This document shows, one piece after another, positions 1 to 64,000 of a stretch of 64,000 nucleotides of DNA. This DNA is from Promethearchaeota archaeon (GTDB taxonomy: Archaea; Asgardarchaeota; Lokiarchaeia; Sigyniarchaeales; SOKP01): positions 1 to 64,000 of the forward strand of contig JBHLOC010000007.1 of assembly GCA_048940925.1 (NCBI GenBank). The letters are read 5' to 3'. The number at the start of each line of letters is the position of its first letter. The first letter of the stretch is position 1. The notes under the pieces are model-generated. The model was not told the origin of the DNA. It saw nothing but the letters and a program-made list of their open reading frames with translations, and did not search any database. The position numbers were made by a program, and so were the translations under genes.

Positions 1-160
1 TTGGAACTCGAAAATTATTACAGAAGAGAATTAATCATATGAATTCACTCCTTAAAAAATAAAAAAATATTTTTATTTTCCCTTTTCTCTCTCTTATTTG
101 AAATATTATATTTTATAATAATCAATTTATAATAATTTCTAATTAACCTCTATTTGAACA

Positions 161-643
161 ATGGATTGGAATGAAATAAACGCAATGTTCAATGCATTAA
201 TTAAACAGCTTTTTCATAATGAAAATTGGCAAAAAAGAGCTGATGCTGCGAGGCAATTAGGTATTTTAAAAGATGGAAGGGCAATAAATTTATTATGTAG
301 AGCACTTAGAACAGAAGAAGATCATATAGTTATTAACAAAATAATTGAATCACTAGGAAGAATAGGAGATGGGAGAGCAACTTTAAGAATTATTGAAAAA
401 CTCAAAGAAGAAAAAGAAAAAACAAATCCAGATAAATATAGAATAATATATATTTTAGAAAGTCTTAGAAGAATAAAAGATAAACGTGCCTTATTTTATA
501 TAAGCTCTTTTTTAGAATCATCTGATGAAGAAATAAGAGAGTTAGCTTACAAGACTTTTGAAATAATAGAACCTAATTGGAAAGAAATAATAAAGAAAGA
601 AAGAAACAAATCAATTCAAGAAATCTTCAAAACTAATGATTAA
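161..643 (+). CDS. HEAT-repeat (PBS lyase-like) protein
   Basis: Repeated helical units 'RADAARQLG..DGRAINLL', 'IIESLGRIGDGRATLRI', 'LESLRRIKDKRAL'. Confidence 0.8.
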   Translation: MDWNEINAMFNALIKQLFHNENWQKRADAARQLGILKDGRAINLLCRALRTEEDHIVINKIIESLGRIGDGRATLRIIEKLKEEKEKTNPDKYRIIYILESLRRIKDKRALFYISSFLESSDEEIRELAYKTFEIIEPNWKEIIKKERNKSIQEIFKTND

Positions 644-778
644 AAAAATATTTTTCATGATATATTAGTGTTAAGTTTTGTTTTATAATAAAAGTTTAAT
701 AACTAGGTTATTATGATTCCTTTATCCTTTTATTTTTAAATCTAAATAAAACTAAGTAAGGTTCTGAAACTGAAAAAA

Positions 779-1876
779 TTGTGTGTATGTTGGGATTTAG
801 AGGGACCTATCAGTACTCTTGATTTTGCAGCAGAATTGGGAAAAAAATTAAGTAAAAAGCCTCAATTAAATCTAAATGACTATAACATGGGAGATTTTTT
901 CAAGATGATTTCAAATTATGATGATTATATAATAGATATTCCAGGAATTAAAGAAAAATTAAAGATTCCTGATTATCAGCCAGGTGATACGCTTAGAATC
1001 ATGGCTCCTTTGTATGTTGCTAGTTATACTGATAGGGAATTGATTAACCTTGCTAGAAATAACCTTGGATTATTGCCAGGATGTAAAGAATTAATGAAAA
1101 TTTTACAAAAAGATTGGGATATCTATATTATTTCTACAAGTTATACTCCTTTTGCTCATGCGGTAACAGCAGCTTTAGATATTCCAAAAAATCATGTATA
1201 TTGCACTGATTTTAATATTAAAAAACTAACGGAAGGTCTAAATGATATCAAAAATTCTGTAGATATTTTGATTCGAAAAATATTTCAAAAATATTTAAAT
1301 AATAATATGGATCTAAACTTTGTTATTGAAGACTTAGATAACTTCTTCTGGAAAGGGGGAGAATCTGATTATATAAAAATAATGAACAACATAAAAGTTA
1401 GAGGAGGAAAGCGTAAGGAATTAGCCATAGAAGAAATATCAGACAAAACAGGAACACCTATTTCAGAGATGATAGCTCTAGGGGATTCAATTACAGATAT
1501 TGATATGCTTCAAAGATTAAATGATGAAGGTGGTATTGCTATTTCTTTTAACGGGAATCGATTTAGCTTAAAAAGAGCTAATATAGCAGTAACTGCTCCA
1601 AGTAATCTAGGAACTTTACCTATTTTTGATTTTAAAAAAGACATATACAAGTTTCTAGAAAGGTGGGAATTAAAATATGAAACTTTTGGGTATGATCCAA
1701 GAAAAATCCCTAATAAGTTAATTTCAAAAAATTGTAAGGATCTCTTTGTTGAATATAATTTTGTACCCGATCTAAGAGATTTGACAAATAAATCAAAAGA
1801 ACAAATAGAACATATAATCGCGATTCAGGAAAACATGAGGAAAAAAGTACGTGGTTGGGAAGGAACATTAGGATAG
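779..1876 (+). CDS. HAD-superfamily hydrolase (AF0444/EhaR-like)
   Basis: N-terminal WDLEGP motif I variant, 'IISTSY' motif II, 'GGKRK' motif III, 'GDSITD' motif IV; start codon uncertain (TTG). Confidence 0.75.
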   Translation: MCVCWDLEGPISTLDFAAELGKKLSKKPQLNLNDYNMGDFFKMISNYDDYIIDIPGIKEKLKIPDYQPGDTLRIMAPLYVASYTDRELINLARNNLGLLPGCKELMKILQKDWDIYIISTSYTPFAHAVTAALDIPKNHVYCTDFNIKKLTEGLNDIKNSVDILIRKIFQKYLNNNMDLNFVIEDLDNFFWKGGESDYIKIMNNIKVRGGKRKELAIEEISDKTGTPISEMIALGDSITDIDMLQRLNDEGGIAISFNGNRFSLKRANIAVTAPSNLGTLPIFDFKKDIYKFLERWELKYETFGYDPRKIPNKLISKNCKDLFVEYNFVPDLRDLTNKSKEQIEHIIAIQENMRKKVRGWEGTLG

Positions 1877-2112
1877 AATATTTTTATTTATGAGAGGGAA
1901 TCTATTTATCAAATTTTGTATTAAAATTGAGTACTCTTTAGTTATTTATCTCAAGATTTAGTTCATACTCTAATATGGAGAAAAAATATATTTTTTAATG
2001 TCTATAATTTTACATAAGAAATGATTATTTTAATCTTTCAAAATTTATTTATTGACAAATAATCAAATTTCTTAAAATAATATCATAATCTAAAAGATTA
2101 ATTGAGGTAGGA

Positions 2113-5100
2113 TTGAAAATGTCAACTTCACTTAAAGATGTAAATAAATTAAATCAAATAATCTCAGAAAATATCGATGATCCGATTTTTATCCTAAATG
2201 AGAATTTTGTGTGTGAGTATGTTAATACTAGAGACTTTGGAGAAAATAAATTTTTTATCGATTTTGCCCACCCTAATGAAACTAATTACTTAATGAAATT
2301 ATTAAAAGATGTTTTGAAAAATGGTAATGCAGTTGGACAAGCAAGGATGAAACTGGAAGGAAATAAATATAACTGGTTTGAAATTAAATGTAAACGAATT
2401 CAGCTTAATAATAAATCAAAAAAAATATTTCTTATTTGTAGAGATATTACATATTTTAAAAATAAGGAGGACTATTTCACAAAAAGCCAGGAAAAGCTCA
2501 ATAAATTAGCAGATTCCTTACCAGAGATTAGATATTGGAAATTTCTTCAATCGAAAGAAGGTATTAAAATAGTTCAAAAAACCAGGGAAATGTTAGAGCT
2601 AGTAATTGATAATATACCTCAATTAATTTATTGGAAAGATAAAAATTTGGTGTATTTAGGATGTAATAAGAATTATGCCCAAATAAATGGTATGAATGAA
2701 CCTTCTTCCATAGTAGGCAAGACAGATAATGATCTAATTTGGTTAAAGAATGATTTATCACACATCCTAGAGATAGAAACACAAGTAATAATGAAGAATA
2801 GTGCAGAATATAATATTATTGAATCATTAGTTATGCCTGATAGCAATCAAGTTTGGTTTGAAATCAATAGAATTCCTTTGCACGATTTGGAAGATAACGT
2901 TGTAGGAATTTTGGTTACTTATGAAAATATTACTGATCGAAAAATCGCTGAGCAAAAATTAAAAGAATCTGAAGAAAAATATCGTGGAATACTTGAAAAT
3001 ATAAAAGAAAGTTATTTTGAAGTTGATTTAAAAGGGAATATCACATTTTTTAATGATTCATTAAGTGAACTTATTGGATATTCACGAAATGAACTTATGG
3101 GATTAAATTATAAATATATTACTGATGAAGAAAATAGAAAAAAGATTTTTAAAGGTTTTAATAGCGTCTTTAAAACTGGTGAACCTTTAAGTGATTTTCA
3201 ATATCAAATTAGGAATAAGTCTGGAGAAAATGTAATATGTGAAACATCAGTTTATTTGAATTATGATTCTAAGGGTAATAAAATTGGATTTAGAGGTATA
3301 ACACGTGAAATTACGGAAAAATACATTTTAGAACAAAAGATTAAAGAGTCTGAAGAAAAATATAGAACAATTTTCAATGCTAATCCAGATTATATTTTTA
3401 TAACTGACATCAGTGGGAATATTTTAGAGATGAATCCTGCATTGTTAGAAAAACTTGGTACTACTTTAGAAGAAATTCGCGGAAGAAATTTTGCTGAATT
3501 TTATGCCGGTGATAACATTGATGAATTACAAGAAGTTATAGAAAAAATTAGGGCAGGAGAAGTGGTTAAGGAAATTGTAATTAAAGCTAAATCTATACTT
3601 GGAAGAATTTTTGAGTATGAAGTAAACTCAGTTCCTCTAAAAGAAGATGGAAATATTGCCAAAATATTGAATTTAGCAAGAGATATATCATATCGAAAAG
3701 AAGCGGAGGAAAAAATTAAAGAATCTGAGAAAAAGTATCATCATTTATTTGAGAATACTCCTTATGCTATTTGGCTTATAGATGAAGATGGGGTCATTGT
3801 TGATTGTAATTCTACTACAAATAAATTACTTTCAATTTTAGAAATTGAGGAGCTTATTGGAAAAAAGTTTTCAGAAGTCATATCAGTTCTAAAAAGGTCA
3901 GAATATCTCATAAACATGCTAGAAGATCGATTTAAAAAATTTCAAGAAGGTGAAAGAGGAGGACCATTAGAACTTCAAATCACTCGTGGTGATGGTAAAA
4001 GAATTTGGTTATCGATACAGAGTTCATTTGTAAAAATTGGAGAAAGAAATCTAACACAAGCAATAATCCAAGATATTACTGAAAAGAAAACTGCAGAACA
4101 AAAAATAATGGAATCAGAAATAAAGTATCGTCATTTATTCGAAAGTTCTCCTTACGGAATTATCTTAGTTAATAGAAAAGGGCAAATTGTAGATGCGAAT
4201 CCTGCAACAGAGACTATATTTGGGAGAAATATTGAAGAATTAATCAATGAAAGCTTTTTAACTATAAGAATAAAACCAGAAAAAGTTTTACCCCTATTTA
4301 AACAAAGATATGAATCAATTCTTAATGGGAAAGTAGTAAAATCTTTAGAAGTACAAATTACTCGATCTCAGGATGGAAGAAAAATATGGATAAGTATTGA
4401 TGATTCATTAGTGGAAATTGGGGGAGAAACTATTTTTCAGGTCATAGTACAAGATATAACTGAAAAAAAAAATGCTGAACAGAAATTAAAAAAATCTCAA
4501 GAAGAATTACAAATTTTAAATCGAGAATTAGAACAAAAAGTTAAAGAAAGAACAAAAGATTTAATAGAATCTGAAAGACAACATCGTACAACTATTAATT
4601 CACTAGCCGATCCACTCCATGTTGTAGATAGAGATTTAAGAATAATTTTAATTAATAAAGAACTTCAAAATTGGCTTAGAGAACTAAATATAAATTTCGA
4701 TCTACATGGTAAACAGATTTTTGAAGTGTTCCCATTTTTACCACCTAAGATTCATAAAGAATATATGCAAGTCTTTGATACTGGAATACCTCTTATTACT
4801 AAAGAAACCACAATATTAGAGAATGCTGATATTATTACTGAAACTCGAAAAATCCCAATCTTCCATGAAGGAAAAGTTGAGCAAGTAATTACAATAATAC
4901 GAGACATTACTGAAAGCTACAACTTAGAACAGGAATTGCGTGAATCTGAGAGGAAATTAAGAGAGCAAAATATTGAGTTAATGAAAATGGATAAAATAAA
5001 AAATGATTTCATAACCATGGCGGCACATGAATTAAAAACTCCTTTAATATCAATTTCAGGATACACTGATTATATACTTATGAAACATAAAGATTATCTA

Positions 5101-5688
5101 AATCCAGAAATTATGGAAGACTTAAAAACTATACAACGAAATGTTAACAGATTGGAAATATTAATGGATCAATTACTTGATGTAATGAAGATTGATGAAG
5201 AAAAATTAAAGTTACGTGTAGAGCCTACTAATATAAGTAATATAATTAATAATTGCCTTAATGAATTAAGCTATTTGATTAATGAAAAAAACCTTGAGAT
5301 AATTCTGAATATTGAGCCTGAAGTGGTGTTAAATGTAGACCCAACGCGAATTATGACTGTTTTTACTAACTTGATCTCAAATTCAATAAAATTTACACCT
5401 GATTATGGATGGATTGAAATATCTACTAAAAAAGATAAAAAGAATTATATTTTTGAAGTAAAAGATAATGGAATAGGATTAACAGAAAGCGAAATTGAGC
5501 GTTTATTCAAAAAATTTGAAAGAATTAAACAACCAATAATAAGTAAAAGTGTTAATATAAAAGATTCTGGAACAGGTTTGGGACTTTACATTACAAAAGG
5601 TATAGTTAATGCGCATGGAGGAAAAATCTGGGCAACTTCTGAAGGTGAAAATAAAGGTGCCAATTTCATTTTTACATTACCATTTTAA
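2113..5688 (+). CDS. Cytoplasmic multi-PAS (about 7 PAS/PAC) sensor histidine kinase
   Basis: Repeated 'ESEEKYR..FEN.P' and 'DITE.K' PAS linkers; H-box AAHELKTPL, N-box NLISNSIKFT, G-boxes DNGIG and GTGLGL; no TM segments. Confidence 0.95.
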   Translation: MKMSTSLKDVNKLNQIISENIDDPIFILNENFVCEYVNTRDFGENKFFIDFAHPNETNYLMKLLKDVLKNGNAVGQARMKLEGNKYNWFEIKCKRIQLNNKSKKIFLICRDITYFKNKEDYFTKSQEKLNKLADSLPEIRYWKFLQSKEGIKIVQKTREMLELVIDNIPQLIYWKDKNLVYLGCNKNYAQINGMNEPSSIVGKTDNDLIWLKNDLSHILEIETQVIMKNSAEYNIIESLVMPDSNQVWFEINRIPLHDLEDNVVGILVTYENITDRKIAEQKLKESEEKYRGILENIKESYFEVDLKGNITFFNDSLSELIGYSRNELMGLNYKYITDEENRKKIFKGFNSVFKTGEPLSDFQYQIRNKSGENVICETSVYLNYDSKGNKIGFRGITREITEKYILEQKIKESEEKYRTIFNANPDYIFITDISGNILEMNPALLEKLGTTLEEIRGRNFAEFYAGDNIDELQEVIEKIRAGEVVKEIVIKAKSILGRIFEYEVNSVPLKEDGNIAKILNLARDISYRKEAEEKIKESEKKYHHLFENTPYAIWLIDEDGVIVDCNSTTNKLLSILEIEELIGKKFSEVISVLKRSEYLINMLEDRFKKFQEGERGGPLELQITRGDGKRIWLSIQSSFVKIGERNLTQAIIQDITEKKTAEQKIMESEIKYRHLFESSPYGIILVNRKGQIVDANPATETIFGRNIEELINESFLTIRIKPEKVLPLFKQRYESILNGKVVKSLEVQITRSQDGRKIWISIDDSLVEIGGETIFQVIVQDITEKKNAEQKLKKSQEELQILNRELEQKVKERTKDLIESERQHRTTINSLADPLHVVDRDLRIILINKELQNWLRELNINFDLHGKQIFEVFPFLPPKIHKEYMQVFDTGIPLITKETTILENADIITETRKIPIFHEGKVEQVITIIRDITESYNLEQELRESERKLREQNIELMKMDKIKNDFITMAAHELKTPLISISGYTDYILMKHKDYLNPEIMEDLKTIQRNVNRLEILMDQLLDVMKIDEEKLKLRVEPTNISNIINNCLNELSYLINEKNLEIILNIEPEVVLNVDPTRIMTVFTNLISNSIKFTPDYGWIEISTKKDKKNYIFEVKDNGIGLTESEIERLFKKFERIKQPIISKSVNIKDSGTGLGLYITKGIVNAHGGKIWATSEGENKGANFIFTLPF

Positions 5689-5817
5689 TTTTATTTAATT
5701 AAGAGTTCCATTATTTTTTATTTAATAACAAACAGAAATTTATTGACCCGTCATAATATATTATTGATTTTTCATAAAATAAACTATTGATATGTTTTAT
5801 TAGTGTAGAAATTCAAA

Positions 5818-7965
5818 ATGGCTAAATTAATTATTACTGAAAAGAATAAAGCAGCAGAAGCTATAGCGAATGCTCTTGGGACCGTTAAAGTAATAAAGAA
5901 AGCTAAATCCTTAAATATATATACAATTCCTTCGAATGATATATACGTTGTTCCGCTCCGTGGACACATTCTTGAGTATCATAATACAGATTCTTATAAA
6001 AGTTGGACAAAGACAAATCCGAGGGAAATTATTACCAACCCAAAAGCTATTAAGAAAATTCCTATAAGTTATGCTTATCCCTATATCAATGCTTTAAAAG
6101 ATTACTCTAAAATTTCAGATCATTGCATTATAGGTACAGATGCAGATATTGAAGGTTGTAACATTGGATTATTTGATGCACTACCTTTCGTCAGACAAGT
6201 AAATCCTCATATAAAAATATCTCAAATGTGGCTTAGTTCACTTCAAAAAGCAGAAATAATATATAAATTTAATAACCTCATAACGCCAAAATATAGCTGG
6301 GGTGAATCAGGAGAAGCAAGAGCTTATATAGATGCGTTTATAGGATTTTCAGCTACTCGTGAAGTTACTAATACTTTTCGTCCACTTCTGAATAAATTTC
6401 GAGTTCGATTTACATCAATTGGCAGAGTTCAAACTTGTCTTTTATATCTAATATATCTTCGTGAACAAAAGATATCGAATTTTACCCCAGAACCTTATTT
6501 CTTAATTAATGCTGACTTATTTCACCAAAATGGAGTTTTCAGGGCTTATCATGAGCAGAATCCATTTAAGGATGATCAGGAAGCTAAAGCAATCCAAATA
6601 TTTCAAAAAGTTAAAGATGAAAAATTTGCTAAGATTATTAATAATTCTAAGAATGTTAATAGAAGATCTCCTCCAAGTCCATTAAACACTTCAAAAGCTT
6701 TAGTACTATTAACTAAGAATTTAAGAGTTTCTGCTAACTTGGCAATGCAAACTATGAATGCTTTATACCTTAATAAGATAATCTCGTATCCCAGGACTGA
6801 TAGTGATACTTACAAACCGAATTTCGATCATAATAAGATATTACTAAAATTTACTTCACATTCAAAATTTAAAAATTACACTCTAAGTCTACTGAAGAAT
6901 AATAAAGTAATTCCAACAAAAGGAAAAAAAGATTTGGGAGATCATCCTCCCATTACGCCTCTCGAAAGTTTAGAAGAGAATTCTAACAAATTTGAGAACA
7001 TAATGCAAAAAAAAGTTTATAATCTACTTGTACGTCATTATTTGGCACTTTTTGGAGAACCTGCCTTAGAATCAAAACAATTTCTAAAAATTCTTATTAA
7101 AGAGGAACCTTTTACTTCGCAAATTGTATCATTAACTACCCCTGGATTTTTAGAAATTGCCCCTTTCCTCAAACCTAAATATGATGAAGAAATTCAAATT
7201 ATTGACAACAAACTACCGATAAAGGAAATAATCTTTGAACAAAAAGAAACAAAACCTCCACCAAGGTATACTGATACATCTCTACTTACATTGATGGAAA
7301 AAAATCATCTTGGAACCAAATCAACAAGACCAGTCATAATTAAAATATTAAAAACTCGTAATCTAATTAAAAGAACACAAAATCATAATCTTATAACTGA
7401 TTTAGGTAAATTTATTATTGAAAATTTAATTGAAATATGGTTACCGTTTTTAAAACCCAATTTTACCAGACGAGTAGAAGAAGAGCTTGAAGAGATTAAG
7501 GAGGAAAAAAAAAAGATGAATGATGTGGTAGAGAAGATAAGAAAAGAGTTTTTATTACTATTTGATAAGTTCTTGATTAATAAACATAAACTAATTCCTA
7601 AAGCTGAGAATTATAAGATGAATGTAAATATCCTATTAACTTCTGCAAAATGTCCCTCTTGTAATAAAAAGCTTATGAAATTTATTAATACTAAAAATAA
7701 AAGATTTTTAGTTTGTTCTGATGATAGTTGTAAAAATTTTTTATCATTACCTAAGAATGGAAACTTAGAATTATTAGATTCTCTTTGTTCAATATGCAAT
7801 TTTAATATATTTAAAGTTAGCCTCAAGAAAAATAATAAATCTCATGCCTATTACTTATGTCCTAGGTGCTGGAATGAAGGATTAAAAGAAAAAATATCAG
7901 GTAAAGGATTTTGTAACAATTGTATTGATTATAAAATTCTTAAAGGACAATGCATAAAGAAATAA
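5818..7965 (+). CDS. topA: Type IA DNA topoisomerase (archaeal TopA/Topo III) with C-terminal Zn ribbons
   Basis: Toprim 'ITEK', 'TDADIEG', 'GRVQT', active-site 'ISYPRTDS', 'HPPITP', 'LGTKSTR'; C-terminal CxxC pairs. Confidence 0.95.
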   Translation: MAKLIITEKNKAAEAIANALGTVKVIKKAKSLNIYTIPSNDIYVVPLRGHILEYHNTDSYKSWTKTNPREIITNPKAIKKIPISYAYPYINALKDYSKISDHCIIGTDADIEGCNIGLFDALPFVRQVNPHIKISQMWLSSLQKAEIIYKFNNLITPKYSWGESGEARAYIDAFIGFSATREVTNTFRPLLNKFRVRFTSIGRVQTCLLYLIYLREQKISNFTPEPYFLINADLFHQNGVFRAYHEQNPFKDDQEAKAIQIFQKVKDEKFAKIINNSKNVNRRSPPSPLNTSKALVLLTKNLRVSANLAMQTMNALYLNKIISYPRTDSDTYKPNFDHNKILLKFTSHSKFKNYTLSLLKNNKVIPTKGKKDLGDHPPITPLESLEENSNKFENIMQKKVYNLLVRHYLALFGEPALESKQFLKILIKEEPFTSQIVSLTTPGFLEIAPFLKPKYDEEIQIIDNKLPIKEIIFEQKETKPPPRYTDTSLLTLMEKNHLGTKSTRPVIIKILKTRNLIKRTQNHNLITDLGKFIIENLIEIWLPFLKPNFTRRVEEELEEIKEEKKKMNDVVEKIRKEFLLLFDKFLINKHKLIPKAENYKMNVNILLTSAKCPSCNKKLMKFINTKNKRFLVCSDDSCKNFLSLPKNGNLELLDSLCSICNFNIFKVSLKKNNKSHAYYLCPRCWNEGLKEKISGKGFCNNCIDYKILKGQCIKK

Positions 7966-8018
7966 AATATAAACTTATATTATAACCTAAATAATAGAAC
8001 TTTTTTTTGTTTTATGAA

Positions 8019-8519
8019 ATGAATAAATTTGGATTTATTTCTCTGTTTTTTACCATCATCCTTTATTTCCTACAGTTTATACCTTTAGGGTTTTACTTCC
8101 AATTTGAAACGCCATTTATAAGTGCTCTTGTAAAAGTTCCAATTCATATTTTTGCTTATGAAAATGATGAGATCTTTTTTTGGGGAATAAAAATGGATGG
8201 AAATTTCCAGTTCTGGTTTAATATAAATCTTCTCACTAGCATATTTTTAATAATTCTTACACCACTTGCTGCACTTTTGAATATATTTGGCTTTTCTAGA
8301 GAAAATATAGCTGGAAAGAAACTTATGAATGCAAATTTCGTCATTTTATTAATTATTTCTTTATACATCATAATTGGGATTCCTATATACAGTAAGGAAA
8401 TTTTTGGAATTCAATTTGGATATTTAGATATCTTTTTTTATCTCAATAATGGATTTTTTATTTTGTTAATTAATGTTATCATAGCAGGAATAGCTTATTT
8501 CACTCACCCAATTAAATAA
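8019..8519 (+). CDS. Small multi-pass membrane protein
   Basis: About 4 hydrophobic segments; loop with FFWG; ATG at 8019 preferred over TTG at 8007. Confidence 0.7.
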   Translation: MNKFGFISLFFTIILYFLQFIPLGFYFQFETPFISALVKVPIHIFAYENDEIFFWGIKMDGNFQFWFNINLLTSIFLIILTPLAALLNIFGFSRENIAGKKLMNANFVILLIISLYIIIGIPIYSKEIFGIQFGYLDIFFYLNNGFFILLINVIIAGIAYFTHPIK

Positions 8520-8535
8520 ATAGAGGACTTTTAAA

Positions 8536-9012
8536 ATGACACTAAAATCAGGTATTTCTGCAGGAATAATTGCATTTATTATAACATTTATAGCTGAGAT
8601 CCCTATTTACCCCCCAGAAAATTGGGTTATTAGCTTTGAATTATTTTCTTTAAACAAAACTAATTTTTATTACTGGGGTTATAAAACTAATGAACAAGGA
8701 GTTTTTACACCTTTTCTCGGTTCTTTCCCTGAATCTCTCATTTATGTTTGTATTTGGTCTTTTATATTCATAATCGGATTGAATTCGATAATGGCCTCAA
8801 CTTCTAAAGCCAACTTAAGCAATTCTTTAAAATTATTCAAGTTAAATATACTTTTATTGTTATTGATATTAAGTATATTTAGTTGGATAGAAATAATATT
8901 GATTTTAGAGGATCTTGGCTCTTTTTTTGATATAATAGGATTAGGTTATTATTTAACTATTATTGTTTTGATTCTTAATATAATTGCTGTCAAGAAAGTA
9001 AAAAAGGATTAA
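8536..9012 (+). CDS. Small multi-pass membrane protein, probable paralog of the upstream gene
   Basis: About 4 TM, YYWG loop, 'GLGYYL' vs 'NNGFFI' before last TM; RBS GAGGA upstream. Confidence 0.7.
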   Translation: MTLKSGISAGIIAFIITFIAEIPIYPPENWVISFELFSLNKTNFYYWGYKTNEQGVFTPFLGSFPESLIYVCIWSFIFIIGLNSIMASTSKANLSNSLKLFKLNILLLLLILSIFSWIEIILILEDLGSFFDIIGLGYYLTIIVLILNIIAVKKVKKD

Positions 9013-9025
9013 GACGATCTCTCTT

Positions 9026-9364
9026 TTAGAAGAAATTTCTTGTCTCAAATCTGTATGCTGCTCTTGTTAGTCCTACATAATTATCTGAGATTTTATAAAA
9101 CATTTTACCATTTACTATTTTTTTCTGTAAGTAATTATTTTTAATAGTATGGTTAAGAGCTCCTATCATAGTACCTAAAGTAACTGCTCCTATAAACTCA
9201 TGCTGTTTTTTTGTTATTCTTATTAATTCCAGCTCAGAATGCCAATGACCATCGAGTAAAGCTATTAGAATTTCATTTTTTATTGGGGTTTTTATATCCT
9301 TAATTTTATTAAATAAAATTGAATAACCAGGTTTATAATATTTATGTTCCTCAATTCCTTCCAT
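9026..9364 (-). CDS. Small protein, possible winged-helix fold
   Basis: Helical 'ILIALLDG..HSELEL' followed by a beta-wing-like 'KKIVNGKMFYKIS'. Confidence 0.5.
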   Translation of the reverse strand: MEGIEEHKYYKPGYSILFNKIKDIKTPIKNEILIALLDGHWHSELELIRITKKQHEFIGAVTLGTMIGALNHTIKNNYLQKKIVNGKMFYKISDNYVGLTRAAYRFETRNFF

Positions 9365-9477
9365 TATTAAAATTACCTTCAGAAAAGAGAGTTTATAATA
9401 TGGAATAATACCTAATTTTGTTATTTAACTAAATATATTATCACCGTATTATGAATAACCAATAGGGTAACCTTTCA

Positions 9478-10599
9478 TTATATCAAATCAGGAGGAATAC
9501 CTTCTTTAAAATATCTAGCTCGAGTTATCCAATTCTCTGAGAATTCAGGAATCATTGCCAGAATAGAACCTCCAATCCATACTGAAAATGTTCTTTCTTG
9601 GGGAGCAATAATTCTAATAACCTGATCTGTTTTTTTCCTCCTAGCCAACTCTAACTCTAATTCTTGATACATACGAGCTTTTAGATTAGGGAACATTGAA
9701 GATCCTCCAGATAAAAATATATTGTTTAATAATTCGGGACGAATATCTAAATCACACCCTCCTATAACGTCCATTATAGCGACTGGTAATGAAATTTCCT
9801 CTAATTCTGAAGAAGGGTTAAATAAGAGCTCTGGCACTAAAAATCTTTCTTTATTCAACGATATAGTAGATCCATCAGGTAAAGAATATTCCTTTTCATA
9901 TTGTTCACTTCTTCTTAAGTCTTCTTTATAATCTAAGGATACAAAACAAGATTTTTCCTTCAATACTCGAACTAGTTCTCGTCTTATAGATGAATCTACA
10001 GACCATCCAATAGATTCTAATGTTTGTTCCATATATCGAGTTAAAACTCTCCCTCCAATGTCCAAAATTTTTACCGCATGGTCTATCTTATATCCTTCAT
10101 AGATTGGCACTATTCTGGTGTTACTATCACCAATTTCAATAATTAAACCTGTTTGAAAACCTCCTGAATAAAGGGTTAACATGGAATCAAGTACAGGATA
10201 AAAGGCCATGCACTGATAATGTTCCAAGAAAAGTTCAAAAACTCTTTTTAAATCTTTATATGGGAATAAGGGGTGGATTGCAAATAATACATTTACTAAT
10301 GTTGGATCTACTCTCAGTTTATAAAAAATGTAATCAATAATATTTTCAAAACGCGCCCAATCAACAATGATTCCTTTCTCAATAGGATGAGAAATCTTAT
10401 ATAAGCCAATTGACTGAATTTCATCACCTACATAGATCTCATTTTCTCGAGATTCATTTGTTATATAATCAATACCCACACTTTGATATTTTGGTTGCCC
10501 AACCATTGTCAAAAACACTTGACTAGGTGAATCTTCTCCAGCGAAACCTATCTTTGAACTAAACTGACCTATATCTAAAACAACAGTAAGATTTCCCAT
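9478..10599 (-). CDS. Actin-family protein (divergent Asgard actin/Arp-like)
   Basis: VLDIG..KIGFAGEDSP, YVGDE, PIEKGII.DW, GDSNT..VPIYEGY, DIGGR.LT.Y, KEKSCFV, YSLPDG, LSGGSSMFP, SVWIGGSILA; collinear with eukaryotic actin. Confidence 0.97.
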   Translation of the reverse strand: MGNLTVVLDIGQFSSKIGFAGEDSPSQVFLTMVGQPKYQSVGIDYITNESRENEIYVGDEIQSIGLYKISHPIEKGIIVDWARFENIIDYIFYKLRVDPTLVNVLFAIHPLFPYKDLKRVFELFLEHYQCMAFYPVLDSMLTLYSGGFQTGLIIEIGDSNTRIVPIYEGYKIDHAVKILDIGGRVLTRYMEQTLESIGWSVDSSIRRELVRVLKEKSCFVSLDYKEDLRRSEQYEKEYSLPDGSTISLNKERFLVPELLFNPSSELEEISLPVAIMDVIGGCDLDIRPELLNNIFLSGGSSMFPNLKARMYQELELELARRKKTDQVIRIIAPQERTFSVWIGGSILAMIPEFSENWITRARYFKEGIPPDLI

Positions 10600-10691
10600 A
10601 ATTTAAATTAATTCAAGATCCCTTTTTGTTAAATAGCTATAAGACCTATATTTAATATATTATTATACTAATTCAAAAATATTATTTACTT

Positions 10692-11438
10692 TTATACTAA
10701 TAAAATTTTTAGAGGAGTATATGTAGTTTCAGGCATGAACGCTTCACCAAATTCGCTATTAATCTCATTCCCCCTTAAAATTGCAGTATCTTTTGCCCAA
10801 TCTAAAACACGTTCTAAAACTTCTTCTTGAGAAATGTATATGTGTTTAAAAATCTCTTTTTTACGTTCCCAAGTATCAGTAATATCTACAATTACAAATA
10901 CAGATCCTTCAATATATTGAAATTTACATGATGGGGATTCATAATAATAAACTCCATATGGTTTCCATTCTCTTCCATGACCTCCGTAAGCTTTCCCAGT
11001 AGAACAATGATAAATCGCTTCTCTTACTATAAGTGATAAATTTCGATGCACTCTATGAAAATCTGTATAATGAGGTAATAAAATAACCTGAGGTTGGTAC
11101 TCTCTTATTAAATTTGTAATTTCTGAGACTTTATTTCGTTCTACCTTTAAGTCTGGATACTTTAATTCTATAATTTCACATTTCAATATCTCTCTTGCAA
11201 AATCTAATTCTTTTCCTCTCTGAAATGAGATTTTTTCTTTATCTTGTTGTTTAGCATACCCCCCTAATCCCTTAGTAGCTATAATTATAACAATTTCAGA
11301 TCCTAGATTTTGATATTTTAAAATAGTTCCTCCACAAGAAATTAATTCGTCATCAGGATGCCCTGCAAACACTATTATTCTTTTTGGTATTACTACAGGA
11401 AGCTCGTCTTCACATTTAAAAAATGATTTTTCTGACAT
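10692..11438 (-). CDS. PIG-L/LmbE family N-acetyl-sugar deacetylase
   Basis: 'GHPDDE' metal motif, 'T.G..G', 'DFHRVH', C-terminal 'GEAF'. Confidence 0.9.
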   Translation of the reverse strand: MSEKSFFKCEDELPVVIPKRIIVFAGHPDDELISCGGTILKYQNLGSEIVIIIATKGLGGYAKQQDKEKISFQRGKELDFAREILKCEIIELKYPDLKVERNKVSEITNLIREYQPQVILLPHYTDFHRVHRNLSLIVREAIYHCSTGKAYGGHGREWKPYGVYYYESPSCKFQYIEGSVFVIVDITDTWERKKEIFKHIYISQEEVLERVLDWAKDTAILRGNEINSEFGEAFMPETTYTPLKILLV

Positions 11439-11638
11439 TAAGTATTAATTTTATCTTAAGTATAAAAAATTTTATTGAATTCCTAAATTCGTTCTATATT
11501 ACGAGTTAGTAGCTAACTACATGAATTTTAAAGATAAAAAATGATTAATAAAAAGAGAGAGAAATAATATCTTAAACTTCTATTCTACCATTAATCTATC
11601 TCAATAGAATATAAAATTTAGCCCATTTAAGGTTTTAG

Positions 11639-12325
11639 CTATTCTCCTCTCATAATCTTTTTCAATCTATTTAGTTCATCGAGCATTTCATCTCTAAGAG
11701 AGCTTAAACCTCCTCCCGCAGCAGGTGCGGCTGGAGTTGCTGCTGTTACTGGAGGTCTTGGTGGTCCGCCACTAGGAGCTACAGCAGGTGCTGCTGTTGG
11801 AGCGGTGGGTCTTTTTACAAATGTAGGTGCTTTTGGAGGGGCTCCACCAGGTGGTGCTTTAGGAGGACCACCGCCTGAAGGAGGTAGTTTAGGAGCGGGG
11901 GGTAAATTGCCACGTTTAGGGGGACCTCCACCAGGTGGCGCTTTAGGCGGACCTCCACCAGGTGGTGCTTTAGGCGGACCTCCGCCGCTTGGAGGAGCAG
12001 GAGCTGCGGTCAAACTTGGGGGTGGTGAAGCTGCTGTTGGTACCCCAGGTGGACCTCCTCCGCTTAATAATGAAAATAAGGTACTAGCTGCAGCTGTTTT
12101 GGCAGTATCAGGAGTCGCTGCTGGTGCTATTTTTTTAGAGGAAGTACTTACTGTTTGAACTTCTTCTACAGTAACTTCTTTTAAATCCTTCTGAGCTTTA
12201 GCTAAAGACTTGATAAAATCATTAATTCCTTTTACAGTCTCTTCAAGATCATCAGCTAATGAAGTTAAACCTTTTTTCATAAAATTAACTACGCGTTCGA
12301 TTTTTTTTTGCTCTTTTGAAACCAC
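11639..12325 (-). CDS. Proline-rich protein: N-terminal coiled coil, polyproline repeats, C-terminal amphipathic helix with LKK
   Basis: GTG start; repeats GGGPPKAPP; tail GGGLSSLRDEMLDELNRLKKIMRGE. Confidence 0.85.
   Translation of the reverse strand: MVSKEQKKIERVVNFMKKGLTSLADDLEETVKGINDFIKSLAKAQKDLKEVTVEEVQTVSTSSKKIAPAATPDTAKTAAASTLFSLLSGGGPPGVPTAASPPPSLTAAPAPPSGGGPPKAPPGGGPPKAPPGGGPPKRGNLPPAPKLPPSGGGPPKAPPGGAPPKAPTFVKRPTAPTAAPAVAPSGGPPRPPVTAATPAAPAAGGGLSSLRDEMLDELNRLKKIMRGE
11841..11986. repeat. Intragenic 27-bp imperfect tandem repeat encoding (PKAPPGGGP)n
   Basis: ggacctccaccaggtgg(c/t)gctttaggc at 11922 and 11949, partial copies near 11976 and 11841. Confidence 0.9.
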
Positions 12326-12605
12326 GTCTTTCTCAATTCCTCTAATATTATTGTAAGTTTAATAAATAGTTATTATTACTAGTAATAATCTAATAATTTA
12401 ATTATATAATAAATTAATATGTATTTATATTTTTATTCCATACTTGAATGATCTTTTAATCTGAAATAATCCCTATTTATGAAAAAACGTTAATTATTAA
12501 AAAACCTAAACTAATAATATTATATAACATATTTCATTAGTAATTTTTAAAATTCAATTTTTTAAAATACTACATATTTGAATAAATAAAAAAGATGGTA
12601 GAAAA

Positions 12606-12872
12606 ATGCCAAAGCGTGAACTCTTCATAAAGAGAGTGTATGAGATTGTAAATGAGCTTAAAATTCCCTTAATTGATGAGAGGGTATATGACAATGTTAA
12701 GTTCAGTGCAGGATCGGCGATTGCATCCGTCATTTTCAAATTTGAAGAGGATGAATCTGTTATCCGCGGGTTCCTCGGTCTTGCAGAATATTTCCACACT
12801 GTTGTGATCAAGCGTAAAGATGAATTCTTTATACCCCATGCCTCTATATTATTTCGTCTGATTAGCGCTTAA
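12606..12872 (+). CDS. Hypothetical small protein (88 aa)
   Basis: Clean ATG-TAA ORF with protein-like composition, followed by an oligo-T tract. Confidence 0.75.
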   Translation: MPKRELFIKRVYEIVNELKIPLIDERVYDNVKFSAGSAIASVIFKFEEDESVIRGFLGLAEYFHTVVIKRKDEFFIPHASILFRLISA

Positions 12873-12875
12873 AAT

Positions 12876-12900
12876 TTATTTTTTTTTACTTTTCTTTTAT
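12876..12900 (+). terminator. Oligo-T terminator-like tract between convergent genes
   Basis: tttatttttttttacttttcttttat immediately after the stop at 12872. Confidence 0.5.
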
Positions 12901-12930
12901 ATAGTATTAATTTTATAAATGTACTACCAA

Positions 12931-13647
12931 TTAGGTTTCATCTTTATTTGGAATATAATAATCTGATTTAATAATTAGCTCCAATACTTCAGCTTCGGGT
13001 ACATCATACCAATTTTTATAAGCATCTGCAACGGCAAACCATCGAACATCTCTAATGTTAGGACAAAATAAACCATCAACACCCTCTTCAACCCTCTTTA
13101 CAGTACTAAGAGGTGCTGTTGGTACTGCTACGAAAATTTTTTGTGGATGATATTTTTTTATCATGGTGAGTGCTGCTAGCATAGTAAATCCTGAAGCTAA
13201 ACCATCATCAAGTATAAATATGCATTTATTTTCAATATTTTTATTGTAAGTATCCTCAGAAATCGAAGTTTTTTTATAAAACTTTAATCTATCGCTTATT
13301 TCTTCTTTTGTTATATGAATTGAGTTTTTTACAGCATTCTCTGATAAGTTAAGTTGATTCAATAAAGGTTCATTAATTAAAATTGTGCCATCTGTGGTTA
13401 CAGCTCCAAAACCTGCCTCTGTATTATAGGGAATCTTTATTTTCCGAACTATTAAAATATCATAATTAATATTAAATTTGGAGCAAAAACCTTCGGTAAC
13501 TGGCACACCACCATTAGGTATAGCAAAACAAAAAAAATGTTGTCTTTCTTTAAGAATATGAGCTTTGAAGTAATCTGATTCTTTTATTACAAAATCGGCT
13601 AAGATCTTCCCCGCTTCAAATCTGGAGTTATATCTAATGAATTTCAT
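12931..13647 (-). CDS. Type I phosphoribosyltransferase family protein
   Basis: PRPP loop 'ILDDGLASGFT', 'IPNGGVPV', 'VRKI..P...EAGFGAV'. Confidence 0.9.
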   Translation of the reverse strand: MKFIRYNSRFEAGKILADFVIKESDYFKAHILKERQHFFCFAIPNGGVPVTEGFCSKFNINYDILIVRKIKIPYNTEAGFGAVTTDGTILINEPLLNQLNLSENAVKNSIHITKEEISDRLKFYKKTSISEDTYNKNIENKCIFILDDGLASGFTMLAALTMIKKYHPQKIFVAVPTAPLSTVKRVEEGVDGLFCPNIRDVRWFAVADAYKNWYDVPEAEVLELIIKSDYYIPNKDET

Positions 13648-13972
13648 TATTAATAGTTATTATAAAAAATAATATAAAAATTATAGTTTTGAATATCATA
13701 TGGTATTAAAAAAACCAATAAGGGAAAATCTTAAAATATCTGGAGTAAATATTATTCACTTTATTTAAATTTTTACAAAATATTTGTAATTCTATATATA
13801 ACACGCAAAACATAAATAAAATTTTAAAATAAATAATATGAAATTAGCTTCACCTAAAATTTAAATATGATGAGAAATAACTTAATTAAGAAGAAAAATA
13901 AATAATGAAATATCTTAAAAAAATGCTTCAAAAGGATAATATTAATTCAATTGATTCTGATGAGGATAACAT

Positions 13973-14527
13973 ATGGAGTCTCAAGATACTAAAGAGAAAA
14001 TTGTTAAAGAGACCGTCCCATCAGAGATCATATCAATTCTGGGAGATATTTTTGCTGGGATTATTCTTTCTCTATTAATTTTACCATTTGAAAGTTTCCT
14101 TATTTTAATATTAATGATACCAGCCCTTTTATCCTTAAGAGGGAATTTAAGTGGTCCTTTTATTGCTAGGACTTCCCGTGATTTTATCATTGGAAATTTC
14201 TCAAAAAGGTCATGGATTGAAAATGTATTAGCAACTTATGCTCTTTCAATTATCACTGCTTGTTTTATTGGTCTATTTACAATAGTTTTAAATATAACTT
14301 TTTTTAAGATATTTATACTTAATATTGGATATCTTATTGCGATACCTATAATATCAATCATTTTTGCATTATCTATATCAATTCCTTGTTCAACAGGATT
14401 AAATTATTTAGCTTTCAGAAAAGGACTAAACCCAAATAATGTTGTTAATCCTATTATGACAGCAGTTGATGATTTTTTTACCGTTTTTTGTTTTCTTTTA
14501 ACAATTTACTTATTGGGGGTTCCATAA
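13973..14527 (+). CDS. MgtE/SLC41-type divalent cation transporter, half 1
   Basis: 'IPALLSLRGN', 'GLNPNNVVNPIMTAVDD' (MgtE signatures). Confidence 0.85.
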   Translation: MESQDTKEKIVKETVPSEIISILGDIFAGIILSLLILPFESFLILILMIPALLSLRGNLSGPFIARTSRDFIIGNFSKRSWIENVLATYALSIITACFIGLFTIVLNITFFKIFILNIGYLIAIPIISIIFALSISIPCSTGLNYLAFRKGLNPNNVVNPIMTAVDDFFTVFCFLLTIYLLGVP

Positions 14528-15078
14528 TGAAATACTTTGTAAAAATTTTCAAGGAATCGTTAGTAATTGTGATATTTTCCTCCTTAATGGGATTAGTCTC
14601 TGGTTCTGTGTTATCTTCAAATAATGAATTAATTTATACTATTCCAATTATGTTATTAATTCTCCCTGCTTTAAATTCCCTTATAGGAGATATATCAACT
14701 GTACTCGTCTCTCGATTGACTACACATCTTTATATTGGAACAATACCTCCCACAATTCAAAAATCTGAAAGATTGAAGGAAGATTTTTATGGATTACTCA
14801 TGACTCTTTTACTAAGTTTAATTTCTTTAATCGCTTTAGGTTTTGTGATTGGAACTGTTTCTGGTTTAGAAATTGTTAATCCATTTTTAATGATTTTAAT
14901 TATCAGTATTACTGTTTTATTGATTTTTATTATCCTGTTTATCTTCCTATTTATAAGTACTATATATTTGTTTAAACGGGGGAAGGATCCGAATAATTTT
15001 TTAATTCCATTTGTTACCTCCCTGGCAGACTTTCTGACACCTTCTTTCTTAATTTTATTTATGATAATATTTATATGA
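14527..15078 (+). CDS. MgtE/SLC41-type divalent cation transporter, half 2
   Basis: 'LPALNSLIGD', 'GKDPNNFLIPFVTSLAD'; ATG at 14527 overlaps the upstream stop (TAATG). Confidence 0.85.
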   Translation: MKYFVKIFKESLVIVIFSSLMGLVSGSVLSSNNELIYTIPIMLLILPALNSLIGDISTVLVSRLTTHLYIGTIPPTIQKSERLKEDFYGLLMTLLLSLISLIALGFVIGTVSGLEIVNPFLMILIISITVLLIFIILFIFLFISTIYLFKRGKDPNNFLIPFVTSLADFLTPSFLILFMIIFI

Positions 15079-15115
15079 AATCAAATTATAATGAAAAGTG
15101 AGTGAATAAAACAAC

Positions 15116-16363
15116 ATGACTAAGCCCAGTAAAAAATTTAAGTATAAGCCACTTTCCTTAAAGGATATTATTCGGGAAATGAAACAAAATATTGATTTAA
15201 TGATAGATTTGGCTTATAGTGCATTAAAATTCGGAAGCAAGGAACTTGCTGATGAAGTTTACAATATTGAACAAAGAATTCATGAGCTTACATTTCTATT
15301 AAATTTTCAAATAATTCAAACAAATCCAAGAGGTTTACAGGGAGCTAAAAAATTAGAACCTATAGTTTATTTGGGATATGCCATTGATAAAATTTCTGAC
15401 GCTTTATCTGATATTGCACGAGTAGTTTATATTAATAATGATATTTCATACTTTGTTCAATTATTTAGTGATATTAGTTATGTACCTGAGCCTATCGTAA
15501 AAATTGTTGTAAATGAAGGGTGTAATTTTGTTAGTCAGATTAGAACAGATATTCACTTTAGGTCTAAACATGGAGTCGATCTAATCGCAATTAGAAGAGG
15601 AAACAAATGGCTTTTCGAAAAAAATGAAAAAGTGTTATTAGGTGATATCTTGATAGTGAAGGGTGAAATTCAACCTATAACAGAATTGAAGAATGAATGT
15701 GTTGATCAAGAGCCTTTTTCATTTGATATAGAAAAACAGAAAGAGAAACCATTTTTTGATCTTCAAGATTCAAATATATGTGAAAAATTTGAAGAACTGC
15801 AAAAAAATTATGTATTAATGACTGATATTTCAGAAACTATGATAGAATTATCTTTAGCAGCTTTATTCTTTAATAATGAAGAAGTTGCTGAAGATGTTCT
15901 AGAAATGGAAGAACTAATGGATGGCTTAAATATTGCTTTCGAAAAGGATCTTTTAGACTTAGCTAAACTACTAGAATCACCTCGAGACCTCACAGGAGTT
16001 ATGAGAATAATTTTTTCTTGTGAAATAATATCCGATGCTGCTTCTCATATAGCAGAAAACATCTTAAAAGGATTTGAACCGCATAAAATTTTTCAACAAG
16101 CTTTTCATGAAACTTCTGAAATAGTAGTAAGAGAAACCCTTTCAGAAGATTCTTATTTTAAAAATAAAACTTATAGCGAACTCCAGGATAGTCGCTATAA
16201 ACGTGGTTTTCATATAATCGCATTAAAACGAGAAGATAAATGGATTTATAGTTTTAAACCCGACTTTATTTTTGAACAAGGAGATCTACTGATAGGATTA
16301 GGTCCTAAAGAAACGGTCTTGCAATGGAAAAGATGTGTAAATCCTGAAAAATACAGCGAATAG
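15116..16363 (+). CDS. Tandem PhoU + TrkA-C (RCK_C) x2 regulatory protein
   Basis: Two repeats of 'LMIDLAYSAL/TMIELSLAAL ... ISDA..' each followed by 'IAIRRG/IALKRE ... GD.L'. Confidence 0.85.
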   Translation: MTKPSKKFKYKPLSLKDIIREMKQNIDLMIDLAYSALKFGSKELADEVYNIEQRIHELTFLLNFQIIQTNPRGLQGAKKLEPIVYLGYAIDKISDALSDIARVVYINNDISYFVQLFSDISYVPEPIVKIVVNEGCNFVSQIRTDIHFRSKHGVDLIAIRRGNKWLFEKNEKVLLGDILIVKGEIQPITELKNECVDQEPFSFDIEKQKEKPFFDLQDSNICEKFEELQKNYVLMTDISETMIELSLAALFFNNEEVAEDVLEMEELMDGLNIAFEKDLLDLAKLLESPRDLTGVMRIIFSCEIISDAASHIAENILKGFEPHKIFQQAFHETSEIVVRETLSEDSYFKNKTYSELQDSRYKRGFHIIALKREDKWIYSFKPDFIFEQGDLLIGLGPKETVLQWKRCVNPEKYSE

Positions 16364-16387
16364 TTAAATAAAATTGAGGTAATAATA

Positions 16388-16975
16388 ATGGATCAGGATA
16401 TCATTAGTACAAGGTTTTACGATACTATGCTTGAAATTGCAAGTCAGGTAAAAATGAATGCAAAAAAAATCCAGATTAATGATCTTATAAACACAATTGA
16501 TGCTATATTACAAATCTATAACCATAATAATATGATTTTCATTTATGGTGCCGGACGTTCAGGATTTATTGGTAGATGTTTTGCACAAAGATTGATGCAT
16601 TTAGGACTCAAGTCTTGTTTTATATCAGATGCAATTACTTATCAATATACAAATAAAGATCTTCTATTTATTATTAGTGGAAGCGGAGAAACAACCTCCT
16701 CAGTTGCGATTGCCCAAAAAGCAAAAGAAATAGGAGGAAAAATTTGGCTATTAAGTACAAATCCTGAAAGTACAATTGCCAAAATATCTACTTATACACT
16801 TATAATTGCGGGTAAAAGTAAAAATAATGCAATAAAACAAGACACATTAGCGCCATATACCAGTTTATTTGATATCTCGACTTTAGCAGTTTTAGATTCT
16901 ATAGGGGGGACCTTAATGAAGCTCTTAGATCTAACAGAAAAAGATATTAATCAAAGGCATGCTTCAATTGAATAA
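16388..16975 (+). CDS. hxlB: 6-phospho-3-hexuloisomerase (SIS domain)
   Basis: 'GAGRSG', 'FAQRLMHLG', 'ISGSGET', 'RHASIE' C-terminus. Confidence 0.9.
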   Translation: MDQDIISTRFYDTMLEIASQVKMNAKKIQINDLINTIDAILQIYNHNNMIFIYGAGRSGFIGRCFAQRLMHLGLKSCFISDAITYQYTNKDLLFIISGSGETTSSVAIAQKAKEIGGKIWLLSTNPESTIAKISTYTLIIAGKSKNNAIKQDTLAPYTSLFDISTLAVLDSIGGTLMKLLDLTEKDINQRHASIE

Positions 16976-17052
16976 TAACTATAAACGGGTAATTAAAATT
17001 TTATTCTTAAAAATATATTAAGATCTAAAGAAAAATTTTAAAAACTTTAAAA

Positions 17053-17250
17053 ATGATACCAAGAACAGTTTTTGAAAAACTAAGAGGGGAAAAAATTAGA
17101 TTTTTTGTAAAAGATTTACCAGATCCCCATTGTATCCAATATGGGAAAATTGAAGAAGTAACAGAACACCTTGTTTTAATTAAAGATGAAGATCATGACC
17201 AAATAGTATATATACCTATTGAGAAGATAGTTTTAATTAAAACAACATAA
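17053..17250 (+). CDS. Small Sm/LSm-like (SH3-type beta-barrel) protein
   Basis: Short helix followed by strands 'YGKIEEV..HLVLI....VYIPIEKIVLI'. Confidence 0.5.
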   Translation: MIPRTVFEKLRGEKIRFFVKDLPDPHCIQYGKIEEVTEHLVLIKDEDHDQIVYIPIEKIVLIKTT

Positions 17251-17315
17251 GGCGATATGTAAACTTTTATGTGAAATATTAATTATCAATTATATTTAAT
17301 CAGTGGGGGAATTTT

Positions 17316-17711
17316 ATGAATGACATATTAGAAGTTAAATTTATATCCACAAAAAAAGGTAAAGGTGTATTTGCAAGTAAGGATATTAGAAAGGATACAA
17401 TAATTGATGTTGCCCATGTTATTCTTTTACCTAATAAAGATTATAAAAAAATATCAAAAACAGTCTTATATAACTACTGTTATATATGGGATGATCCAAA
17501 ACACAACTCAGAATTTTATAATGTTATCCCCCTAAGTATTAGCCAATTTATAAACCACTCTTATGACCCTAATGTAAAATATATTTATGATTATGATAAT
17601 AATACAATAGAATATATTGCATTAAGAGACATTTCCAATGGTGAAGAAATAACAATGAATTATAATGGAATAGTTGATGATAAAAGTTCAGTTTGGTTTG
17701 ATATGGAATAA
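17316..17711 (+). CDS. SET-domain lysine methyltransferase
   Basis: 'KGKGVFA', 'FINHSYDPN', 'GEEITMNY'. Confidence 0.92.
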   Translation: MNDILEVKFISTKKGKGVFASKDIRKDTIIDVAHVILLPNKDYKKISKTVLYNYCYIWDDPKHNSEFYNVIPLSISQFINHSYDPNVKYIYDYDNNTIEYIALRDISNGEEITMNYNGIVDDKSSVWFDME

Positions 17712-17869
17712 TAATTCCTTAATATCATAATGATTTATCAATAACCATTTCACATACTCTCAACGAAAAATGTAATAAAAACAATCAGTTATACGAAGGA
17801 AGAGAGAGGTAAGCTATTAATCTATATAATTAAGGGTATATTCACTAATTATTGACAAAGGTGAATTTC

Positions 17870-18268
17870 ATGAATAATCTACTAGAAATAAGATTCATCT
17901 CAAGAAAAAAAGGAAAAGGTGTATTTGCTAAAGAATTTATACCAAAAGGGAGGATCATAGATATTGCTCATATAATCCTTATTTCTAATAAAGATTGGAA
18001 TTTGATTGAAAAAACTGTTTTATCTAATTACTCTTTTGAATGGGATGATCCAAAATTTAGAGGAGAATTTGATTCCGCAATCTCTTTGAGTGTTAGCCAG
18101 TTTATAAATCATTCGTATGATCCAAATGTTGAATATATTTATGATTACAAAAATAAATGTATTGAATATATTACTCTTCGAAATATCTCTAAGGGGGAAG
18201 AAATTACTGTAAATTACAATGGAGAACCTTATAACGATTCATCTATGTGGTTTGAAGTAGAAGAATAA
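17870..18268 (+). CDS. SET-domain lysine methyltransferase (tandem paralog)
   Basis: 'KGKGVFA', 'FINHSYDPN', 'GEEITVNY'; ATG 17870 after the RBS AGGTGA. Confidence 0.92.
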   Translation: MNNLLEIRFISRKKGKGVFAKEFIPKGRIIDIAHIILISNKDWNLIEKTVLSNYSFEWDDPKFRGEFDSAISLSVSQFINHSYDPNVEYIYDYKNKCIEYITLRNISKGEEITVNYNGEPYNDSSMWFEVEE

Positions 18269-18269
18269 G

Positions 18270-19139
18270 TTATTTCTTTCGTAATGATTTCAGGGTTTTT
18301 AAATTCATAATATCTAGTTTAGTATCTTTGCCCTTGGGTGTTTCCAAAATACCAGGCATGTCATTAAATCTTTCATCATTAATAAAAAAACCAAAAGGTT
18401 CTTTTCCAATTTTACCTTGGCCAATATGAGTATGCCTATCTACTCTTGATCCACAATCTTTATCAGTATCATTTAAATGAAATGCAAATAGATACTTTAA
18501 GCCAATGACATCATCAAATTCATCCCACATCTCGTTATATAATTTTTTAGTCGTAAAATCATATCCTGCTGCAAAAGAATGAGCTGTATCAAAACAAATT
18601 CCTATACGATTTTTCTTTTGTATTTTTTCAATTATAGTTTTAAAATGGTGAAATTTATTTCCTAATCCCTTACCTTGCCCAGCAGTAGTTTCAAGTAATA
18701 TAGTTGATTTTGATGATTTTGTTGCTTCCAGCAGCTTATTTAATTGTTTAGCAATTTGTGTTAATGCTTCTACTTTACTTATTTCTTTCTTATCACTAAC
18801 AGGGATTACTCCAGGGTGCATATTTTCGTACTCTATACTTAATTGGTCTACTTTAATAAGTTCATCAATCATTGCGTCATATGATTTTTTTAATTTCTCT
18901 TGATCTAAGCTCGCTAAGTTAACTAAATAACTATTATGTGAAATTACTGGCCAAATTTCTTCTTTTAAATCCTCTTTTTTATTTATAAAATCGTCAATCT
19001 CTTGTTGGCTTAAAGGACCAGAAGCCCAACTACGCACATTTCTGACAAAGACCTGAATTGCTTCACAACCTAATTCTTTTCCGCTCTCAAATGCCAAATA
19101 TTTTCCACCTGAAACACTCATATGTGCACCAATTCTCAT
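18270..19139 (-). CDS. nfo: Endonuclease IV (AP endonuclease family 2)
   Basis: 'IGAHMS', 'H..YLVN', 'HPG', 'LETTAGQG', 'DTAH', 'HLND', 'DRH', 'ETP'. Confidence 0.95.
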   Translation of the reverse strand: MRIGAHMSVSGGKYLAFESGKELGCEAIQVFVRNVRSWASGPLSQQEIDDFINKKEDLKEEIWPVISHNSYLVNLASLDQEKLKKSYDAMIDELIKVDQLSIEYENMHPGVIPVSDKKEISKVEALTQIAKQLNKLLEATKSSKSTILLETTAGQGKGLGNKFHHFKTIIEKIQKKNRIGICFDTAHSFAAGYDFTTKKLYNEMWDEFDDVIGLKYLFAFHLNDTDKDCGSRVDRHTHIGQGKIGKEPFGFFINDERFNDMPGILETPKGKDTKLDIMNLKTLKSLRKK

Positions 19140-19239
19140 TTTAAATCACATTCAAATTCTTATCTTTCGAATATATACTGAAAAATAAAATTTAATTCAA
19201 AATTAAATAATATAACTAATATAATTTTTTAAAATTTCA

Positions 19240-19803
19240 ATGGTTAAAAAATATATGGGAATTCTTGCTAAACGAGAAATGTTTTTACGTTTCATGGGAG
19301 CGAGCATATTTCTGCTAGGATTAGTTATTTCAATATATTTTGATATATATTCAATAAAGACATTACAATCCTCAATTATTCTTTTTTTAATAGACATGAT
19401 CCTGTTTTCTTTTATAATATGTGCAAAATTAGAGGTAAATTTTGTTTCTAAGAACTATTTGATAATAATACTACTTGTCAGTGGCTTTTTTCTTATTTTA
19501 CTGACATTAGGTTTAATATACAGCTTAGATAAATTTATTTTTTTTCTATTAGTGAGTTCTAACATTCTCATAATAATAAGTTGGCATTATTCTTTATCAT
19601 TATATAAAATGAAAAAAGTGTTTTTTCTCATAGGGAGTATCATTTATTTGCTTATTTCAATATTTTTCAGAATTAAAACTTCAATGGATCAATTTGGAGT
19701 GATTTCAAGTCTGGTACCTCTACTTTTTATAATTATAGGATTAGCTCTTATAATTGTAATAGAGTTAAGGATGATAAAAAAAGGATTATTAAAATATATT
19801 TAA
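19240..19803 (+). CDS. Hypothetical 6-TM membrane protein
   Basis: Six hydrophobic segments. Confidence 0.65.
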   Translation: MVKKYMGILAKREMFLRFMGASIFLLGLVISIYFDIYSIKTLQSSIILFLIDMILFSFIICAKLEVNFVSKNYLIIILLVSGFFLILLTLGLIYSLDKFIFFLLVSSNILIIISWHYSLSLYKMKKVFFLIGSIIYLLISIFFRIKTSMDQFGVISSLVPLLFIIIGLALIIVIELRMIKKGLLKYI

Positions 19804-19806
19804 AAA

Positions 19807-21525
19807 TTATTCTTTAAGTTTTTCCCAAAAGTTTTGAAATTCATTTTTAGTAAAGGTTACCTTTAATTCTAATGGATCAGAAGGCTCTTCTCTGAAAAAA
19901 GAGGGAAGTGCATTCATATCTCGGGTTAAACCTGCGTTTTCATTGAATTTTAGCTCATTCTTTATAATTTGTTTACCAATATTAATAGTATCCTCTCGTG
20001 TTAAATTAGTTCCATACATAGAATTTATAGCACCAGCAATTAGTTCCATATTTTCCCAACTTGGTCCTATGAAATAACAGCAACCCATAGAATCTAAAAC
20101 TGCCGTGTAAATTTGCAATTCATATGATAAATCTAGTTTTCCTTTATTTTCAGTAAGTTCACCATATTCTTTTACTTGACTCGCTACTCTTCCAGCTATA
20201 GCGGCTCCTGCCGTATGATCTGCTCCCATAGGAGATGTAGCATAAGTTACACTCATTGCTTTAAAAACACGTGGATCATAACCTGAAATTCCTTGTCCTT
20301 TAACATGTGGGATTCTTTCAAACCCTATTTCTTTTCCGAGATGATAAACACCATTTCCATAGAGTTTTCCAATTTTAGATCCTTTTTTAATTTCTTCTAA
20401 TATCTCAAACACTTTTTCAGCATTCCCCCAGGGAATTTTTCCAGCATCCATCGCCATACCCATAGTCACACCAAATTCAATTGTATCAATACCATTATTA
20501 TCACATAAATGATCTATTTTGGCAATTTTATCTAGGTCATCAATTAATAATAGAGATCCATTGGCAAATATAGTCTCGTATTCAAGGCTAGAAGTAATAT
20601 GTTTTCCATTCTCATCCACTATTAGGTTGGAGCATTTAATAACACATGTAGGTGAACACGGTAATCTTTTTTTGCCACTTCTTTCTATTACCATTTCATG
20701 AAGTTTCTCTCCCGAGATTTTCTCCGCTTTATCATATGAACCCATTCTAAAATTCTTTGTAGGTAAACCACCATAAATGCTCATTGCTCTAACCATATTT
20801 GGAGTTCCATAAATTGAAAAATTCCTTTTTGACTCTGCTAGATTTTTAGCAAAAGGTTTTGATAAGTCTCTGAATTTCTTAATATCATAGATTTTAATTT
20901 TAGAGCTTCTAGCGGGGAAAACTACAATTGCTTTAATCCTTTTAGAACCCATTACCGCTCCTAAGCCTCCCCGAGCAGCATGACGACTTGGGTATCCTTC
21001 TAAATCATTAGTAGCTATACTAGCAGCTTTCATTAAGTGTTCACCAGCAGGCCCTATCGAATAAATCCCTATTTTATCACCATATTTATCTCTTAATTTT
21101 GAATGAAGTTCATAGTTACCTAAACCTTTGTAAGTTTTTGCTGAATCAATTTTTATACCTACTTGATCTATTAAAAGTATTTTTAATTCAGATGACTTAC
21201 CTTCTAAGAGTAAAGCTCTTATTCCTAAAGATGCTAACATCATAGCAGGGCGTCCTCCAACATTAGCTTCTTTAATCCCTTTAGTCAATGGACTTTTCCC
21301 TCCCACAGAAGTACGTCCTGAACAGGGAAATGGACTTCCCGCTAATAATCCATTAGCTATTATTAATTTATTTTCTGTTCCTAAAGGATCACATAGAGGT
21401 GGAACCTCATCATTTATGATTTGAGAACTTAGCCCTCTAGCACCAAGCAAGTAGTATTTTGAATCTGGATTGACTTCTTCAAATTGAATATCCTCATTCT
21501 CCACATTAACTCTTACGATTTTCAT
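19807..21525 (-). CDS. aor: Aldehyde:ferredoxin oxidoreductase family (W-pterin)
   Basis: 'KSPLT.GIKEAN.GG', 'GRGGLGAVMGSK'-like, 'CSPTCVIKC', 'EYET', 'GIDTIE', 'GADH'. Confidence 0.92.
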   Translation of the reverse strand: MKIVRVNVENEDIQFEEVNPDSKYYLLGARGLSSQIINDEVPPLCDPLGTENKLIIANGLLAGSPFPCSGRTSVGGKSPLTKGIKEANVGGRPAMMLASLGIRALLLEGKSSELKILLIDQVGIKIDSAKTYKGLGNYELHSKLRDKYGDKIGIYSIGPAGEHLMKAASIATNDLEGYPSRHAARGGLGAVMGSKRIKAIVVFPARSSKIKIYDIKKFRDLSKPFAKNLAESKRNFSIYGTPNMVRAMSIYGGLPTKNFRMGSYDKAEKISGEKLHEMVIERSGKKRLPCSPTCVIKCSNLIVDENGKHITSSLEYETIFANGSLLLIDDLDKIAKIDHLCDNNGIDTIEFGVTMGMAMDAGKIPWGNAEKVFEILEEIKKGSKIGKLYGNGVYHLGKEIGFERIPHVKGQGISGYDPRVFKAMSVTYATSPMGADHTAGAAIAGRVASQVKEYGELTENKGKLDLSYELQIYTAVLDSMGCCYFIGPSWENMELIAGAINSMYGTNLTREDTINIGKQIIKNELKFNENAGLTRDMNALPSFFREEPSDPLELKVTFTKNEFQNFWEKLKE

Positions 21526-21786
21526 AGTATAACTATAATAGCTTAAATTATTTTATTTTTTCTCTTATTTCATATATTTATAAATTAAATGAATCTCAAG
21601 ATAGATATAATGCGATAATGAAGTTAGGAAAATATAGTAATCCTTGATAAATTATATTCTTAAGTATATTCTATTTTTATATTAGATTTTTATTAGGAAG
21701 TTTTGTTTTGAATGACCTATTTAAAGAATCAATTTTTTTTATAATTAGCATATTTTCTATCTAAAAATTAAAAGAATGTGTTTTAA

Positions 21787-22065
21787 ATGAAAGATAAATT
21801 CATTGTTATGCATAAAGCGGACAACTGTGCTACTTCTTTAGAAGATATATCAAAAGATACAGAAATCCAAATCAATGAGAAAATTCTTACACTAAATCAT
21901 GATATACCTTTAGGACATAAATTTGCTATATCTAATATCAATAAAGGAGAACTTGTGATTAAATATGGTGAGGTAATTGGCATAGCTACAGAGAATATAA
22001 GCAAAGGTGATTGGATTCATATTCACAATATTAAGAGTCATTATTTAGAGGAGGTTGTCAAATGA
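21787..22065 (+). CDS. SAF-domain small subunit of a UxaA/SuyA-type dehydratase
   Basis: 'DNCAT', 'IPLGHKFA', 'KYGEVIG', 'GDWIHIHN'. Confidence 0.9.
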   Translation: MKDKFIVMHKADNCATSLEDISKDTEIQINEKILTLNHDIPLGHKFAISNINKGELVIKYGEVIGIATENISKGDWIHIHNIKSHYLEEVVK

Positions 22066-23243
22066 TTGAAGAATTTATGGGATATGCAAGAGAAAATGGG
22101 CAAGTAGGAATAAGAAATAAAATAGCTGTGATTTCTTCAGTTGTTTGTGTAAATAAAGTTGCTCAAGATATTGCTGACAATATTGAAAATGCTGTAGCCA
22201 TTACTCATCCATTAGGATGTGGTCAATTTGGTCCAGATTTTTCTGCTACTTTAAGAACACTAGTAGGTTTGGGAAAAAATCCTAATATTTATGGGGTTAT
22301 CGTAGTTGGTTTAGGCTGTGAGAATTTAAATAGTAAACTGATTGCTAACAACATTAAAAGAGCTAAGAAACCGGTAAATTTTTTTAATGTACAAGATATT
22401 GAAGGTGGAACCAGAGGAGCAATTGAAAAAGGTTTGAAGATTGGAAATAAAATGTCAGAAGAAGCAAAAGAATTAAAAAGAGAGCCTTTTGACTTTTCAC
22501 ATTTGATTTTGGGGCTTGAATGTGGTGGTTCTGATTCAATATCAGGAATATCTGCGAATCCGGTTGTGGGTATTATATCTGATAGAGTCGTAGATTTAAG
22601 GGGTATCTCAATTCTCCCAGAATTTACGGAATGGATAGGAACTGAACACTTATTAATTAAGCGAGCTGTTGATAAACAGGTAGTAGATAAGATCAATAAC
22701 ACATTAAAAACATTTTTGGATAACACGATGAATATTGGTATTGATTTCCGAGGCATTCAACCTACACCTGGAAATATTGAAGGTGGATTAACAACTATTG
22801 AAGAGAAATCTCTTGGAACAATTACAAAAGCAGGAAAAGCTCCAATTCAAGGAATATTGGATTATTCCGAAAGCCCAAAGAAAAAAGGATTATGGTTAAT
22901 GATTGAACCTGGTTTAGATGTAGAATCTATGACAGGACTTGCTGCTGCTGGAGCGCAGGTAATTGTTATGACTACAGGTCGTGGAAGTCCTTGTGGTAAT
23001 CCTGTAGCGCCTGTTATAAAGATCTGTGGAAATCCAAAAACTTGCAGATTGATGGCAAATAATATTGATGTAGACGCAAGTAAAATAATTACTGATGGAA
23101 AGGAAGTTGAAGATATTGCAGAAAATTTATGGACAAAGTTAAAAAGCACTTGTAATGGTCAATTAACATTAGCAGAAAAGCTTGGATTTGAAGATCTAGC
23201 TATCTGGAGATGTACAGCAGTACCTTTTCAGATTTTTCACTAA
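22062..23243 (+). CDS. UxaA/GarD/SuyB-family dehydratase/sulfo-lyase large subunit
   Basis: 'GQVGIRN', 'HPLGC', 'GLGCE', 'ECGGSD', 'PTPGNIEGGLTTIEEKSLG', 'TTGRG'; ATGA overlap with the SAF gene. Confidence 0.92.
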   Translation: MIEEFMGYARENGQVGIRNKIAVISSVVCVNKVAQDIADNIENAVAITHPLGCGQFGPDFSATLRTLVGLGKNPNIYGVIVVGLGCENLNSKLIANNIKRAKKPVNFFNVQDIEGGTRGAIEKGLKIGNKMSEEAKELKREPFDFSHLILGLECGGSDSISGISANPVVGIISDRVVDLRGISILPEFTEWIGTEHLLIKRAVDKQVVDKINNTLKTFLDNTMNIGIDFRGIQPTPGNIEGGLTTIEEKSLGTITKAGKAPIQGILDYSESPKKKGLWLMIEPGLDVESMTGLAAAGAQVIVMTTGRGSPCGNPVAPVIKICGNPKTCRLMANNIDVDASKIITDGKEVEDIAENLWTKLKSTCNGQLTLAEKLGFEDLAIWRCTAVPFQIFH

Positions 23244-23479
23244 TCATAATTCTCTAAATCCCGATTTTTTCTTTGCTTTATGATAATTCAAATGAAATCG
23301 ATCTAAATAACACTCAAAATTTATTTATTGAATGATATAAAAAGGATCTTGAAAATTTTGTCCCAATTTTTTTTTATATTCTATAAACACTAAAATTTAA
23401 TAGCAGTGAATTATTTTTAAGAATAGTTCTCTCAGAACTTAAATGTATTTTTAAAAAATCTAAAAAATTGGTAATTTAA

Positions 23480-23725
23480 TTGCATGGAACAGTAAAATGG
23501 TTTAATAGCCGTAAGGGCTATGGATTTATAACCACTGAAGAGGGAAATGATGTATTTGTTCATTTCTCGGCGATTGTTGGGGACGAAAATGAATTTAAAG
23601 CTTTAAATGAAAACGATAAGGTTGAATTCGAAGTTGTAGAAGGTCAGAAAGGTCTACAAGCGAATGATGTTGTTGTAACCGAGAAAGCACCTCAACAATT
23701 TTATTCACATAGTAGTTTCTATTAA
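23480..23725 (+). CDS. csp: Cold-shock domain protein
   Basis: 'GTVKWFN..KGYGFI', 'DVFVHFSAI' (RNP1/RNP2). Confidence 0.95.
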
Positions 23726-23958
23726 TTATATAGAATATAATAAATATTTAAAAAGTAATAAATAAGTATAAGTAGTAAATAATAAGTAGTAAAACTCTTT
23801 TTACAATTATTATCAAAACTTATCATTTTTTTAATAATAAAATTAATTCTATTTAATTTTTGATAAGAGGAATCTTACAGAATATCTTATTTAAGAGATT
23901 TATAAAATATCATAAAAAGATGATAATATTTATTTTTTTTCAAATGTTTCTTATATTT

Positions 23959-24870
23959 ATGGATGAAATCGATCTAAAGATTATCCTACTTTTGTTTAAC
24001 AATTCGAGGTTAACATATAGAGAGATTTCTGATTATTTAGGTTTATCTGTTAATGCAGTATATAAAAGGGTTCAATTCCTCATAGATCTAAGAATTATAG
24101 AAAAATTCGCAGCAAGATTAAAACCTTATGCAATTAATGCTATTTATAGTTTTATTTTTGGACAAAGCAACGCTCAAAATATAGATCAAGCAATATCAAT
24201 TTTAGGAGAACATGATAATACTTGGCAGATAATTTTATCAAGTAGAAATTATATGTACATAGGGGCTATGTTAGAGAATATACATCAGTTAGATGAGTAT
24301 TCATCATTTGTTTCTCAAAATGCTGAAATTCAGACTCCACAAGTTGGACTACTCTCAGGTGTAGCTTATAACATTCCAATTCCCTATATAGTTCCGAAAT
24401 CAAGATCAATGAATTATGACAATCTTGATTTAGATATTATCCGAGCATTACATAATGATTCTCGAAAACCAATATCAGAAGTAGCAGATGAAGTTAAAAG
24501 TACTTCAAATACAATTCGTCGACGCTTAACTAGAATGATTGAAGAAGGTATCATTGAATTATCTATTGATTTTAATCCTGAAGCTTCAAATGATATTTTT
24601 GCCACTTTCCAGATAAATGTAAACCCTTCGGTCGATAAGAATAAGATTGCTCAATTTTTAAATGAAAAATATCATCCCAATCTTTTCTTTTGCTGGACAT
24701 TTAGTAATCTTCCCAATATAATTTTATGTTGGGTTTGGGCTAATACTTTGAAAGAATTAACCGAATTGGTTGAAAATGTAAAATTAGAAAACATTGATTC
24801 TATTATATTTGATATAATGTATAAAGTATATTATTTTGAGACTTGGAAAGAGAAAATCTTATATAAATAA
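23959..24870 (+). CDS. Tandem (double) Lrp/AsnC-family transcription regulator
   Basis: Two HTHs: 'MDEIDLKI..LLFNNSR....EIS..LGLS' and 'LDLDIIRALHNDSRKPISEVA'; start moved to ATG 23959 by similarity to the paralog at 44077. Confidence 0.9.
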   Translation: MDEIDLKIILLLFNNSRLTYREISDYLGLSVNAVYKRVQFLIDLRIIEKFAARLKPYAINAIYSFIFGQSNAQNIDQAISILGEHDNTWQIILSSRNYMYIGAMLENIHQLDEYSSFVSQNAEIQTPQVGLLSGVAYNIPIPYIVPKSRSMNYDNLDLDIIRALHNDSRKPISEVADEVKSTSNTIRRRLTRMIEEGIIELSIDFNPEASNDIFATFQINVNPSVDKNKIAQFLNEKYHPNLFFCWTFSNLPNIILCWVWANTLKELTELVENVKLENIDSIIFDIMYKVYYFETWKEKILYK

Positions 24871-24901
24871 AAAGCTAAGAAAAAAGTAAGGAAGTCAATG
24901 C

Positions 24902-25744
24902 TTATATTACACATAGAAATATCCAAATAGCAACTCTTATAAAATGTATGACATAAGTAATTATTCCAGCAATGAGTACAATCTTTTGAAAATTTATTTT
25001 CTCTTGTAATATTATCTGATTTCCCGATACTTTCCATAGAATTATACTTGCTATTGCTGCACTCCAAGCTATTCCTGATAAGAAAATTTCTAATAAGAGA
25101 AGAAACCAAGAAAAAATCAGATTTATTGTACCAAAACAATCTCCACCTATACACGCAAGGTAGAGTGCTCTAATAAAGAAAAAAATTGGTCCTCCCCCTA
25201 AAAAGATCCATTTAAATCGATTTAAAAGCAAATTAATTATTGGATTTTTAATATTTTTGAGCTGTTCATTAATATCTTTATGAGTATAATTATTATTTAC
25301 TTTTTCAGAGATATTAAGTCCAGTTTGTTCCATAATATCTGAAGTAAATTCTTGTAAAGGACCTTCTTTATGTAGTACTATCCCTGTAATGATTGGATAA
25401 ATAATCTCCATTTTCATTTTCTTTAAGAATCTTGTGATCTGTTTAGCGGCTGATCCCGATAATCGAAAATCTGCTTTAGTTTCAAAGATAAATCCATATT
25501 TATCCTCCATTTTGAGATGTTTAATCTTGTTTAAAAAGGTCTTCATATTTTTTGAAATTCCATGAAAATGAGTTGGACCTCCAATTCCAATAATATCATA
25601 ATTTAACATTTCTTTTATTTCAAAATTTTGGATTGAATTACTGTCTACATAAATACCACCTGCTTCTAATCCACGACTCAATGACATTGCTATTTTTTTC
25701 GTGTTCCCATAAACAGTATCATATAAAATCAGGGCCTTTTTCAT
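24902..25744 (-). CDS. Flavodoxin-like domain fused to 3 C-terminal TM helices
   Basis: 'YDTVYGNTKKIA', 'GIGGPT' flavodoxin motifs; hydrophobic C-terminal third. Confidence 0.8.
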   Translation of the reverse strand: MKKALILYDTVYGNTKKIAMSLSRGLEAGGIYVDSNSIQNFEIKEMLNYDIIGIGGPTHFHGISKNMKTFLNKIKHLKMEDKYGFIFETKADFRLSGSAAKQITRFLKKMKMEIIYPIITGIVLHKEGPLQEFTSDIMEQTGLNISEKVNNNYTHKDINEQLKNIKNPIINLLLNRFKWIFLGGGPIFFFIRALYLACIGGDCFGTINLIFSWFLLLLEIFLSGIAWSAAIASIILWKVSGNQIILQEKINFQKIVLIAGIITYVIHFIRVAIWIFLCVI

Positions 25745-25932
25745 ATCTTTCCTTCACCCTTTAACATTTGAACCATTTCATAATTTTTCCGATAAAAGAC
25801 CTTAGTAAATAAACCATGTTCACGTTGGCAAAAAGGCAAGTTTTTTGTTGAAGAATGATATCTTTCACATTCTACACAATTTCCATGATTCGAACATTTT
25901 GTCTTAGGGCATGGGCAATTAAAACTTATCAT
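25741..25932 (-). CDS. Small Cys/His-rich metal-binding protein (DUF6485-like)
   Basis: CPC..KC..HG.C.EC..YH....PFC; RBS GAGGTGA at 25935-25941; 4-nt overlap with the flavodoxin gene. Confidence 0.7.
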   Translation of the reverse strand: MISFNCPCPKTKCSNHGNCVECERYHSSTKNLPFCQREHGLFTKVFYRKNYEMVQMLKGEGKI

Positions 25933-26041
25933 TATCACCTCATTATATTTTTATTTTATGTATGGAATGTTTCTAGATATAATTCTAAGTTTAATCTTAA
26001 GTGAAAGAATCACATTATTTCATCACTCGTTTTAATAGGAT

Positions 26042-26061
26042 TTTCAACCAAATGGTTGATA
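26042..26061. promoter_or_regulatory. Palindromic operator candidate TTTCAAC-N6-GTTGATA
   Basis: tcaacca-aa-tggttga inverted repeat in a divergent intergenic region; similar site at 42962. Confidence 0.5.
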
Positions 26062-26221
26062 AATGCTCTATTAAATGTGGTATTTGTTATGATATAGGAG
26101 TATTATTTCCTCTCTTTCCGTATTAAATTTGTATACTTTATCCAATCTTCAGTAGACATCAATTTATATGAGGTTGATTTCGTCTAATAAATTAACTCAA
26201 AACCATAATAAGTGATAACTT

Positions 26222-26548
26222 TTGGAAATAAATAAAAAATCAATAAAAAAAATAGTAAAAAGTTTCATAAAATCGTTTATATTGTTATTCTATTTAATAT
26301 TTGTAGGATTCTTAATAATAGGTGGAATTTTAGCTGGAATTATGACTTTAATTCCTGATGAAGCAAGCAAGCCCTGTTATTTAGGTTATTATGCACACTG
26401 TTCATTTGCACCTTATAGTACATTAATCTTATTTGCTATAGCAATAGTAGGAACAATTATGCTAGTAAAATTGATAAAATATCTTAAAAAAAAATATACT
26501 AAAATTATTGAAGCTAAACCAGTATTAAGAACTCAGTTGAGTAATTAA
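26222..26548 (+). CDS. Small 2-TM protein with a Cys-x7-Cys loop
   Basis: TM-'SKPCYLGYYAHCSFAPYST'-TM; TTG start. Confidence 0.7.
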   Translation: MEINKKSIKKIVKSFIKSFILLFYLIFVGFLIIGGILAGIMTLIPDEASKPCYLGYYAHCSFAPYSTLILFAIAIVGTIMLVKLIKYLKKKYTKIIEAKPVLRTQLSN

Positions 26549-26850
26549 AAATACATAATTACTTTTTTTTTTAAAATTCTTACAATTAACTATTATCATC
26601 AATCTTTATATTTAAGGATGAAAAGAAATTTATTATAATTTTTGATAGTATAATAGATAAAAGCAACAAAAATTAGTTAAGTCAGCAAATAACCTAGATC
26701 TATAACAGGATCTCAAAGAGCTAGTAAGATAAAAATTTTTTCAATTTTTTTAATTTATTTCTACTTATTTTATTACTACTTTAACCATTCTAATATATTT
26801 CTTAAAAATAATTTTTCTTGTTTTAATTATTAATTAAACATTTTCAAATT

Positions 26851-26870
26851 CGACAAAAACATTTATATAT
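26851..26870 (+). promoter_or_regulatory. Possible BRE/TATA promoter of tfb
   Basis: purine-rich gacaaaaac followed by tttatata about 110 nt upstream of the ATG; weak evidence in an AT-rich background. Confidence 0.35.
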
Positions 26871-26978
26871 CCAACTATGATCATATTTTTTATATCAACA
26901 TATTATTAAATAACAAATAATATGTGTTTATGACGTTATTTCTTTATTTCTTCTCAATTTAAATACAAGTGATTTACT

Positions 26979-27905
26979 ATGAATGAACAGTATCGATCAT
27001 TGTATAAAAACTCCAAATTAGATGAAAACACAGCATGCCGGTCTAGCTGTTGTGATAATCCATTCATAGAATCTCGAGATGGAAATAAGGTATGTCTCAA
27101 TTGCGGGGTAATATTTGAAAGGACATTTGTTGGAAATGAGAGGAGAGCATATACAGTCGAGGAGATACAGAATCGTAGAAGGACTGAACCTCGTTGGCGG
27201 GATTTCGGACCCAGAACAATGCTTCCAAACACGAAAACTGATAGTAAAGGCAAGTCAATTGGTGCAAAGGAGCAAGCACTTTTTTCTCGTCTTTCTAAAA
27301 TCCAAAATTCCTTAATTTCTAGTATAGAAAGAAATTTCTGGGAAGCAAAACCCAAATTAAAAATGCTTACATCAAAATTAAATATCCCAGAATATATAGC
27401 AGAAACTGCATGGAAAATATATAGCATAGTAGCAAAGAAGAAATTAACAATGGGAAGATCAATTAATGGATTTATTTCAGGTTCATTGTATGCTGCTATA
27501 CGTGTACATGATTTTCCGCGATTATTAGATGAAGTATGTGAAGCATCTTTAACACCAAGGAGAACAGTCCATAGGAGCTTGGCTATGATAATTAGGGAGG
27601 TTTTGCCTGAATTAAAATTAAGATATCAACCAATTACCGCAGAGAGTTTAGTTTTTCGTTTTGGCAATGAGTTAGAATTACCAATTGCAATCCAAAAAAA
27701 TGCAATCAATATGTTAAAAAACGCTTCTAAGAATGGATTGAAAAGGACTGGTAAGGATCCAAAAGGTTTAGCCGCGGCTTGTATATATATCGCAGCTAAG
27801 AAAGGTTCTATTCGAAAAACTCAATCTAAAGTAGCAGATGTCGCTAAAATTACTGAGGTCACCTTACGATCTCGAGCAAAGCAAATAAAAAGTAAATTAT
27901 TATAA
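26979..27905 (+). CDS. tfb: Transcription initiation factor IIB (TFB)
   Basis: Zn ribbon (CC..CLNCG), B-reader 'ERRAY....RRRT', two cyclin repeats 'GRSI', 'GKDPKGLAAACIYIA', 'TQ..VA..A.ITEVTLR'. Confidence 0.95.
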   Translation: MNEQYRSLYKNSKLDENTACRSSCCDNPFIESRDGNKVCLNCGVIFERTFVGNERRAYTVEEIQNRRRTEPRWRDFGPRTMLPNTKTDSKGKSIGAKEQALFSRLSKIQNSLISSIERNFWEAKPKLKMLTSKLNIPEYIAETAWKIYSIVAKKKLTMGRSINGFISGSLYAAIRVHDFPRLLDEVCEASLTPRRTVHRSLAMIIREVLPELKLRYQPITAESLVFRFGNELELPIAIQKNAINMLKNASKNGLKRTGKDPKGLAAACIYIAAKKGSIRKTQSKVADVAKITEVTLRSRAKQIKSKLL

Positions 27906-27931
27906 AAATTATTTTTAAATTTATTATTTCT

Positions 27932-28546
27932 TTATTCTTTTGATGATTTTTCTTCTTCAAGAAGCAAAATCCATTTGACCCCAAGCCCAGTAACAACTAA
28001 ACCCGAGATTAAGATATAACAATTAAAAGAAATGAAATAAATCCAAAACACTGCGGGCATAAATGGAGTTATATCAAAATCATATAATGCAGTTTGAAAT
28101 CTGATTGGTTCTGTTAATGTGGTAATTTTGGTTTTACCCAACAATACTAAATAATCCATTTTAACAAAACCACCTAATAAAATTATCATTCCTAAAACAA
28201 CCATTAATTTTGCGAGTGGGATCGTCTCTATTTTTTTTTCTTGACCAATTTTGAATATTATAAATTCAAAAATTAGATATGTAATAATCGAAATATTTAC
28301 AAATATCCATAATAAAGTTCCTGAAAGTGGTATTATTTTAGCTGAATAAATAAATTCCGCTAAAAATATTGGATTATTATCTATAATGAATTTGGTAAAA
28401 TGTAATGTTACAATAAAAATAATTTCTAAAATTGATAGAAAAATACTTACTAAACCAAATATTTTAAGAAATTTATTAACTTTTTCATAATCCATTAGTT
28501 TATTCACTTCTCTTCTTGAAATTGTAAGACAAATTTTATATTTCAT
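27932..28546 (-). CDS. Hypothetical 4-TM membrane protein
   Basis: Four hydrophobic segments; the true start may be the internal MDYEK. Confidence 0.65.
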   Translation of the reverse strand: MKYKICLTISRREVNKLMDYEKVNKFLKIFGLVSIFLSILEIIFIVTLHFTKFIIDNNPIFLAEFIYSAKIIPLSGTLLWIFVNISIITYLIFEFIIFKIGQEKKIETIPLAKLMVVLGMIILLGGFVKMDYLVLLGKTKITTLTEPIRFQTALYDFDITPFMPAVFWIYFISFNCYILISGLVVTGLGVKWILLLEEEKSSKE

Positions 28547-28653
28547 TAATTTTTTACATATTATTGTTTTTGAAATTTATAAAAATTTTTAATATTATTG
28601 TTTTTAATGAAAATCTAAATTAACATAAATCATAAATAATTATTGATTTTTTA

Positions 28654-29616
28654 TTGACGAATCACGAGAAAAATAATCTGGAAATCTCAACTTGTGAACA
28701 TCGGAATGTAAGACAAGAAGGGGGTCATATAGTTTGCCAAGATTGTGGTCTAATTCTGGAAGAAAAAGCGTTTGGTAAAACAGTACCTCGAACTGAATAC
28801 TATACTGATTCACAGAGGGATTATGAAAGAAGAATAAGGATGAGTGATTCAAAAGCCCTCCAGGATCCTAAAATAAAAGAAAAATATGAAAGAATTAAAA
28901 TCCTCGAGAAGTGGTTCCGAGATTATCAGTCAGATTTTTCAGAGCAAAAAAAAACAATTGATTTACTAAAAAGCCATGGAATGGGATTAAATATTGATAA
29001 TGTAAAATACCAAACAATAAAAGATCGATATCTTAGATTTAACAAATATCATAGACATACTTATCAAAACATGGTTATTATCTTTTTAGCTATTGTTTGG
29101 ATGGAGATTAAGGATACAACAAATATACGCTTAGAAGAGTTTATTGCAGTCTCACGAGAGTTTGGTCATAAGATTAATAAAAAAATGCTGAATAATGCAA
29201 TGTTAAAAATAAAAAAAACAGAGCGAATGTTAAAAGAAAAGAAAAATATTAGGGATTTAGAAAAAGAGATTAAATCTCGAATAAAAATTGTATTTCAAAA
29301 AGATTTAAATAGCATTCCATTTGAAGCTGTTAAAAAATCTATTTTAACTAAACAAGAATATGTAAAATTAAAGATTGAAATGCAACTTTTAGCAGATAAA
29401 CTATTAAATAAAGTTTCATATGAACAAATTCAGAATTTAAATTATAAAGCGTTTGCAGCAGGTTTAATTTATTATATTGGACAAACTCTAGATAATAAAA
29501 AAATATTTACCCAAAATCTTATCGAGAAATATAGTAAATTCTCAAGTACTACAATTAGAAAAAAATACCATACCTTAAAAGAGATTTTGGGTAAACCTGA
29601 AATCTCCAAATTCTAG
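28654..29616 (+). CDS. Divergent TFIIB/cyclin-fold protein with an N-terminal Zn ribbon
   Basis: 'CEH.....GHIVCQDCGLIL' ribbon; C-terminal 'AAGLIYYIG....TQ.......SSTTIRKKY' like the TFB second cyclin repeat/HTH. Confidence 0.7.
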   Translation: MTNHEKNNLEISTCEHRNVRQEGGHIVCQDCGLILEEKAFGKTVPRTEYYTDSQRDYERRIRMSDSKALQDPKIKEKYERIKILEKWFRDYQSDFSEQKKTIDLLKSHGMGLNIDNVKYQTIKDRYLRFNKYHRHTYQNMVIIFLAIVWMEIKDTTNIRLEEFIAVSREFGHKINKKMLNNAMLKIKKTERMLKEKKNIRDLEKEIKSRIKIVFQKDLNSIPFEAVKKSILTKQEYVKLKIEMQLLADKLLNKVSYEQIQNLNYKAFAAGLIYYIGQTLDNKKIFTQNLIEKYSKFSSTTIRKKYHTLKEILGKPEISKF

Positions 29617-29707
29617 TTTTATTTGATATTTTGAGTATTTTGTGTATTTATTAACACTTAAAAAGCTTCGGACCTATATAATAAATTATTAGTATATTTG
29701 CAATTCA

Positions 29708-32587
29708 ATGAGTTATTCAATAGTTGATCATAAAAAAACAGAAATGACTTATTATACTCAACCGATTGATGCTTTAATAGAATCTTTTAAAACGGATCAA
29801 GATCAAGGATTAAATTCTGATGAATTGAATGAAAGGTATCAAAAATCAGGATTTAATGAATTACCTAAAATTAAAAAATCGATTTGGAAGATATATCTTG
29901 CTCCTATTTTTAATTTTTTAATCCTAATTCTTATTATAACTGGCGTAACTGTTTCTATTTTAGGTTCTCTAGAGGAAACAGTTTTAATTTTTACCGTTAT
30001 TATAATTAATTCTGCTACTGTTATTATTCAACAATATAGAGCACAAAAAGCCTTAGAATCTTTAAGACAAATATCTGCATTAAAAGCTAAGGTAATAAGA
30101 GATGGGGAACAAAAAGAAATTCCAAACAGAGAATTGGTTCCAGGAGATATTGTCATATTAGAACAAGGTGATAAGATTCCTGCTGATGGTAGAGTCATAT
30201 ATTCTATTAATCTAACAGTAGATGAAGCACCATTAACAGGTGAAAGTGAGCCTGTAGAAAAGAATAATATGATGATAGAAAAAGATAAAGTACCTATTCA
30301 AGATCAAGCTAACATGTTATTCATGGGCACATATATTCATACTGGAAGAGCAAAGTCCTTAATTACAGGCACAGGATTAAACACTCAAATTGGTAAAATC
30401 TCTGTTACCTTAAATGAAATGGGGAGTATCGAAGATATTCCACTTACAAAGAAATTAAATCGATTAGGATATATTTTAGGAACTCTAGTAATAATAAGTC
30501 TAATTATATTAATTATTTATAAACTTAACATTTTACTTATTGAAGATAACTTTACTGAATCAACAGTTATTAATGCTCTTGTTAGGTCTATTTTGAGAGC
30601 TACAAATGTTGTACCCTTTAATTTGCCTTTATTATCAACTTTAGTATTAATAACAGGAATATTGGAAATGGCACAAAATGGTGTGATTATCAAAAATTTA
30701 TCAGCTATAGAATCTCTTGGTCGCGTATCTATCATTTGTTCTGATAAAACAGGAACTATAACAAGAAATGAGATGACTGTGGAAAAATTTTGGATAAATA
30801 ACGAAGAATATGATGTGAGTGGAACTGGATATGAACCAGACGGTGAGATTTCTAAGAATAATAAAATTTTAGATTTAAATAATAATCCAACTTTCCAAAT
30901 ATTCATCAATTCTATAGTTCTCAATAATAATGCTAAACTTATCTATGAAGATGTTAAAGTAAAGACTAGAGATAGGACAGAAATAGCTGTAAGACGCGCC
31001 TTAGGATCACCTACAGAAGCAGCCTTACTTGTATTAGCAGAAAAAGCAAGATATACTATTTATGATCTTAAAAAACAATACGATCTGATTACAGAATTTT
31101 CTTTTAATTCTGAATTAAAACGAATGAGTTCAATATATAGATTTAAAGATGAAGGCGATAATATATCTGTATATTCAAAAGGAGCTCCTGAGAGAATAAT
31201 AAATATATCCTCTCATATAGAAATAAATGGAGAAGTCAAACCATTTAATAATGAAATGAAAGAATTTATTTCTGAAAAAATCAATGCTCGTGCCATAGAG
31301 GGATATAGAACCTTAGCCCTTGCTTATAATACTTTAAATGATATTTACTCACCAAATAGAGCTGATATCGAGAATAATTTAATTTTTTTAGGATTTGTAT
31401 CAATTATGGATCCACCTCGAGTTGGAGTCGAAAAGTCTGTTGAAGAATGTGAGGATGGTAATATAAAAGTTATTATGATAACTGGAGATCATCCCGCTAC
31501 AGCTAAAACTATTGCTACTCAAATGGGAATTTATAAAGAAGGAAATATCGTAGCAGAAGGTTTTCAAATAAAAGAGCTAAAACCAATTGATTTTGAAAAG
31601 GTGTCTGTATTTGCTCGTGTAGAGCCTTCTGATAAAGAAGTTATTGTTGAAAGATATCAATCTGAGAATCATGTTGTGGCAATGACAGGAGACGGAATAA
31701 ATGATGCTCTTGCGCTAAAATTAGCTAATGCTGGTATAGCAATGGGAATAACTGGGACGGATGTAGCTAAAGAAACAGCTGATATGATAATATCAAATGA
31801 TGATTTTACCTCAATCGAAAAAGGAGTGAGAATTGGACGTGGAATTTTCTCTAAGATTCGAACTATAATTTACTTTTTTATATGTTTAAACATAATGGAA
31901 GCAATTGTATTTTTTGGTTATGAATTTTTACCTACCTTTGAGTTATTTAGTTCAGATTGGCAACATATCTATATTTTTGGCATTGTTCACTCTTTTCCTT
32001 CATTAGCATTAGTACTTGATACACATCCTAAAGATATTATGCATGAATCTCCCCGAGATGAAGAAGAACTATTAAATAAAAATATTTGGATTTTATTACT
32101 AATACAAGTATTCTTAATGGGATTAGGGCTAATATTAGCAATACAATTAACAATAGGTGGCTTTATTCCTTTAAATGAATGGAATTTAAATCCACATATT
32201 AGCTATATATCTACAGATTCAACAACTGAAGAATTATTAGCCCAAAAAGCTAGGACAATGTTTATAACAACTTTATATATAATAGAGACAAACTTTATTT
32301 GGTCTATTAGAAGACCAAATAAATCGATTGCGAAGAGCTTAAAAGAGGAATTAAGTTATACAGTTTTAATAGTGTGTCTTTTTACATTAGTATTACATAT
32401 CCTGCATATTTGTTTTTCTTTTGTAGTGAACTATTATATAAATGATATCAGTGGTTTAAATTTTCAAATAAATTTCATGTTTCTCAGTGGTACTGACTGG
32501 TTAATATGCATCCTGCTTGCTTTACCAGGTATACTAGGAATTGAATTAGTAAAATATTTTGCTAGAGTCCGAAAAATAAGATTTTAG
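29708..32587 (+). CDS. P-type ATPase, P2A/SERCA-like scaffold with atypical membrane site (PFNL)
   Basis: TGES, DKTGT, KGAPE, DPPR, TGD, GDGIND; TM4 VVPFNLP; TM6 GIVHSFP. Confidence 0.95.
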   Translation: MSYSIVDHKKTEMTYYTQPIDALIESFKTDQDQGLNSDELNERYQKSGFNELPKIKKSIWKIYLAPIFNFLILILIITGVTVSILGSLEETVLIFTVIIINSATVIIQQYRAQKALESLRQISALKAKVIRDGEQKEIPNRELVPGDIVILEQGDKIPADGRVIYSINLTVDEAPLTGESEPVEKNNMMIEKDKVPIQDQANMLFMGTYIHTGRAKSLITGTGLNTQIGKISVTLNEMGSIEDIPLTKKLNRLGYILGTLVIISLIILIIYKLNILLIEDNFTESTVINALVRSILRATNVVPFNLPLLSTLVLITGILEMAQNGVIIKNLSAIESLGRVSIICSDKTGTITRNEMTVEKFWINNEEYDVSGTGYEPDGEISKNNKILDLNNNPTFQIFINSIVLNNNAKLIYEDVKVKTRDRTEIAVRRALGSPTEAALLVLAEKARYTIYDLKKQYDLITEFSFNSELKRMSSIYRFKDEGDNISVYSKGAPERIINISSHIEINGEVKPFNNEMKEFISEKINARAIEGYRTLALAYNTLNDIYSPNRADIENNLIFLGFVSIMDPPRVGVEKSVEECEDGNIKVIMITGDHPATAKTIATQMGIYKEGNIVAEGFQIKELKPIDFEKVSVFARVEPSDKEVIVERYQSENHVVAMTGDGINDALALKLANAGIAMGITGTDVAKETADMIISNDDFTSIEKGVRIGRGIFSKIRTIIYFFICLNIMEAIVFFGYEFLPTFELFSSDWQHIYIFGIVHSFPSLALVLDTHPKDIMHESPRDEEELLNKNIWILLLIQVFLMGLGLILAIQLTIGGFIPLNEWNLNPHISYISTDSTTEELLAQKARTMFITTLYIIETNFIWSIRRPNKSIAKSLKEELSYTVLIVCLFTLVLHILHICFSFVVNYYINDISGLNFQINFMFLSGTDWLICILLALPGILGIELVKYFARVRKIRF

Positions 32588-32686
32588 CTATATTTCAATA
32601 ATTACAGAAGAAATTATATTTTTTGTGAAATTAGAAATATCATACAAAAACTTAAATTAAGTAGAAAAAAACTAAAGTGAAAAAAC

Positions 32687-33511
32687 ATGTCTAAAGATTT
32701 CAATAACAATTCGGAAGAAAATAAAGAAATCGTCATGAAATATGGAGGGATAACCGTTATAGCTTCAATTCTAGTAATTTTTATCATTTTGGCTGTTTTT
32801 AATATCAATTTTGGACAATGGCTTGCAGATTCTATTATGTGGTTTTATAGGAATTATGGAGTTATTGGAATTTATATAGGAGTTTTTCTTATTAGTATTT
32901 TTGGAAATTTCACAGTAATTTTTCCAGTTCCTTATGTAATTGCACTTATTGTAATTTCTGCTGTTTTAGGTACTGTGAATCCTATAATGCTTGGTTTATT
33001 TGGGGCACTTGGAGCGAGTATCGGAGAAGTATCAGCATGGTTGATTGGTCGAGGATCTCAAAAAATAATAGGTGATAGCGATAGAATTGAACACATGAAG
33101 AAATATATAGAATTAGGTTGGGCTCCTGTTATAATTTTTATATTTGCGGCAACTCCACTTCCTGATGACGCTTTTCTAATCGTTCTGGGAATTGCAGAGT
33201 ATAGTATCATAAAAACCCTCATATTTACATTTATCGGCAAGTTTGTTCTTTGCTTTTTATGTAGTGCCCTCCCAATATGGTTTGCAGATACCACTTTTGG
33301 CAATTTTTTATTTAATTTATTTGGAATCAATCTTGAGGCTGCGCGAACTGGAGTGATTCCCCCTAATTCTCCAATTGATATTTTAGGTAGTTCATTAGTA
33401 TGGGCAGCAACTATAATCATCATGTTTCTATTAGTTTATATCGATTGGGGAAAAATTTTTAAAAAGTTAAAGAAGAAAAAAGATTTGAACAAAAGAAATA
33501 AAGAAATTTAA
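32687..33511 (+). CDS. DedA/VTT (SNARE_assoc) family membrane protein, VMP1-like
   Basis: 'FPVPY', 'GASIGEVSAWLIGRG', 'FAATPLPDD', 'FIGK'. Confidence 0.88.
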   Translation: MSKDFNNNSEENKEIVMKYGGITVIASILVIFIILAVFNINFGQWLADSIMWFYRNYGVIGIYIGVFLISIFGNFTVIFPVPYVIALIVISAVLGTVNPIMLGLFGALGASIGEVSAWLIGRGSQKIIGDSDRIEHMKKYIELGWAPVIIFIFAATPLPDDAFLIVLGIAEYSIIKTLIFTFIGKFVLCFLCSALPIWFADTTFGNFLFNLFGINLEAARTGVIPPNSPIDILGSSLVWAATIIIMFLLVYIDWGKIFKKLKKKKDLNKRNKEI

Positions 33512-33675
33512 AATAAATAACGGATAATCAGATATTCAATTATATTTTTTCTAAAATTATCTAATGAAAAAGTAATAAGTTAAAAATTATGATTATTATA
33601 GTTAATATTATTATATTGAGACAATTTAGATTTTAAATCTCTTTAATCAATTTTAAAAATTATAGAAGACTCCTT

Positions 33676-36558
33676 ATGATAGCTCCAGAAGAGAATTTTT
33701 ATAATCTTGCTCTAGAGCAAATTTACCAAAACCTTAAAACTGATCCTAATAAAGGATTAACTGAGCAAGAAGCCAAAGAACGTTTAGAACAATACGGGTT
33801 AAATGAGGTTCCAAAAGTATCGAAAGGATTTATTAAAATATATTTAGCACCTTTATTTAATTGGTTAATTGTGATATATCTAATAGGGGCGCTAATCCTG
33901 TTTTTAGCAGCTATTTTTGGTGGAGGAGGGAATTTAATATTCATCCTATTAACTTTATTTATTGTCTTACTTAACTGTGTAGTCGCTGTCATTCAACAAT
34001 ATAGAGCAACTAAAAAATTAAAAGCATTAAGAGAATTATCAGCCCCCACTTCCATGTTAATCAGAGAAGGACAAAAAAAAGAAATTCCTACTAAAGAAAT
34101 TGTAATAGGAGATCTATTAGTCTTAAATCAAGGAGACAAAATACCTGCTGATGCGAGAATTATTGAATCTAACAACTTAGTAGTCAATGAAGCTTCATTA
34201 ACGGGAGAAAGTGAACCTGTGAGAAAAAATGAAACAGGAGAACCTTTAGATAAAAAAGATATTGCTATTGGGCAACGTAGCAATATGGTGTTCTATGGTA
34301 CTTACATAACAACAGGAAATGGAAAATCAATTATTGTAAAAACAGGAGGAGAAACTGAAATTGGAAAGATATCACATGGCTTAGAGGAAGCAGGAACTAG
34401 TGAAATTCCTATTAGAAAAAAAATGAATAATTTTGGAAAATGGTTAGGTTTAATAATTTTTGGCTTCTGGTTTCTTATATTACTAATTCTCTGGGTTGTA
34501 AGAGGAGAAGCCAATATCGTCCAAAGTTTGAATTCTGCACTCGATCTTATGCCAATCAATTTACCACTGCTCACAATTATTGTCTTGATTACGGGAGTAG
34601 TAGCTATGGCACATCATGGCGTTATAATTAGAAATTTAGCATCAGTTGATAGTTTAGGAAGAGTAAGTATAGTATGTTCAGATAAAACAGGTACTTTAAC
34701 GAAAAATCAAATGAGCATTCAACACGTTTGGACAAATGGTTCTATTTTTAGAGTTACGGGCAGTGGTTATTCTCCTGAAGGGGAAATCATTTTGATGGAT
34801 GATCTTAAAAATCCTGTCTATGTAAAGCATATTGATGATTATCCTCATCTTAAATTGTTACTCACCTCAGGATTTTTAAATAATAATTCAGCATTAGTAA
34901 AAAATGAGATTCAACTCTCTGGTAAAGCAATTCCTAAATGGGATGTTATAGGTTCACCAACAGAAGGAGCTTTAATGGTTTTATTTCAAAAAGGAATGGG
35001 AGATTATGTATTAGATGATTATAAATCTGTAAAAGAATATCCTTTTGATTCGTCAGTGAAAAGGATGACAAAAGTCTATGAAAGGGATCTCTCTTACTTT
35101 TCATTTACAAAAGGGGCAAGTGAAATTTTAATCCCTTTATGTTCAAAAATAATATATAACGATGTTGAAATTGATTTCAGCGAAGAAATTAAAGCAAAAG
35201 TTACTGAAATTGTAAATCTTTATGCTAATCAAGGATATAGAATATTGAGTTTATGTTATAAACAAATGGAATTCAAACCACCCAAAGGGGAGGAAGGAAG
35301 AGAAGTTTGTGAATCAAACTTAATTTTTATTGGTTTTGTAACAATATTAGATCCCCCAAGAGAAGGAGTTAAAGAATCGGTAGATCAATGTCACGAAGCG
35401 GGAGTAGATGTCATAATGATTACTGGTGATTCTCCTTTAACAGCTCGAGCAATCGCAAACCAGATTGGGATAGTATCAACTGAGAATGATCTAGCAATAG
35501 AAGGAAAAGATATTCAAAATTTCAAATCATTTGATGAATTTAAAAATATTAAAGTATTTGCTCGAGTTTCTCCAGAACATAAGGAAGATATAGTTGAGAA
35601 ATATCAAGAACAAAAAAAAGTAGTTGCTATGACAGGCGATGGGGTTAATGACGCTTTAGCGTTAAATATGGCAGATGCAGGGATCGCTATGGGAATCATG
35701 GGAACTGATGTAGCTAAAGAAGCCTCTGACATGGTAATCTCAGATGATTCATTTAACTCAATTGTAACCGGTATTCGTCATGGAAGGGGTATATTTGCAA
35801 GAATCCGAGCAGTGGTATTTTTTTATATTTGTATCAATGTATTTGAGGGGATAGTTCAATTTATTTTAGCAATCATTTTAGATTTACCTTATTTTTTAGA
35901 TGAGGCATTTTATTTACAATGGGTCTTCTTAGGATTAACTCTACATGTATTTCCTGGCTTAATCCTTACTTTTGATACTACACCTAGCGAAGTTATGGAG
36001 GAGAAACCTCGTGATTCAGAAGAAATCCTATCTCGAAATATTATTTATCTTCTGTTCGTATTTGGAATATTACTTGCAATAAGCATGGTGATCGTTTATT
36101 TTATAAATATGACTGGAGTATATCCTGTTTTTAATGAAAATTGGAATTTTGGTAGCTTAAATAAAGCTTATCTCTACTCATTAGAAAATGTTGACCTAAA
36201 TCCATATAATGTTGAATTAATAGAAGCAAAAGCTCTTACTATGCTAATGGTTACCATATTTTTTTGTGAATCATTTCTCGTATTTCAAATCAGGCGACCC
36301 AACAAATCTCTAATTAGAAGTTTGATAGAAGATAGCAATAAACGTATGTACTTGATAATTGGAATTCTCTTTGCAGTTTTTATAATGTTAATGTATATTC
36401 CCGGTTTTCAAGTGGGATTAGCATCTGCTGGATTAAATTTTATGTTTATGTTTCTAACAGGTTTAGATTGGTTAGTATGCTTTTTGATTTCACTAATCTG
36501 CATTGTTTCATTCGAGATTGTTAAATATATAGCACGTAGATATGGTATTACGTTTTAA
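33676..36558 (+). CDS. P-type ATPase, P2A/SERCA-like scaffold with atypical membrane site (PINL)
   Basis: TGES, DKTGT, KGASE, DPPR, TGD, GDGVND; TM4 LMPINLP; TM6 LTLHVFP. Confidence 0.95.
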   Translation: MIAPEENFYNLALEQIYQNLKTDPNKGLTEQEAKERLEQYGLNEVPKVSKGFIKIYLAPLFNWLIVIYLIGALILFLAAIFGGGGNLIFILLTLFIVLLNCVVAVIQQYRATKKLKALRELSAPTSMLIREGQKKEIPTKEIVIGDLLVLNQGDKIPADARIIESNNLVVNEASLTGESEPVRKNETGEPLDKKDIAIGQRSNMVFYGTYITTGNGKSIIVKTGGETEIGKISHGLEEAGTSEIPIRKKMNNFGKWLGLIIFGFWFLILLILWVVRGEANIVQSLNSALDLMPINLPLLTIIVLITGVVAMAHHGVIIRNLASVDSLGRVSIVCSDKTGTLTKNQMSIQHVWTNGSIFRVTGSGYSPEGEIILMDDLKNPVYVKHIDDYPHLKLLLTSGFLNNNSALVKNEIQLSGKAIPKWDVIGSPTEGALMVLFQKGMGDYVLDDYKSVKEYPFDSSVKRMTKVYERDLSYFSFTKGASEILIPLCSKIIYNDVEIDFSEEIKAKVTEIVNLYANQGYRILSLCYKQMEFKPPKGEEGREVCESNLIFIGFVTILDPPREGVKESVDQCHEAGVDVIMITGDSPLTARAIANQIGIVSTENDLAIEGKDIQNFKSFDEFKNIKVFARVSPEHKEDIVEKYQEQKKVVAMTGDGVNDALALNMADAGIAMGIMGTDVAKEASDMVISDDSFNSIVTGIRHGRGIFARIRAVVFFYICINVFEGIVQFILAIILDLPYFLDEAFYLQWVFLGLTLHVFPGLILTFDTTPSEVMEEKPRDSEEILSRNIIYLLFVFGILLAISMVIVYFINMTGVYPVFNENWNFGSLNKAYLYSLENVDLNPYNVELIEAKALTMLMVTIFFCESFLVFQIRRPNKSLIRSLIEDSNKRMYLIIGILFAVFIMLMYIPGFQVGLASAGLNFMFMFLTGLDWLVCFLISLICIVSFEIVKYIARRYGITF

Positions 36559-36635
36559 TTAAAAATTTTATCTCACTTATTTTATTAACTAATAGCTAAA
36601 TTAATTTTTTATAGAAAAACCGATTTTTTTCTTTT

Positions 36636-37169
36636 ATGTTAAAGGGAAATAAAGTAACACTTGGACCTGTTAAGAGAGAATATATTGACGATTATTTAAG
36701 ATGGATGAATAACCCGGAAGTTACTCAATATCTAAAAATTTATAGTCCACTAACAAGAGAAATGGAAGAAGATTGGTATAATAGTCTGAAAAATCGTGAT
36801 GATTTTTTTCTTTTTGCAATATTATTGGCTAACCAAGATGAACCCGAGACGCTCCTTGGCAACTGTTCTATAGGTGTGGATTGGAAAAATCGTGTTGGGA
36901 CTTGTGGGATTGTAATTGGAGAAAAGATATACCAGGGTAAGGGATATGGAACTGAAGCAATGGAATTACTTGTTAATTATGGATTTATTACTTTAAATCT
37001 CAATAGAATACAACTAGAAACTTTTAGTTTCAATAAACGTGCCTTAAAATCATATCAAAAAGTTGGATTTAAAGAGGAGGGAATTCGACAGCAAGCTATA
37101 TATGTGAACGGTAAGTATCACGATGCTATTATGATGGGAATCTTGAAAAATGAATGGCAGAAAATATAA
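36636..37169 (+). CDS. GNAT acetyltransferase, RimJ/RimL family
   Basis: 'YQGKGYGTEA', 'N.RA...YQKVGF..EG..R'. Confidence 0.92.
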   Translation: MLKGNKVTLGPVKREYIDDYLRWMNNPEVTQYLKIYSPLTREMEEDWYNSLKNRDDFFLFAILLANQDEPETLLGNCSIGVDWKNRVGTCGIVIGEKIYQGKGYGTEAMELLVNYGFITLNLNRIQLETFSFNKRALKSYQKVGFKEEGIRQQAIYVNGKYHDAIMMGILKNEWQKI

Positions 37170-37223
37170 TCTAAACTATATATATTATAATTGATAATAT
37201 CTCATTTTCTGTTTTCACATTAT

Positions 37224-38270
37224 CTACTTTTCTAATTCTATAAAGTAAGGGATTATTTTATCTTTAAAAATTTCATATACCTTATTTACATCAGGGCCTC
37301 GATTCATAAAAGAGAAATGTATTACTCCAGCACTCCTAAATTCTTCTATTTTTGCAATAACGTCTTCCGTGGTTCCAACACAATTCATATCTTCAATAAT
37401 TGACTCTGGAAGAAGATCTACACTCCCAATTAATTCTGCAGCACCTTCACTGTCCATGAGAAAATTATGTATTGTTAATTCCTCGGGCAGATTCAAATTT
37501 GGATATGCTTGGTTTGTTTTCATGGGATTAACTAAATATGATGCTCTAAAAAATTCACACCTTTTTACCGCCTTTTGAGGATCTTCATCATCTATTGCTA
37601 CAAAACAGTTTAAAACATAATCAATTTCTTTAGGATCCCTTCCAATTTTTTTAGCTCCTGCTTTAACTTCATTACAATTGTCTTTATAAGTTTTTGGTGT
37701 TTCAACAATCGGATACCATCCATCACCTAATTCTCCGGTCAAGAATCGTGTTTTGGTACTATTGGCAGCCACATATATAGGAGGTGTTTTTTGAATTGGT
37801 TTTATTTGAATATAAGCATTTTTCATTTTACCCCAAAACTCACTGTTCGCATTAACTGTTCTTTTTATCCAAAATTTCCTTAAAAGTTCTATATATTCCC
37901 GTAACTTGGTAATAGATCTTTTTCTGGTAAGACCATATATATCAACATTCATTGCTTCTCCTGCTCCAATCCCAATCATAGCTCTCCCATTAGAGATTAC
38001 ATCTAAGGATGCCACTTTATGAGCCATGAGTGCGGGGTGAAATCTATGACAATCTGATACTCCAGTACACAACTTAATTTTACTAGTTTCCATTGATAGA
38101 GCTGTTAAGAAAACAAAAGCATCGAAACACCTACCTGGACCCGGAGGCAACATTGTCGTATGGTCTGCATAAAAAACTGTATCAAATCCACATGCTTCAG
38201 ATCTTTTTACCCCCTCAATCATATACTCCAAACGGGGTGTAGGAACTGGAATTGAAAATGAAAATTTCAT
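37224..38270 (-). CDS. LLM-class (luciferase-like, probably F420-dependent) oxidoreductase
   Basis: 'GFDTVFYADH', 'SLDVISNGRAMIGIGAGE', 'PPIYVAA', 'DGW'. Confidence 0.9.
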   Translation of the reverse strand: MKFSFSIPVPTPRLEYMIEGVKRSEACGFDTVFYADHTTMLPPGPGRCFDAFVFLTALSMETSKIKLCTGVSDCHRFHPALMAHKVASLDVISNGRAMIGIGAGEAMNVDIYGLTRKRSITKLREYIELLRKFWIKRTVNANSEFWGKMKNAYIQIKPIQKTPPIYVAANSTKTRFLTGELGDGWYPIVETPKTYKDNCNEVKAGAKKIGRDPKEIDYVLNCFVAIDDEDPQKAVKRCEFFRASYLVNPMKTNQAYPNLNLPEELTIHNFLMDSEGAAELIGSVDLLPESIIEDMNCVGTTEDVIAKIEEFRSAGVIHFSFMNRGPDVNKVYEIFKDKIIPYFIELEK

Positions 38271-38373
38271 ATTATTAATTTTATTTTAAGATATTTAATT
38301 ATTGTTCACAACAAATTAATTTTTAAGATACTTTACATTAAATTCTATATAAAATACTTAATGGTGTAATTTT

Positions 38374-39705
38374 ATGAGTAAATCAAAAGTTGCTATTGTA
38401 AAGTATGAGAAACCTCTTGAATCAGTTAGGAAGTTAGTTGATTTAGTAAATTTATTCGATGATATCCCCAAAGATGCAAAAGTATTCATTAAGCCCAATA
38501 TAGTTTATTGGAATAGATTTTCCAACTTTCCAAAATGGGGAGTAATTACAACATCTCGCGTTATAGAAGATATTGTTGTTCTGCTTAAAGAACGAGGAAT
38601 AGCCAATATTTCAATTGGAGAAGGGATTGTAACGGGAGGTCCAAAGGATACAGATACCGCAGCTGATGCATTTGAGAAACTTGGATATAATCTTCTTAAA
38701 GAGCGATATGGCGTAAAACCAATTAACACATTTTCGCGTCCATTTGAGAAGATAGATTTAAATACTGGTTTTAATGTCAATTTTAGTACTGATGCGCTAG
38801 CCGCTGATGTTGTTATAAGTGTACCTGTATTAAAAACACATGCTCAAGCTGTTGTATCTTTAGGAATTAAGAATTTAAAGGGATTAATCAATATAGCTTC
38901 TCGTAAAAAATTTCATAGTGCTGATCCTGTTAAAGACTTGCACCATAACGTAGCTCAATTACCTAACAAATTAAAAAAGGTACTAACAATCATTGACGGA
39001 ATTTATACCCTCGAAAGAGGGCCTGCCATTGATGGGAAACCTCATAGGAAGAACATTTTGGTTGCATCAAAGGATATTTTTTCTGCAGATATGATTGGTA
39101 CTAAATTATTAGGCATAGAAACTACTAATGTACCTCATTTAGTTCAAGCTGCTAAAGATAGAAATAGACCTTTAGATTTATCAGACGTTGAAGTTGTAGG
39201 TGAAAATTTAGAAGATTTAGCTTCACATCATGAATGGGATTTCATTTATAATGATAGCGGGGATCTTCCACTTCCTTTAATGAGAATAGGCGTAAAAGGA
39301 TTAAAATATCATAAATATGATAGCACATTGTGTACATCTTGCTCAGGAATTAATGGAGCCTTGTTAATGATTATCAAAGGTGCCTGGCAATCGAGGAAGG
39401 GTAAACCATTTGATAATGTTGAATTTCTAAACGGCAAACTTCAGGAACCAACTCCTGGTATGAACAAAACCATTCTAATTGGTCAATGTCAATATAATAA
39501 AAATAAAGATCATCCAGATATCAAAGAAATGATTCCAATCAAAGGGTGCCCTCCTTCGATGGAAGATGTTAGACAAGCATTTAGCCAAATCGGTATTGAA
39601 CTTCCATCAGCAATGGTTCAAAATATGGACAAAGGTGTGGGATTTCTTATGGCAAAGTATAAGGGAAGACCAGAATTTGAAGAGGCTTTTTTCCAAATAA
39701 CATAA
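38374..39705 (+). CDS. DUF362 domain-containing Fe-S protein
   Basis: 'VFIKPN', 'PVLKTH', 'SLGIKNLKG', C-terminal CTSC...GQC...GCPP. Confidence 0.85.
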   Translation: MSKSKVAIVKYEKPLESVRKLVDLVNLFDDIPKDAKVFIKPNIVYWNRFSNFPKWGVITTSRVIEDIVVLLKERGIANISIGEGIVTGGPKDTDTAADAFEKLGYNLLKERYGVKPINTFSRPFEKIDLNTGFNVNFSTDALAADVVISVPVLKTHAQAVVSLGIKNLKGLINIASRKKFHSADPVKDLHHNVAQLPNKLKKVLTIIDGIYTLERGPAIDGKPHRKNILVASKDIFSADMIGTKLLGIETTNVPHLVQAAKDRNRPLDLSDVEVVGENLEDLASHHEWDFIYNDSGDLPLPLMRIGVKGLKYHKYDSTLCTSCSGINGALLMIIKGAWQSRKGKPFDNVEFLNGKLQEPTPGMNKTILIGQCQYNKNKDHPDIKEMIPIKGCPPSMEDVRQAFSQIGIELPSAMVQNMDKGVGFLMAKYKGRPEFEEAFFQIT

Positions 39706-39879
39706 ATATTTCCTTTTAAATATCTTTTTTCTTTAGTTTAAGATACAATAAAGTCAATGCGTTAAATATAGAGAAATCATTATATTGCCTAGGATATTTT
39801 ACTTTTAATTCAACTTTTTAAAGTTGATCACAATCAAAGATTATTCAGATTGGAAAATTAATTTAGATTTTGAAAATGA

Positions 39880-40020
39880 GAAATTATAGAGTGGTCAAAA
39901 GACCGCTTAGCAACCTATAAGTACCCTCATCAAGTAGAAATCATAAATATACTACTGAGCACTGCTTTGAGCAAAATTTTTAGAAGAAAACTAAGAGAAA
40001 GAGCCATAGAGAAGCAATAA
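39880..40020 (+). pseudogene. Remnant of an AMP-binding enzyme (acyl-CoA ligase) C-terminal domain
   Basis: Translates EIIEWSKDRLATYKYPHQVEIINILLSTALSKIFRRKLRERAIEKQ*, matching the 'LA.YK.P..VEF...LP.T..GKI.RR.LR' pattern; no start codon and no N-terminal domain. Confidence 0.75.
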
Positions 40021-40257
40021 AAAGAAAATCTCTAACTCCATTATGGCATATAGGTAAAAGTAATAAAATGAATTCTTTTTTTTTTTAATTAGTTTAAAAA
40101 TATTGAATTGGTTGGTGAATAGATATATTGATCTTACTAATTATATTCGAATCGACTATTTCAGTCAACCCTGTAACACCATTTTTAGTGAAACCTTTAA
40201 TTAAAACAGAACTTAATCTTTATCAACCTATTTCATAATTTGAACAATATCTAATAA

Positions 40258-41028
40258 TCACTTAAATCCTTGACAAAATTCATTTACATTTTTAGGTAAT
40301 ACGCTATGATTGTATCCTCCTTCTAATAAAGCATATCGTCTTCCCTTACACAATTTTTCTGAATATTTCTTCATTAATCTACCTAATTCATAATAATCTT
40401 CAGGATATAATAAATTGCCCCAATCTTCAATTCCTTGGTCGAATCCTGCGCTTGCGACAAAAATATCAATATCATGCAAATCTTGCATATATGTTTCTAC
40501 TTCTTTGATATAATTAATATGACTATTTGAACTAGGATTAAGAATTTTTACTCTAAAATCATCATCTCTATTTGTTAAGATATTTATATTACCATCACCT
40601 GTATGAAGGTCAAAGTCTAGTACAAAAGCAGAATTAATTTTACTTTCTGAATACAATTTCAAAAGACTTATACTAACATTATTAAAAAAACAAAAACCCC
40701 AACAAGAATCTGCTGATGCATGATGACCAGGAGGTCTTATAACAGCAAAGGAATGATTGCCATTATAACCTTCTTGTGCGGCTAAAATCGCTCCACCTGC
40801 TGCTAATGACGCTAATTCAAATAATAATCCATTTCTCTTTATATTTTGAAAATGTCTTTTAGTATGAGCCCTTAAAATATCTTCTTCAACTGCAGGAGTA
40901 GGTGTTATTATTTCATATTCTTTTTTACGCGATAAAATATCAATAATTCCTTCCAATCGTCCTGGAGAAGCAGCAGGATCGCCAGCATATGCAGAGTTAA
41001 AATAACTTTCATGAAATACTATTTTCAT
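40258..41028 (-). CDS. Histone deacetylase-family (Zn-dependent) amidohydrolase
   Basis: 'RPPGHHA', 'GFCFFNN', 'DFDLHTGDG', 'SAGFD', 'LEGGY'. Confidence 0.93.
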   Translation of the reverse strand: MKIVFHESYFNSAYAGDPAASPGRLEGIIDILSRKKEYEIITPTPAVEEDILRAHTKRHFQNIKRNGLLFELASLAAGGAILAAQEGYNGNHSFAVIRPPGHHASADSCWGFCFFNNVSISLLKLYSESKINSAFVLDFDLHTGDGNINILTNRDDDFRVKILNPSSNSHINYIKEVETYMQDLHDIDIFVASAGFDQGIEDWGNLLYPEDYYELGRLMKKYSEKLCKGRRYALLEGGYNHSVLPKNVNEFCQGFK

Positions 41029-41234
41029 ATTTTTTCTGACTCTTTTTATTTTGATTTCGAATTACATTTAGAATTGTATAAAAGGAATATGAATATTATT
41101 GTTTTCTTTATTTCATAAAGATGCCTAAAAACCAGGATGAATTAAATAGTTATACAGGAAATGAAAGATTGAATATTATTTTTATAAAATTTCAGAACTG
41201 ATAATATAAAAAAAATAGATATTATAATTTAACT

Positions 41235-41990
41235 TTAACTTTTTCCATATTTTTTGAATATTATGATCCCAAGAAAGATGATAAAAACGCTTATTATTGA
41301 TAATATTGTCAGATTAATCCATAATGTTAATTCTGTTAATGGAACTCCTTCAAGAAAAATCAAATTCAATGCATCGGTAACATAATAGCTTGGTAGAATA
41401 TATGCAATCATTCTTGTGGCATCATTTAAAGGAACAAAAGTACCAAAAAACATCTGTGGAAGTATAAAGATAAATGATAACGCAGTAGCAGTTCCCGCAC
41501 TTTTCGCAATAGTACTACATATAAGACCAAATCCAACTGAGCATACAGAGAGAACTATTACAAAAATAAATGCAATTAAGAACCCCACAGCGTTTCCTTC
41601 AGGTCTAAAACCAATAAGAACTGAACAAACTGCCACGATTACTACCTGTATGATAGAAAGTATTGTGTTTGAAATAATATGACTTCCCATAAACTCTCCA
41701 GAGGTAGTAGGAGTAACATTTATTCTCTTCAATAGTCCTTGTTCGCGATCATCCGTAAAAGACTGAGCTACCATCATTGTTATAAATATACATGCGTATG
41801 CGAATAAACCTGGTGCCATATAATCAAATTGGTTTTTTCCTGGTACTCCGGAAGGGATCGTTCCAAAAGCTAATCCAAAAACTAATGTAAGCATAGCAGG
41901 AAACAGTATCATCATAAATAAATATGCTGGTTCTCTTATTACCTTTTTTAATTCCATTTTCACTAAAGATAATATAATTTTCAGGTTCAC
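41235..41990 (-). CDS. ABC-2 type transporter permease
   Basis: 6 TM, 'DREQGLLKRINVTP', 'ILPSYY'. Confidence 0.9.
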   Translation of the reverse strand: MNLKIILSLVKMELKKVIREPAYLFMMILFPAMLTLVFGLAFGTIPSGVPGKNQFDYMAPGLFAYACIFITMMVAQSFTDDREQGLLKRINVTPTTSGEFMGSHIISNTILSIIQVVIVAVCSVLIGFRPEGNAVGFLIAFIFVIVLSVCSVGFGLICSTIAKSAGTATALSFIFILPQMFFGTFVPLNDATRMIAYILPSYYVTDALNLIFLEGVPLTELTLWINLTILSIISVFIIFLGIIIFKKYGKS

Positions 41991-41992
41991 TT

Positions 41993-42799
41993 TTAAATCC
42001 CCTCCAATATTCTCCTACCTGTTATTTTCAAAAAGACTTCTTCTAAATTTTTAGAATCGTGCTTCTCCATTAATCTTTTAGGTGTATCAAGAGCGATTAG
42101 TTCACCGTAATCTATAATGCCAACTCTGTCAGAAAGTGCTTCAGCTTCTTCAATATAATGGGTAGTTAAAATTATGGTTTTATTTTGATTTTTAAGAGAT
42201 CCAATAAATTCCCAAACCTTTCTACGAGCTCTTGGATCCATCCCTACGGTTGGTTCATCAAGAAATACAATTTTTGGATCGTGAATTAAAGCAGTAAGAA
42301 CATTTAATTTACGAATCATACCTCCACTATATCCTTTAACTTTTCTTTTAATTTCATCTTCAAAATCTAATAATTCTAAGAGATATTCTTTTCTCTCTTT
42401 TATTCTGGTTTTTGACATTCCATTTAAACTACCAAATAATTCTAAATTTTCATCACCGGTGAGGAATTTATAAAGGGCGGCTTCTTGGGGGCAAACGCCT
42501 ATTAATTCTTTAATAGAATTAAGATTTTTTTTTACATCATATCCGCCTATTATAGCGGTTCCCTTCGTTGGTTTTATTAAACCATTAAGTATGTTTATTG
42601 TAGTTGTCTTACCTGCACCATTAGGACCTAAAAGGCTGAATAATTCACCACTCTCAATTTCCAAATTCAAGTTATTAACTGCTATTACCCCATTATATCT
42701 CTTTACTAAATTTTTAACTTTTATACCATATCCCGCATTGGGGTCAACGACATCTTCAGGTACTATTGATAAATATCGGTAATTTTTTCTTATTGACAA
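41993..42799 (-). CDS. ABC transporter ATP-binding protein (DrrA-like)
   Basis: Walker A GPNGAGKT, signature YSGGM, Walker B VFLDEPT, H-loop TTH. Confidence 0.95.
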   Translation of the reverse strand: MSIRKNYRYLSIVPEDVVDPNAGYGIKVKNLVKRYNGVIAVNNLNLEIESGELFSLLGPNGAGKTTTINILNGLIKPTKGTAIIGGYDVKKNLNSIKELIGVCPQEAALYKFLTGDENLELFGSLNGMSKTRIKERKEYLLELLDFEDEIKRKVKGYSGGMIRKLNVLTALIHDPKIVFLDEPTVGMDPRARRKVWEFIGSLKNQNKTIILTTHYIEEAEALSDRVGIIDYGELIALDTPKRLMEKHDSKNLEEVFLKITGRRILEGI

Positions 42800-42961
42800 T
42801 TTCTTAACACCTCTTTTATTTACTTTTTTAAATTATATTTTAATTCTTAGTTAATTAGTAAAACTCAAGGTTTGAGTTTAATTTGTCTAGATAATTAATA
42901 AAACTAATGCTAAGTGCTTAGTTGATATATTAGAACAAAAATGCACTTATTTTGGGCGATT

Positions 42962-42981
42962 TTTCACCCTATAAGGTGAAA
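42962..42981. promoter_or_regulatory. Palindromic operator candidate TTTCACC-N6-GGTGAAA
   Basis: Perfect 7-bp inverted repeat upstream of the ABC operon and next to a tandem AsnC regulator. Confidence 0.55.
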
Positions 42982-43141
42982 GATTGTACCTCCCAAACAT
43001 ATAAATTATAAGAAAAACCTCTTGAAATATCGGTTTAAATGGATTTGTAATAATTTATATTTAAATAACTTTTAGGAAAAAGGTTCTGATTTTTATTATT
43101 GCCAGATTAAATTAAAGAATAATTTTTCAACTTTTAGAATC

Positions 43142-44077
43142 TTAAAGAGAGGAAGATTTAATCTCACGTACTTTATCATCTAAATATTCATTAATCCATG
43201 TTGAATACATTTTACCCTCTATCAGTATAGTTACATCTACAGATTCAAAATTTTGTTCCATTAAATCAGTTTCTATATCTTGAAGTTCTTTCATTGACTG
43301 AGTCCATACAAAAATTATAATTAGCTTGGGTAAATTACTAAAAGTCCATGTAAATACAATCTTTTGGCCATATTTTTGACGCAAATCTCTTAAAAGAACA
43401 TTTTCATCAGTTTCCATATCGCGTTTAATATTAAGTATAATAAAGGAACAAATATCTGAAGTTTTGTCGGGATACCAATCCACTGTGAAAAGAATTGAAT
43501 ATTGTTCAATTAAATCTTCTAAGTGCCTTCTAATTGTCTTAGAAGAATATCCTAACTCTCTTGCTATTTCAGAAATCGGTTTACGAGAGTTAGCTTTTAG
43601 AGAGTAAATAATTAGATAATCTAATTGAGATAATATAGATTTTTTGGTTCCCTTCAATAAATTTGCTGGCGAATTTTTATCCAGTCCTATTGTGAGTGTA
43701 TCAATTTCACCTTTTTCTCTCACAAAGGAGACAAGAGAATCTAATCCTGCAAAACTTCTGATATACGAATGAATATATATTAAATTGCCACTTGCTTGAG
43801 TGACATTATAAATGCTATCATGTTTTCCCAGCCTGTCCATTAAATTTTTCTTATCTTTTACTTTTGTTCTACCAAACATCAACACATTAATAGTTTCAGG
43901 AAAATAGGAAAAACCTAAACGTGTTTTAAAATTCTGAATAATTCCTAAATCTACCAGTGATTTTACACGTTTATGAACGGAATTGACACTCATATTAAAT
44001 TTATCTGCAAGATCTGTATAAGAGGTGCGAGAATTTGCCATTAACATCAATGATATGGCCAAATCAATTTCATCCAT
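43142..44077 (-). CDS. Tandem (double) Lrp/AsnC-family transcription regulator
   Basis: 'MDEIDLAI..LMANSR', 'SVNSVHKRV', second HTH 'NSRKPISEIA', 'WTFSNLP' shared with the 23959 paralog. Confidence 0.9.
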   Translation of the reverse strand: MDEIDLAISLMLMANSRTSYTDLADKFNMSVNSVHKRVKSLVDLGIIQNFKTRLGFSYFPETINVLMFGRTKVKDKKNLMDRLGKHDSIYNVTQASGNLIYIHSYIRSFAGLDSLVSFVREKGEIDTLTIGLDKNSPANLLKGTKKSILSQLDYLIIYSLKANSRKPISEIARELGYSSKTIRRHLEDLIEQYSILFTVDWYPDKTSDICSFIILNIKRDMETDENVLLRDLRQKYGQKIVFTWTFSNLPKLIIIFVWTQSMKELQDIETDLMEQNFESVDVTILIEGKMYSTWINEYLDDKVREIKSSSL

Positions 44078-44145
44078 AAGATAGTAATCTTTAGTTTAAA
44101 TTTAAAATTTATGTCAAAAAATGGTGTAAATTTAAGTAGAGCATC

Positions 44146-45090
44146 CTACAATCGCTTACTTAGTATCTCGATCATATCTTTAGTCATAGAAGAAAGATCA
44201 TAGGAAGGATCCCATCCCCACTCTTCGCGTGCTAATGAATCATCTATTGTTTTAGGCCATGAATCAGCTATCTCTTGGCGAAAATCAGGTTTATACTCAA
44301 TTTCAAATTCTGGAATATATTTTTTAATTTCATATGCTAATTCACCAGCAGAAAAACTTATACCAGTTACGTTATAGACACGATGGTTTAATTTTGAATT
44401 ATCTGCTTCTAAAAGATCAATCATACTTTTTAAGCAATCAGGCATATACATCATAGGTAAGATTGTATCTTTTTTAAGGAAACAAGTATACTTTTTATTT
44501 TTAATTGCTTCATAAAATATCTCTACAGCATAATCAGTAGTACCTCCTCCAGGTAGGGCTTCACTGCTTATAATCCCTGGTAATCGCATTGATCGAACGT
44601 CTAGTTCATATTTTTTATAATAGTATTCTGCTAGAAGTTCTCCTGAAACCTTAGTTATTCCATACATAGTAGTTGGTTGCAAAATAGTTAATTGGGGGGT
44701 ATTATCTCTTGGAGTCGTAGGACCAAAAGCAGCTATAGAACTCGGCCAAATTATATTCTTAACATTATAATTTCTGCTGGCTTCAAGAACATTGATTAGT
44801 CCATTCATATTTATATCCCATGCAGTTTGAGGTATCTTTTCTCCAGTTGCGGAAAGAATTGAAGCCATATGAAAAACTGTATCAATTTCATACTCATATA
44901 AAACTCGTGAAAGATGTTTTTTATCCAAAACATCTAGATAAATAACTGGTCCAGACTTTTTGATCATCTCTGGAAGTGGAGTTCGCCTTCCAGTAGCTAT
45001 GACATTATCATTTCCGTATTGTTCTCTCAAAGTGGGAACTAATTCACTTCCTATTTGTCCAGCAGCACCTATAACAATAATTTTTCTCAT
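44146..45090 (-). CDS. tdh: L-threonine 3-dehydrogenase (extended SDR type)
   Basis: 'GAAGQIG', 'LSATGE', 'PSSIAAFG', 'YGITK', 'PGGGTTDYAV', 'ADSWP'; divergent from kbl. Confidence 0.92.
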   Translation of the reverse strand: MRKIIVIGAAGQIGSELVPTLREQYGNDNVIATGRRTPLPEMIKKSGPVIYLDVLDKKHLSRVLYEYEIDTVFHMASILSATGEKIPQTAWDINMNGLINVLEASRNYNVKNIIWPSSIAAFGPTTPRDNTPQLTILQPTTMYGITKVSGELLAEYYYKKYELDVRSMRLPGIISSEALPGGGTTDYAVEIFYEAIKNKKYTCFLKKDTILPMMYMPDCLKSMIDLLEADNSKLNHRVYNVTGISFSAGELAYEIKKYIPEFEIEYKPDFRQEIADSWPKTIDDSLAREEWGWDPSYDLSSMTKDMIEILSKRL

Positions 45091-45271
45091 TTTTTATGTC
45101 CACTAACTTCGGAAATTTTTGTATGAATCATAATTTAGTCAATAAAAAAAGCTTTTGCGTATTTTTTCCCATTTATTTCCCTTTAATATAATAGGTAAAA
45201 CTAAAATATATGACAGAATACCTTTAAATTATTGAATTTTTCAATTGATCAAATAACGTAAAGGTGTTAAA

Positions 45272-46459
45272 ATGAAGAGAGATCCTGTTGCTTTTCTTAA
45301 GGAGGAAATGACTGAATTAAGAAACAATAATTTAGAATGGATTATAAGATATCTTGAAAAAAGTTCCAAACCTCATTCTATGGTTGACGGAAAGGAAGTC
45401 CTAATGCTTAATACCAACAATTATCTTGGTTTAGCAACACACCCAAAAGTAATCCAAGCATCTATAGAGGCTACTAAAAAATATGGTGCCGGTGCTGGTG
45501 CTGTGCCAGTTATAGCCGGCTCTTTTGATTTAACAAAGCAATTCGAAGAAAAATTTGCACAATTTAAAGAAGTTGAAGCCTCATTATTATGTCAAACTGG
45601 ATTTGCTGTTAATTCAGGTCTGATTCCGATGCTAGTTGGGAAACCAGATATCGTTGTCTCAGATGAATTAAACCATGGATCAATTATAGATGGTGTTAGA
45701 TTATCAGGTGCTAAAAGAATTATTTATAAACATTGTGATATTGGAGACTTAGAAAGACAATTAAAGGAAGCAGAAAAAGGAGGTGCAAGAAGAATTTGTA
45801 TTATTACTGATGGTGTTTTCAGCATGGATGGTGATATAACACCGCTAGATGATATCGCCAGAGTTGCTGAAGATTTTGGAGCTATGATTTTCGTTGATGA
45901 TTGTCATGGTGAAGGAGTCCTTGGAGAAGGGCGAGGCATTGTTTCACATTTTAATTTGCAAGGAAAGGTTCATGTAGAGGGTGGATCAATGAGTAAAGGT
46001 TTTGGTGTTTTTGGAGGAACTGTTGCCGGTTCAAAGGATTTAATTGAATTTTGTGCGAACAAAAGTCGGACATATCTTCTGAGTACTGCACATCCTCCTG
46101 GTGTTGTAGCAGCTAATAAAGCGTCTATTGAGGTAGTTGAAAGTGAACCTGAACATGTGCAAAAAGTCTGGGAACATACAAATTACTTCAAAAAAGAAGT
46201 TCAAAATATGGGATATAATACAGGAAACTCACAAACTCCAATTATTCCCTTAATAATAGGTGACCCTGGTAAGGCTCAAGAACTTGCTCGAATTTTATTT
46301 GAGGAAGAGTCAATCTATGGAACACCTATAGTTTTTCCTATGGTAGCAAAAGAATTATCTCGAATCCGAGTCCAAATGAACGCATTACTCACTAAGGAAG
46401 ACTTAAATATGGCTTTAAGGGCTATAGAAAAAGTAGGCAAAAAGTTAGATATTATTTAA
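45272..46459 (+). CDS. kbl: 2-amino-3-ketobutyrate CoA ligase (glycine C-acetyltransferase)
   Basis: 'NNYLGL', 'SDELNHGSIIDG', 'DGVFSMDG', 'DDCHG', PLP lysine 'SMSK'; paired with tdh. Confidence 0.88.
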   Translation: MKRDPVAFLKEEMTELRNNNLEWIIRYLEKSSKPHSMVDGKEVLMLNTNNYLGLATHPKVIQASIEATKKYGAGAGAVPVIAGSFDLTKQFEEKFAQFKEVEASLLCQTGFAVNSGLIPMLVGKPDIVVSDELNHGSIIDGVRLSGAKRIIYKHCDIGDLERQLKEAEKGGARRICIITDGVFSMDGDITPLDDIARVAEDFGAMIFVDDCHGEGVLGEGRGIVSHFNLQGKVHVEGGSMSKGFGVFGGTVAGSKDLIEFCANKSRTYLLSTAHPPGVVAANKASIEVVESEPEHVQKVWEHTNYFKKEVQNMGYNTGNSQTPIIPLIIGDPGKAQELARILFEEESIYGTPIVFPMVAKELSRIRVQMNALLTKEDLNMALRAIEKVGKKLDII

Positions 46460-46659
46460 TTTTTCTTTATTTTTTTTTTACGTTTATATTTGTAATTTCT
46501 GCTTAATTTTTTACCATCTTATTAAATATTATATAAAGATTCCACTTGCAAATTTACAAAAAAGTAAGAATTATATAATATTTCAATTAATTGAAATTTG
46601 ATTTTTTTTTTCAGAATAAGAAATTCCAATAAAAAATATAAATAAAAAGAAGTAAAAAA

Positions 46660-47070
46660 ATGACTGAAATTAAAAAAATTACTAAAATATCAATCTTAGT
46701 ATACGGTATCGTTTGTTTAGTATTTGCTATATATCTCATATTTTTTCTTGACATTTTCCTTGCCGTAGTTGATATGCCTGAGTGGCAAAATCCCTATCAC
46801 CCAAGAATGTTTGGTGGAGCAATGTTAGTGGTGGTACTTTTCGCATTATTAGTATTTTTCAAAAAGGATTGGGAAAGGGAAAAGATTAAACTGGGATATG
46901 AGCTTTTGTATTTCTGGTTAATAATTAATATAATCATGGAAAGTTCACTGCTTGCCATATATGTTTCAGAACTCTCTCTTGGAGCTCTTTTTGAGAATAT
47001 CTTAGATATTATCATAATGGCCATACTTTTAGTTCTGGGTGTTTACGCTTATATTAAACAGAGAGAATAA
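46660..47070 (+). CDS. Hypothetical 4-TM membrane protein
   Basis: Four TM segments, 'PRMFGG'. Confidence 0.7.
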   Translation: MTEIKKITKISILVYGIVCLVFAIYLIFFLDIFLAVVDMPEWQNPYHPRMFGGAMLVVVLFALLVFFKKDWEREKIKLGYELLYFWLIINIIMESSLLAIYVSELSLGALFENILDIIIMAILLVLGVYAYIKQRE

Positions 47071-47137
47071 AGATAATGTTAAAATTATTCTTAATTAATC
47101 TTTATTTATTTTAAAATAATCTTAAAACTTATTGAAG

Positions 47138-47722
47138 TTATAAAGGTTTACATAATATTGCTTTAACTCTCAAATTTTTAAAGTTACTGGTTGGTGCGGG
47201 TTTTATTAGACAAACTGTATCTGCACCTCTTCCTGTACCTCCTACAGCAATTATATCTCTCTCGAGGTCAGGAATCAATCCTGCATCACAAATAGTAGAG
47301 GAAATTTCGATACATACTTTAATGCCTTGAGAAAATTGCCACCCTAACAGTTTCGCTAACAAATCTACAAATATCCATGCTTCTTTTTGTATTCTTAATC
47401 CCCTTTCAATCCCACTCATGGCATGAGTGCCAATATGAAATTTTAATCCCTTTTTCTTTAGATTTTCAAGTTTTTCTGTAGGAAATTCTTGTCTAACAGT
47501 AGTATTGACAAAATAATAAGCATGGGTTACGACCATTATATTGTAAATTTCTGTATCGAATATCTCTGATGCTTTTTCAGCAGTTGTGCCAGTTGTGCTT
47601 GCAATTACAATATCTTTTATATTAAACTGATCAGCATATTTTTTTGCAATTTCAAGAGCTTTTTCTGTATTATGCGCTCCTGGTTTTTCGAAATAGACAA
47701 CTTCAATATTTAAATCTGCCAT
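47138..47722 (-). CDS. Stand-alone pyruvate-kinase C-terminal-like domain protein (MTH1675-like)
   Basis: 'YFEKPG..NT', 'ASTTGTTA', 'QGIKVCIE', 'GGTGRGADT'. Confidence 0.85.
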   Translation of the reverse strand: MADLNIEVVYFEKPGAHNTEKALEIAKKYADQFNIKDIVIASTTGTTAEKASEIFDTEIYNIMVVTHAYYFVNTTVRQEFPTEKLENLKKKGLKFHIGTHAMSGIERGLRIQKEAWIFVDLLAKLLGWQFSQGIKVCIEISSTICDAGLIPDLERDIIAVGGTGRGADTVCLIKPAPTSNFKNLRVKAILCKPL

Positions 47723-47848
47723 ATCACATCAAAATTTTTTCTTTTTATATTTAGATTTTTTTTTCTTTTAGGATAGATTATGATTCTAATTAAATGAATA
47801 TTTTTGAAGTTGAAGTTCTTCTAAAAAAGATTTGATAGAAATTTTTTT

Positions 47849-49135
47849 TTATTCTTTAATTTCACTAATATTTTCTTCCAAAACCTCATTAACTAAATTT
47901 TCTATTCTGAGCCAATCAATTGGAAAGATCCAATCACTGTCTTCTGGACAATACTGGGTTAAAACTATAGTTATCACTTGATTTGCAGGATCAATATTAA
48001 AGAATGTATTAAACGCTCCACCCCAATTATAATTTCCAATTCCACTTCGCGACATGTTATCTGCTATTTTTACCATTACACCCAATCCAAACCCATATCC
48101 TTCGCTTCTCTTTATTGCTTCGGGATCTTCGTATTTAATAAACTGCATATCCAGAAAATTAATATTATTTGGTAATTGATTAGAAGTCATCATCTTAATA
48201 GTATTCTTCGATACAATTTGTTTATTTTTATATCTTCCTCCATTTAGCATCATTATACAGAATTTCATGTAATCTTCTAATGTGGATACTAATCCACCTC
48301 CACCTGATAAGTACTTGATCCTATGTTTGAATCCCTCATAAATTGAACCTTCTACTTCAATTAATTTGTCTTCTTTATTTTTTGTATATACTTTTGTTAG
48401 TCTTTCCCATTTTTCGTGAGGAACATAGAAATCAGTATCATTCATACCTAGTTTATCAAAAATGTGTCTTTTAAGAAAAACATCCAATTTATTTCTTGAA
48501 AGAATTTCAATTAGATAACCCAAGATTTCATGACTAAATGCATACCACCAATGTGTTCCTGGTACGAAAGCAAGGGGGAGAATCGCTAAACGTTTACTAA
48601 ACTCATCTAATGGGGGCATTATGGGAAACATTTCTAATTTTGTTTTTAATCTATTTTCACCAGTAAAGCCAAATTCTTCTCCATATAGCTTGTCAACAGG
48701 GATTTCATTAGGATAATCACCATAACTAAGTCCAGATGTATGAGTAAAAAGCTGTCTAATAGTTATAGGATTCTTAGTTTTTTCAAGGACAACTTTACCT
48801 GTTTTATAATCATAAGATTTCAATACTTTAAGATCTTTAAACTCAGGAAGATGATTCTGAAGTGGATCATCTAAATCATATTTTCCCTGTTCATAAAGAA
48901 TTAAAGCAGCTAAACAAGTAATCGGTTTAGTCATCGAATATATTCGGAAGATATCATCAAATGCAATAGGGATCTGATTCTCTTTATCTTTCCAGCCAAA
49001 TTTATTACAATATACTATTTTGTTTTGATGATAAATTGCGCAAAGAACGCAACCAGTTATATTATCATCTATATATCTCTGAAATTCATCTGATATTTTT
49101 TTAAAAGCTACAGGATTGACTTTTTTTATTTTCAT
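47849..49135 (-). CDS. Beta-lactamase-fold serine hydrolase (family VIII esterase-like)
   Basis: SxxK 'YSMTK', 'LFTHTSGL', 'PGTHWWY', 'GGGGLVST', 'WGGAFNT'. Confidence 0.92.
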   Translation of the reverse strand: MKIKKVNPVAFKKISDEFQRYIDDNITGCVLCAIYHQNKIVYCNKFGWKDKENQIPIAFDDIFRIYSMTKPITCLAALILYEQGKYDLDDPLQNHLPEFKDLKVLKSYDYKTGKVVLEKTKNPITIRQLFTHTSGLSYGDYPNEIPVDKLYGEEFGFTGENRLKTKLEMFPIMPPLDEFSKRLAILPLAFVPGTHWWYAFSHEILGYLIEILSRNKLDVFLKRHIFDKLGMNDTDFYVPHEKWERLTKVYTKNKEDKLIEVEGSIYEGFKHRIKYLSGGGGLVSTLEDYMKFCIMMLNGGRYKNKQIVSKNTIKMMTSNQLPNNINFLDMQFIKYEDPEAIKRSEGYGFGLGVMVKIADNMSRSGIGNYNWGGAFNTFFNIDPANQVITIVLTQYCPEDSDWIFPIDWLRIENLVNEVLEENISEIKE

Positions 49136-49320
49136 TTAAAGGAAGTAAGTAATTCTGATTTATATTACTTTATCAAAATTCGTAGATAAAATCTGCCAAT
49201 AGAATGAACTTTTTTGAAGTCAATGTCATTCTAAATAAGTATTGATATAGTTTTTAATAGATTAAAATTTTAATACATATAATTATTATCTTATTAAAAT
49301 TTTTTATTAAGGGATATTAA

Positions 49321-50736
49321 ATGAGTGAAGAACAAGAGAAAAATTTGAAAAAAAAGGTAATCTTTGGACTTTCAGCGTTCCCAGATCAGCTAACGTATCA
49401 AGCTTTTACTATATATGTTTTTACTTTTTATTTTGCTGTGGTTGGGCTTTCTATGCTTGATATGTGGATTGGATTTATTATATGGGGATTTTGGAATATG
49501 ATTAATGACCCTCTCTTAGGAACATTAAGCGAAAGAACTAAGCAGAAAGGCAGACTTGGAAAGAGGAAATTTTATTTGATAATTTCTTTTGTTCCTTTAT
49601 CTTTAATGATGATATTTCTGTTTACTACTCCGACCAGCTTCAAGTTCATTTATTTTCTTATTATAATTTTTACTTTTGAATTCTTTTACACTATGTTTTC
49701 AGTAAATAATAATGCTGTGTTCCCCGAAATGTTTCCAACCGAAAATGAAAGGGCTACAACGAATATTTTTATAAAGATATTTACTATGATTGCAGTGATC
49801 TTAGCATCAATAATTCCAACATTTATTGTTGATCCATTGGTACCGACTTCTTATCCTCCCGATCCAGCAGAAGCAACAAACATACAATCAATGTACATTA
49901 CAGCGGGAATTGTTCTCTGCATTATTGTTGCTTTAATGGCATTTTTATTTATCTTTTTTGCGGTGGAAGAAAAGAGTGAGGATGTTTCTGATTTTGAAAA
50001 AAGACCTGGTTTTTTCGAATCTCTAAAAATTACATTTTCAAATAGAACCTTTGTAAAATTTACTATAGGAAATATGCTTATTTGGTATTGTTTTAATTTA
50101 CTATTAACTACATTTCCACTATATGCTGTGTTCGTTCTTGGAAGAACAACAGGTTCATTACTAATTGGAATAACATTGATGCTTGCACTTGTTTCTGCTG
50201 CGATATTTGTGCCGATCCAAACTAAAATAAGGTCAAAAGTAGGTACACGTAATGGATTGATGATTGGGTTAGGAATTTGGATTATTACATTGTTTCCTTT
50301 AACTCTATTATCTAATAATGACATAAGTAGAACAATGTCATTTCTGATATTTGCTAGTTTAGGATTTGGGATATCCTCTGCATTGTTTTATATCGATCTA
50401 ATCCATGGAGATGTAATTGATCAAGATGCGCTTAATTTTGGAGTAAAAAGAGCTGCTAGTTATTATGGAGTTAATGCATTTATTCATAGATTTTCCATCA
50501 TAATTGCTATAACAACAATCGCTTTTATATTTTCAGGAACTGGTTGGAGTGAATATGTACCTGTTACTGCAAATCCTGCTTTAACAGTTCTTGGTTTAAA
50601 ATTACTAATGTTTCTTTTTCCATCAATAGCACTTATCGGCTCTATTATATGTTTCAAACTATATGAATTACATGGTGAGAAGCTTAAAAACATGAGAGCT
50701 GAATTAGAAAAACATCCAGAATTAAAGCCACAATAA
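49321..50736 (+). CDS. MFS glycoside-pentoside-hexuronide (MelB-like) symporter
   Basis: 'NDPLLG.LSERT...LGKRK', 12 TM, 'DVIDQD'. Confidence 0.9.
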   Translation: MSEEQEKNLKKKVIFGLSAFPDQLTYQAFTIYVFTFYFAVVGLSMLDMWIGFIIWGFWNMINDPLLGTLSERTKQKGRLGKRKFYLIISFVPLSLMMIFLFTTPTSFKFIYFLIIIFTFEFFYTMFSVNNNAVFPEMFPTENERATTNIFIKIFTMIAVILASIIPTFIVDPLVPTSYPPDPAEATNIQSMYITAGIVLCIIVALMAFLFIFFAVEEKSEDVSDFEKRPGFFESLKITFSNRTFVKFTIGNMLIWYCFNLLLTTFPLYAVFVLGRTTGSLLIGITLMLALVSAAIFVPIQTKIRSKVGTRNGLMIGLGIWIITLFPLTLLSNNDISRTMSFLIFASLGFGISSALFYIDLIHGDVIDQDALNFGVKRAASYYGVNAFIHRFSIIIAITTIAFIFSGTGWSEYVPVTANPALTVLGLKLLMFLFPSIALIGSIICFKLYELHGEKLKNMRAELEKHPELKPQ

Positions 50737-51002
50737 ACTAATTTTTCCTTTTTTATTTTACTCTATTAGAAATAGAAAAATCTTGAATAATAATGAGTGA
50801 TATTTTGTCTGATTTTGAAAAGAATACATTATATGTTAATTTATTTTTTAGTTGAAAGTACTATTGTTAGGTATAATCAGAAAAAGATTTTTCAAATTTT
50901 ATTATAAGCTAGATCTAAATTCTTAAATAATTCTACGATAAAATAAAATTAATTAATAAATGATTTTGTTCTATACTAAAAAAAAAGAGAAAGTGAAATT
51001 TA

Positions 51003-51467
51003 ATGGCTGATTTTAAAATACGTAAGATTTTGATATCAATACTATTAATTATTGTGATCTTACTTTACTTATTTATTTCAATTTTGACTTTTATATCTGT
51101 TCTAGAAGCAACACCCATAGCAGCACTAGTATTAAGATTGTTTCAAAATTTAAGCTATCTCGGATTTGGTTTTGCAGCAAATCTTGCATTTTTGATTATA
51201 CCCATAGTAATTATTTTAATGCTAAATTCAAAAAAATTTGACATTGAAAAAAGTGTTTTATTTTCTAGGATATTGGCTATTATATCATGTGTCATAAATT
51301 TTGCGATATTCCTATTAAATCTAATGTTTTTAACATGGGTAAGTGATCAATCAGGGGCAGGTAGTGAGGAAGTAACGAGTTTAACCACATTTCCAGTAAT
51401 GTATATCATTCTTTTAATCATTAATTTGATAACTTATCTCTTAATGACTATAAAAACAAATTTATAA
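51003..51467 (+). CDS. Hypothetical 4-TM membrane protein
   Basis: Hydrophobic segments. Confidence 0.65.
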   Translation: MADFKIRKILISILLIIVILLYLFISILTFISVLEATPIAALVLRLFQNLSYLGFGFAANLAFLIIPIVIILMLNSKKFDIEKSVLFSRILAIISCVINFAIFLLNLMFLTWVSDQSGAGSEEVTSLTTFPVMYIILLIINLITYLLMTIKTNL

Positions 51468-51619
51468 TCTCAAAAATTATTTTTTTTTTGAAACCTTAAT
51501 TACTATGCAAATTTTAAATCTAAAAAAAAATTTTTAAAAAAATAATTCAGATTATAAGATTTTTAAATCTTGTCAATAATATTTTACATTAATCATAACA
51601 AATTAAATAAGAGAGTGTA

Positions 51620-51859
51620 TTGAAATTGACTTTATGTTTTGTGTTAATGAAAATTAAAGCTGGTTTTGTCGAACATGTAGTAAATGAATTAGGTAAGTTA
51701 GAGGAAGTGAAGGAAACTTATCCAGTTACTGGTGGAATTGATATTATTGTTAAAGTAGAGGGAAAAGATGTTGAAACTATTGCCAAAACAATTTTAGCAA
51801 AGATTCATAAGATTGATGGTGTGAATAGGACTGAAACTCATATAGTTGTTTCCCTTTAG
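51620..51859 (+). CDS. Stand-alone Lrp/AsnC ligand-binding (RAM) domain
   Basis: 'EVKETYPVTGGIDIIVKV', 'IDGVNRTET'. Confidence 0.88.
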   Translation: MKLTLCFVLMKIKAGFVEHVVNELGKLEEVKETYPVTGGIDIIVKVEGKDVETIAKTILAKIHKIDGVNRTETHIVVSL

Positions 51860-51890
51860 AATAAAAAATTAATAATAAGGTAGCTTATAC

Positions 51891-52631
51891 ATGGTTGAAT
51901 ATAATCGACAAGTGGATTATTCTATGCCGCGACAGTGTGGTCTTTATCCTCCACCTCCTATAGAGTACTTAAATGCACGTGCTCTTGTATTAATATTACA
52001 ATGTTCCCCAAACATTAAAAAACAATATATACCACCTGAACTCGAATCGATAGATGATGGTTTTGATATATTCATTATCTTGGAGTATCCGAATACTACA
52101 ATTGGTCCTTATAATGAATGTATAATGCTATTGAATTGTAAATATAAAGATATACCTGGAGTTTATGTATTCAGTATTTATGTTGATGATGATGTAGCAT
52201 TAACCGCAGGGAGAGAAATTTGGGGAATTCCCAAAAAAATGGCTAAAATTGAATTATCTTCGATCCAGAATAATAAAATAACAGGAAAGATAAGTCGTAA
52301 AGGAACTATTTTATTTGATGTTGAAGTTGAGATCAAAAAGGAAGCTCCTGGAATGGACCCTAAAGCTATGTTTGAAGCTTTACCTTTTTATAATTTGAAA
52401 TTAATTCCTGATGTTGCAAATAATACTAAACCTGCACTTCGACAAATAACAGAAACAGTCTTGGTATTAGGAGATATACATAAACAAAATCTTGCAATAC
52501 TGAATTATTTTAAGACCAATCCTTCTCAATATGACATCGTAGATGAGATATTAAAAGATGCTACTAAGGATTTAGGAGGTTTTTATGTGGAATATGACTT
52601 TATTCTGCCAAATGGTAGAGTATTAGAATAA
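51891..52631 (+). CDS. Acetoacetate decarboxylase-like family protein
   Basis: 'GPYNE', 'AGREIWGIPKK' (Schiff-base Lys). Confidence 0.9.
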   Translation: MVEYNRQVDYSMPRQCGLYPPPPIEYLNARALVLILQCSPNIKKQYIPPELESIDDGFDIFIILEYPNTTIGPYNECIMLLNCKYKDIPGVYVFSIYVDDDVALTAGREIWGIPKKMAKIELSSIQNNKITGKISRKGTILFDVEVEIKKEAPGMDPKAMFEALPFYNLKLIPDVANNTKPALRQITETVLVLGDIHKQNLAILNYFKTNPSQYDIVDEILKDATKDLGGFYVEYDFILPNGRVLE

Positions 52632-52680
52632 TGAAATTAAGATTTAAAAAAAAGTATAATAAAAATTTTAATCTATCATA

Positions 52681-53283
52681 TTAGCGAAATTTCTTATACA
52701 TATTAAACACACTCAATGCCACATAGCCAAGCGCAGTAAATACAGTAAACCATTCTAAAATTGGAGTATTTATAAAGAAAACAAATAGTAAATTAATTAT
52801 AGCAACCATAATTCCATACAAAGCAATCCATTTCATGAATTTAGGATGGAAATACAATGTTAACGATGCTAAAACCAAAACAATAAGATTAACTTCAAAA
52901 AATACATTAGACCAATATATATGTGGAGAGGGAAAATCCTCGGAAAAAACACCAATCATTATTAATGCAAAACCAGAAAAAGATCCAATAAATTGAGTTA
53001 CTATTAAAAGTACTTTATACCATAAATCCTCTCTATACCATTTGTATAATCCTATAAAGAATGGAAATAGTATTATTCCGGTTAAGATACAGCCTAAATT
53101 ATATAAAACTGCGCCATTTGGATTATAGCTCGAATTACCTAGATCACTTAACCAATTATCGAAAGCGCTAAAAGGAGGGGGAAATAAAGCTAGAGATAAA
53201 AATGTAAACACACAATAAAAAGCTATCACCAAAATACCAGCATAACAACTAATAGGCCACTTTAATTTAAGATTTACTTTCAT
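52681..53283 (-). CDS. DUF998/Frag1-like membrane protein
   Basis: 'NWLSDLG', 'YN.G.IL.G', 'IGVF.E....H', 'EW'. Confidence 0.75.
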   Translation of the reverse strand: MKVNLKLKWPISCYAGILVIAFYCVFTFLSLALFPPPFSAFDNWLSDLGNSSYNPNGAVLYNLGCILTGIILFPFFIGLYKWYREDLWYKVLLIVTQFIGSFSGFALIMIGVFSEDFPSPHIYWSNVFFEVNLIVLVLASLTLYFHPKFMKWIALYGIMVAIINLLFVFFINTPILEWFTVFTALGYVALSVFNMYKKFR

Positions 53284-53350
53284 ACAAATACTATATTAAT
53301 ACGTTTATTTTAAAGGCTATAATCAAGATTAATTTTTAATTTCTTTAGTT

Positions 53351-54376
53351 TTATTTGTCTGTTTCAATATCTATGGTCTCTTCTTCCAATTCATAAGGTT
53401 TTGATGGTTTTGACTTATCAAAGGGCTCATTGCAAACCCAGCACATATTTTCTGTATTACTAAGCTCTTCAGAACATTTAATACAATAAAGTGCGCTGCA
53501 TTTGGGGCAGATATAATTTATCCCCGATACATCTCCTTTACAAACAAGGCATATTTTTCTTTCACGATGGAATGTGACTTCTTCTTCTGTTATAAGTTCT
53601 GGTCTTTTAGTAAGTCTAAACAATGAATCTTCTATTTTAATCTCCTTTTTAACTTTTTTCTTTTCACGCTCTTCAGGTTCTTCTCTTAACCCCAAATATA
53701 CAAACAAGAAACTAGTCATAGCCCCTAGTCTAACTAAAATTAGAACTATACTTGACGTAAAACTATCTAGCATTCCAAATCCAACTACTAAAAAAACCGA
53801 TATTGACAAGTAGAAAAATTTTTTTCTGATTATGCCTTCCGATTTAAAAGCTTTATAAATATATCCAACTCCTGCAAAACATAGAAGTATAAGAAAATTA
53901 AGTAATCCTAAAAAACTGGAGATACTTGCGGGATTTAGTCCTGCTTTATGAATGAACCCCGTCTCAGGAGGTTCTATAAAAACAACGTTTCCTAAGGGAT
54001 TTAAAATTGTTCCGATCATTGTAAAGCTAACATAAGCAAAATATGGAATTAAAATATACCATCTCTTTTTGGGAGCAATGAATTCTGCTGCTATATAAAT
54101 TAAAAGAATACTAGCAATAGGGGCACTTAGCCACATTATATATACATAAAGAACTTTATTGATACTATTGGATGTTAACAATACAGAGAAAAAATCAACC
54201 ACAATTGGCATCCAAGCTGTAGCTACAAATATTTGACCTAAACTATAAAAAGTAAGAAGCCTAATTTTTAGTTTTCTTGATTTGTAGAAATAATAAATTC
54301 CTAAACTATAGCCAAATATAAGAATTCCAAAAGTAGATAAACCAATAAGCCAATCCTCACTAGAGAAATCAACCAT
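53351..54376 (-). CDS. 7-TM membrane protein with a C-terminal C4C4 RING-like zinc finger
   Basis: About 7 TM, then CLVC-x10-CPKC-x4-CIKC-x10-CWVC. Confidence 0.8.
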   Translation of the reverse strand: MVDFSSEDWLIGLSTFGILIFGYSLGIYYFYKSRKLKIRLLTFYSLGQIFVATAWMPIVVDFFSVLLTSNSINKVLYVYIMWLSAPIASILLIYIAAEFIAPKKRWYILIPYFAYVSFTMIGTILNPLGNVVFIEPPETGFIHKAGLNPASISSFLGLLNFLILLCFAGVGYIYKAFKSEGIIRKKFFYLSISVFLVVGFGMLDSFTSSIVLILVRLGAMTSFLFVYLGLREEPEEREKKKVKKEIKIEDSLFRLTKRPELITEEEVTFHRERKICLVCKGDVSGINYICPKCSALYCIKCSEELSNTENMCWVCNEPFDKSKPSKPYELEEETIDIETDK

Positions 54377-54524
54377 TGTAAAAATCGTCCTCTTTTTTTA
54401 TTAGATTCAGTTAATTAAATTTTATATATATAATTAGATTACTGAGTTTATAAATGTATTAATTAAAAGAGCTAAAATTTAGGATAAAAAAAAAAAGAGA
54501 ACCAATTATTAGAATCTCAATTTT

Positions 54525-55115
54525 TTAATAAACTTTAAAGATTACTTGTTCTATAGAACGTTTTGGCACATGCATGCGTCCTTCATCATCTTTCCAGTAT
54601 TTAAAAGAATCTTTATAGGATTCCATGACAGATTCTTCATCAGGATAACCTAGACTAATAACTTGCTTTATTTCGTAATATTCAGGAATTTCAAGCAATT
54701 CTCTAATTTTCTTTGCATTGATATTAGCCATCCAGCAACTTCCTATCCCAAAATTAAGAGCTCCAAGCAAAATATTTTCAACAGCAGCACCAACATCAAA
54801 ATCAACAAAAGATCTTTTAATTTTAGTATTTACAAGTACAATTATATAAGCAGTAGGTTCTCTTCCGCTTTCAGGAGTTCTCTGATCCTTAGGAAGCGAA
54901 CTTGCCCAATTCACTAATGGAAATAATTTTTGTCTCATTTTACTATTTTCTATAATAATAAATTCTAAAGCCTGGATATTGCTTGCCATAGGAGCAACAC
55001 GAGCAAAATCCACTAGTTTTTTTAAAATATCTAATGTAACTGGATCTTGTTTAAATCTTCTAATTGTTCGTCTTTTATATATAATTTCTTCAAAATTCAT
55101 TTTAGATTCCTTCAT
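54525..55115 (-). CDS. Nitroreductase family protein
   Basis: 'RRTIRRF', 'APMASNIQ', 'GIGSCW', 'LGYP', 'PKR'. Confidence 0.92.
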   Translation of the reverse strand: MKESKMNFEEIIYKRRTIRRFKQDPVTLDILKKLVDFARVAPMASNIQALEFIIIENSKMRQKLFPLVNWASSLPKDQRTPESGREPTAYIIVLVNTKIKRSFVDFDVGAAVENILLGALNFGIGSCWMANINAKKIRELLEIPEYYEIKQVISLGYPDEESVMESYKDSFKYWKDDEGRMHVPKRSIEQVIFKVY

Positions 55116-55116
55116 T

Positions 55117-56160
55117 TTATGGAGTTTTTGATTTAATTATTGTTTCTACAACCTTATTAAAACTTGATTCTACATTTTTTCCTGTTAAAGCAGAAGTTTC
55201 AATATATTCTAGCTTGAGTTCCTTAGCAACATTTAAAGCCTCTTCTCTTTTTATTATTCTTTCAGTAGCAAGATCTTCTTTATTACCTAAAATAAATCCT
55301 ACCAAGCCAGATTCACTTTTTAAAAAATTCTTTATATCTTTATACCAATTTGGTATGCTTTCAAAAGATTTACGATTTGTTAAGTCAAAAATAAGTATCA
55401 CTGCTTCGAGTCCCTTATAAAAGTGGCGTCGCATGATATTGAATTTTTCTTGACCAGCTATGTCCCAGAGAATTAATTTTACTACGTTGTTACTAATTTT
55501 TATATTTTTTTCTGATATATTGACTCCAAGCGTAGGAATATATGTTCTTCTAAAAGCATTATCAGTAAAACGTAAAATTGTAGATGTTTTTCCTACTTCT
55601 GGGTCTCCACACACAATTATTTTGAAAATATAGATAGATTCTACTTCCTCTTTAGTTTTACCTTGAGGAAAAGCTTCTGAATCTAATAATGCTGTTTCTT
55701 TTTCTTGTAAGTCTTTTAAAATTTCAGAAATTCTACTATGAAGATTATTAATTTCAAAATAGATTTGATCACTCTTAACCCTTTGAGTTTCTAATTCAAC
55801 AATCTTATCAGCACTCTCACAAATTGTAGAATCAAGATACTCTAGATATTTATAGAAGATAATATCATGTGCTTCATCAAATAATAAAGCGATTGAAGAT
55901 ATTGCAACCTTTCCACGACGACTTTTATCTTCTCGTTCAATATATTTAATAATGCCTTTTAATTTGAATGAGGGAAAAGGCATAATTACTAGAGAACTTG
56001 GTATTACTCCATTATCTGTGGTAAGCATTGTAATTATCTTAATGCTTACGGACATGCGGATTTTCTCAGATAAATCAAGTGGATACCAAAGTAGAGGATT
56101 TGGACCCACATTTTCATCTAGTGTCGTGTAAATTATTGAGTTAATTATATCTTCCGACAT
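55117..56160 (-). CDS. Rab-like small GTPase with an N-terminal longin/uDENN-like domain
   Basis: G1 GDPEVGKT, G2 PTLG, G3 WDIAGQE, G4 NKED, G5 ETSAL; N-terminal 'LDENVGPNPLLWYP'. Confidence 0.9.
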   Translation of the reverse strand: MSEDIINSIIYTTLDENVGPNPLLWYPLDLSEKIRMSVSIKIITMLTTDNGVIPSSLVIMPFPSFKLKGIIKYIEREDKSRRGKVAISSIALLFDEAHDIIFYKYLEYLDSTICESADKIVELETQRVKSDQIYFEINNLHSRISEILKDLQEKETALLDSEAFPQGKTKEEVESIYIFKIIVCGDPEVGKTSTILRFTDNAFRRTYIPTLGVNISEKNIKISNNVVKLILWDIAGQEKFNIMRRHFYKGLEAVILIFDLTNRKSFESIPNWYKDIKNFLKSESGLVGFILGNKEDLATERIIKREEALNVAKELKLEYIETSALTGKNVESSFNKVVETIIKSKTP

Positions 56161-56385
56161 TATTAGCTGTAAATATTGAATATATCTAGTAAGATTTTAC
56201 CCTTTATTGATTTTTCTGTATTGAATATGATAAATTGAAGATTCATTAAAATTCTAATTATATTATGCTAATATTAAGAATTCTTCGTAAAAGGTCTGTT
56301 TCACGAAGTATTAAAATAGGATTTTTAACATTTTTAAATAAATTTTTATTTAATAGTTTTAATTTTAAAATGAAAATAAGAAGGA

Positions 56386-57210
56386 ATGATAATGACAGTT
56401 ATTCTTAGAAATCCAAATGATTCAGAAATTATACATGCAATTGAGTATAATTCATACGAATGTATGAAAAATATGATGAATGAATATAAAGATAAATTTC
56501 AGAATCTTAAGGATATAGAATATGAAGAGAGCGAAGAGTACTTCAAAGTTTATTCCGGAATTCCATTTCCTATGGCCAATGGAGTGATTAATACTAAACT
56601 TACTTCTGAAATTGCTGAGAAAAAAATTAACCAAATTATTACTTATTTTGAAGATAAGAATATTCCATTTGCTTGGGTGGTTGGTCCATCAAGTGAACCA
56701 AAAGATTTAGGAGAGTTGTTAGCAAATAAAGGATTTATTCCAGTACAAAAAGCCCCAGGGATGGCTTGTAATCTTAAAAATTTAATTTACAAAACTGAGC
56801 CTTTAGTTAATTTAAAAATAGTGAAGGTTAAAAATTTTGAGATGTTGAAATTATGGGCAGATGTATGCATAACTGCTGCAGAGTGGCCAAAAGAATTATT
56901 ACTCGATCTTTGGCTTACTATAAGTTCACCCGATAATGCGTTTTTGGCTTATTATGATGGCAAACCTGTTGCTACCTCTTATGTATTTTATGGTGCTGGT
57001 GTTGCAGGGATTTATAATGTTGGGACATTGGAGGATGTAAGAAATAAAGGAATTGGTACCGCTATATCGTTAGCACCCCTATATCAAGCTAAGAAATTAG
57101 GATATGAAATTGCTATTTTACAATCTTCTGAAATGGGATTAAATATATATAAAAAAATAGGATTCAAAGAATATTGTAAAATGGAGACATTTATTTGGAG
57201 TCCTAGTTAA
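56386..57210 (+). CDS. GNAT acetyltransferase
   Basis: 'VGTLEDVRNKGIG', 'IYKKIGF'. Confidence 0.9.
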   Translation: MIMTVILRNPNDSEIIHAIEYNSYECMKNMMNEYKDKFQNLKDIEYEESEEYFKVYSGIPFPMANGVINTKLTSEIAEKKINQIITYFEDKNIPFAWVVGPSSEPKDLGELLANKGFIPVQKAPGMACNLKNLIYKTEPLVNLKIVKVKNFEMLKLWADVCITAAEWPKELLLDLWLTISSPDNAFLAYYDGKPVATSYVFYGAGVAGIYNVGTLEDVRNKGIGTAISLAPLYQAKKLGYEIAILQSSEMGLNIYKKIGFKEYCKMETFIWSPS

Positions 57211-57360
57211 ACACCATAAATTAAATGTAAATATTTTGAATTATTAAGTCTCTAATTTGAATTTCTGATGGTACACCCATAATTAAAATTATTTTTAAAT
57301 GATTTACAAATTGAGTTTTTAAAAAAAAAAATAAATTTAATAATTTAAGATTGAAGCCAT

Positions 57361-58296
57361 TTAGGAGTTTATTTTATGTAGTTTTTTGAGTTTAAAAAGC
57401 ATAAATACTGAGATTGTACTTATAATTCCAATTAGTAAGAATAGGTCATAACCAGGAATCATACTTTTAGAATCTTCAGAAAACTTAATTATTTCATAAT
57501 TTTCAAATGGTTCTACCAATGGGTATCTATCAATGAGTAATTCATATGAATCATAATAAATCTGGGGATCATCTCCGATACCATCATTATTATTATCAGT
57601 ATTTTGGCTAAGACCAGCCCAGTAATTACCTAAATATTTATCAAATGTATTACCCTTATATATGTAAGTTGCTTTTTTTGGTGAATGAAACCTATAGGCT
57701 GTCTCATCTTTTATTAAAATAAAAAGATCCATCTGTTTACCCATAAGATTATTGAGATACATAATTGTCCCGTAACAGATTCCAAGATATAAACCTCTCT
57801 TACCCGTCAACCTATTTCCCATAATGATATTATTATCACTTCGATTTAAGAAAAATCCAAAAGCGTCTCCAGTTACATTATTATTAATTAATTGCCCATT
57901 ATCAACATCAATTAATTTAACTCCGGCATCATAGTATTCATCTCCAGTATTATTAAAATAACAATTTTCTATCTTAAAATACTCATCAGAGTTTTCAATC
58001 AGTATGCAACTTCCTGATGCTCCACCATCTATTTCTAAATTTTCTATAACATAAGGACTGGACTCTTTACCTGAACCTGTACATATTCCTGCAGATTTAG
58101 TGTCAGACCAATTATTATCAATGTGAATTTTCTCGAAATTTTTAGAGACTTTTAAATTTTCGTTATTAATATTAGAACTTGGGTTACTTTCCGTCTTAAT
58201 ACATAGATTATTGTTAACTATAGTTATGGAGGATATAACAAAGATAACTCCTAAAGTCAATAGAATAAATATTTTCATTTTCGAATGCAAATTCAT
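57361..58296 (-). CDS. Surface beta-helix (NosD/CASH-like) protein with Loki-CTERM-like anchor
   Basis: N-terminal signal/TM, 'PYVIEN', 'GNYW', 'DGIGD', C-terminal 'IPGY'+TM+basic tail. Confidence 0.8.
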   Translation of the reverse strand: MNLHSKMKIFILLTLGVIFVISSITIVNNNLCIKTESNPSSNINNENLKVSKNFEKIHIDNNWSDTKSAGICTGSGKESSPYVIENLEIDGGASGSCILIENSDEYFKIENCYFNNTGDEYYDAGVKLIDVDNGQLINNNVTGDAFGFFLNRSDNNIIMGNRLTGKRGLYLGICYGTIMYLNNLMGKQMDLFILIKDETAYRFHSPKKATYIYKGNTFDKYLGNYWAGLSQNTDNNNDGIGDDPQIYYDSYELLIDRYPLVEPFENYEIIKFSEDSKSMIPGYDLFLLIGIISTISVFMLFKLKKLHKINS

Positions 58297-58426
58297 AGAA
58301 TTTCACTTAAAATAAATTAAGTTTTATTGTATTTTGATAATTCTCTGTCTTAGAGTAATATTTATATTTTTTTATCATAGATTTCATTATTCTAAATTTA
58401 ATAAATTATCAAATTATTTCATAATC

Positions 58427-59293
58427 ATGAAAAAAAAATGGTATAAAGGAAAAGTATTTGTTATAACTGGCGCTGCTGGAGATATTGGTTCTGAGGTCTG
58501 TCGTATTTTCGCGCCATTAGGGATGAGAATGTATCTGTTAGATCTTCCCAATACTCCATTGAATGGATTAAAAATAGAATTACAAGAATTAGGGGCTGAA
58601 TATGTCGAGACTTATGAGTTTGATCTAACAAATCGAATACAAGTAGAATCGGTAATCAAGGAGATTGGTGAAAAGGAACACTATATTGACATTCTACATA
58701 ATAATGCAGGTATCGGTTCGACTTGTTCAATAACTAATGGTGGGTCATTTGAAGAATATCGAAAGCTTATGTCAATAAATGTGGATGGAATATGGCTTGT
58801 ACTTCAAGCTGCGCTTCCTTACATAGGACGTCCTGCACCAAAAAGAAAATTTTCAGAACGAAAAGAAGGGCAACTCATATTTACTTCAAGTTCAGCAGGT
58901 AAAACGGGTATTCCTGGCATGGCAGCATATAGTATGAGTAAATATGCTATAATTGGATTAGCAAACTCTCTTAGGTTAGAATATAGAGTGCAAAATCATA
59001 ATATTCAGGTGATAACAATATGTCCTGCACCAGCAAAAACAAAATTCTGGAATGCAACTTCTGGTTTGAAAGAATGGATTGAAAAATACAAAAAGATGGG
59101 TTTTCTTTACAAGTTTGTTGATGTTAAAAATATTGCGAAAACAATTCTAAAGGCATCACGTAAATATAAAAGAGAAGTTTTTGTTCCTCGATGGTGGTGG
59201 TTATTAGCATATTTGCAACTTAATAGTCATAAAGCTGTTGGAACATTATTAATAAAAATTGAAAAAAAAAAGGCAAATTTGCTTAAAAATTAG
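58427..59293 (+). CDS. Short-chain dehydrogenase/reductase
   Basis: 'TGAAGDIG', 'NNAG', 'YSMSK'; ATG 58427 preferred. Confidence 0.92.
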   Translation: MKKKWYKGKVFVITGAAGDIGSEVCRIFAPLGMRMYLLDLPNTPLNGLKIELQELGAEYVETYEFDLTNRIQVESVIKEIGEKEHYIDILHNNAGIGSTCSITNGGSFEEYRKLMSINVDGIWLVLQAALPYIGRPAPKRKFSERKEGQLIFTSSSAGKTGIPGMAAYSMSKYAIIGLANSLRLEYRVQNHNIQVITICPAPAKTKFWNATSGLKEWIEKYKKMGFLYKFVDVKNIAKTILKASRKYKREVFVPRWWWLLAYLQLNSHKAVGTLLIKIEKKKANLLKN

Positions 59294-59403
59294 ATTTTTC
59301 ACATTTATCTTTTTTTTTTTAGGTTATTTAAAATATAAAAATACTTGCTAATTCAAATGTTAATAAAAAAAAAGTAATTCAATGGTATGTTTTTCTAGTT
59401 TAA

Positions 59404-60879
59404 TTACTTTTTTTTATTTATCAAATAAGTAAGCCCAATTATGCTGTTTACAATAATCACGATTAGAATCAAAAAACTATATCCCGAAATAGCTGGAAGC
59501 CCACCCTTCTTTTCAGGAGTTTCAGTAAATTTTGCTAGAAACATTTTATAATCTGTTGTTCCTGAGCTAAAATTGTGTCCTGCAACAAAATAGTTACCAG
59601 AAAAATCAGTATATAAATCAACGCATTGTAAAGATCTTGAAAATGCCTTTATCGGTTCCCCCCATTTAAAATACCATTGTTGAGCACCTGTATTATTGTA
59701 TTTAACTATAAAAATATCGCTTTTGGATCCCCTATCAGATCCCCCAATATAAAGATTTTCTGAAGAATCAAAAATTATTGATGAAGAAACCTCATCATTC
59801 GGTCCAATTAAACTGCGATTCCATTTTAAATTTCCTGAACTATCGAATTTCATTATAAACATATCAAATTCATATTGATCCAACATCTCGCTTCCAGTAA
59901 GATAAAGATTATTCAAATCATCAATTATTAAAGAAAGAGTTCCACCTAATATATCCGTTTCTATACAAGAAACATTCCATAATCGAGTACCATTAGTATC
60001 GAACTTTACAAGTGTAATATTACAATAATTTTGGTTATATTCATTACAACGTTTTCCAATAGTATAGACGTTATTTAAAGAATCTGAAACTAATGCATCA
60101 TAAAAACTTAAAGACTTCCAAGTAGTATTTGATAATAGATCACCAGAACTACTAAATTTCAATAAAAGATCATCAAAATCAGTAGAACCTCCAAGATAGA
60201 CGTTATTTGAAGAATCTGTGATTATTGAATATACACAATCATCACCAGATTTACCCCAAGTTCGATTCCAAAGCTGATTTCCGTCTTTATTATACTTTAC
60301 TAAAAAAATGTCATAACCATAGATAAGCCCAGTAATATAGATATTATCTGAAGAATCTATTGTCATTCCATAACAAGAAGCGAATCCTTCTACACCCTCC
60401 CAAATCTGTTCCCATTCTAATATACCCTCATTATTAAATTTCAAGAGATAAGAGAATTTTGAACCATTGCTGAATGTTGATCCTGCTATATATATATTGT
60501 CTTTTGAATCCAAAACCATATCAGTAAACATCTCTGCTTCGTTACCCCCCCATGTTGTATTCTGCCCAATGATCCATGTTCCTAACTCACTAATAGATTC
60601 ATTCAATTTGACTAAAAATATATCATGGTCTCCACTTTCCTCTATATATGTTTCCCCTGCAATGAAAATGTTTTGTGAAGAATCTACAACCATTCGACCC
60701 ATTTTAGCAAATTTATATCCAGACCAAACTTGAGTCCATTTATGTTGTAATTCATCAGATTTGGTTGAAGATGATTTTATGATGCAAACTGCAAAACTCG
60801 GCATTAGGAAGAGATTAAATATAAATATTATTAAGAAAATTAATTCTAATCTATTTTTTCTATTTTTCATGAATTTCAC
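59404..60879 (-). CDS. Secreted beta-propeller (SBBP-like repeat) protein with Loki-CTERM-like anchor
   Basis: About 7 repeats 'DSSDNIYITG..DIFLVKY...G...WN.TWG'; C-terminal 'ISGY'+TM+KKK. Confidence 0.85.
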   Translation of the reverse strand: MKFMKNRKNRLELIFLIIFIFNLFLMPSFAVCIIKSSSTKSDELQHKWTQVWSGYKFAKMGRMVVDSSQNIFIAGETYIEESGDHDIFLVKLNESISELGTWIIGQNTTWGGNEAEMFTDMVLDSKDNIYIAGSTFSNGSKFSYLLKFNNEGILEWEQIWEGVEGFASCYGMTIDSSDNIYITGLIYGYDIFLVKYNKDGNQLWNRTWGKSGDDCVYSIITDSSNNVYLGGSTDFDDLLLKFSSSGDLLSNTTWKSLSFYDALVSDSLNNVYTIGKRCNEYNQNYCNITLVKFDTNGTRLWNVSCIETDILGGTLSLIIDDLNNLYLTGSEMLDQYEFDMFIMKFDSSGNLKWNRSLIGPNDEVSSSIIFDSSENLYIGGSDRGSKSDIFIVKYNNTGAQQWYFKWGEPIKAFSRSLQCVDLYTDFSGNYFVAGHNFSSGTTDYKMFLAKFTETPEKKGGLPAISGYSFLILIVIIVNSIIGLTYLINKKK

Positions 60880-60990
60880 CTTTATTAAGATTATTTAATA
60901 TGATATTAACAGAACATAATATCAAAAGAAACTTAAGTAAAATTTATATAAAAATTTATCCATTTATGTAAATAGCAGAATATAGGAAAT

Positions 60991-61521
60991 ATGATTAGAT
61001 TTATGTATTATAGAGAAGCAATTATAAACGATGTTGCAGAAATTGTTAACGTTAAGGTAGACATATAGAAAACTGGCATATAAGGAGATTATTTCAAATA
61101 AATATCTTCAGAATATATCATATGAAGAGAATGAATTAAAATGGAAAAAAAGATTTGAGAATCTAAATAATAAATCAATTATATACGTAGCTGAAACAGA
61201 AAATCAAAAGATTGTAGGTTTTGCTTTAGCTCATTTAGAAAAAATCAATCCCATACCAGATTTACTTCAAATAAAAAAATTAGTAGGGGAATTAGGTGCA
61301 ATTTATGTTTTAAAAGAATTTCAGGGCAAAAAGATAAGAACTAAATTGGTTTAAAAAGTGGTATGATAGTATGGGTATTAAGAGATAATCCTTATCGTAG
61401 TTTTTTTGAAAAATTAGGAGGTAATTATTTAGGAGATCAATTTATTGAAATAGGATAAACTAAATATATTGAGGTTTCTTACGGGGGGGAAAATATTAAA
61501 CTAATTCTCAAGAAAATTTAG
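60991..61521 (+). pseudogene. Degraded GNAT acetyltransferase
   Basis: MIRFMYYREAIINDVAEIVNVKVDI*KT / AYKEII...IVGFA...ELGAIYVLKEFQGKKIRTKLV* / MIVWVLRDNPYRSFFEKLGG...IG*...; at least 3 stops and 2 frameshifts. Confidence 0.85.
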
Positions 61522-61576
61522 TTTTTTTATAAACATTAATAGATAACAACATTGGTGCTAATTGATTATTACCCAT

Positions 61577-62008
61577 CTAAAATGAAACTATTTGTAATTC
61601 TTCTATAGAATTAGCTATTCCTCTTAAAATACAGTTTTTATTACGATAATTATTAAAATTAAGTTTGCAACCTTTTAGAATTATGCAATTATCTAATTTG
61701 AAATTATTGCCAATTTTCACATCATCTAATATTATAGAATTAGATATTTCTACATAATCTCCAATTTCTGAATTATTACCAATATAAATATTTGGTCCAA
61801 TGAGCACATCATCACCAATCTTGACTCTATCTCCAAGAACTACTGGTTCCATAAATGTAGGATAATCCCCAATATAATTATCTATCTTCAATCCTTTAAC
61901 ATGTATCTTTAGAAATTCAATCATTAACGCCTGAATTTTTTCAGGCTCTATTTCTTGTCTACTAAGTAATTGCTCTAATTGGGTTAATAACTCTTTCATT
62001 TCTATCAT
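61577..62008 (-). CDS. Left-handed beta-helix (hexapeptide repeat) protein resembling the NDP-sugar pyrophosphorylase C-domain
   Basis: 'PVVLGDRVKIGDDVLIGPNIYIGNNSEIG...SNSIILDDVKIG'. Confidence 0.8.
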   Translation of the reverse strand: MIEMKELLTQLEQLLSRQEIEPEKIQALMIEFLKIHVKGLKIDNYIGDYPTFMEPVVLGDRVKIGDDVLIGPNIYIGNNSEIGDYVEISNSIILDDVKIGNNFKLDNCIILKGCKLNFNNYRNKNCILRGIANSIEELQIVSF

Positions 62009-62020
62009 TCTAAAATAATT

Positions 62021-62737
62021 TTATAAATCTAATTTTTCAATCAATTTTTCAATATTCAAACCAGTTTTAGCACTTGTAGTAATAACTTCTATATCTGGAT
62101 TTATTTCTTTTGCATCCTGAACCATTTTCTTGACATTAGTCCCTAATCTTTCAGCTAAATCGATTTTATTTATAACAGCAATTTGCGACATTTTAAAAAG
62201 CATCGGGTGTTTTTCTACAACCCATTCACCTTCAGTAGTAGATACAATTGTGATTCTTTTATCAGTACCAAGCATGAAATCAGAGGGACAAATTAAATTT
62301 CCTACATTCTCGATAAATAGCAAATCATAATTATTCAAATCTTTATTTTGTATGATTTGGTGTATGTGATAAGCATTTAAAGCACATTCTCGTCCAGTAT
62401 TGATTTGAATAGTTTCAGCATTATGAGATTGAATTCTATCAGCATCTACTCTTGTAGTTATGTCCCCACAGATCACTAATATTCTATATTTTGCTGACAA
62501 AATTTCAACCATTTTCTCGATAATCGCTGTTTTCCCAGCACCAATAGCTCCAACAATATCAATCGATTTTATATTATATTGCTTCAATTCCTGGTTAATC
62601 TGTTGGGCCAAGCGATCATTATCTTTTTCGATTTCCCTTTTAGTTTGAACTACAAAATCTCTGATCTCATCTGTAGCTAAATTTATACTCTCTAATTCTT
62701 TAATCCTTTGAACTTCTTGTTTTCTTTTTTCTGGCAT
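62021..62737 (-). CDS. hypB: Hydrogenase nickel-insertion GTPase HypB
   Basis: GAIGAGKT, 'QINTG', 'ENVGNLICP', 'STTEGE..KHP', NKID. Confidence 0.9.
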   Translation of the reverse strand: MPEKRKQEVQRIKELESINLATDEIRDFVVQTKREIEKDNDRLAQQINQELKQYNIKSIDIVGAIGAGKTAIIEKMVEILSAKYRILVICGDITTRVDADRIQSHNAETIQINTGRECALNAYHIHQIIQNKDLNNYDLLFIENVGNLICPSDFMLGTDKRITIVSTTEGEWVVEKHPMLFKMSQIAVINKIDLAERLGTNVKKMVQDAKEINPDIEVITTSAKTGLNIEKLIEKLDL

Positions 62738-62856
62738 TTGTAATATCAAATACTATGCAGACTATAAGACTTACTTTTATAAATTAAATATTCAAAAAAA
62801 ATTATTTGATAAGTCTTCTAAATTTATATATTTAGGATTTCTCATCATTTTTCAGT

Positions 62857-63840
62857 TTAAGAATAAACTTTTTTAATAATACTTAAAAAATAATCATTCT
62901 CTTTTTTAGAACCTATAGTAACTCGTATATAATCTGATCCCAATTGAGCAGAAGCATTATGTACTAAAATTCCTTTTTCTGTTAGAATTTGTGAAATATT
63001 AGGTATTTTCATTTTTAATAACAAGAAATTAGTATAACTTGGAAAAACATTAATGTTAAATTCTGATAGATACTTGCTAATTCTCTCTTTTTCGTTTTGA
63101 ATTTCATCAACATAATCTGTCATATATCCTGGATTTCTCAAAGCGTTTATTCCTGCTATAACACTGGGATAAGGAAGCATTATTTCTAACCCCTGAAATT
63201 TTCTACGAATTATATCTCCTGCTATTAAATAACCTATTCCTGAACCTGCCAAACCAAATGATTTACTCAATGTTCTTACTATAGCAAGATTAGGGTATTT
63301 TTCAATTAAGTGAATAAAACTAATATTTGAGAATTCGAAATAGGCTTCATCAATTAGGAGAATTACATTATCAATTTTTGATATACTTTCAATGTCCTTT
63401 TGATTTATTATTAAATTCCCCGTTGGATTATTTGGATTATCAAAGACTAGTAAAGAAGGTTTATCAAGTTCTTTAAGCAGGGGATCTATAGATATTTTGA
63501 AATCTGGCTCTTGTAGTCGGATCTTGATAAGTGAACTACCCGTATTTTGAGCAGCATTATTTATTATTATAAAAGTTGGGTCTGAAATTATTATTTGTCG
63601 ATTACTGGAAAAAAGGAAAATAAATTCCTTTATTAAAAGGTCTGAACCTGAACTTAAAAAAAATGAATCATTAGGGATATTACAATAGAGAGACAATTCA
63701 TTAATTAAAGTATCTACTTCCTTTTGTGGAGTATAACGATGAATCTTTCTAATACATTTCTTTACAGGATTAGTTACTGTTTTTGGAGGAGACTTATACA
63801 TTTCATTTAAGTTTAGTTTAACATTCATAATTTGAATCAC
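62857..63840 (-). CDS. PLP-dependent class I/II aminotransferase (HisC/CobD-like)
   Basis: 'KLNLNE', 'GSD', 'NPNNPTG', 'DEAY', 'RTLSK.FGLAG', 'NFLL', 'IRVTIG'. Confidence 0.85.
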   Translation of the reverse strand: MIQIMNVKLNLNEMYKSPPKTVTNPVKKCIRKIHRYTPQKEVDTLINELSLYCNIPNDSFFLSSGSDLLIKEFIFLFSSNRQIIISDPTFIIINNAAQNTGSSLIKIRLQEPDFKISIDPLLKELDKPSLLVFDNPNNPTGNLIINQKDIESISKIDNVILLIDEAYFEFSNISFIHLIEKYPNLAIVRTLSKSFGLAGSGIGYLIAGDIIRRKFQGLEIMLPYPSVIAGINALRNPGYMTDYVDEIQNEKERISKYLSEFNINVFPSYTNFLLLKMKIPNISQILTEKGILVHNASAQLGSDYIRVTIGSKKENDYFLSIIKKVYS

Positions 63841-63930
63841 AAACTTGAATTTGTTTTAATTGTAATTTATATTCTTTATTAAAATAAATAACAGAACTTT
63901 AAAAAATAAAATAATTTAATTCACTGCTAA

Positions 63931-64000
63931 CTAACATTCTATTGGAATAATTAATTCTTCCTTATATCCTATTATTACTTTAGTAAATCCCTTAATTAAA
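63931..64000 (-). CDS. C-terminal end of a CDS running off the window, possibly ATP-NAD kinase family
   Basis: Open frame LIKGFTKVIIGYKEELIIPIEC* resembles the 'G..RVI.GY.E' C-terminus of archaeal ATP-NAD kinase-like proteins; only 22 codons visible. Confidence 0.4.
   Translation of the reverse strand, partial: LIKGFTKVIIGYKEELIIPIEC

Follow-up and report, generated by a model that had tools for sequence, protein, structure and literature searches.

A small gene situated close to an actin-family gene in the genome of a Promethearchaeota archaeon (assembly GCA_048940925.1) raises two questions: whether its product is an actin regulator, and what the conserved helix at its C-terminus binds. 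The window is the whole stretch of DNA that was analysed (64,000 nt; contig JBHLOC010000007.1, positions 1 to 64,000). A preliminary description, made from the letters alone, had interpreted the gene product as a minimal regulator of the WASP/VASP type, with a coiled coil, profilin-binding polyproline tracts, and a WH2/EVH2-like tail. We refer to this product as the tether protein, and to families by handle, f1 being the window's own family.

Gene and Neighbourhood in the Window

The translated open reading frame agrees with the preliminary description of the gene product, including its quoted C-terminal sequence, and an AGAGGA box lies approximately 10 nt upstream of the GTG start (Table 1). 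In Lokiarchaeia-type metagenome bins, we identified at least 245 homologues that are close to it in length (200–250 aa), every one annotated as hypothetical; thus, the tether gene is not a chance ORF. The stretch encoding the Pro/Gly/Ala tract has a local GC content of 57–63% (vs. ~28% GC for the genome), and the copies of its tandem repeat are 95% identical. A scan for promoters and terminators of bacterial type returned only background level. The claim that an actin-family gene lies about 1 kb away, co-oriented and with one gene in between, was borne out: an actin paralogue is encoded 1039 nt downstream on the same strand, and the intervening gene is for a deacetylase.

Table 1. Positions of the tether gene, the segments of its product and the neighbouring genes in the window.
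Feature	Position	Strand	Remarks
112-aa protein	9026..9364	-	Labelled wHTH; without Pfam hit; follows the actin paralogue in every f1 locus
Divergent actin paralogue (ARP-like)	9478..10599	-	Pfam Actin, 291 bits
PIG-L/BshB1-like deacetylase	10692..11438	-	Between tether and actin paralogue genes
Tether protein gene	11639..12325	-	228 aa, GTG start, single copy in genome
C-terminal docking helix (putative), residues 204-228	11642..11716	-	Most conserved segment; family signature
Disordered Pro/Gly/Ala spacer, residues 89-203 (~115 aa)	11717..12061	-	From translation, alignments and AlphaFold2
F-x-K-R-P motif (F-A-K-R-P in alignments)	11807-11824	-	Within spacer
LPPAPKLPP	11879-11905	-	Within spacer; invariant in Loki-class
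27-nt tandem repeat, x2.6	11915..11983	-	Encodes 9-aa unit GGGPPKAPP
Short conserved hydrophobic motif L-F-x-L-L-x-G, residues 72-88	12062..12112	-	Invariant alignment columns
N-terminal long helix, residues 4-50	12176..12316	-	AlphaFold2 pLDDT ~95; heptad pattern
Divergent intergenic region, AT-rich, 280 nt	12326..12605	.	Common to tether and 88-aa genes; presumed promoters
88-aa orphan alpha/beta protein	12606..12872	+	Divergent from tether gene; steady genomic partner of the soluble form

Protein Architecture

The three-part architecture that had been proposed (N-terminal helix, Pro/Gly/Ala tract, and C-terminal helix) is real, judging from the translation and from an AlphaFold2 (AF2) model built on a 37-sequence alignment. 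In the N-terminal helix, 86% of the heptad a/d positions are hydrophobic in the best register, and this segment is probably a coiled-coil anchor or oligomerisation element. The L-F-x-L-L-x-G motif, variants of which are present in every soluble-type lineage read, coincides with a weak predicted helix (residues 72–87, pLDDT ~55). Residues 88–206 are modelled as disordered between two confident helices, and the number of repeats in this spacer differs between relatives. The C-terminal amphipathic helix spans residues 207–225 (pLDDT ~90). With a pTM of 0.24, the tether protein would have no globular fold.

The tail is the best-conserved segment of the protein (3.74 bits per column). Throughout the phylum it follows the pattern S-[IL]-x-x-L-[RKQ]-x-E-M-[LM]-x-E-[LMI]-x-R-[LI]-[KR]-x-[ILF]-[MFI] (19–20 residues), and what is conserved across lineages is the hydrophobic positions together with five polar ones (R, E, E, R, K). 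The helix has a hydrophobic moment of 0.45 with one hydrophobic stripe, and a mean hydrophobicity of –0.24. The presence of conserved polar positions beside the hydrophobic stripe suggests that the tail is used for specific protein recognition.

Distribution and Anchor Types

A census of 400 Asgard genomes, using a profile of the tail plus a short lead-in (cut-off E ≤ 1e-4), identified the tail in 297, normally with one match per genome; inspection of ORFs revealed that several families below the cut-off do carry it. The tail was not found in f23–f25, f8, f10, or f30, and for f24, f25, f8, f10, and f30 this held even at permissive thresholds. Conservation of the tail, which had been put forward as a check, extends far beyond that of a low-complexity protein, being near-invariant in the family as well as widespread in the phylum. 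Pfam, NCBIfam, PDB sequences, and a protein atlas yielded nothing usable for the tether protein, and we found no description of the family in the literature. On the strength of these sequence comparisons, the tether family is a real, strongly conserved, and previously undescribed Asgard protein, missed by annotation because most of the protein is low-complexity sequence.

Members of the family carry one of two types of anchor. The soluble form, with the N-terminal heptad helix, occurs in f1–f7 (the window's class), f19, f20, f21, f26, and f27. The membrane form (f9, f11–f16, f18, f28, and f31) has an N-terminal transmembrane segment and a helical domain, followed by a similar spacer and tail; members in f16 have several N-terminal transmembrane segments. 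Many of the membrane-type members stem from Heimdallarchaeota bins, including two closed Ca. Heimdallarchaeum genomes. Basic residues directly behind the transmembrane segment place the spacer and tail of the membrane form in the cytoplasm, as predicted from these sequences.

The spacers also differ in their proline runs. The preliminary description had assigned profilin-type tracts to the protein from the window, a reading that finds no support in this lineage: the longest run in this tether protein is three prolines, runs of at least five are absent from Loki-class members (0/121), and a run of four occurs in one of those 121. Such runs (≥5) are likewise absent from the 12 members of f3–f7 and the 21 of f31. 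They are confined to Heimdall-type members, of which 23 of 49 have runs of five to seven prolines, and to one Odin-like member. This contrast between Heimdall-type and Loki-class members fits the reported binding of a VASP poly-proline peptide by a Heimdall profilin, in contrast to Loki-1, Loki-2, and Odin profilins, which do not bind it (PMC8410842). The correlation is loose, since a Thor profilin also binds the peptide (PMC8410842) and f31 is treated here by handle only.

Genomic Context

The genome encodes five actin-family proteins, two of them Lokiactin-like (441 and 430 bits); the paralogue neighbouring the tether gene is 43% identical to the genome's Lokiactin. In all 27 f1 loci sampled, which represent seven genera, the gene order is phosphoribosyltransferase, small gene, tether, optional deacetylase, actin paralogue, and 112-aa gene. 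The deacetylase is missing in about half of the f1 loci, where the tether gene adjoins the paralogue; given that it is present in some relatives and missing in others, the deacetylase is probably a passenger. Conservation across the f1 loci extends to the flanking transporter, TrkA-like, and SIS genes. Thus, the whole region is syntenic in a manner expected of ordinary family-level synteny, and the adjacency of the tether gene to the paralogue weighs little. Moreover, intergenic gaps of 200–430 nt, with T-runs behind the stop codon, suggest separate transcription units in the f1 loci.

The expectation of synteny with actin across Asgard archaea was thus upheld for all seven f1 genera sampled, but the linkage vanishes outside f1. 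Loci of the sister family f3 contain no actin gene within 8 kb of the tether gene. An orthologue of the actin paralogue (50% identical) is nevertheless encoded in f3: in one closed genome, the tether gene, the 88-aa gene, and this orthologue all lie within 45 kb, and in another closed genome the orthologue is 10 kb from the 88-aa gene and 270 kb from the tether gene. We found no evident orthologue of the paralogue outside the order that comprises f1 and f3, and it is not adjacent to the tether gene in f3–f7, f19, f26/f27, Heimdall-type, or f31 loci. Tether neighbours in f3 include adenylosuccinate synthetase and a methylase, and those of Heimdall-type and f31 loci include RpiA, a secretion-type ATPase, tRNA-splicing endonuclease, and PGK; PhoU is also among the housekeeping neighbours of distant members. 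These housekeeping neighbours point to no function.

The gene for the 88-aa protein, which in the window lies head-to-head with the tether gene at a distance of 280 nt, is the steadier and deeper genomic partner of the tether gene than the actin paralogue. It was found in all soluble-form families, and adjoins the tether gene in divergent (f1), co-directional (f5), or convergent orientation (f7, f19, f21, f26, and f27), whereas in f3 and f4 the two genes are unlinked. Among membrane-form families, it was found only in genus g76 of f31. The 88-aa protein is very conserved, and its structure is modelled with confidence as alpha/beta (pLDDT 88.7). Pfam gave no hit for it, and no fold relative was convincing (best E = 0.26 with Foldseek against PDB; best Z = 4.4 with VIA wide); comparison with the atlas gave a TM of about 0.65 only to parts of unrelated large proteins. 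Its profile matches just 27 short representatives among 1.84 billion proteins. Because the tail is widespread without the 88-aa gene, we infer that it is the soluble anchor, not the tail, with which the 88-aa protein cooperates.

A Tether-and-Dock Proposal

We propose that tether proteins operate by a tether-and-dock mechanism, in which an anchor, a Pro-rich spacer, and a partner-capturing end helix act together; for the mechanism as a whole, we regard the chances of its being right as evenly balanced. The anchor would be a helix of heptad repeats, which probably oligomerises as a coiled coil, or, in Heimdall-type and several other lineages, an N-terminal transmembrane helix with a helical domain. 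The spacer would be disordered and Pro-rich, free to drift in length and repeat number, and the C-terminal helix would act as a docking peptide, by which a single conserved partner in the cytoplasm is captured. Once captured, the partner would be held at the site of the anchor: at the membrane in the anchored form or, in the soluble form, in a complex that includes the 88-aa protein.

ZipA- and TonB-type tethers consist of an N-terminal membrane anchor, a Pro-rich spacer, and a C-terminal binding module. The membrane-type tethers described here share this logic of anchor, extended Pro-rich spacer, and partner-gripping end; however, the terminal module of ZipA/TonB-type tethers is a folded domain rather than a 20-residue helix, and there is no sequence relationship.

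Candidate Partners of the Tail

The likeliest single partner of the tail is actin, although this assignment is tentative and falls clearly short of even chances: the helix may dock into the hydrophobic groove of Lokiactin, or of an actin paralogue, much as arcadin-2 or a WH2 helix does. The linkage to the paralogue in the seven f1 genera and its looser counterpart in one closed f3 genome are consistent with such a partner. So is the parallel between the near-invariant tail and the equally conserved Lokiactin (96–99% identity within f1, 70–79% across the phylum). The runs of five to seven prolines in 23 of 49 Heimdall-type members, a group with a poly-proline-binding profilin, point the same way. 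In addition, the tail was not found in f23–f25, whose best actins are only 51–54% identical to Lokiactin, although this absence is confounded by general divergence and may reflect only fast evolution. Several observations weigh against actin: f8 and f10 lack a detectable tail although their Lokiactin is 67–69% identical; neither WH2 nor any other signature of actin binding was detectable; gene context outside f1 is housekeeping; and within f1 the region is syntenic throughout, with gaps and T-runs that argue for separate transcription units. A Lokiactin co-immunoprecipitation in L. ossiferum named, in the part of the preprint available to us, profilin, gelsolins, and an Arf GTPase, and in that part no protein of the tether kind (bioRxiv 10.1101/2025.11.30.690169).

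A precedent for groove docking is provided by arcadin-2 of Pyrobaculum (PDB 5LY3), the last 17 residues of which bind the hydrophobic groove of crenactin (PMC5173319). A conserved C-terminal helix used in this way is the mode that we propose for the tether protein. In arcadin-2, the C-terminal helix is the sole groove-binding element, and the protein is encoded beside the crenactin gene (PMC5173319). The two proteins nonetheless differ: a PDB-wide search with the tail profile detected no sequence similarity of arcadin-2 to the tether tail, and arcadin-2 is without a Pro-rich spacer, coiled-coil, or membrane anchor. Furthermore, linkage of tether and actin genes is confined to one family, and the tether tail is known from sequence and predicted structure.

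Alternatively, the tail could be a MIM1-like helix that docks to a MIT domain (of Vps4 or another protein), which would make the tether protein an ESCRT-linked adaptor comparable to ESCRT-III/IST1; we consider this distinctly unlikely. As in the C-terminal MIM helices of ESCRT-III/IST1, the tether helix is terminal and follows a flexible (here Pro-rich) linker. The genome's ESCRT-III protein, encoded beside Vps4, ends in a helix that shares ELNRLK with the tail, and the L-P-x-x-P-x-L-P-P of Loki-class spacers loosely recalls MIM2. The tail fits four of the six positions of the MIM1 consensus. However, the ESCRT-III C-terminal end scores only 6.6 bits against the helix profile (E = 10; rank 11 of 30,053 ORF segments), so that the local match is not significant. 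No ESCRT chain was recovered in the PDB search, and the tether protein has no Snf7 core (PF03357). The phyletic pattern also differs, with Snf7 present in all seven f24 genomes and the tail not found in any of them. No ESCRT gene is a conserved neighbour, and the two Snf7 proteins of the genome are encoded elsewhere than the tether locus.

The same helix profile recovered weak tail-like helices in two other proteins of the genome, which we note as leads only: an internal helix in a Sec23/24-like protein (E = 0.007), and a helix in a 156-aa zinc-ribbon protein (E = 0.06). The ESCRT-III C-terminal end ranks below both.

The original interpretation, that of a minimal WASP/VASP-type factor in which the coiled coil oligomerises, the Pro-tract recruits profilin–actin, and a WH2/EVH2-like tail delivers monomers to barbed ends, now appears improbable. 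The order of elements resembles such factors, the f1 genes are linked to an actin paralogue, and Heimdall-type members have true oligo-proline runs. The start of the tail, L-x-[DE]-E-M, presumably recalls the F-actin-binding helix of VASP and the C helix of WASP. In the protein from the window, L-K-K-[aliphatic] comes after a short amphipathic helix, which resembles WH2 motifs, among them the WH2-like LKKT-type motif of Asgard gelsolins (PMC9433394). This resemblance did not withstand profile searches: WH2 (PF02205) was absent from the whole protein (E ≤ 1), from the tail alone (E ≤ 10), and from nine diverse members (E ≤ 1), and a search of all PDB chain sequences with the tail profile (E ≤ 10) returned no WH2, VASP, WASP, arcadin/crenactin-complex, or ESCRT chain. 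The basic pair is not conserved, the site reading LKK, LKS, IKE, LKT, LKA, LRA, or LRE in different lineages, followed by I, L, F, or Y. Rather than following a helix, the 'LKK' lies within the one continuous predicted helix that forms the tail. The preliminary description had itself cautioned that the spacing from helix to LKK is shorter than in canonical WH2, and the difference amounts to three residues.

Comparison with Ena/VASP leads to the same assessment. Three elements are common to both, namely a helix that oligomerises (probably so in the tether protein), a tract rich in Gly and Pro, and an amphipathic helix of short length; moreover, the VASP peptide GAGGGPPPAPPLPAAQ, which has served in profilin assays (PMC8410842), is similar to the tether repeat GGGPPKAPP. 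Nevertheless, the order is reversed: Ena/VASP requires a C-terminal tetramerisation coiled coil, whereas the sole long helix of the tether protein is N-terminal in the AF2 model. Neither EVH1 nor VASP_tetra matched the tether protein at any Pfam threshold tried. Loki-class spacers, without runs of five or more prolines, rarely exceed two or three in succession, and Loki profilins are among the reported non-binders of poly-proline. The acidic/Trp segment of a WASP/WAVE VCA region is also absent, as the tether protein ends three residues past the helix, and most Asgard lineages have a membrane anchor in place of the coiled coil.

It is equally improbable that the tail has no separate partner, serving instead as a second self-association helix or as an amphipathic helix lying in the plane of the membrane. 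This possibility corresponds to a caveat of the preliminary description, that the tail might be just an oligomerisation helix, and the single hydrophobic stripe and its moment of 0.45 are compatible with it. On the other hand, a conserved Glu occupies a would-be core position, and the phylum-wide conservation of two acidic and three basic positions, combined with the hydrophobicity of –0.24, is atypical of lipid-binding helices; membrane-anchored forms would in any case need no second membrane binder. Least probable of all is that the 88-aa protein is the tail's receptor in a closed two-component module without a cytoskeletal role: adjacency kept in seven families and three orientations, the high conservation of both tail and 88-aa protein, and the confident but unmatched fold of this stand-alone orphan favour it, but nine membrane-type families have the tail without a detectable 88-aa homologue, the genes are unlinked in f3 and f4, and the 88-aa protein tracks the soluble coiled-coil anchor, which makes binding to the N-terminal part more likely.

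Implications for Asgard Archaea

New here are the phylum-wide census of the tail, the membrane-anchored architecture, the match between the 88-aa gene and the soluble form, the contrast in proline runs, and the negative MIM result. Returning to actin as the candidate partner, the most far-reaching version of the proposal is a phylum-wide tether that captures actin (profilin–actin in Heimdall-type members) by its terminal helix, either at the membrane or, together with the 88-aa protein, in an oligomeric complex; in this complete form the proposal is unlikely to be correct. The family does have features of a cytoskeleton-to-membrane linker, being near phylum-wide and single-copy, with the tail as its most conserved part and with both membrane-anchored and soluble versions.

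The tether family may bear on the question of how protrusion-forming cells nucleate their Lokiactin filaments, or fix them to the membrane. Profilins and gelsolins are the only actin regulators of Asgard archaea named in published work, as a December 2025 preprint states explicitly (bioRxiv 10.1101/2025.11.30.690169). If the tether protein does capture actin, these archaea would possess a third class of actin regulators in addition to those two; in function, tether proteins would be analogous to, or would foreshadow, the polymerases that act close to the membrane in eukaryotes, such as Ena/VASP and the FH1 modules of formins. Were the partner something other than actin, the conservation of a putative docking peptide across Asgard classes would still signify a conserved interaction in these archaea that has so far gone unrecognised.

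Tail-Like Helices in the Same Genome

When the profile of the tether protein's conserved C-terminal helix (the tail) was run over the ORFs of its own genome, the second-best match was an internal helix of a Sec23/24-like protein (16.8 bits, E = 0.007). A tail-like helix starting L-R-D-E-M-L was also identified in a zinc-ribbon protein (13.8 bits, E = 0.06), and the motif ELNRLK is common to the tail and the C-terminal helix of the ESCRT-III protein encoded beside Vps4.

Features in the vicinity of the tether gene and genes elsewhere in the same genome
Feature	Location	Strand	Remarks
112-aa gene	window 9026-9364	-	behind the actin paralogue; no match in Pfam
Divergent actin paralogue	window 9478-10599	-	
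PIG-L/BshB1-like deacetylase	window 10692-11438	-	between tether and actin genes
88-aa orphan gene	window 12606-12872	+	reading frame intact in window
Sec23/24-like protein, 552 aa	contig C62, L078:1309-2964	-	zinc ribbon, trunk/vWA and beta-sandwich domains
Zinc-ribbon protein, 156 aa	contig C41, L079:1348-1815	+	belongs to no known family
Vps4 gene (MIT and AAA domains)	contig C54, L161		divergent from ESCRT-III gene

Membrane-Type Members

In members carrying the tail and spacer on an N-terminal TM segment, the helical domain C-terminal to that segment has a recurring pattern (loci L126-L128, L156, L160, and L170), which closes with the short element G-x-I-[ST]-x-x-x-[FY]; this element is reminiscent of SHOCT domains. 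In Pfam, the match falls short of significance (E = 0.19). The Heimdall-type and f31 members lie in a conserved block (L131-L149 and L151) comprising the membrane-anchored tail gene, ribose-5-phosphate isomerase A, a T2SSE-like ATPase, and a tRNA-splicing endonuclease. Two families within the class of the window (L063 and L064) likewise have the endonuclease gene close by.

Genes Flanking the Tether Gene

Within the window's family, the 112-aa gene is always the next gene after the divergent actin paralogue. An orthologue of this actin is present in the sister family f3 (50% identical), and none was evident in other classes. On the other side of the tether gene, some genomes from this genus have an insertion of ~30 nt in the 88-aa orphan gene, with a stop in frame following codon 8 (L041 and L057); in the genome search, such interrupted copies were reported with '1 TAG' or '1 TGA' within the match.

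Some relatives have the deacetylase gene between the tether gene and the actin gene, others lack it, and at locus L071 the remnant consists solely of a 71-residue match, about one-third of the gene. This deacetylase looks like a passenger, present at one locus and missing at the next.

Follow-up and report, generated by a model that had tools for sequence, protein, structure and literature searches.

P-type ATPases fall into subfamilies set by their membrane site, and so far each new site has come with a substrate of its own (Ca2+, Na+/K+, H+, heavy metals, lipids, polyamines, or helices). In the P2A-type Ca2+ pump SERCA, D800 is the aspartate that bridges both Ca2+ sites. A hydrophobic residue at the position of SERCA E309 is also found in lipid and polyamine pumps; the TM4 motif of P5B pumps reads PPALP, and we know of no acidic residues in the canonical ion site of P4 pumps. 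Proteins of the DedA family translocate lipids or polyprenyl phosphates, and VMP1 makes a regulatory contact with SERCA in the animal ER. A precedent for new function via loss of D800 is provided by the CtpE-type (P6) ATPases, in which the TM6 Asp of a P2-like scaffold is replaced (PMC10654040). For Asgard archaea, a survey of transporters lists merely 'putative Ca2+-ATPase' orthologues (PMC7997004). Here we describe two P-type ATPases, A1 and A2, encoded on either side of a DedA-family gene in a Lokiarchaeial contig, and compare them with these systems.

An ATPase–DedA–ATPase locus

The window, i.e., the whole 64,000-nt stretch of DNA that was analyzed, contains three co-oriented genes on the + strand, encoding A1, a DedA/VTT-domain protein, and A2, with spacers of 99 and 164 nt. 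This trio, its gaps, and all motif coordinates were found exactly as an earlier note on this DNA had claimed, as were the replacement of PEGL by PFNL and PINL in TM4 and the retention of every catalytic motif (TGES, DKTGT, DPPR, and GDGxND) in both ATPases. The features are as follows.

29708..32587, + strand: A1, P-type ATPase of 959 aa, A1 subclade of the PxN/His clade (ORF, Pfam, curated models, trees)
30614..30625, + strand: A1 TM4 motif PFNL, with Phe at the SERCA E309 position and Asn at the G310 position
30743..30757, + strand: A1 phosphorylation motif DKTGT
31889..31903, + strand: A1 TM5 NIMEA, retaining the equivalents of SERCA N768 and E771
31988..31999, + strand: A1 TM6 HSFP, with His761 at the D800-type Asp position of P2 pumps
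32285..32287, + strand: A1 TM8 Glu860, equivalent to SERCA E908
32687..33511, + strand: DedA/VTT-domain membrane protein of 274 aa, a facultative neighbor of the pumps (ORF, Pfam, ESM Atlas)
33676..36558, + strand: A2, P-type ATPase of 960 aa, A2 subclade of the PxN/His clade (ORF, Pfam, curated models, trees)
34552..34563, + strand: A2 TM4 motif PINL, with Ile294 at the E309 position, followed by Asn295
34681..34695, + strand: A2 phosphorylation motif DKTGT
35836..35850, + strand: A2 TM5 NVFEG, with N721 and E724, the Glu being invariant across the clade
35944..35955, + strand: A2 TM6 HVFP, with His757, invariant across the clade
36268..36270, + strand: A2 TM8 Glu865, 97% conserved across the clade

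Oligo-T runs follow the stops of A1 and of the DedA gene, which is a weak sign since the DNA is 28% GC. A sigma-70-based promoter/terminator scan, a model that is uninformative for an archaeon, gave no excess over shuffled sequences (56 vs 47 ± 8), and an Rfam scan of the window returned no RNA family.

Both pumps belong to the P-type ATPase (HAD-IC) superfamily by their motifs, their complete Pfam domain set, and their scores against the generic model TIGR01494 (280 and 295 bits, cut-off 62). Class placement among P2, P3, P4, and P5 was evaluated from curated-model scores set against control PEGL pumps, and no curated model cut-off in any of these classes was reached by either pump. The best specific models were those of SERCA and PMR1 (TIGR01116/TIGR01522), with 461/449 bits for A1 and 435/476 bits for A2, i.e., 60–65% of the curated cut-offs and short of the P2A Ca2+-ATPase equivalog thresholds (703/798), which compares with 732/778 bits for the control PEGL pump P0154. 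The closest sequence matches were LMCA1 (E 6.5e-122) and SPCA1 (4e-113). An AF2 pump model (pLDDT 81.5) displayed the P2-type fold, with ten TM helices and A, N, and P domains, and its 50 best Foldseek matches were all SERCA, SPCA, Na,K-, or H,K-ATPases, with TM-scores up to 0.81 (0.75–0.81 for P2A pumps). The ten-helix fold, the four catalytic motifs, the P-x-x-L-P pattern in TM4, N..E in TM5, and Glu in TM8 are common to A1, A2, and the P2A pumps LMCA1, SERCA, and SPCA/PMR1, but the TM7–8 loop of A1 and A2 is longer by a segment of about 35 residues.

A rebuilt membrane site

The main difference from P2A pumps lies in the membrane site, which we mapped by HMMER alignment to the solved Listeria Ca2+-ATPase. 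In A2, Ile294 aligns with the TM4 Glu and His757 with the TM6 Asp. The TM4 PEGLP Glu and the TM6 Asn/Asp that act as Ca2+ ligands in P2A pumps are missing from both proteins, which read PFNLP (A1) and PINLP (A2) in TM4, and GIVHSFP (A1) and LTLHVFP (A2) in TM6. In SERCA numbering, E309 is changed to Ile or Phe, G310 to Asn, and D800 to His, while N796 is lost and the acidic TM2 entry residue E109 is Gln. The same site characterizes a whole clade, here termed PxN/His, whose signature consists of P-[I/F/V]-N-[L/I]-P in TM4 and a TM6 His for D800, with N796 lost and the TM5 N..E and TM8 Glu kept. The TM6 Asp-to-His change, which the earlier note did not mention, is the most conserved feature of the clade, being found in 100% of 31 cluster representatives. 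In A2 numbering, the other site residues are conserved at 100% (Glu724), 97% (Glu865 and Gln748), 94% (Asn295), and 90% (Asn721); at the positions that differ, canonical pumps have E (99%), G (93%), and D (92%). Aromatic residues are also clade-specific, in TM1 (Tyr56 87%, Trp53 68%) and in TM6 beside the buried Glu.

Because all catalytic motifs are kept, A1 and A2 are most likely active E1/E2 pumps. With E309 replaced by Ile, Phe, or Val, N796 by a non-ligand residue, and D800 by an invariant His, Ca2+ site II is destroyed, and a site-I-like pocket would be left, in which this His is combined with the TM5 Asn and Glu, the TM8 Glu, and a nearly invariant new Asn right behind the hydrophobic residue of TM4. 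The most likely role would be that of a pump with one site, for a cation that is not Ca2+. Loss of the canonical ion ligands would also be compatible with proteins that retain catalysis but have given up transport, i.e., sensors, regulators, or decaying duplicates. However, the new site residues are 90–100% conserved among representatives only about 35–47% identical to A2, the A2 orthologues are 63–88% identical across about 80 species-level loci, and the catalytic motifs are intact, so that we consider a loss of transport hardly credible.

An uncharacterized clade of Asgard pumps

We placed A1 and A2 in trees that include prokaryotic pumps, with the genome's own P3A-like genes (PVALP) as outgroup. 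The two pumps fall in an uncharacterized clade that adjoins prokaryotic PEGL pumps and is monophyletic with full support (FastTree 100, IQ-TREE quick SH-aLRT 100), separate from the P2A pumps. A1 and A2 are 42% identical and belong to different starred subclades in both trees. A recent tandem duplication as the origin of the pair was rejected, since these subclades are old. A literature search found no paper on the PxN/His clade.

The clade is sharply delimited: in an exhaustive search covering 1.84 billion proteins, the signature flips abruptly to PEGLP/NLVTD in the next-best matches. Strong matches to the clade were detected in 285 of 400 Asgard genomes, and, among the matches listed, all named relatives are Asgard-labeled except for three MAGs whose labels are odd; among them, a contig labeled 'Korarchaeota' carries an Arf-family GTPase gene. 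Taken together, A1 and A2 appear to be anciently diverged paralogues in an uncharacterized P2-type (P2A-derived) clade that is seemingly Asgard-restricted, as judged from the best 150 cluster representatives among protein-database relatives. The same genome also encodes one PEGL pump, two P3A-like pumps, and two CPC metal pumps, which indicates that A1 and A2 are additional to the standard set.

The DedA gene and the flippase question

The protein encoded between the pumps is a member of the DedA family (Pfam VTT_dom, 36.4 bits, cut-off 33.9), and the clusters closest to it in the ESM Atlas consist of VTT-domain proteins. The earlier note had proposed that A1, this protein, and A2 form a module for translocating lipids or lipid carriers, in which P4-like flippases would be coupled to a DedA scramblase or translocator, with an evolutionary link to P4 flippases. 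This reading draws on the established lipid and polyprenyl-phosphate transport of the DedA family and on the TM4 of the pumps, where an Ile-type hydrophobic residue stands right after the Pro as in the PISL of P4 flippases. That single residue is, however, the feature shared with P4 pumps. TM4 reads PINLP or PFNLP rather than PISL, the A-domain carries TGES where P4 flippases have DGET, and TM5 has N..E in place of the P4 Lys; the absence of DGET and of the TM5 Lys had been cautioned in the earlier note itself. In addition, two invariant or near-invariant buried Glu and the His are retained in the canonical ion site. Scores against the P4 model TIGR01652 (105–108 bits, cut-off 431) are those of control PEGL pumps (91–112 bits), and the 50 best fold matches include no P4 or P5 structure. 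A search of the 100%-complete genome for CDC50/LEM3 (PF03381), run without a positive control, gave no match. From the TGES, the missing TM5 Lys, the P4 scores at the level of PEGL pumps, and the P2-only fold matches, we conclude that there is no P4 kinship.

The gene neighborhood gives a similar picture. A DedA gene is close to the pumps in 7 of about 70 related loci. In the GTDB family of this archaeon, an orthologue was found in 30 of 134 genomes; it lies beside the pumps in 19 of these, in three genera and three different local arrangements, and elsewhere in the other 11, e.g., next to ProRS. Most pump-bearing genomes lack DedA, including five in which A1 and A2 are directly adjacent, and seven distant contexts of the clade have no DedA neighbor. 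Phyletic patterns across Asgard families disagree as well: in one family (f13), pumps are present in 27 of 31 genomes and DedA in 0 of 31, while in another (f18) the counts are 0 of 12 and 11 of 12. Synteny across Asgard genomes had been set beforehand as a test, and, as DedA adjacency is not conserved in other Lokiarchaeia, the idea of a conserved ATPase–DedA–ATPase module fails. Of the earlier view of A1 and A2 as SERCA-like non-Ca2+ pumps, the missing Ca2+ ligands and the uncharacterized clade thus stand, while the P4 kinship and the conserved DedA module do not.

Overall, the 19 pump-flanked orthologues notwithstanding, a lipid-translocating module is very unlikely, and the DedA protein is probably a dispensable, lineage-restricted neighbor outside any conserved lipid-moving machine. 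Its persistence beside the pumps in three arrangements could nonetheless reflect a real, optional functional tie. The adjacency of a VTT-domain gene and SERCA-like pump genes is reminiscent of VMP1 and SERCA, but it is a facultative, lineage-restricted adjacency of genes, whereas VMP1 and SERCA share no operon.

Candidate function and substrate

We favor the explanation that A1 and A2 are active, stand-alone, P2-derived Asgard pumps with a rebuilt site that would transport one cation other than Ca2+, with DedA being dispensable. This is the probable reading, in which activity, single-site stoichiometry, and substrate class are all inferred. Guided by ligand chemistry and by analogies, a divalent transition metal (Fe2+, Mn2+, Co2+, Ni2+, or Zn2+) would be our first, tentative guess for the substrate. 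H+ would be a guess made with still less confidence, followed by an organic cation, for instance a polyamine, and, on a par with it, another cation, both of them faint guesses. The gene neighborhoods contain no metal-, proton-, or polyamine-related gene pointing to a substrate.

Other P-type ATPases offer partial analogies. P1B-4 (Co2+/Fe2+) ATPases bind their transition metal via a membrane His–Glu pair, which provides a lead, but they differ from A1 and A2 in topology and scaffold and carry an SPC motif in TM4, and P1B models score just 219–245 bits on the two pumps. P3A H+-ATPases similarly have a TM4 without Glu (P-[I/V]-x-[M/L]-P), and metal-free pumping through protonatable residues, as in P3A, is conceivable for the Glu/His site. 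However, the proton-carrying TM6 Asp of P3A pumps is a His in A1 and A2, which score 338–348 bits against the P3A model TIGR01647 (cut-off 615) and are not members of that class. CtpE differs in that it keeps PEGL and has Ile rather than His in TM6 (PMC10654040); it is also bacterial, not Asgard.

Transport of an organic, polyamine-like cation, in or out of the cell, in the manner of P5B pumps and possibly tied to the GNAT acetyltransferase encoded downstream, would be consistent with a TM4 Pro followed by a residue that is not acidic, like that in the PPALP of P5B pumps, and with the clade-specific aromatics of TM1 and TM6 near the buried Glu. A GNAT gene lies 3' of A2 in 50 of 80 loci, and its best NCBIfam match is spermidine acetyltransferase (E 2.7e-15). 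This match is, however, far under the cut-off (57 vs 218 bits), the best Pfam match being the RimJ/RimL-type Acetyltransf_3, and the adjacency, part of a general synteny, is missing from the seven distant contexts. Moreover, scores against the P5 model TIGR01657 (231–285 bits, cut-off 618) are no higher than those of control PEGL pumps (243–270 bits), and A1 and A2 have a single TM4 Pro rather than PP[E/D/A]LP, which places them outside P5. We therefore regard an organic-cation pump as unlikely. A similarly low probability is given to a new Asgard-only subfamily that would have converged with eukaryotic P4/P5 pumps, the Ca2+-pump scaffold having become a transporter of lipid or polyprenyl-phosphate head groups or of organic cations, with DedA assisting facultatively in some lineages of Lokiarchaeia.

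Since subfamilies are defined by their membrane site, the PxN/His pumps, which form a clear-cut clade encoded by most Asgard genomes, have an invariant TM6 His, lack the E309/D800 pair, and are the subject of no paper found, are a candidate for a new specificity on a P2 scaffold, in the archaeal lineage nearest to eukaryotes. The negative result is equally useful: neither a conserved system for lipid translocation nor a P4 ancestor follows from a flippase-like TM4 and a DedA neighbor, and the lipid story should thus not be spread from sequence alone.

The A1–A2 tandem and its surroundings

A1 is the gene immediately upstream of A2 in about 68 of 70 loci for which the flanking sequence suffices, usually at a spacing of 70–280 nt. 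This lasting adjacency of old paralogues, which have the same rebuilt site despite belonging to different subclades, would be accounted for if A1 and A2 formed an obligate hetero-oligomeric pump. Yet the whole region is syntenic, with TFB, GNAT, LLM oxidoreductase, and DUF362 genes also kept in 39–59 of 80 loci, and the tandem is limited to one GTDB family: in three complete sister-family genomes, the 3–5 paralogues are dispersed, other Asgard families mostly have a single strong match, and a Helarchaeota relative of A1 is solitary. To our knowledge, no P-type ATPase requires two catalytic subunits, which also counts against a hetero-oligomer, and we hold this arrangement to be improbable. The tandem instead probably reflects synteny within one GTDB family, with the pumps functioning as stand-alone genes. 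In the seven distant contexts, the pumps are likewise solitary, with no adjacent DedA, second ATPase, or recurrent neighbor. At one of these seven loci, an unannotated gene of 956 aa lies about 4 kb from the pump.

P2-type pumps with an intact catalytic core

The trio described in an earlier note is real: three co-oriented ORFs, with spacers of 99 and 164 nt, encode two P-type ATPases (A1 and A2) and, between them, a DedA/VTT protein. GC content of the window is about 28%, and archaeal TFB genes lie close by.

Gene trio of the window (ORF and Pfam evidence)
29708-32587, + strand: A1, P-type ATPase, 959 aa
32687-33511, + strand: DedA/VTT protein, 274 aa
33676-36558, + strand: A2, P-type ATPase, 960 aa

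Both pumps carry the complete Pfam domain set of P-type ATPases and all four catalytic motifs claimed for them (TGES, DKTGT, DPPR, and GDGxND), the TM4 motifs PFNL and PINL fall exactly where the earlier note had placed them, and A1 and A2 are 42% identical across their full length. For the 274-aa middle protein, the VTT (DedA) domain match is barely above the Pfam gathering score, and ESM Atlas neighbours are consistent with this assignment. Both pumps scored below the curated cut-off of every specific NCBIfam model; the top models were of SERCA and PMR1 types (435-476 bits, versus cut-offs of 703/798), followed in order by P2D, P2C/P2B, P3A, P3B, P5, and P1B, with P4 far below (105-108 bits). 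The closest solved relatives are a Listeria Ca2+-ATPase, SPCA1, Na,K-ATPases, and SERCA, and the 50 best PDB matches of the A2 AlphaFold2 model (pLDDT 81.5) are exclusively P2 pumps. The catalytic core is intact, and the scaffold is P2.

The proposed link to P4 flippases is not supported, since the P4 model scores these proteins at the level of control pumps with the canonical PEGL motif (89-113 versus 91-112 bits; for the P5 model, 231-285 versus 243-270 bits), and A1 and A2 have TGES, lack the TM5 Lys, and resemble P4 flippases in one hydrophobic residue alone. A CDC50 search, run without a positive control, gave no match in the window's genome.

A rebuilt and strictly conserved membrane site

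We searched 1.84 billion proteins exhaustively and built a 152-sequence alignment from the top cluster representatives. Read together with the alignment to the solved relatives, it shows a group with sharp limits among these representatives, about 40 clusters sharing a TM4/TM5/TM6 signature (TM4 P-[I/F/V/L/W]-N-[L/I/F]-[P/V], TM5 N-x-x-E, TM6 H-x-[F/L/W]-P), and hits ranked below it have canonical PEGLP, N..E, and NLVTD. Column statistics for 31 members of this PxN/His clade and 112 canonical pumps show that the rebuilt site is strictly conserved.

Membrane-site positions (SERCA numbering where given)
TM6 His: 100% in clade; Asp 92% in canonical pumps
TM5 Glu: 100% in clade; TM5 Asn: 90%
TM8 Glu: 97% in clade
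TM4 Asn: 94% in clade; Gly 93% in canonical pumps
E309: hydrophobic in every clade member; Glu 99% in canonical pumps
N796: Tyr, Phe, Val, or Gly in clade
E109 (TM2): Gln 87% in clade
TM1 Gln position: Pro 90% in clade

Compared with SERCA, the clade has lost site II, carries His in place of the bridging Asp, keeps the site-I ligands, and gains a new Asn. The non-Ca2+ site suspected earlier is genuine, with the canonical Glu (E309) and TM6 Asp replaced throughout the 31 members. We infer that A1 and A2 are probably active E1/E2 pumps with a single substrate site, to which the TM4 Asn, TM5 Asn and Glu, TM6 His, and TM8 Glu would contribute. The imidazole and the two buried carboxylates would favour a cationic substrate over a lipid. 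Judged from ligand chemistry and from analogy with the His-Glu site of P1B-4 pumps and the protonatable pairs of P3A pumps, the likeliest substrate would be a transition-metal ion, followed by H+ and then by an organic cation.

With the window genome's own P3A-like genes as outgroup, the PxN/His group forms one clade with 100% support in both FastTree and IQ-TREE quick trees, adjoining prokaryotic PEGL pumps. The two window pumps belong to separate, well-supported subclades and are therefore old paralogues, a placement that rules out recent tandem duplication as their origin. In the TM7-TM8 loop, the clade carries a segment of about 35 additional residues (roughly 812-852 of A2, or 36109-36231 of the window) with two short predicted helices; the Lys that closes this segment is 87% conserved in the clade, and 88% of canonical PEGL pumps lack the segment. 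In Na,K-ATPases, this loop is the beta subunit binding site.

Distribution of the clade

Of 400 genomes in the window's phylum, 285 gave strong A2 matches, among them 121 of the 134 in its GTDB family, and named relatives bear Loki-, Hel-, Thor-, Odin-, Hod-, Hermod-, Heimdallarchaeota, or Promethearchaeota labels. Three off-pattern MAG labels on contigs with Asgard-type pumps (L049, Nanopelagicaceae; L060, Aerophobetes; L144, Korarchaeota) probably reflect misbinning or mislabelling; an Arf-family GTPase gene is present on the "Korarchaeota" contig. Seven P-type ATPases are encoded in the window's genome, the others being one canonical PEGL P2 pump, two P3A-like pumps (TM4 PVALP), and two CPC heavy-metal pumps (contigs C82, 573-4367; C41, 261846-264842; C18, 140384-145288; C5; and C22); A1 and A2 therefore come on top of the usual pump set. 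The PxN/His group is a new P2-pump variant that appears limited to Asgard, and we found no description of it in the literature searched. Palmgren's 2023 review covers P-type ATPases P1-P6, expects more prokaryotic families, and includes CtpE (P6), a PEGL pump with Ile at the TM6 Asp position (PMC10654040). An Asgard transporter survey reports only "putative Ca2+-ATPase" orthologues (PMC7997004).

Pump pairs and the DedA gene

The trio had been put forward as a lipid-translocation system, a reading that is not supported, as the arrangement is not conserved across Asgard genomes. Among 80 related loci, about 70 had sufficient upstream DNA for judging; in about 68 of them, A1 immediately precedes A2, as a rule by 70-280 nt and with no gene intervening, and only seven have a DedA gene next to the pumps or between them. 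Those seven loci and the window fall on the A2 tree as four sister pairs, each separate from the others. DedA orthologues (59-81% identical) occur in 30/134 genomes of the GTDB family; 19 are flanked by a pump, and the remaining 11, from four other genera, are not, both inspected ones adjoining ProRS. No DedA orthologue was found in five genomes, including two complete chromosomes, in which A1 and A2 are directly adjacent. At the phylum scale, pump and DedA distributions do not match: in one Asgard family, 27/31 genomes have pumps and 0/31 have DedA, and in another the counts are 0/12 and 11/12, respectively. The DedA gene may be co-expressed with the pumps where present, yet is dispensable for them.

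The A1-A2 tandem does not extend beyond one GTDB family. In its sister family, three complete genomes carry three to five dispersed paralogues, most other Asgard families have a single strong A2 match, and seven distant clade members are solitary, with unrelated neighbours; in most lineages, the pump genes are stand-alone.

Neighbouring and inserted genes

Genes flanking the pumps in the window
26979-27905, + strand: full TFIIB/TFB gene, upstream of A1
28654-29616, + strand: 320-aa ORF matching the N-terminal zinc-ribbon part of TFB only (E 1.3e-4)
36636-37169, + strand: GNAT (Acetyltransf_3) gene, downstream of A2
37224-38270, - strand: F420-type luciferase-like oxidoreductase, downstream of A2
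38374-39705, + strand: DUF362 protein, downstream of A2

The TFB gene and 320-aa ORF are kept upstream of A1 in 49-59 of the 80 related loci, and the GNAT, oxidoreductase, and DUF362 genes follow A2 in 39-50 of the 80 and are missing near distant clade members. Since the TFB-to-DUF362 region is syntenic across the family, proximity within it says little about function.

Small genes seem to have settled repeatedly in the A1-A2 spacer. In about eight loci, a Cys-rich C_GCAxxG_C_C family member of 179 aa (PF09719, 51 bits) occupies it in place of DedA (L007:1218-1754, + strand; also L003, L013, L018, L039, L048, L052, and L054).

In genomes of f18, another Asgard family, DedA homologues 41-46% identical to the window's lie inside 500-550 aa ORFs (e.g., L139:1338-2936, - strand) whose additional half matches nothing in Pfam; no strong PxN/His pump match was obtained in these genomes. 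At a single locus (L050:6784-8000, - strand), two small ORFs of 119 and 164 aa between the pumps look like an antitoxin/PIN-type pair.
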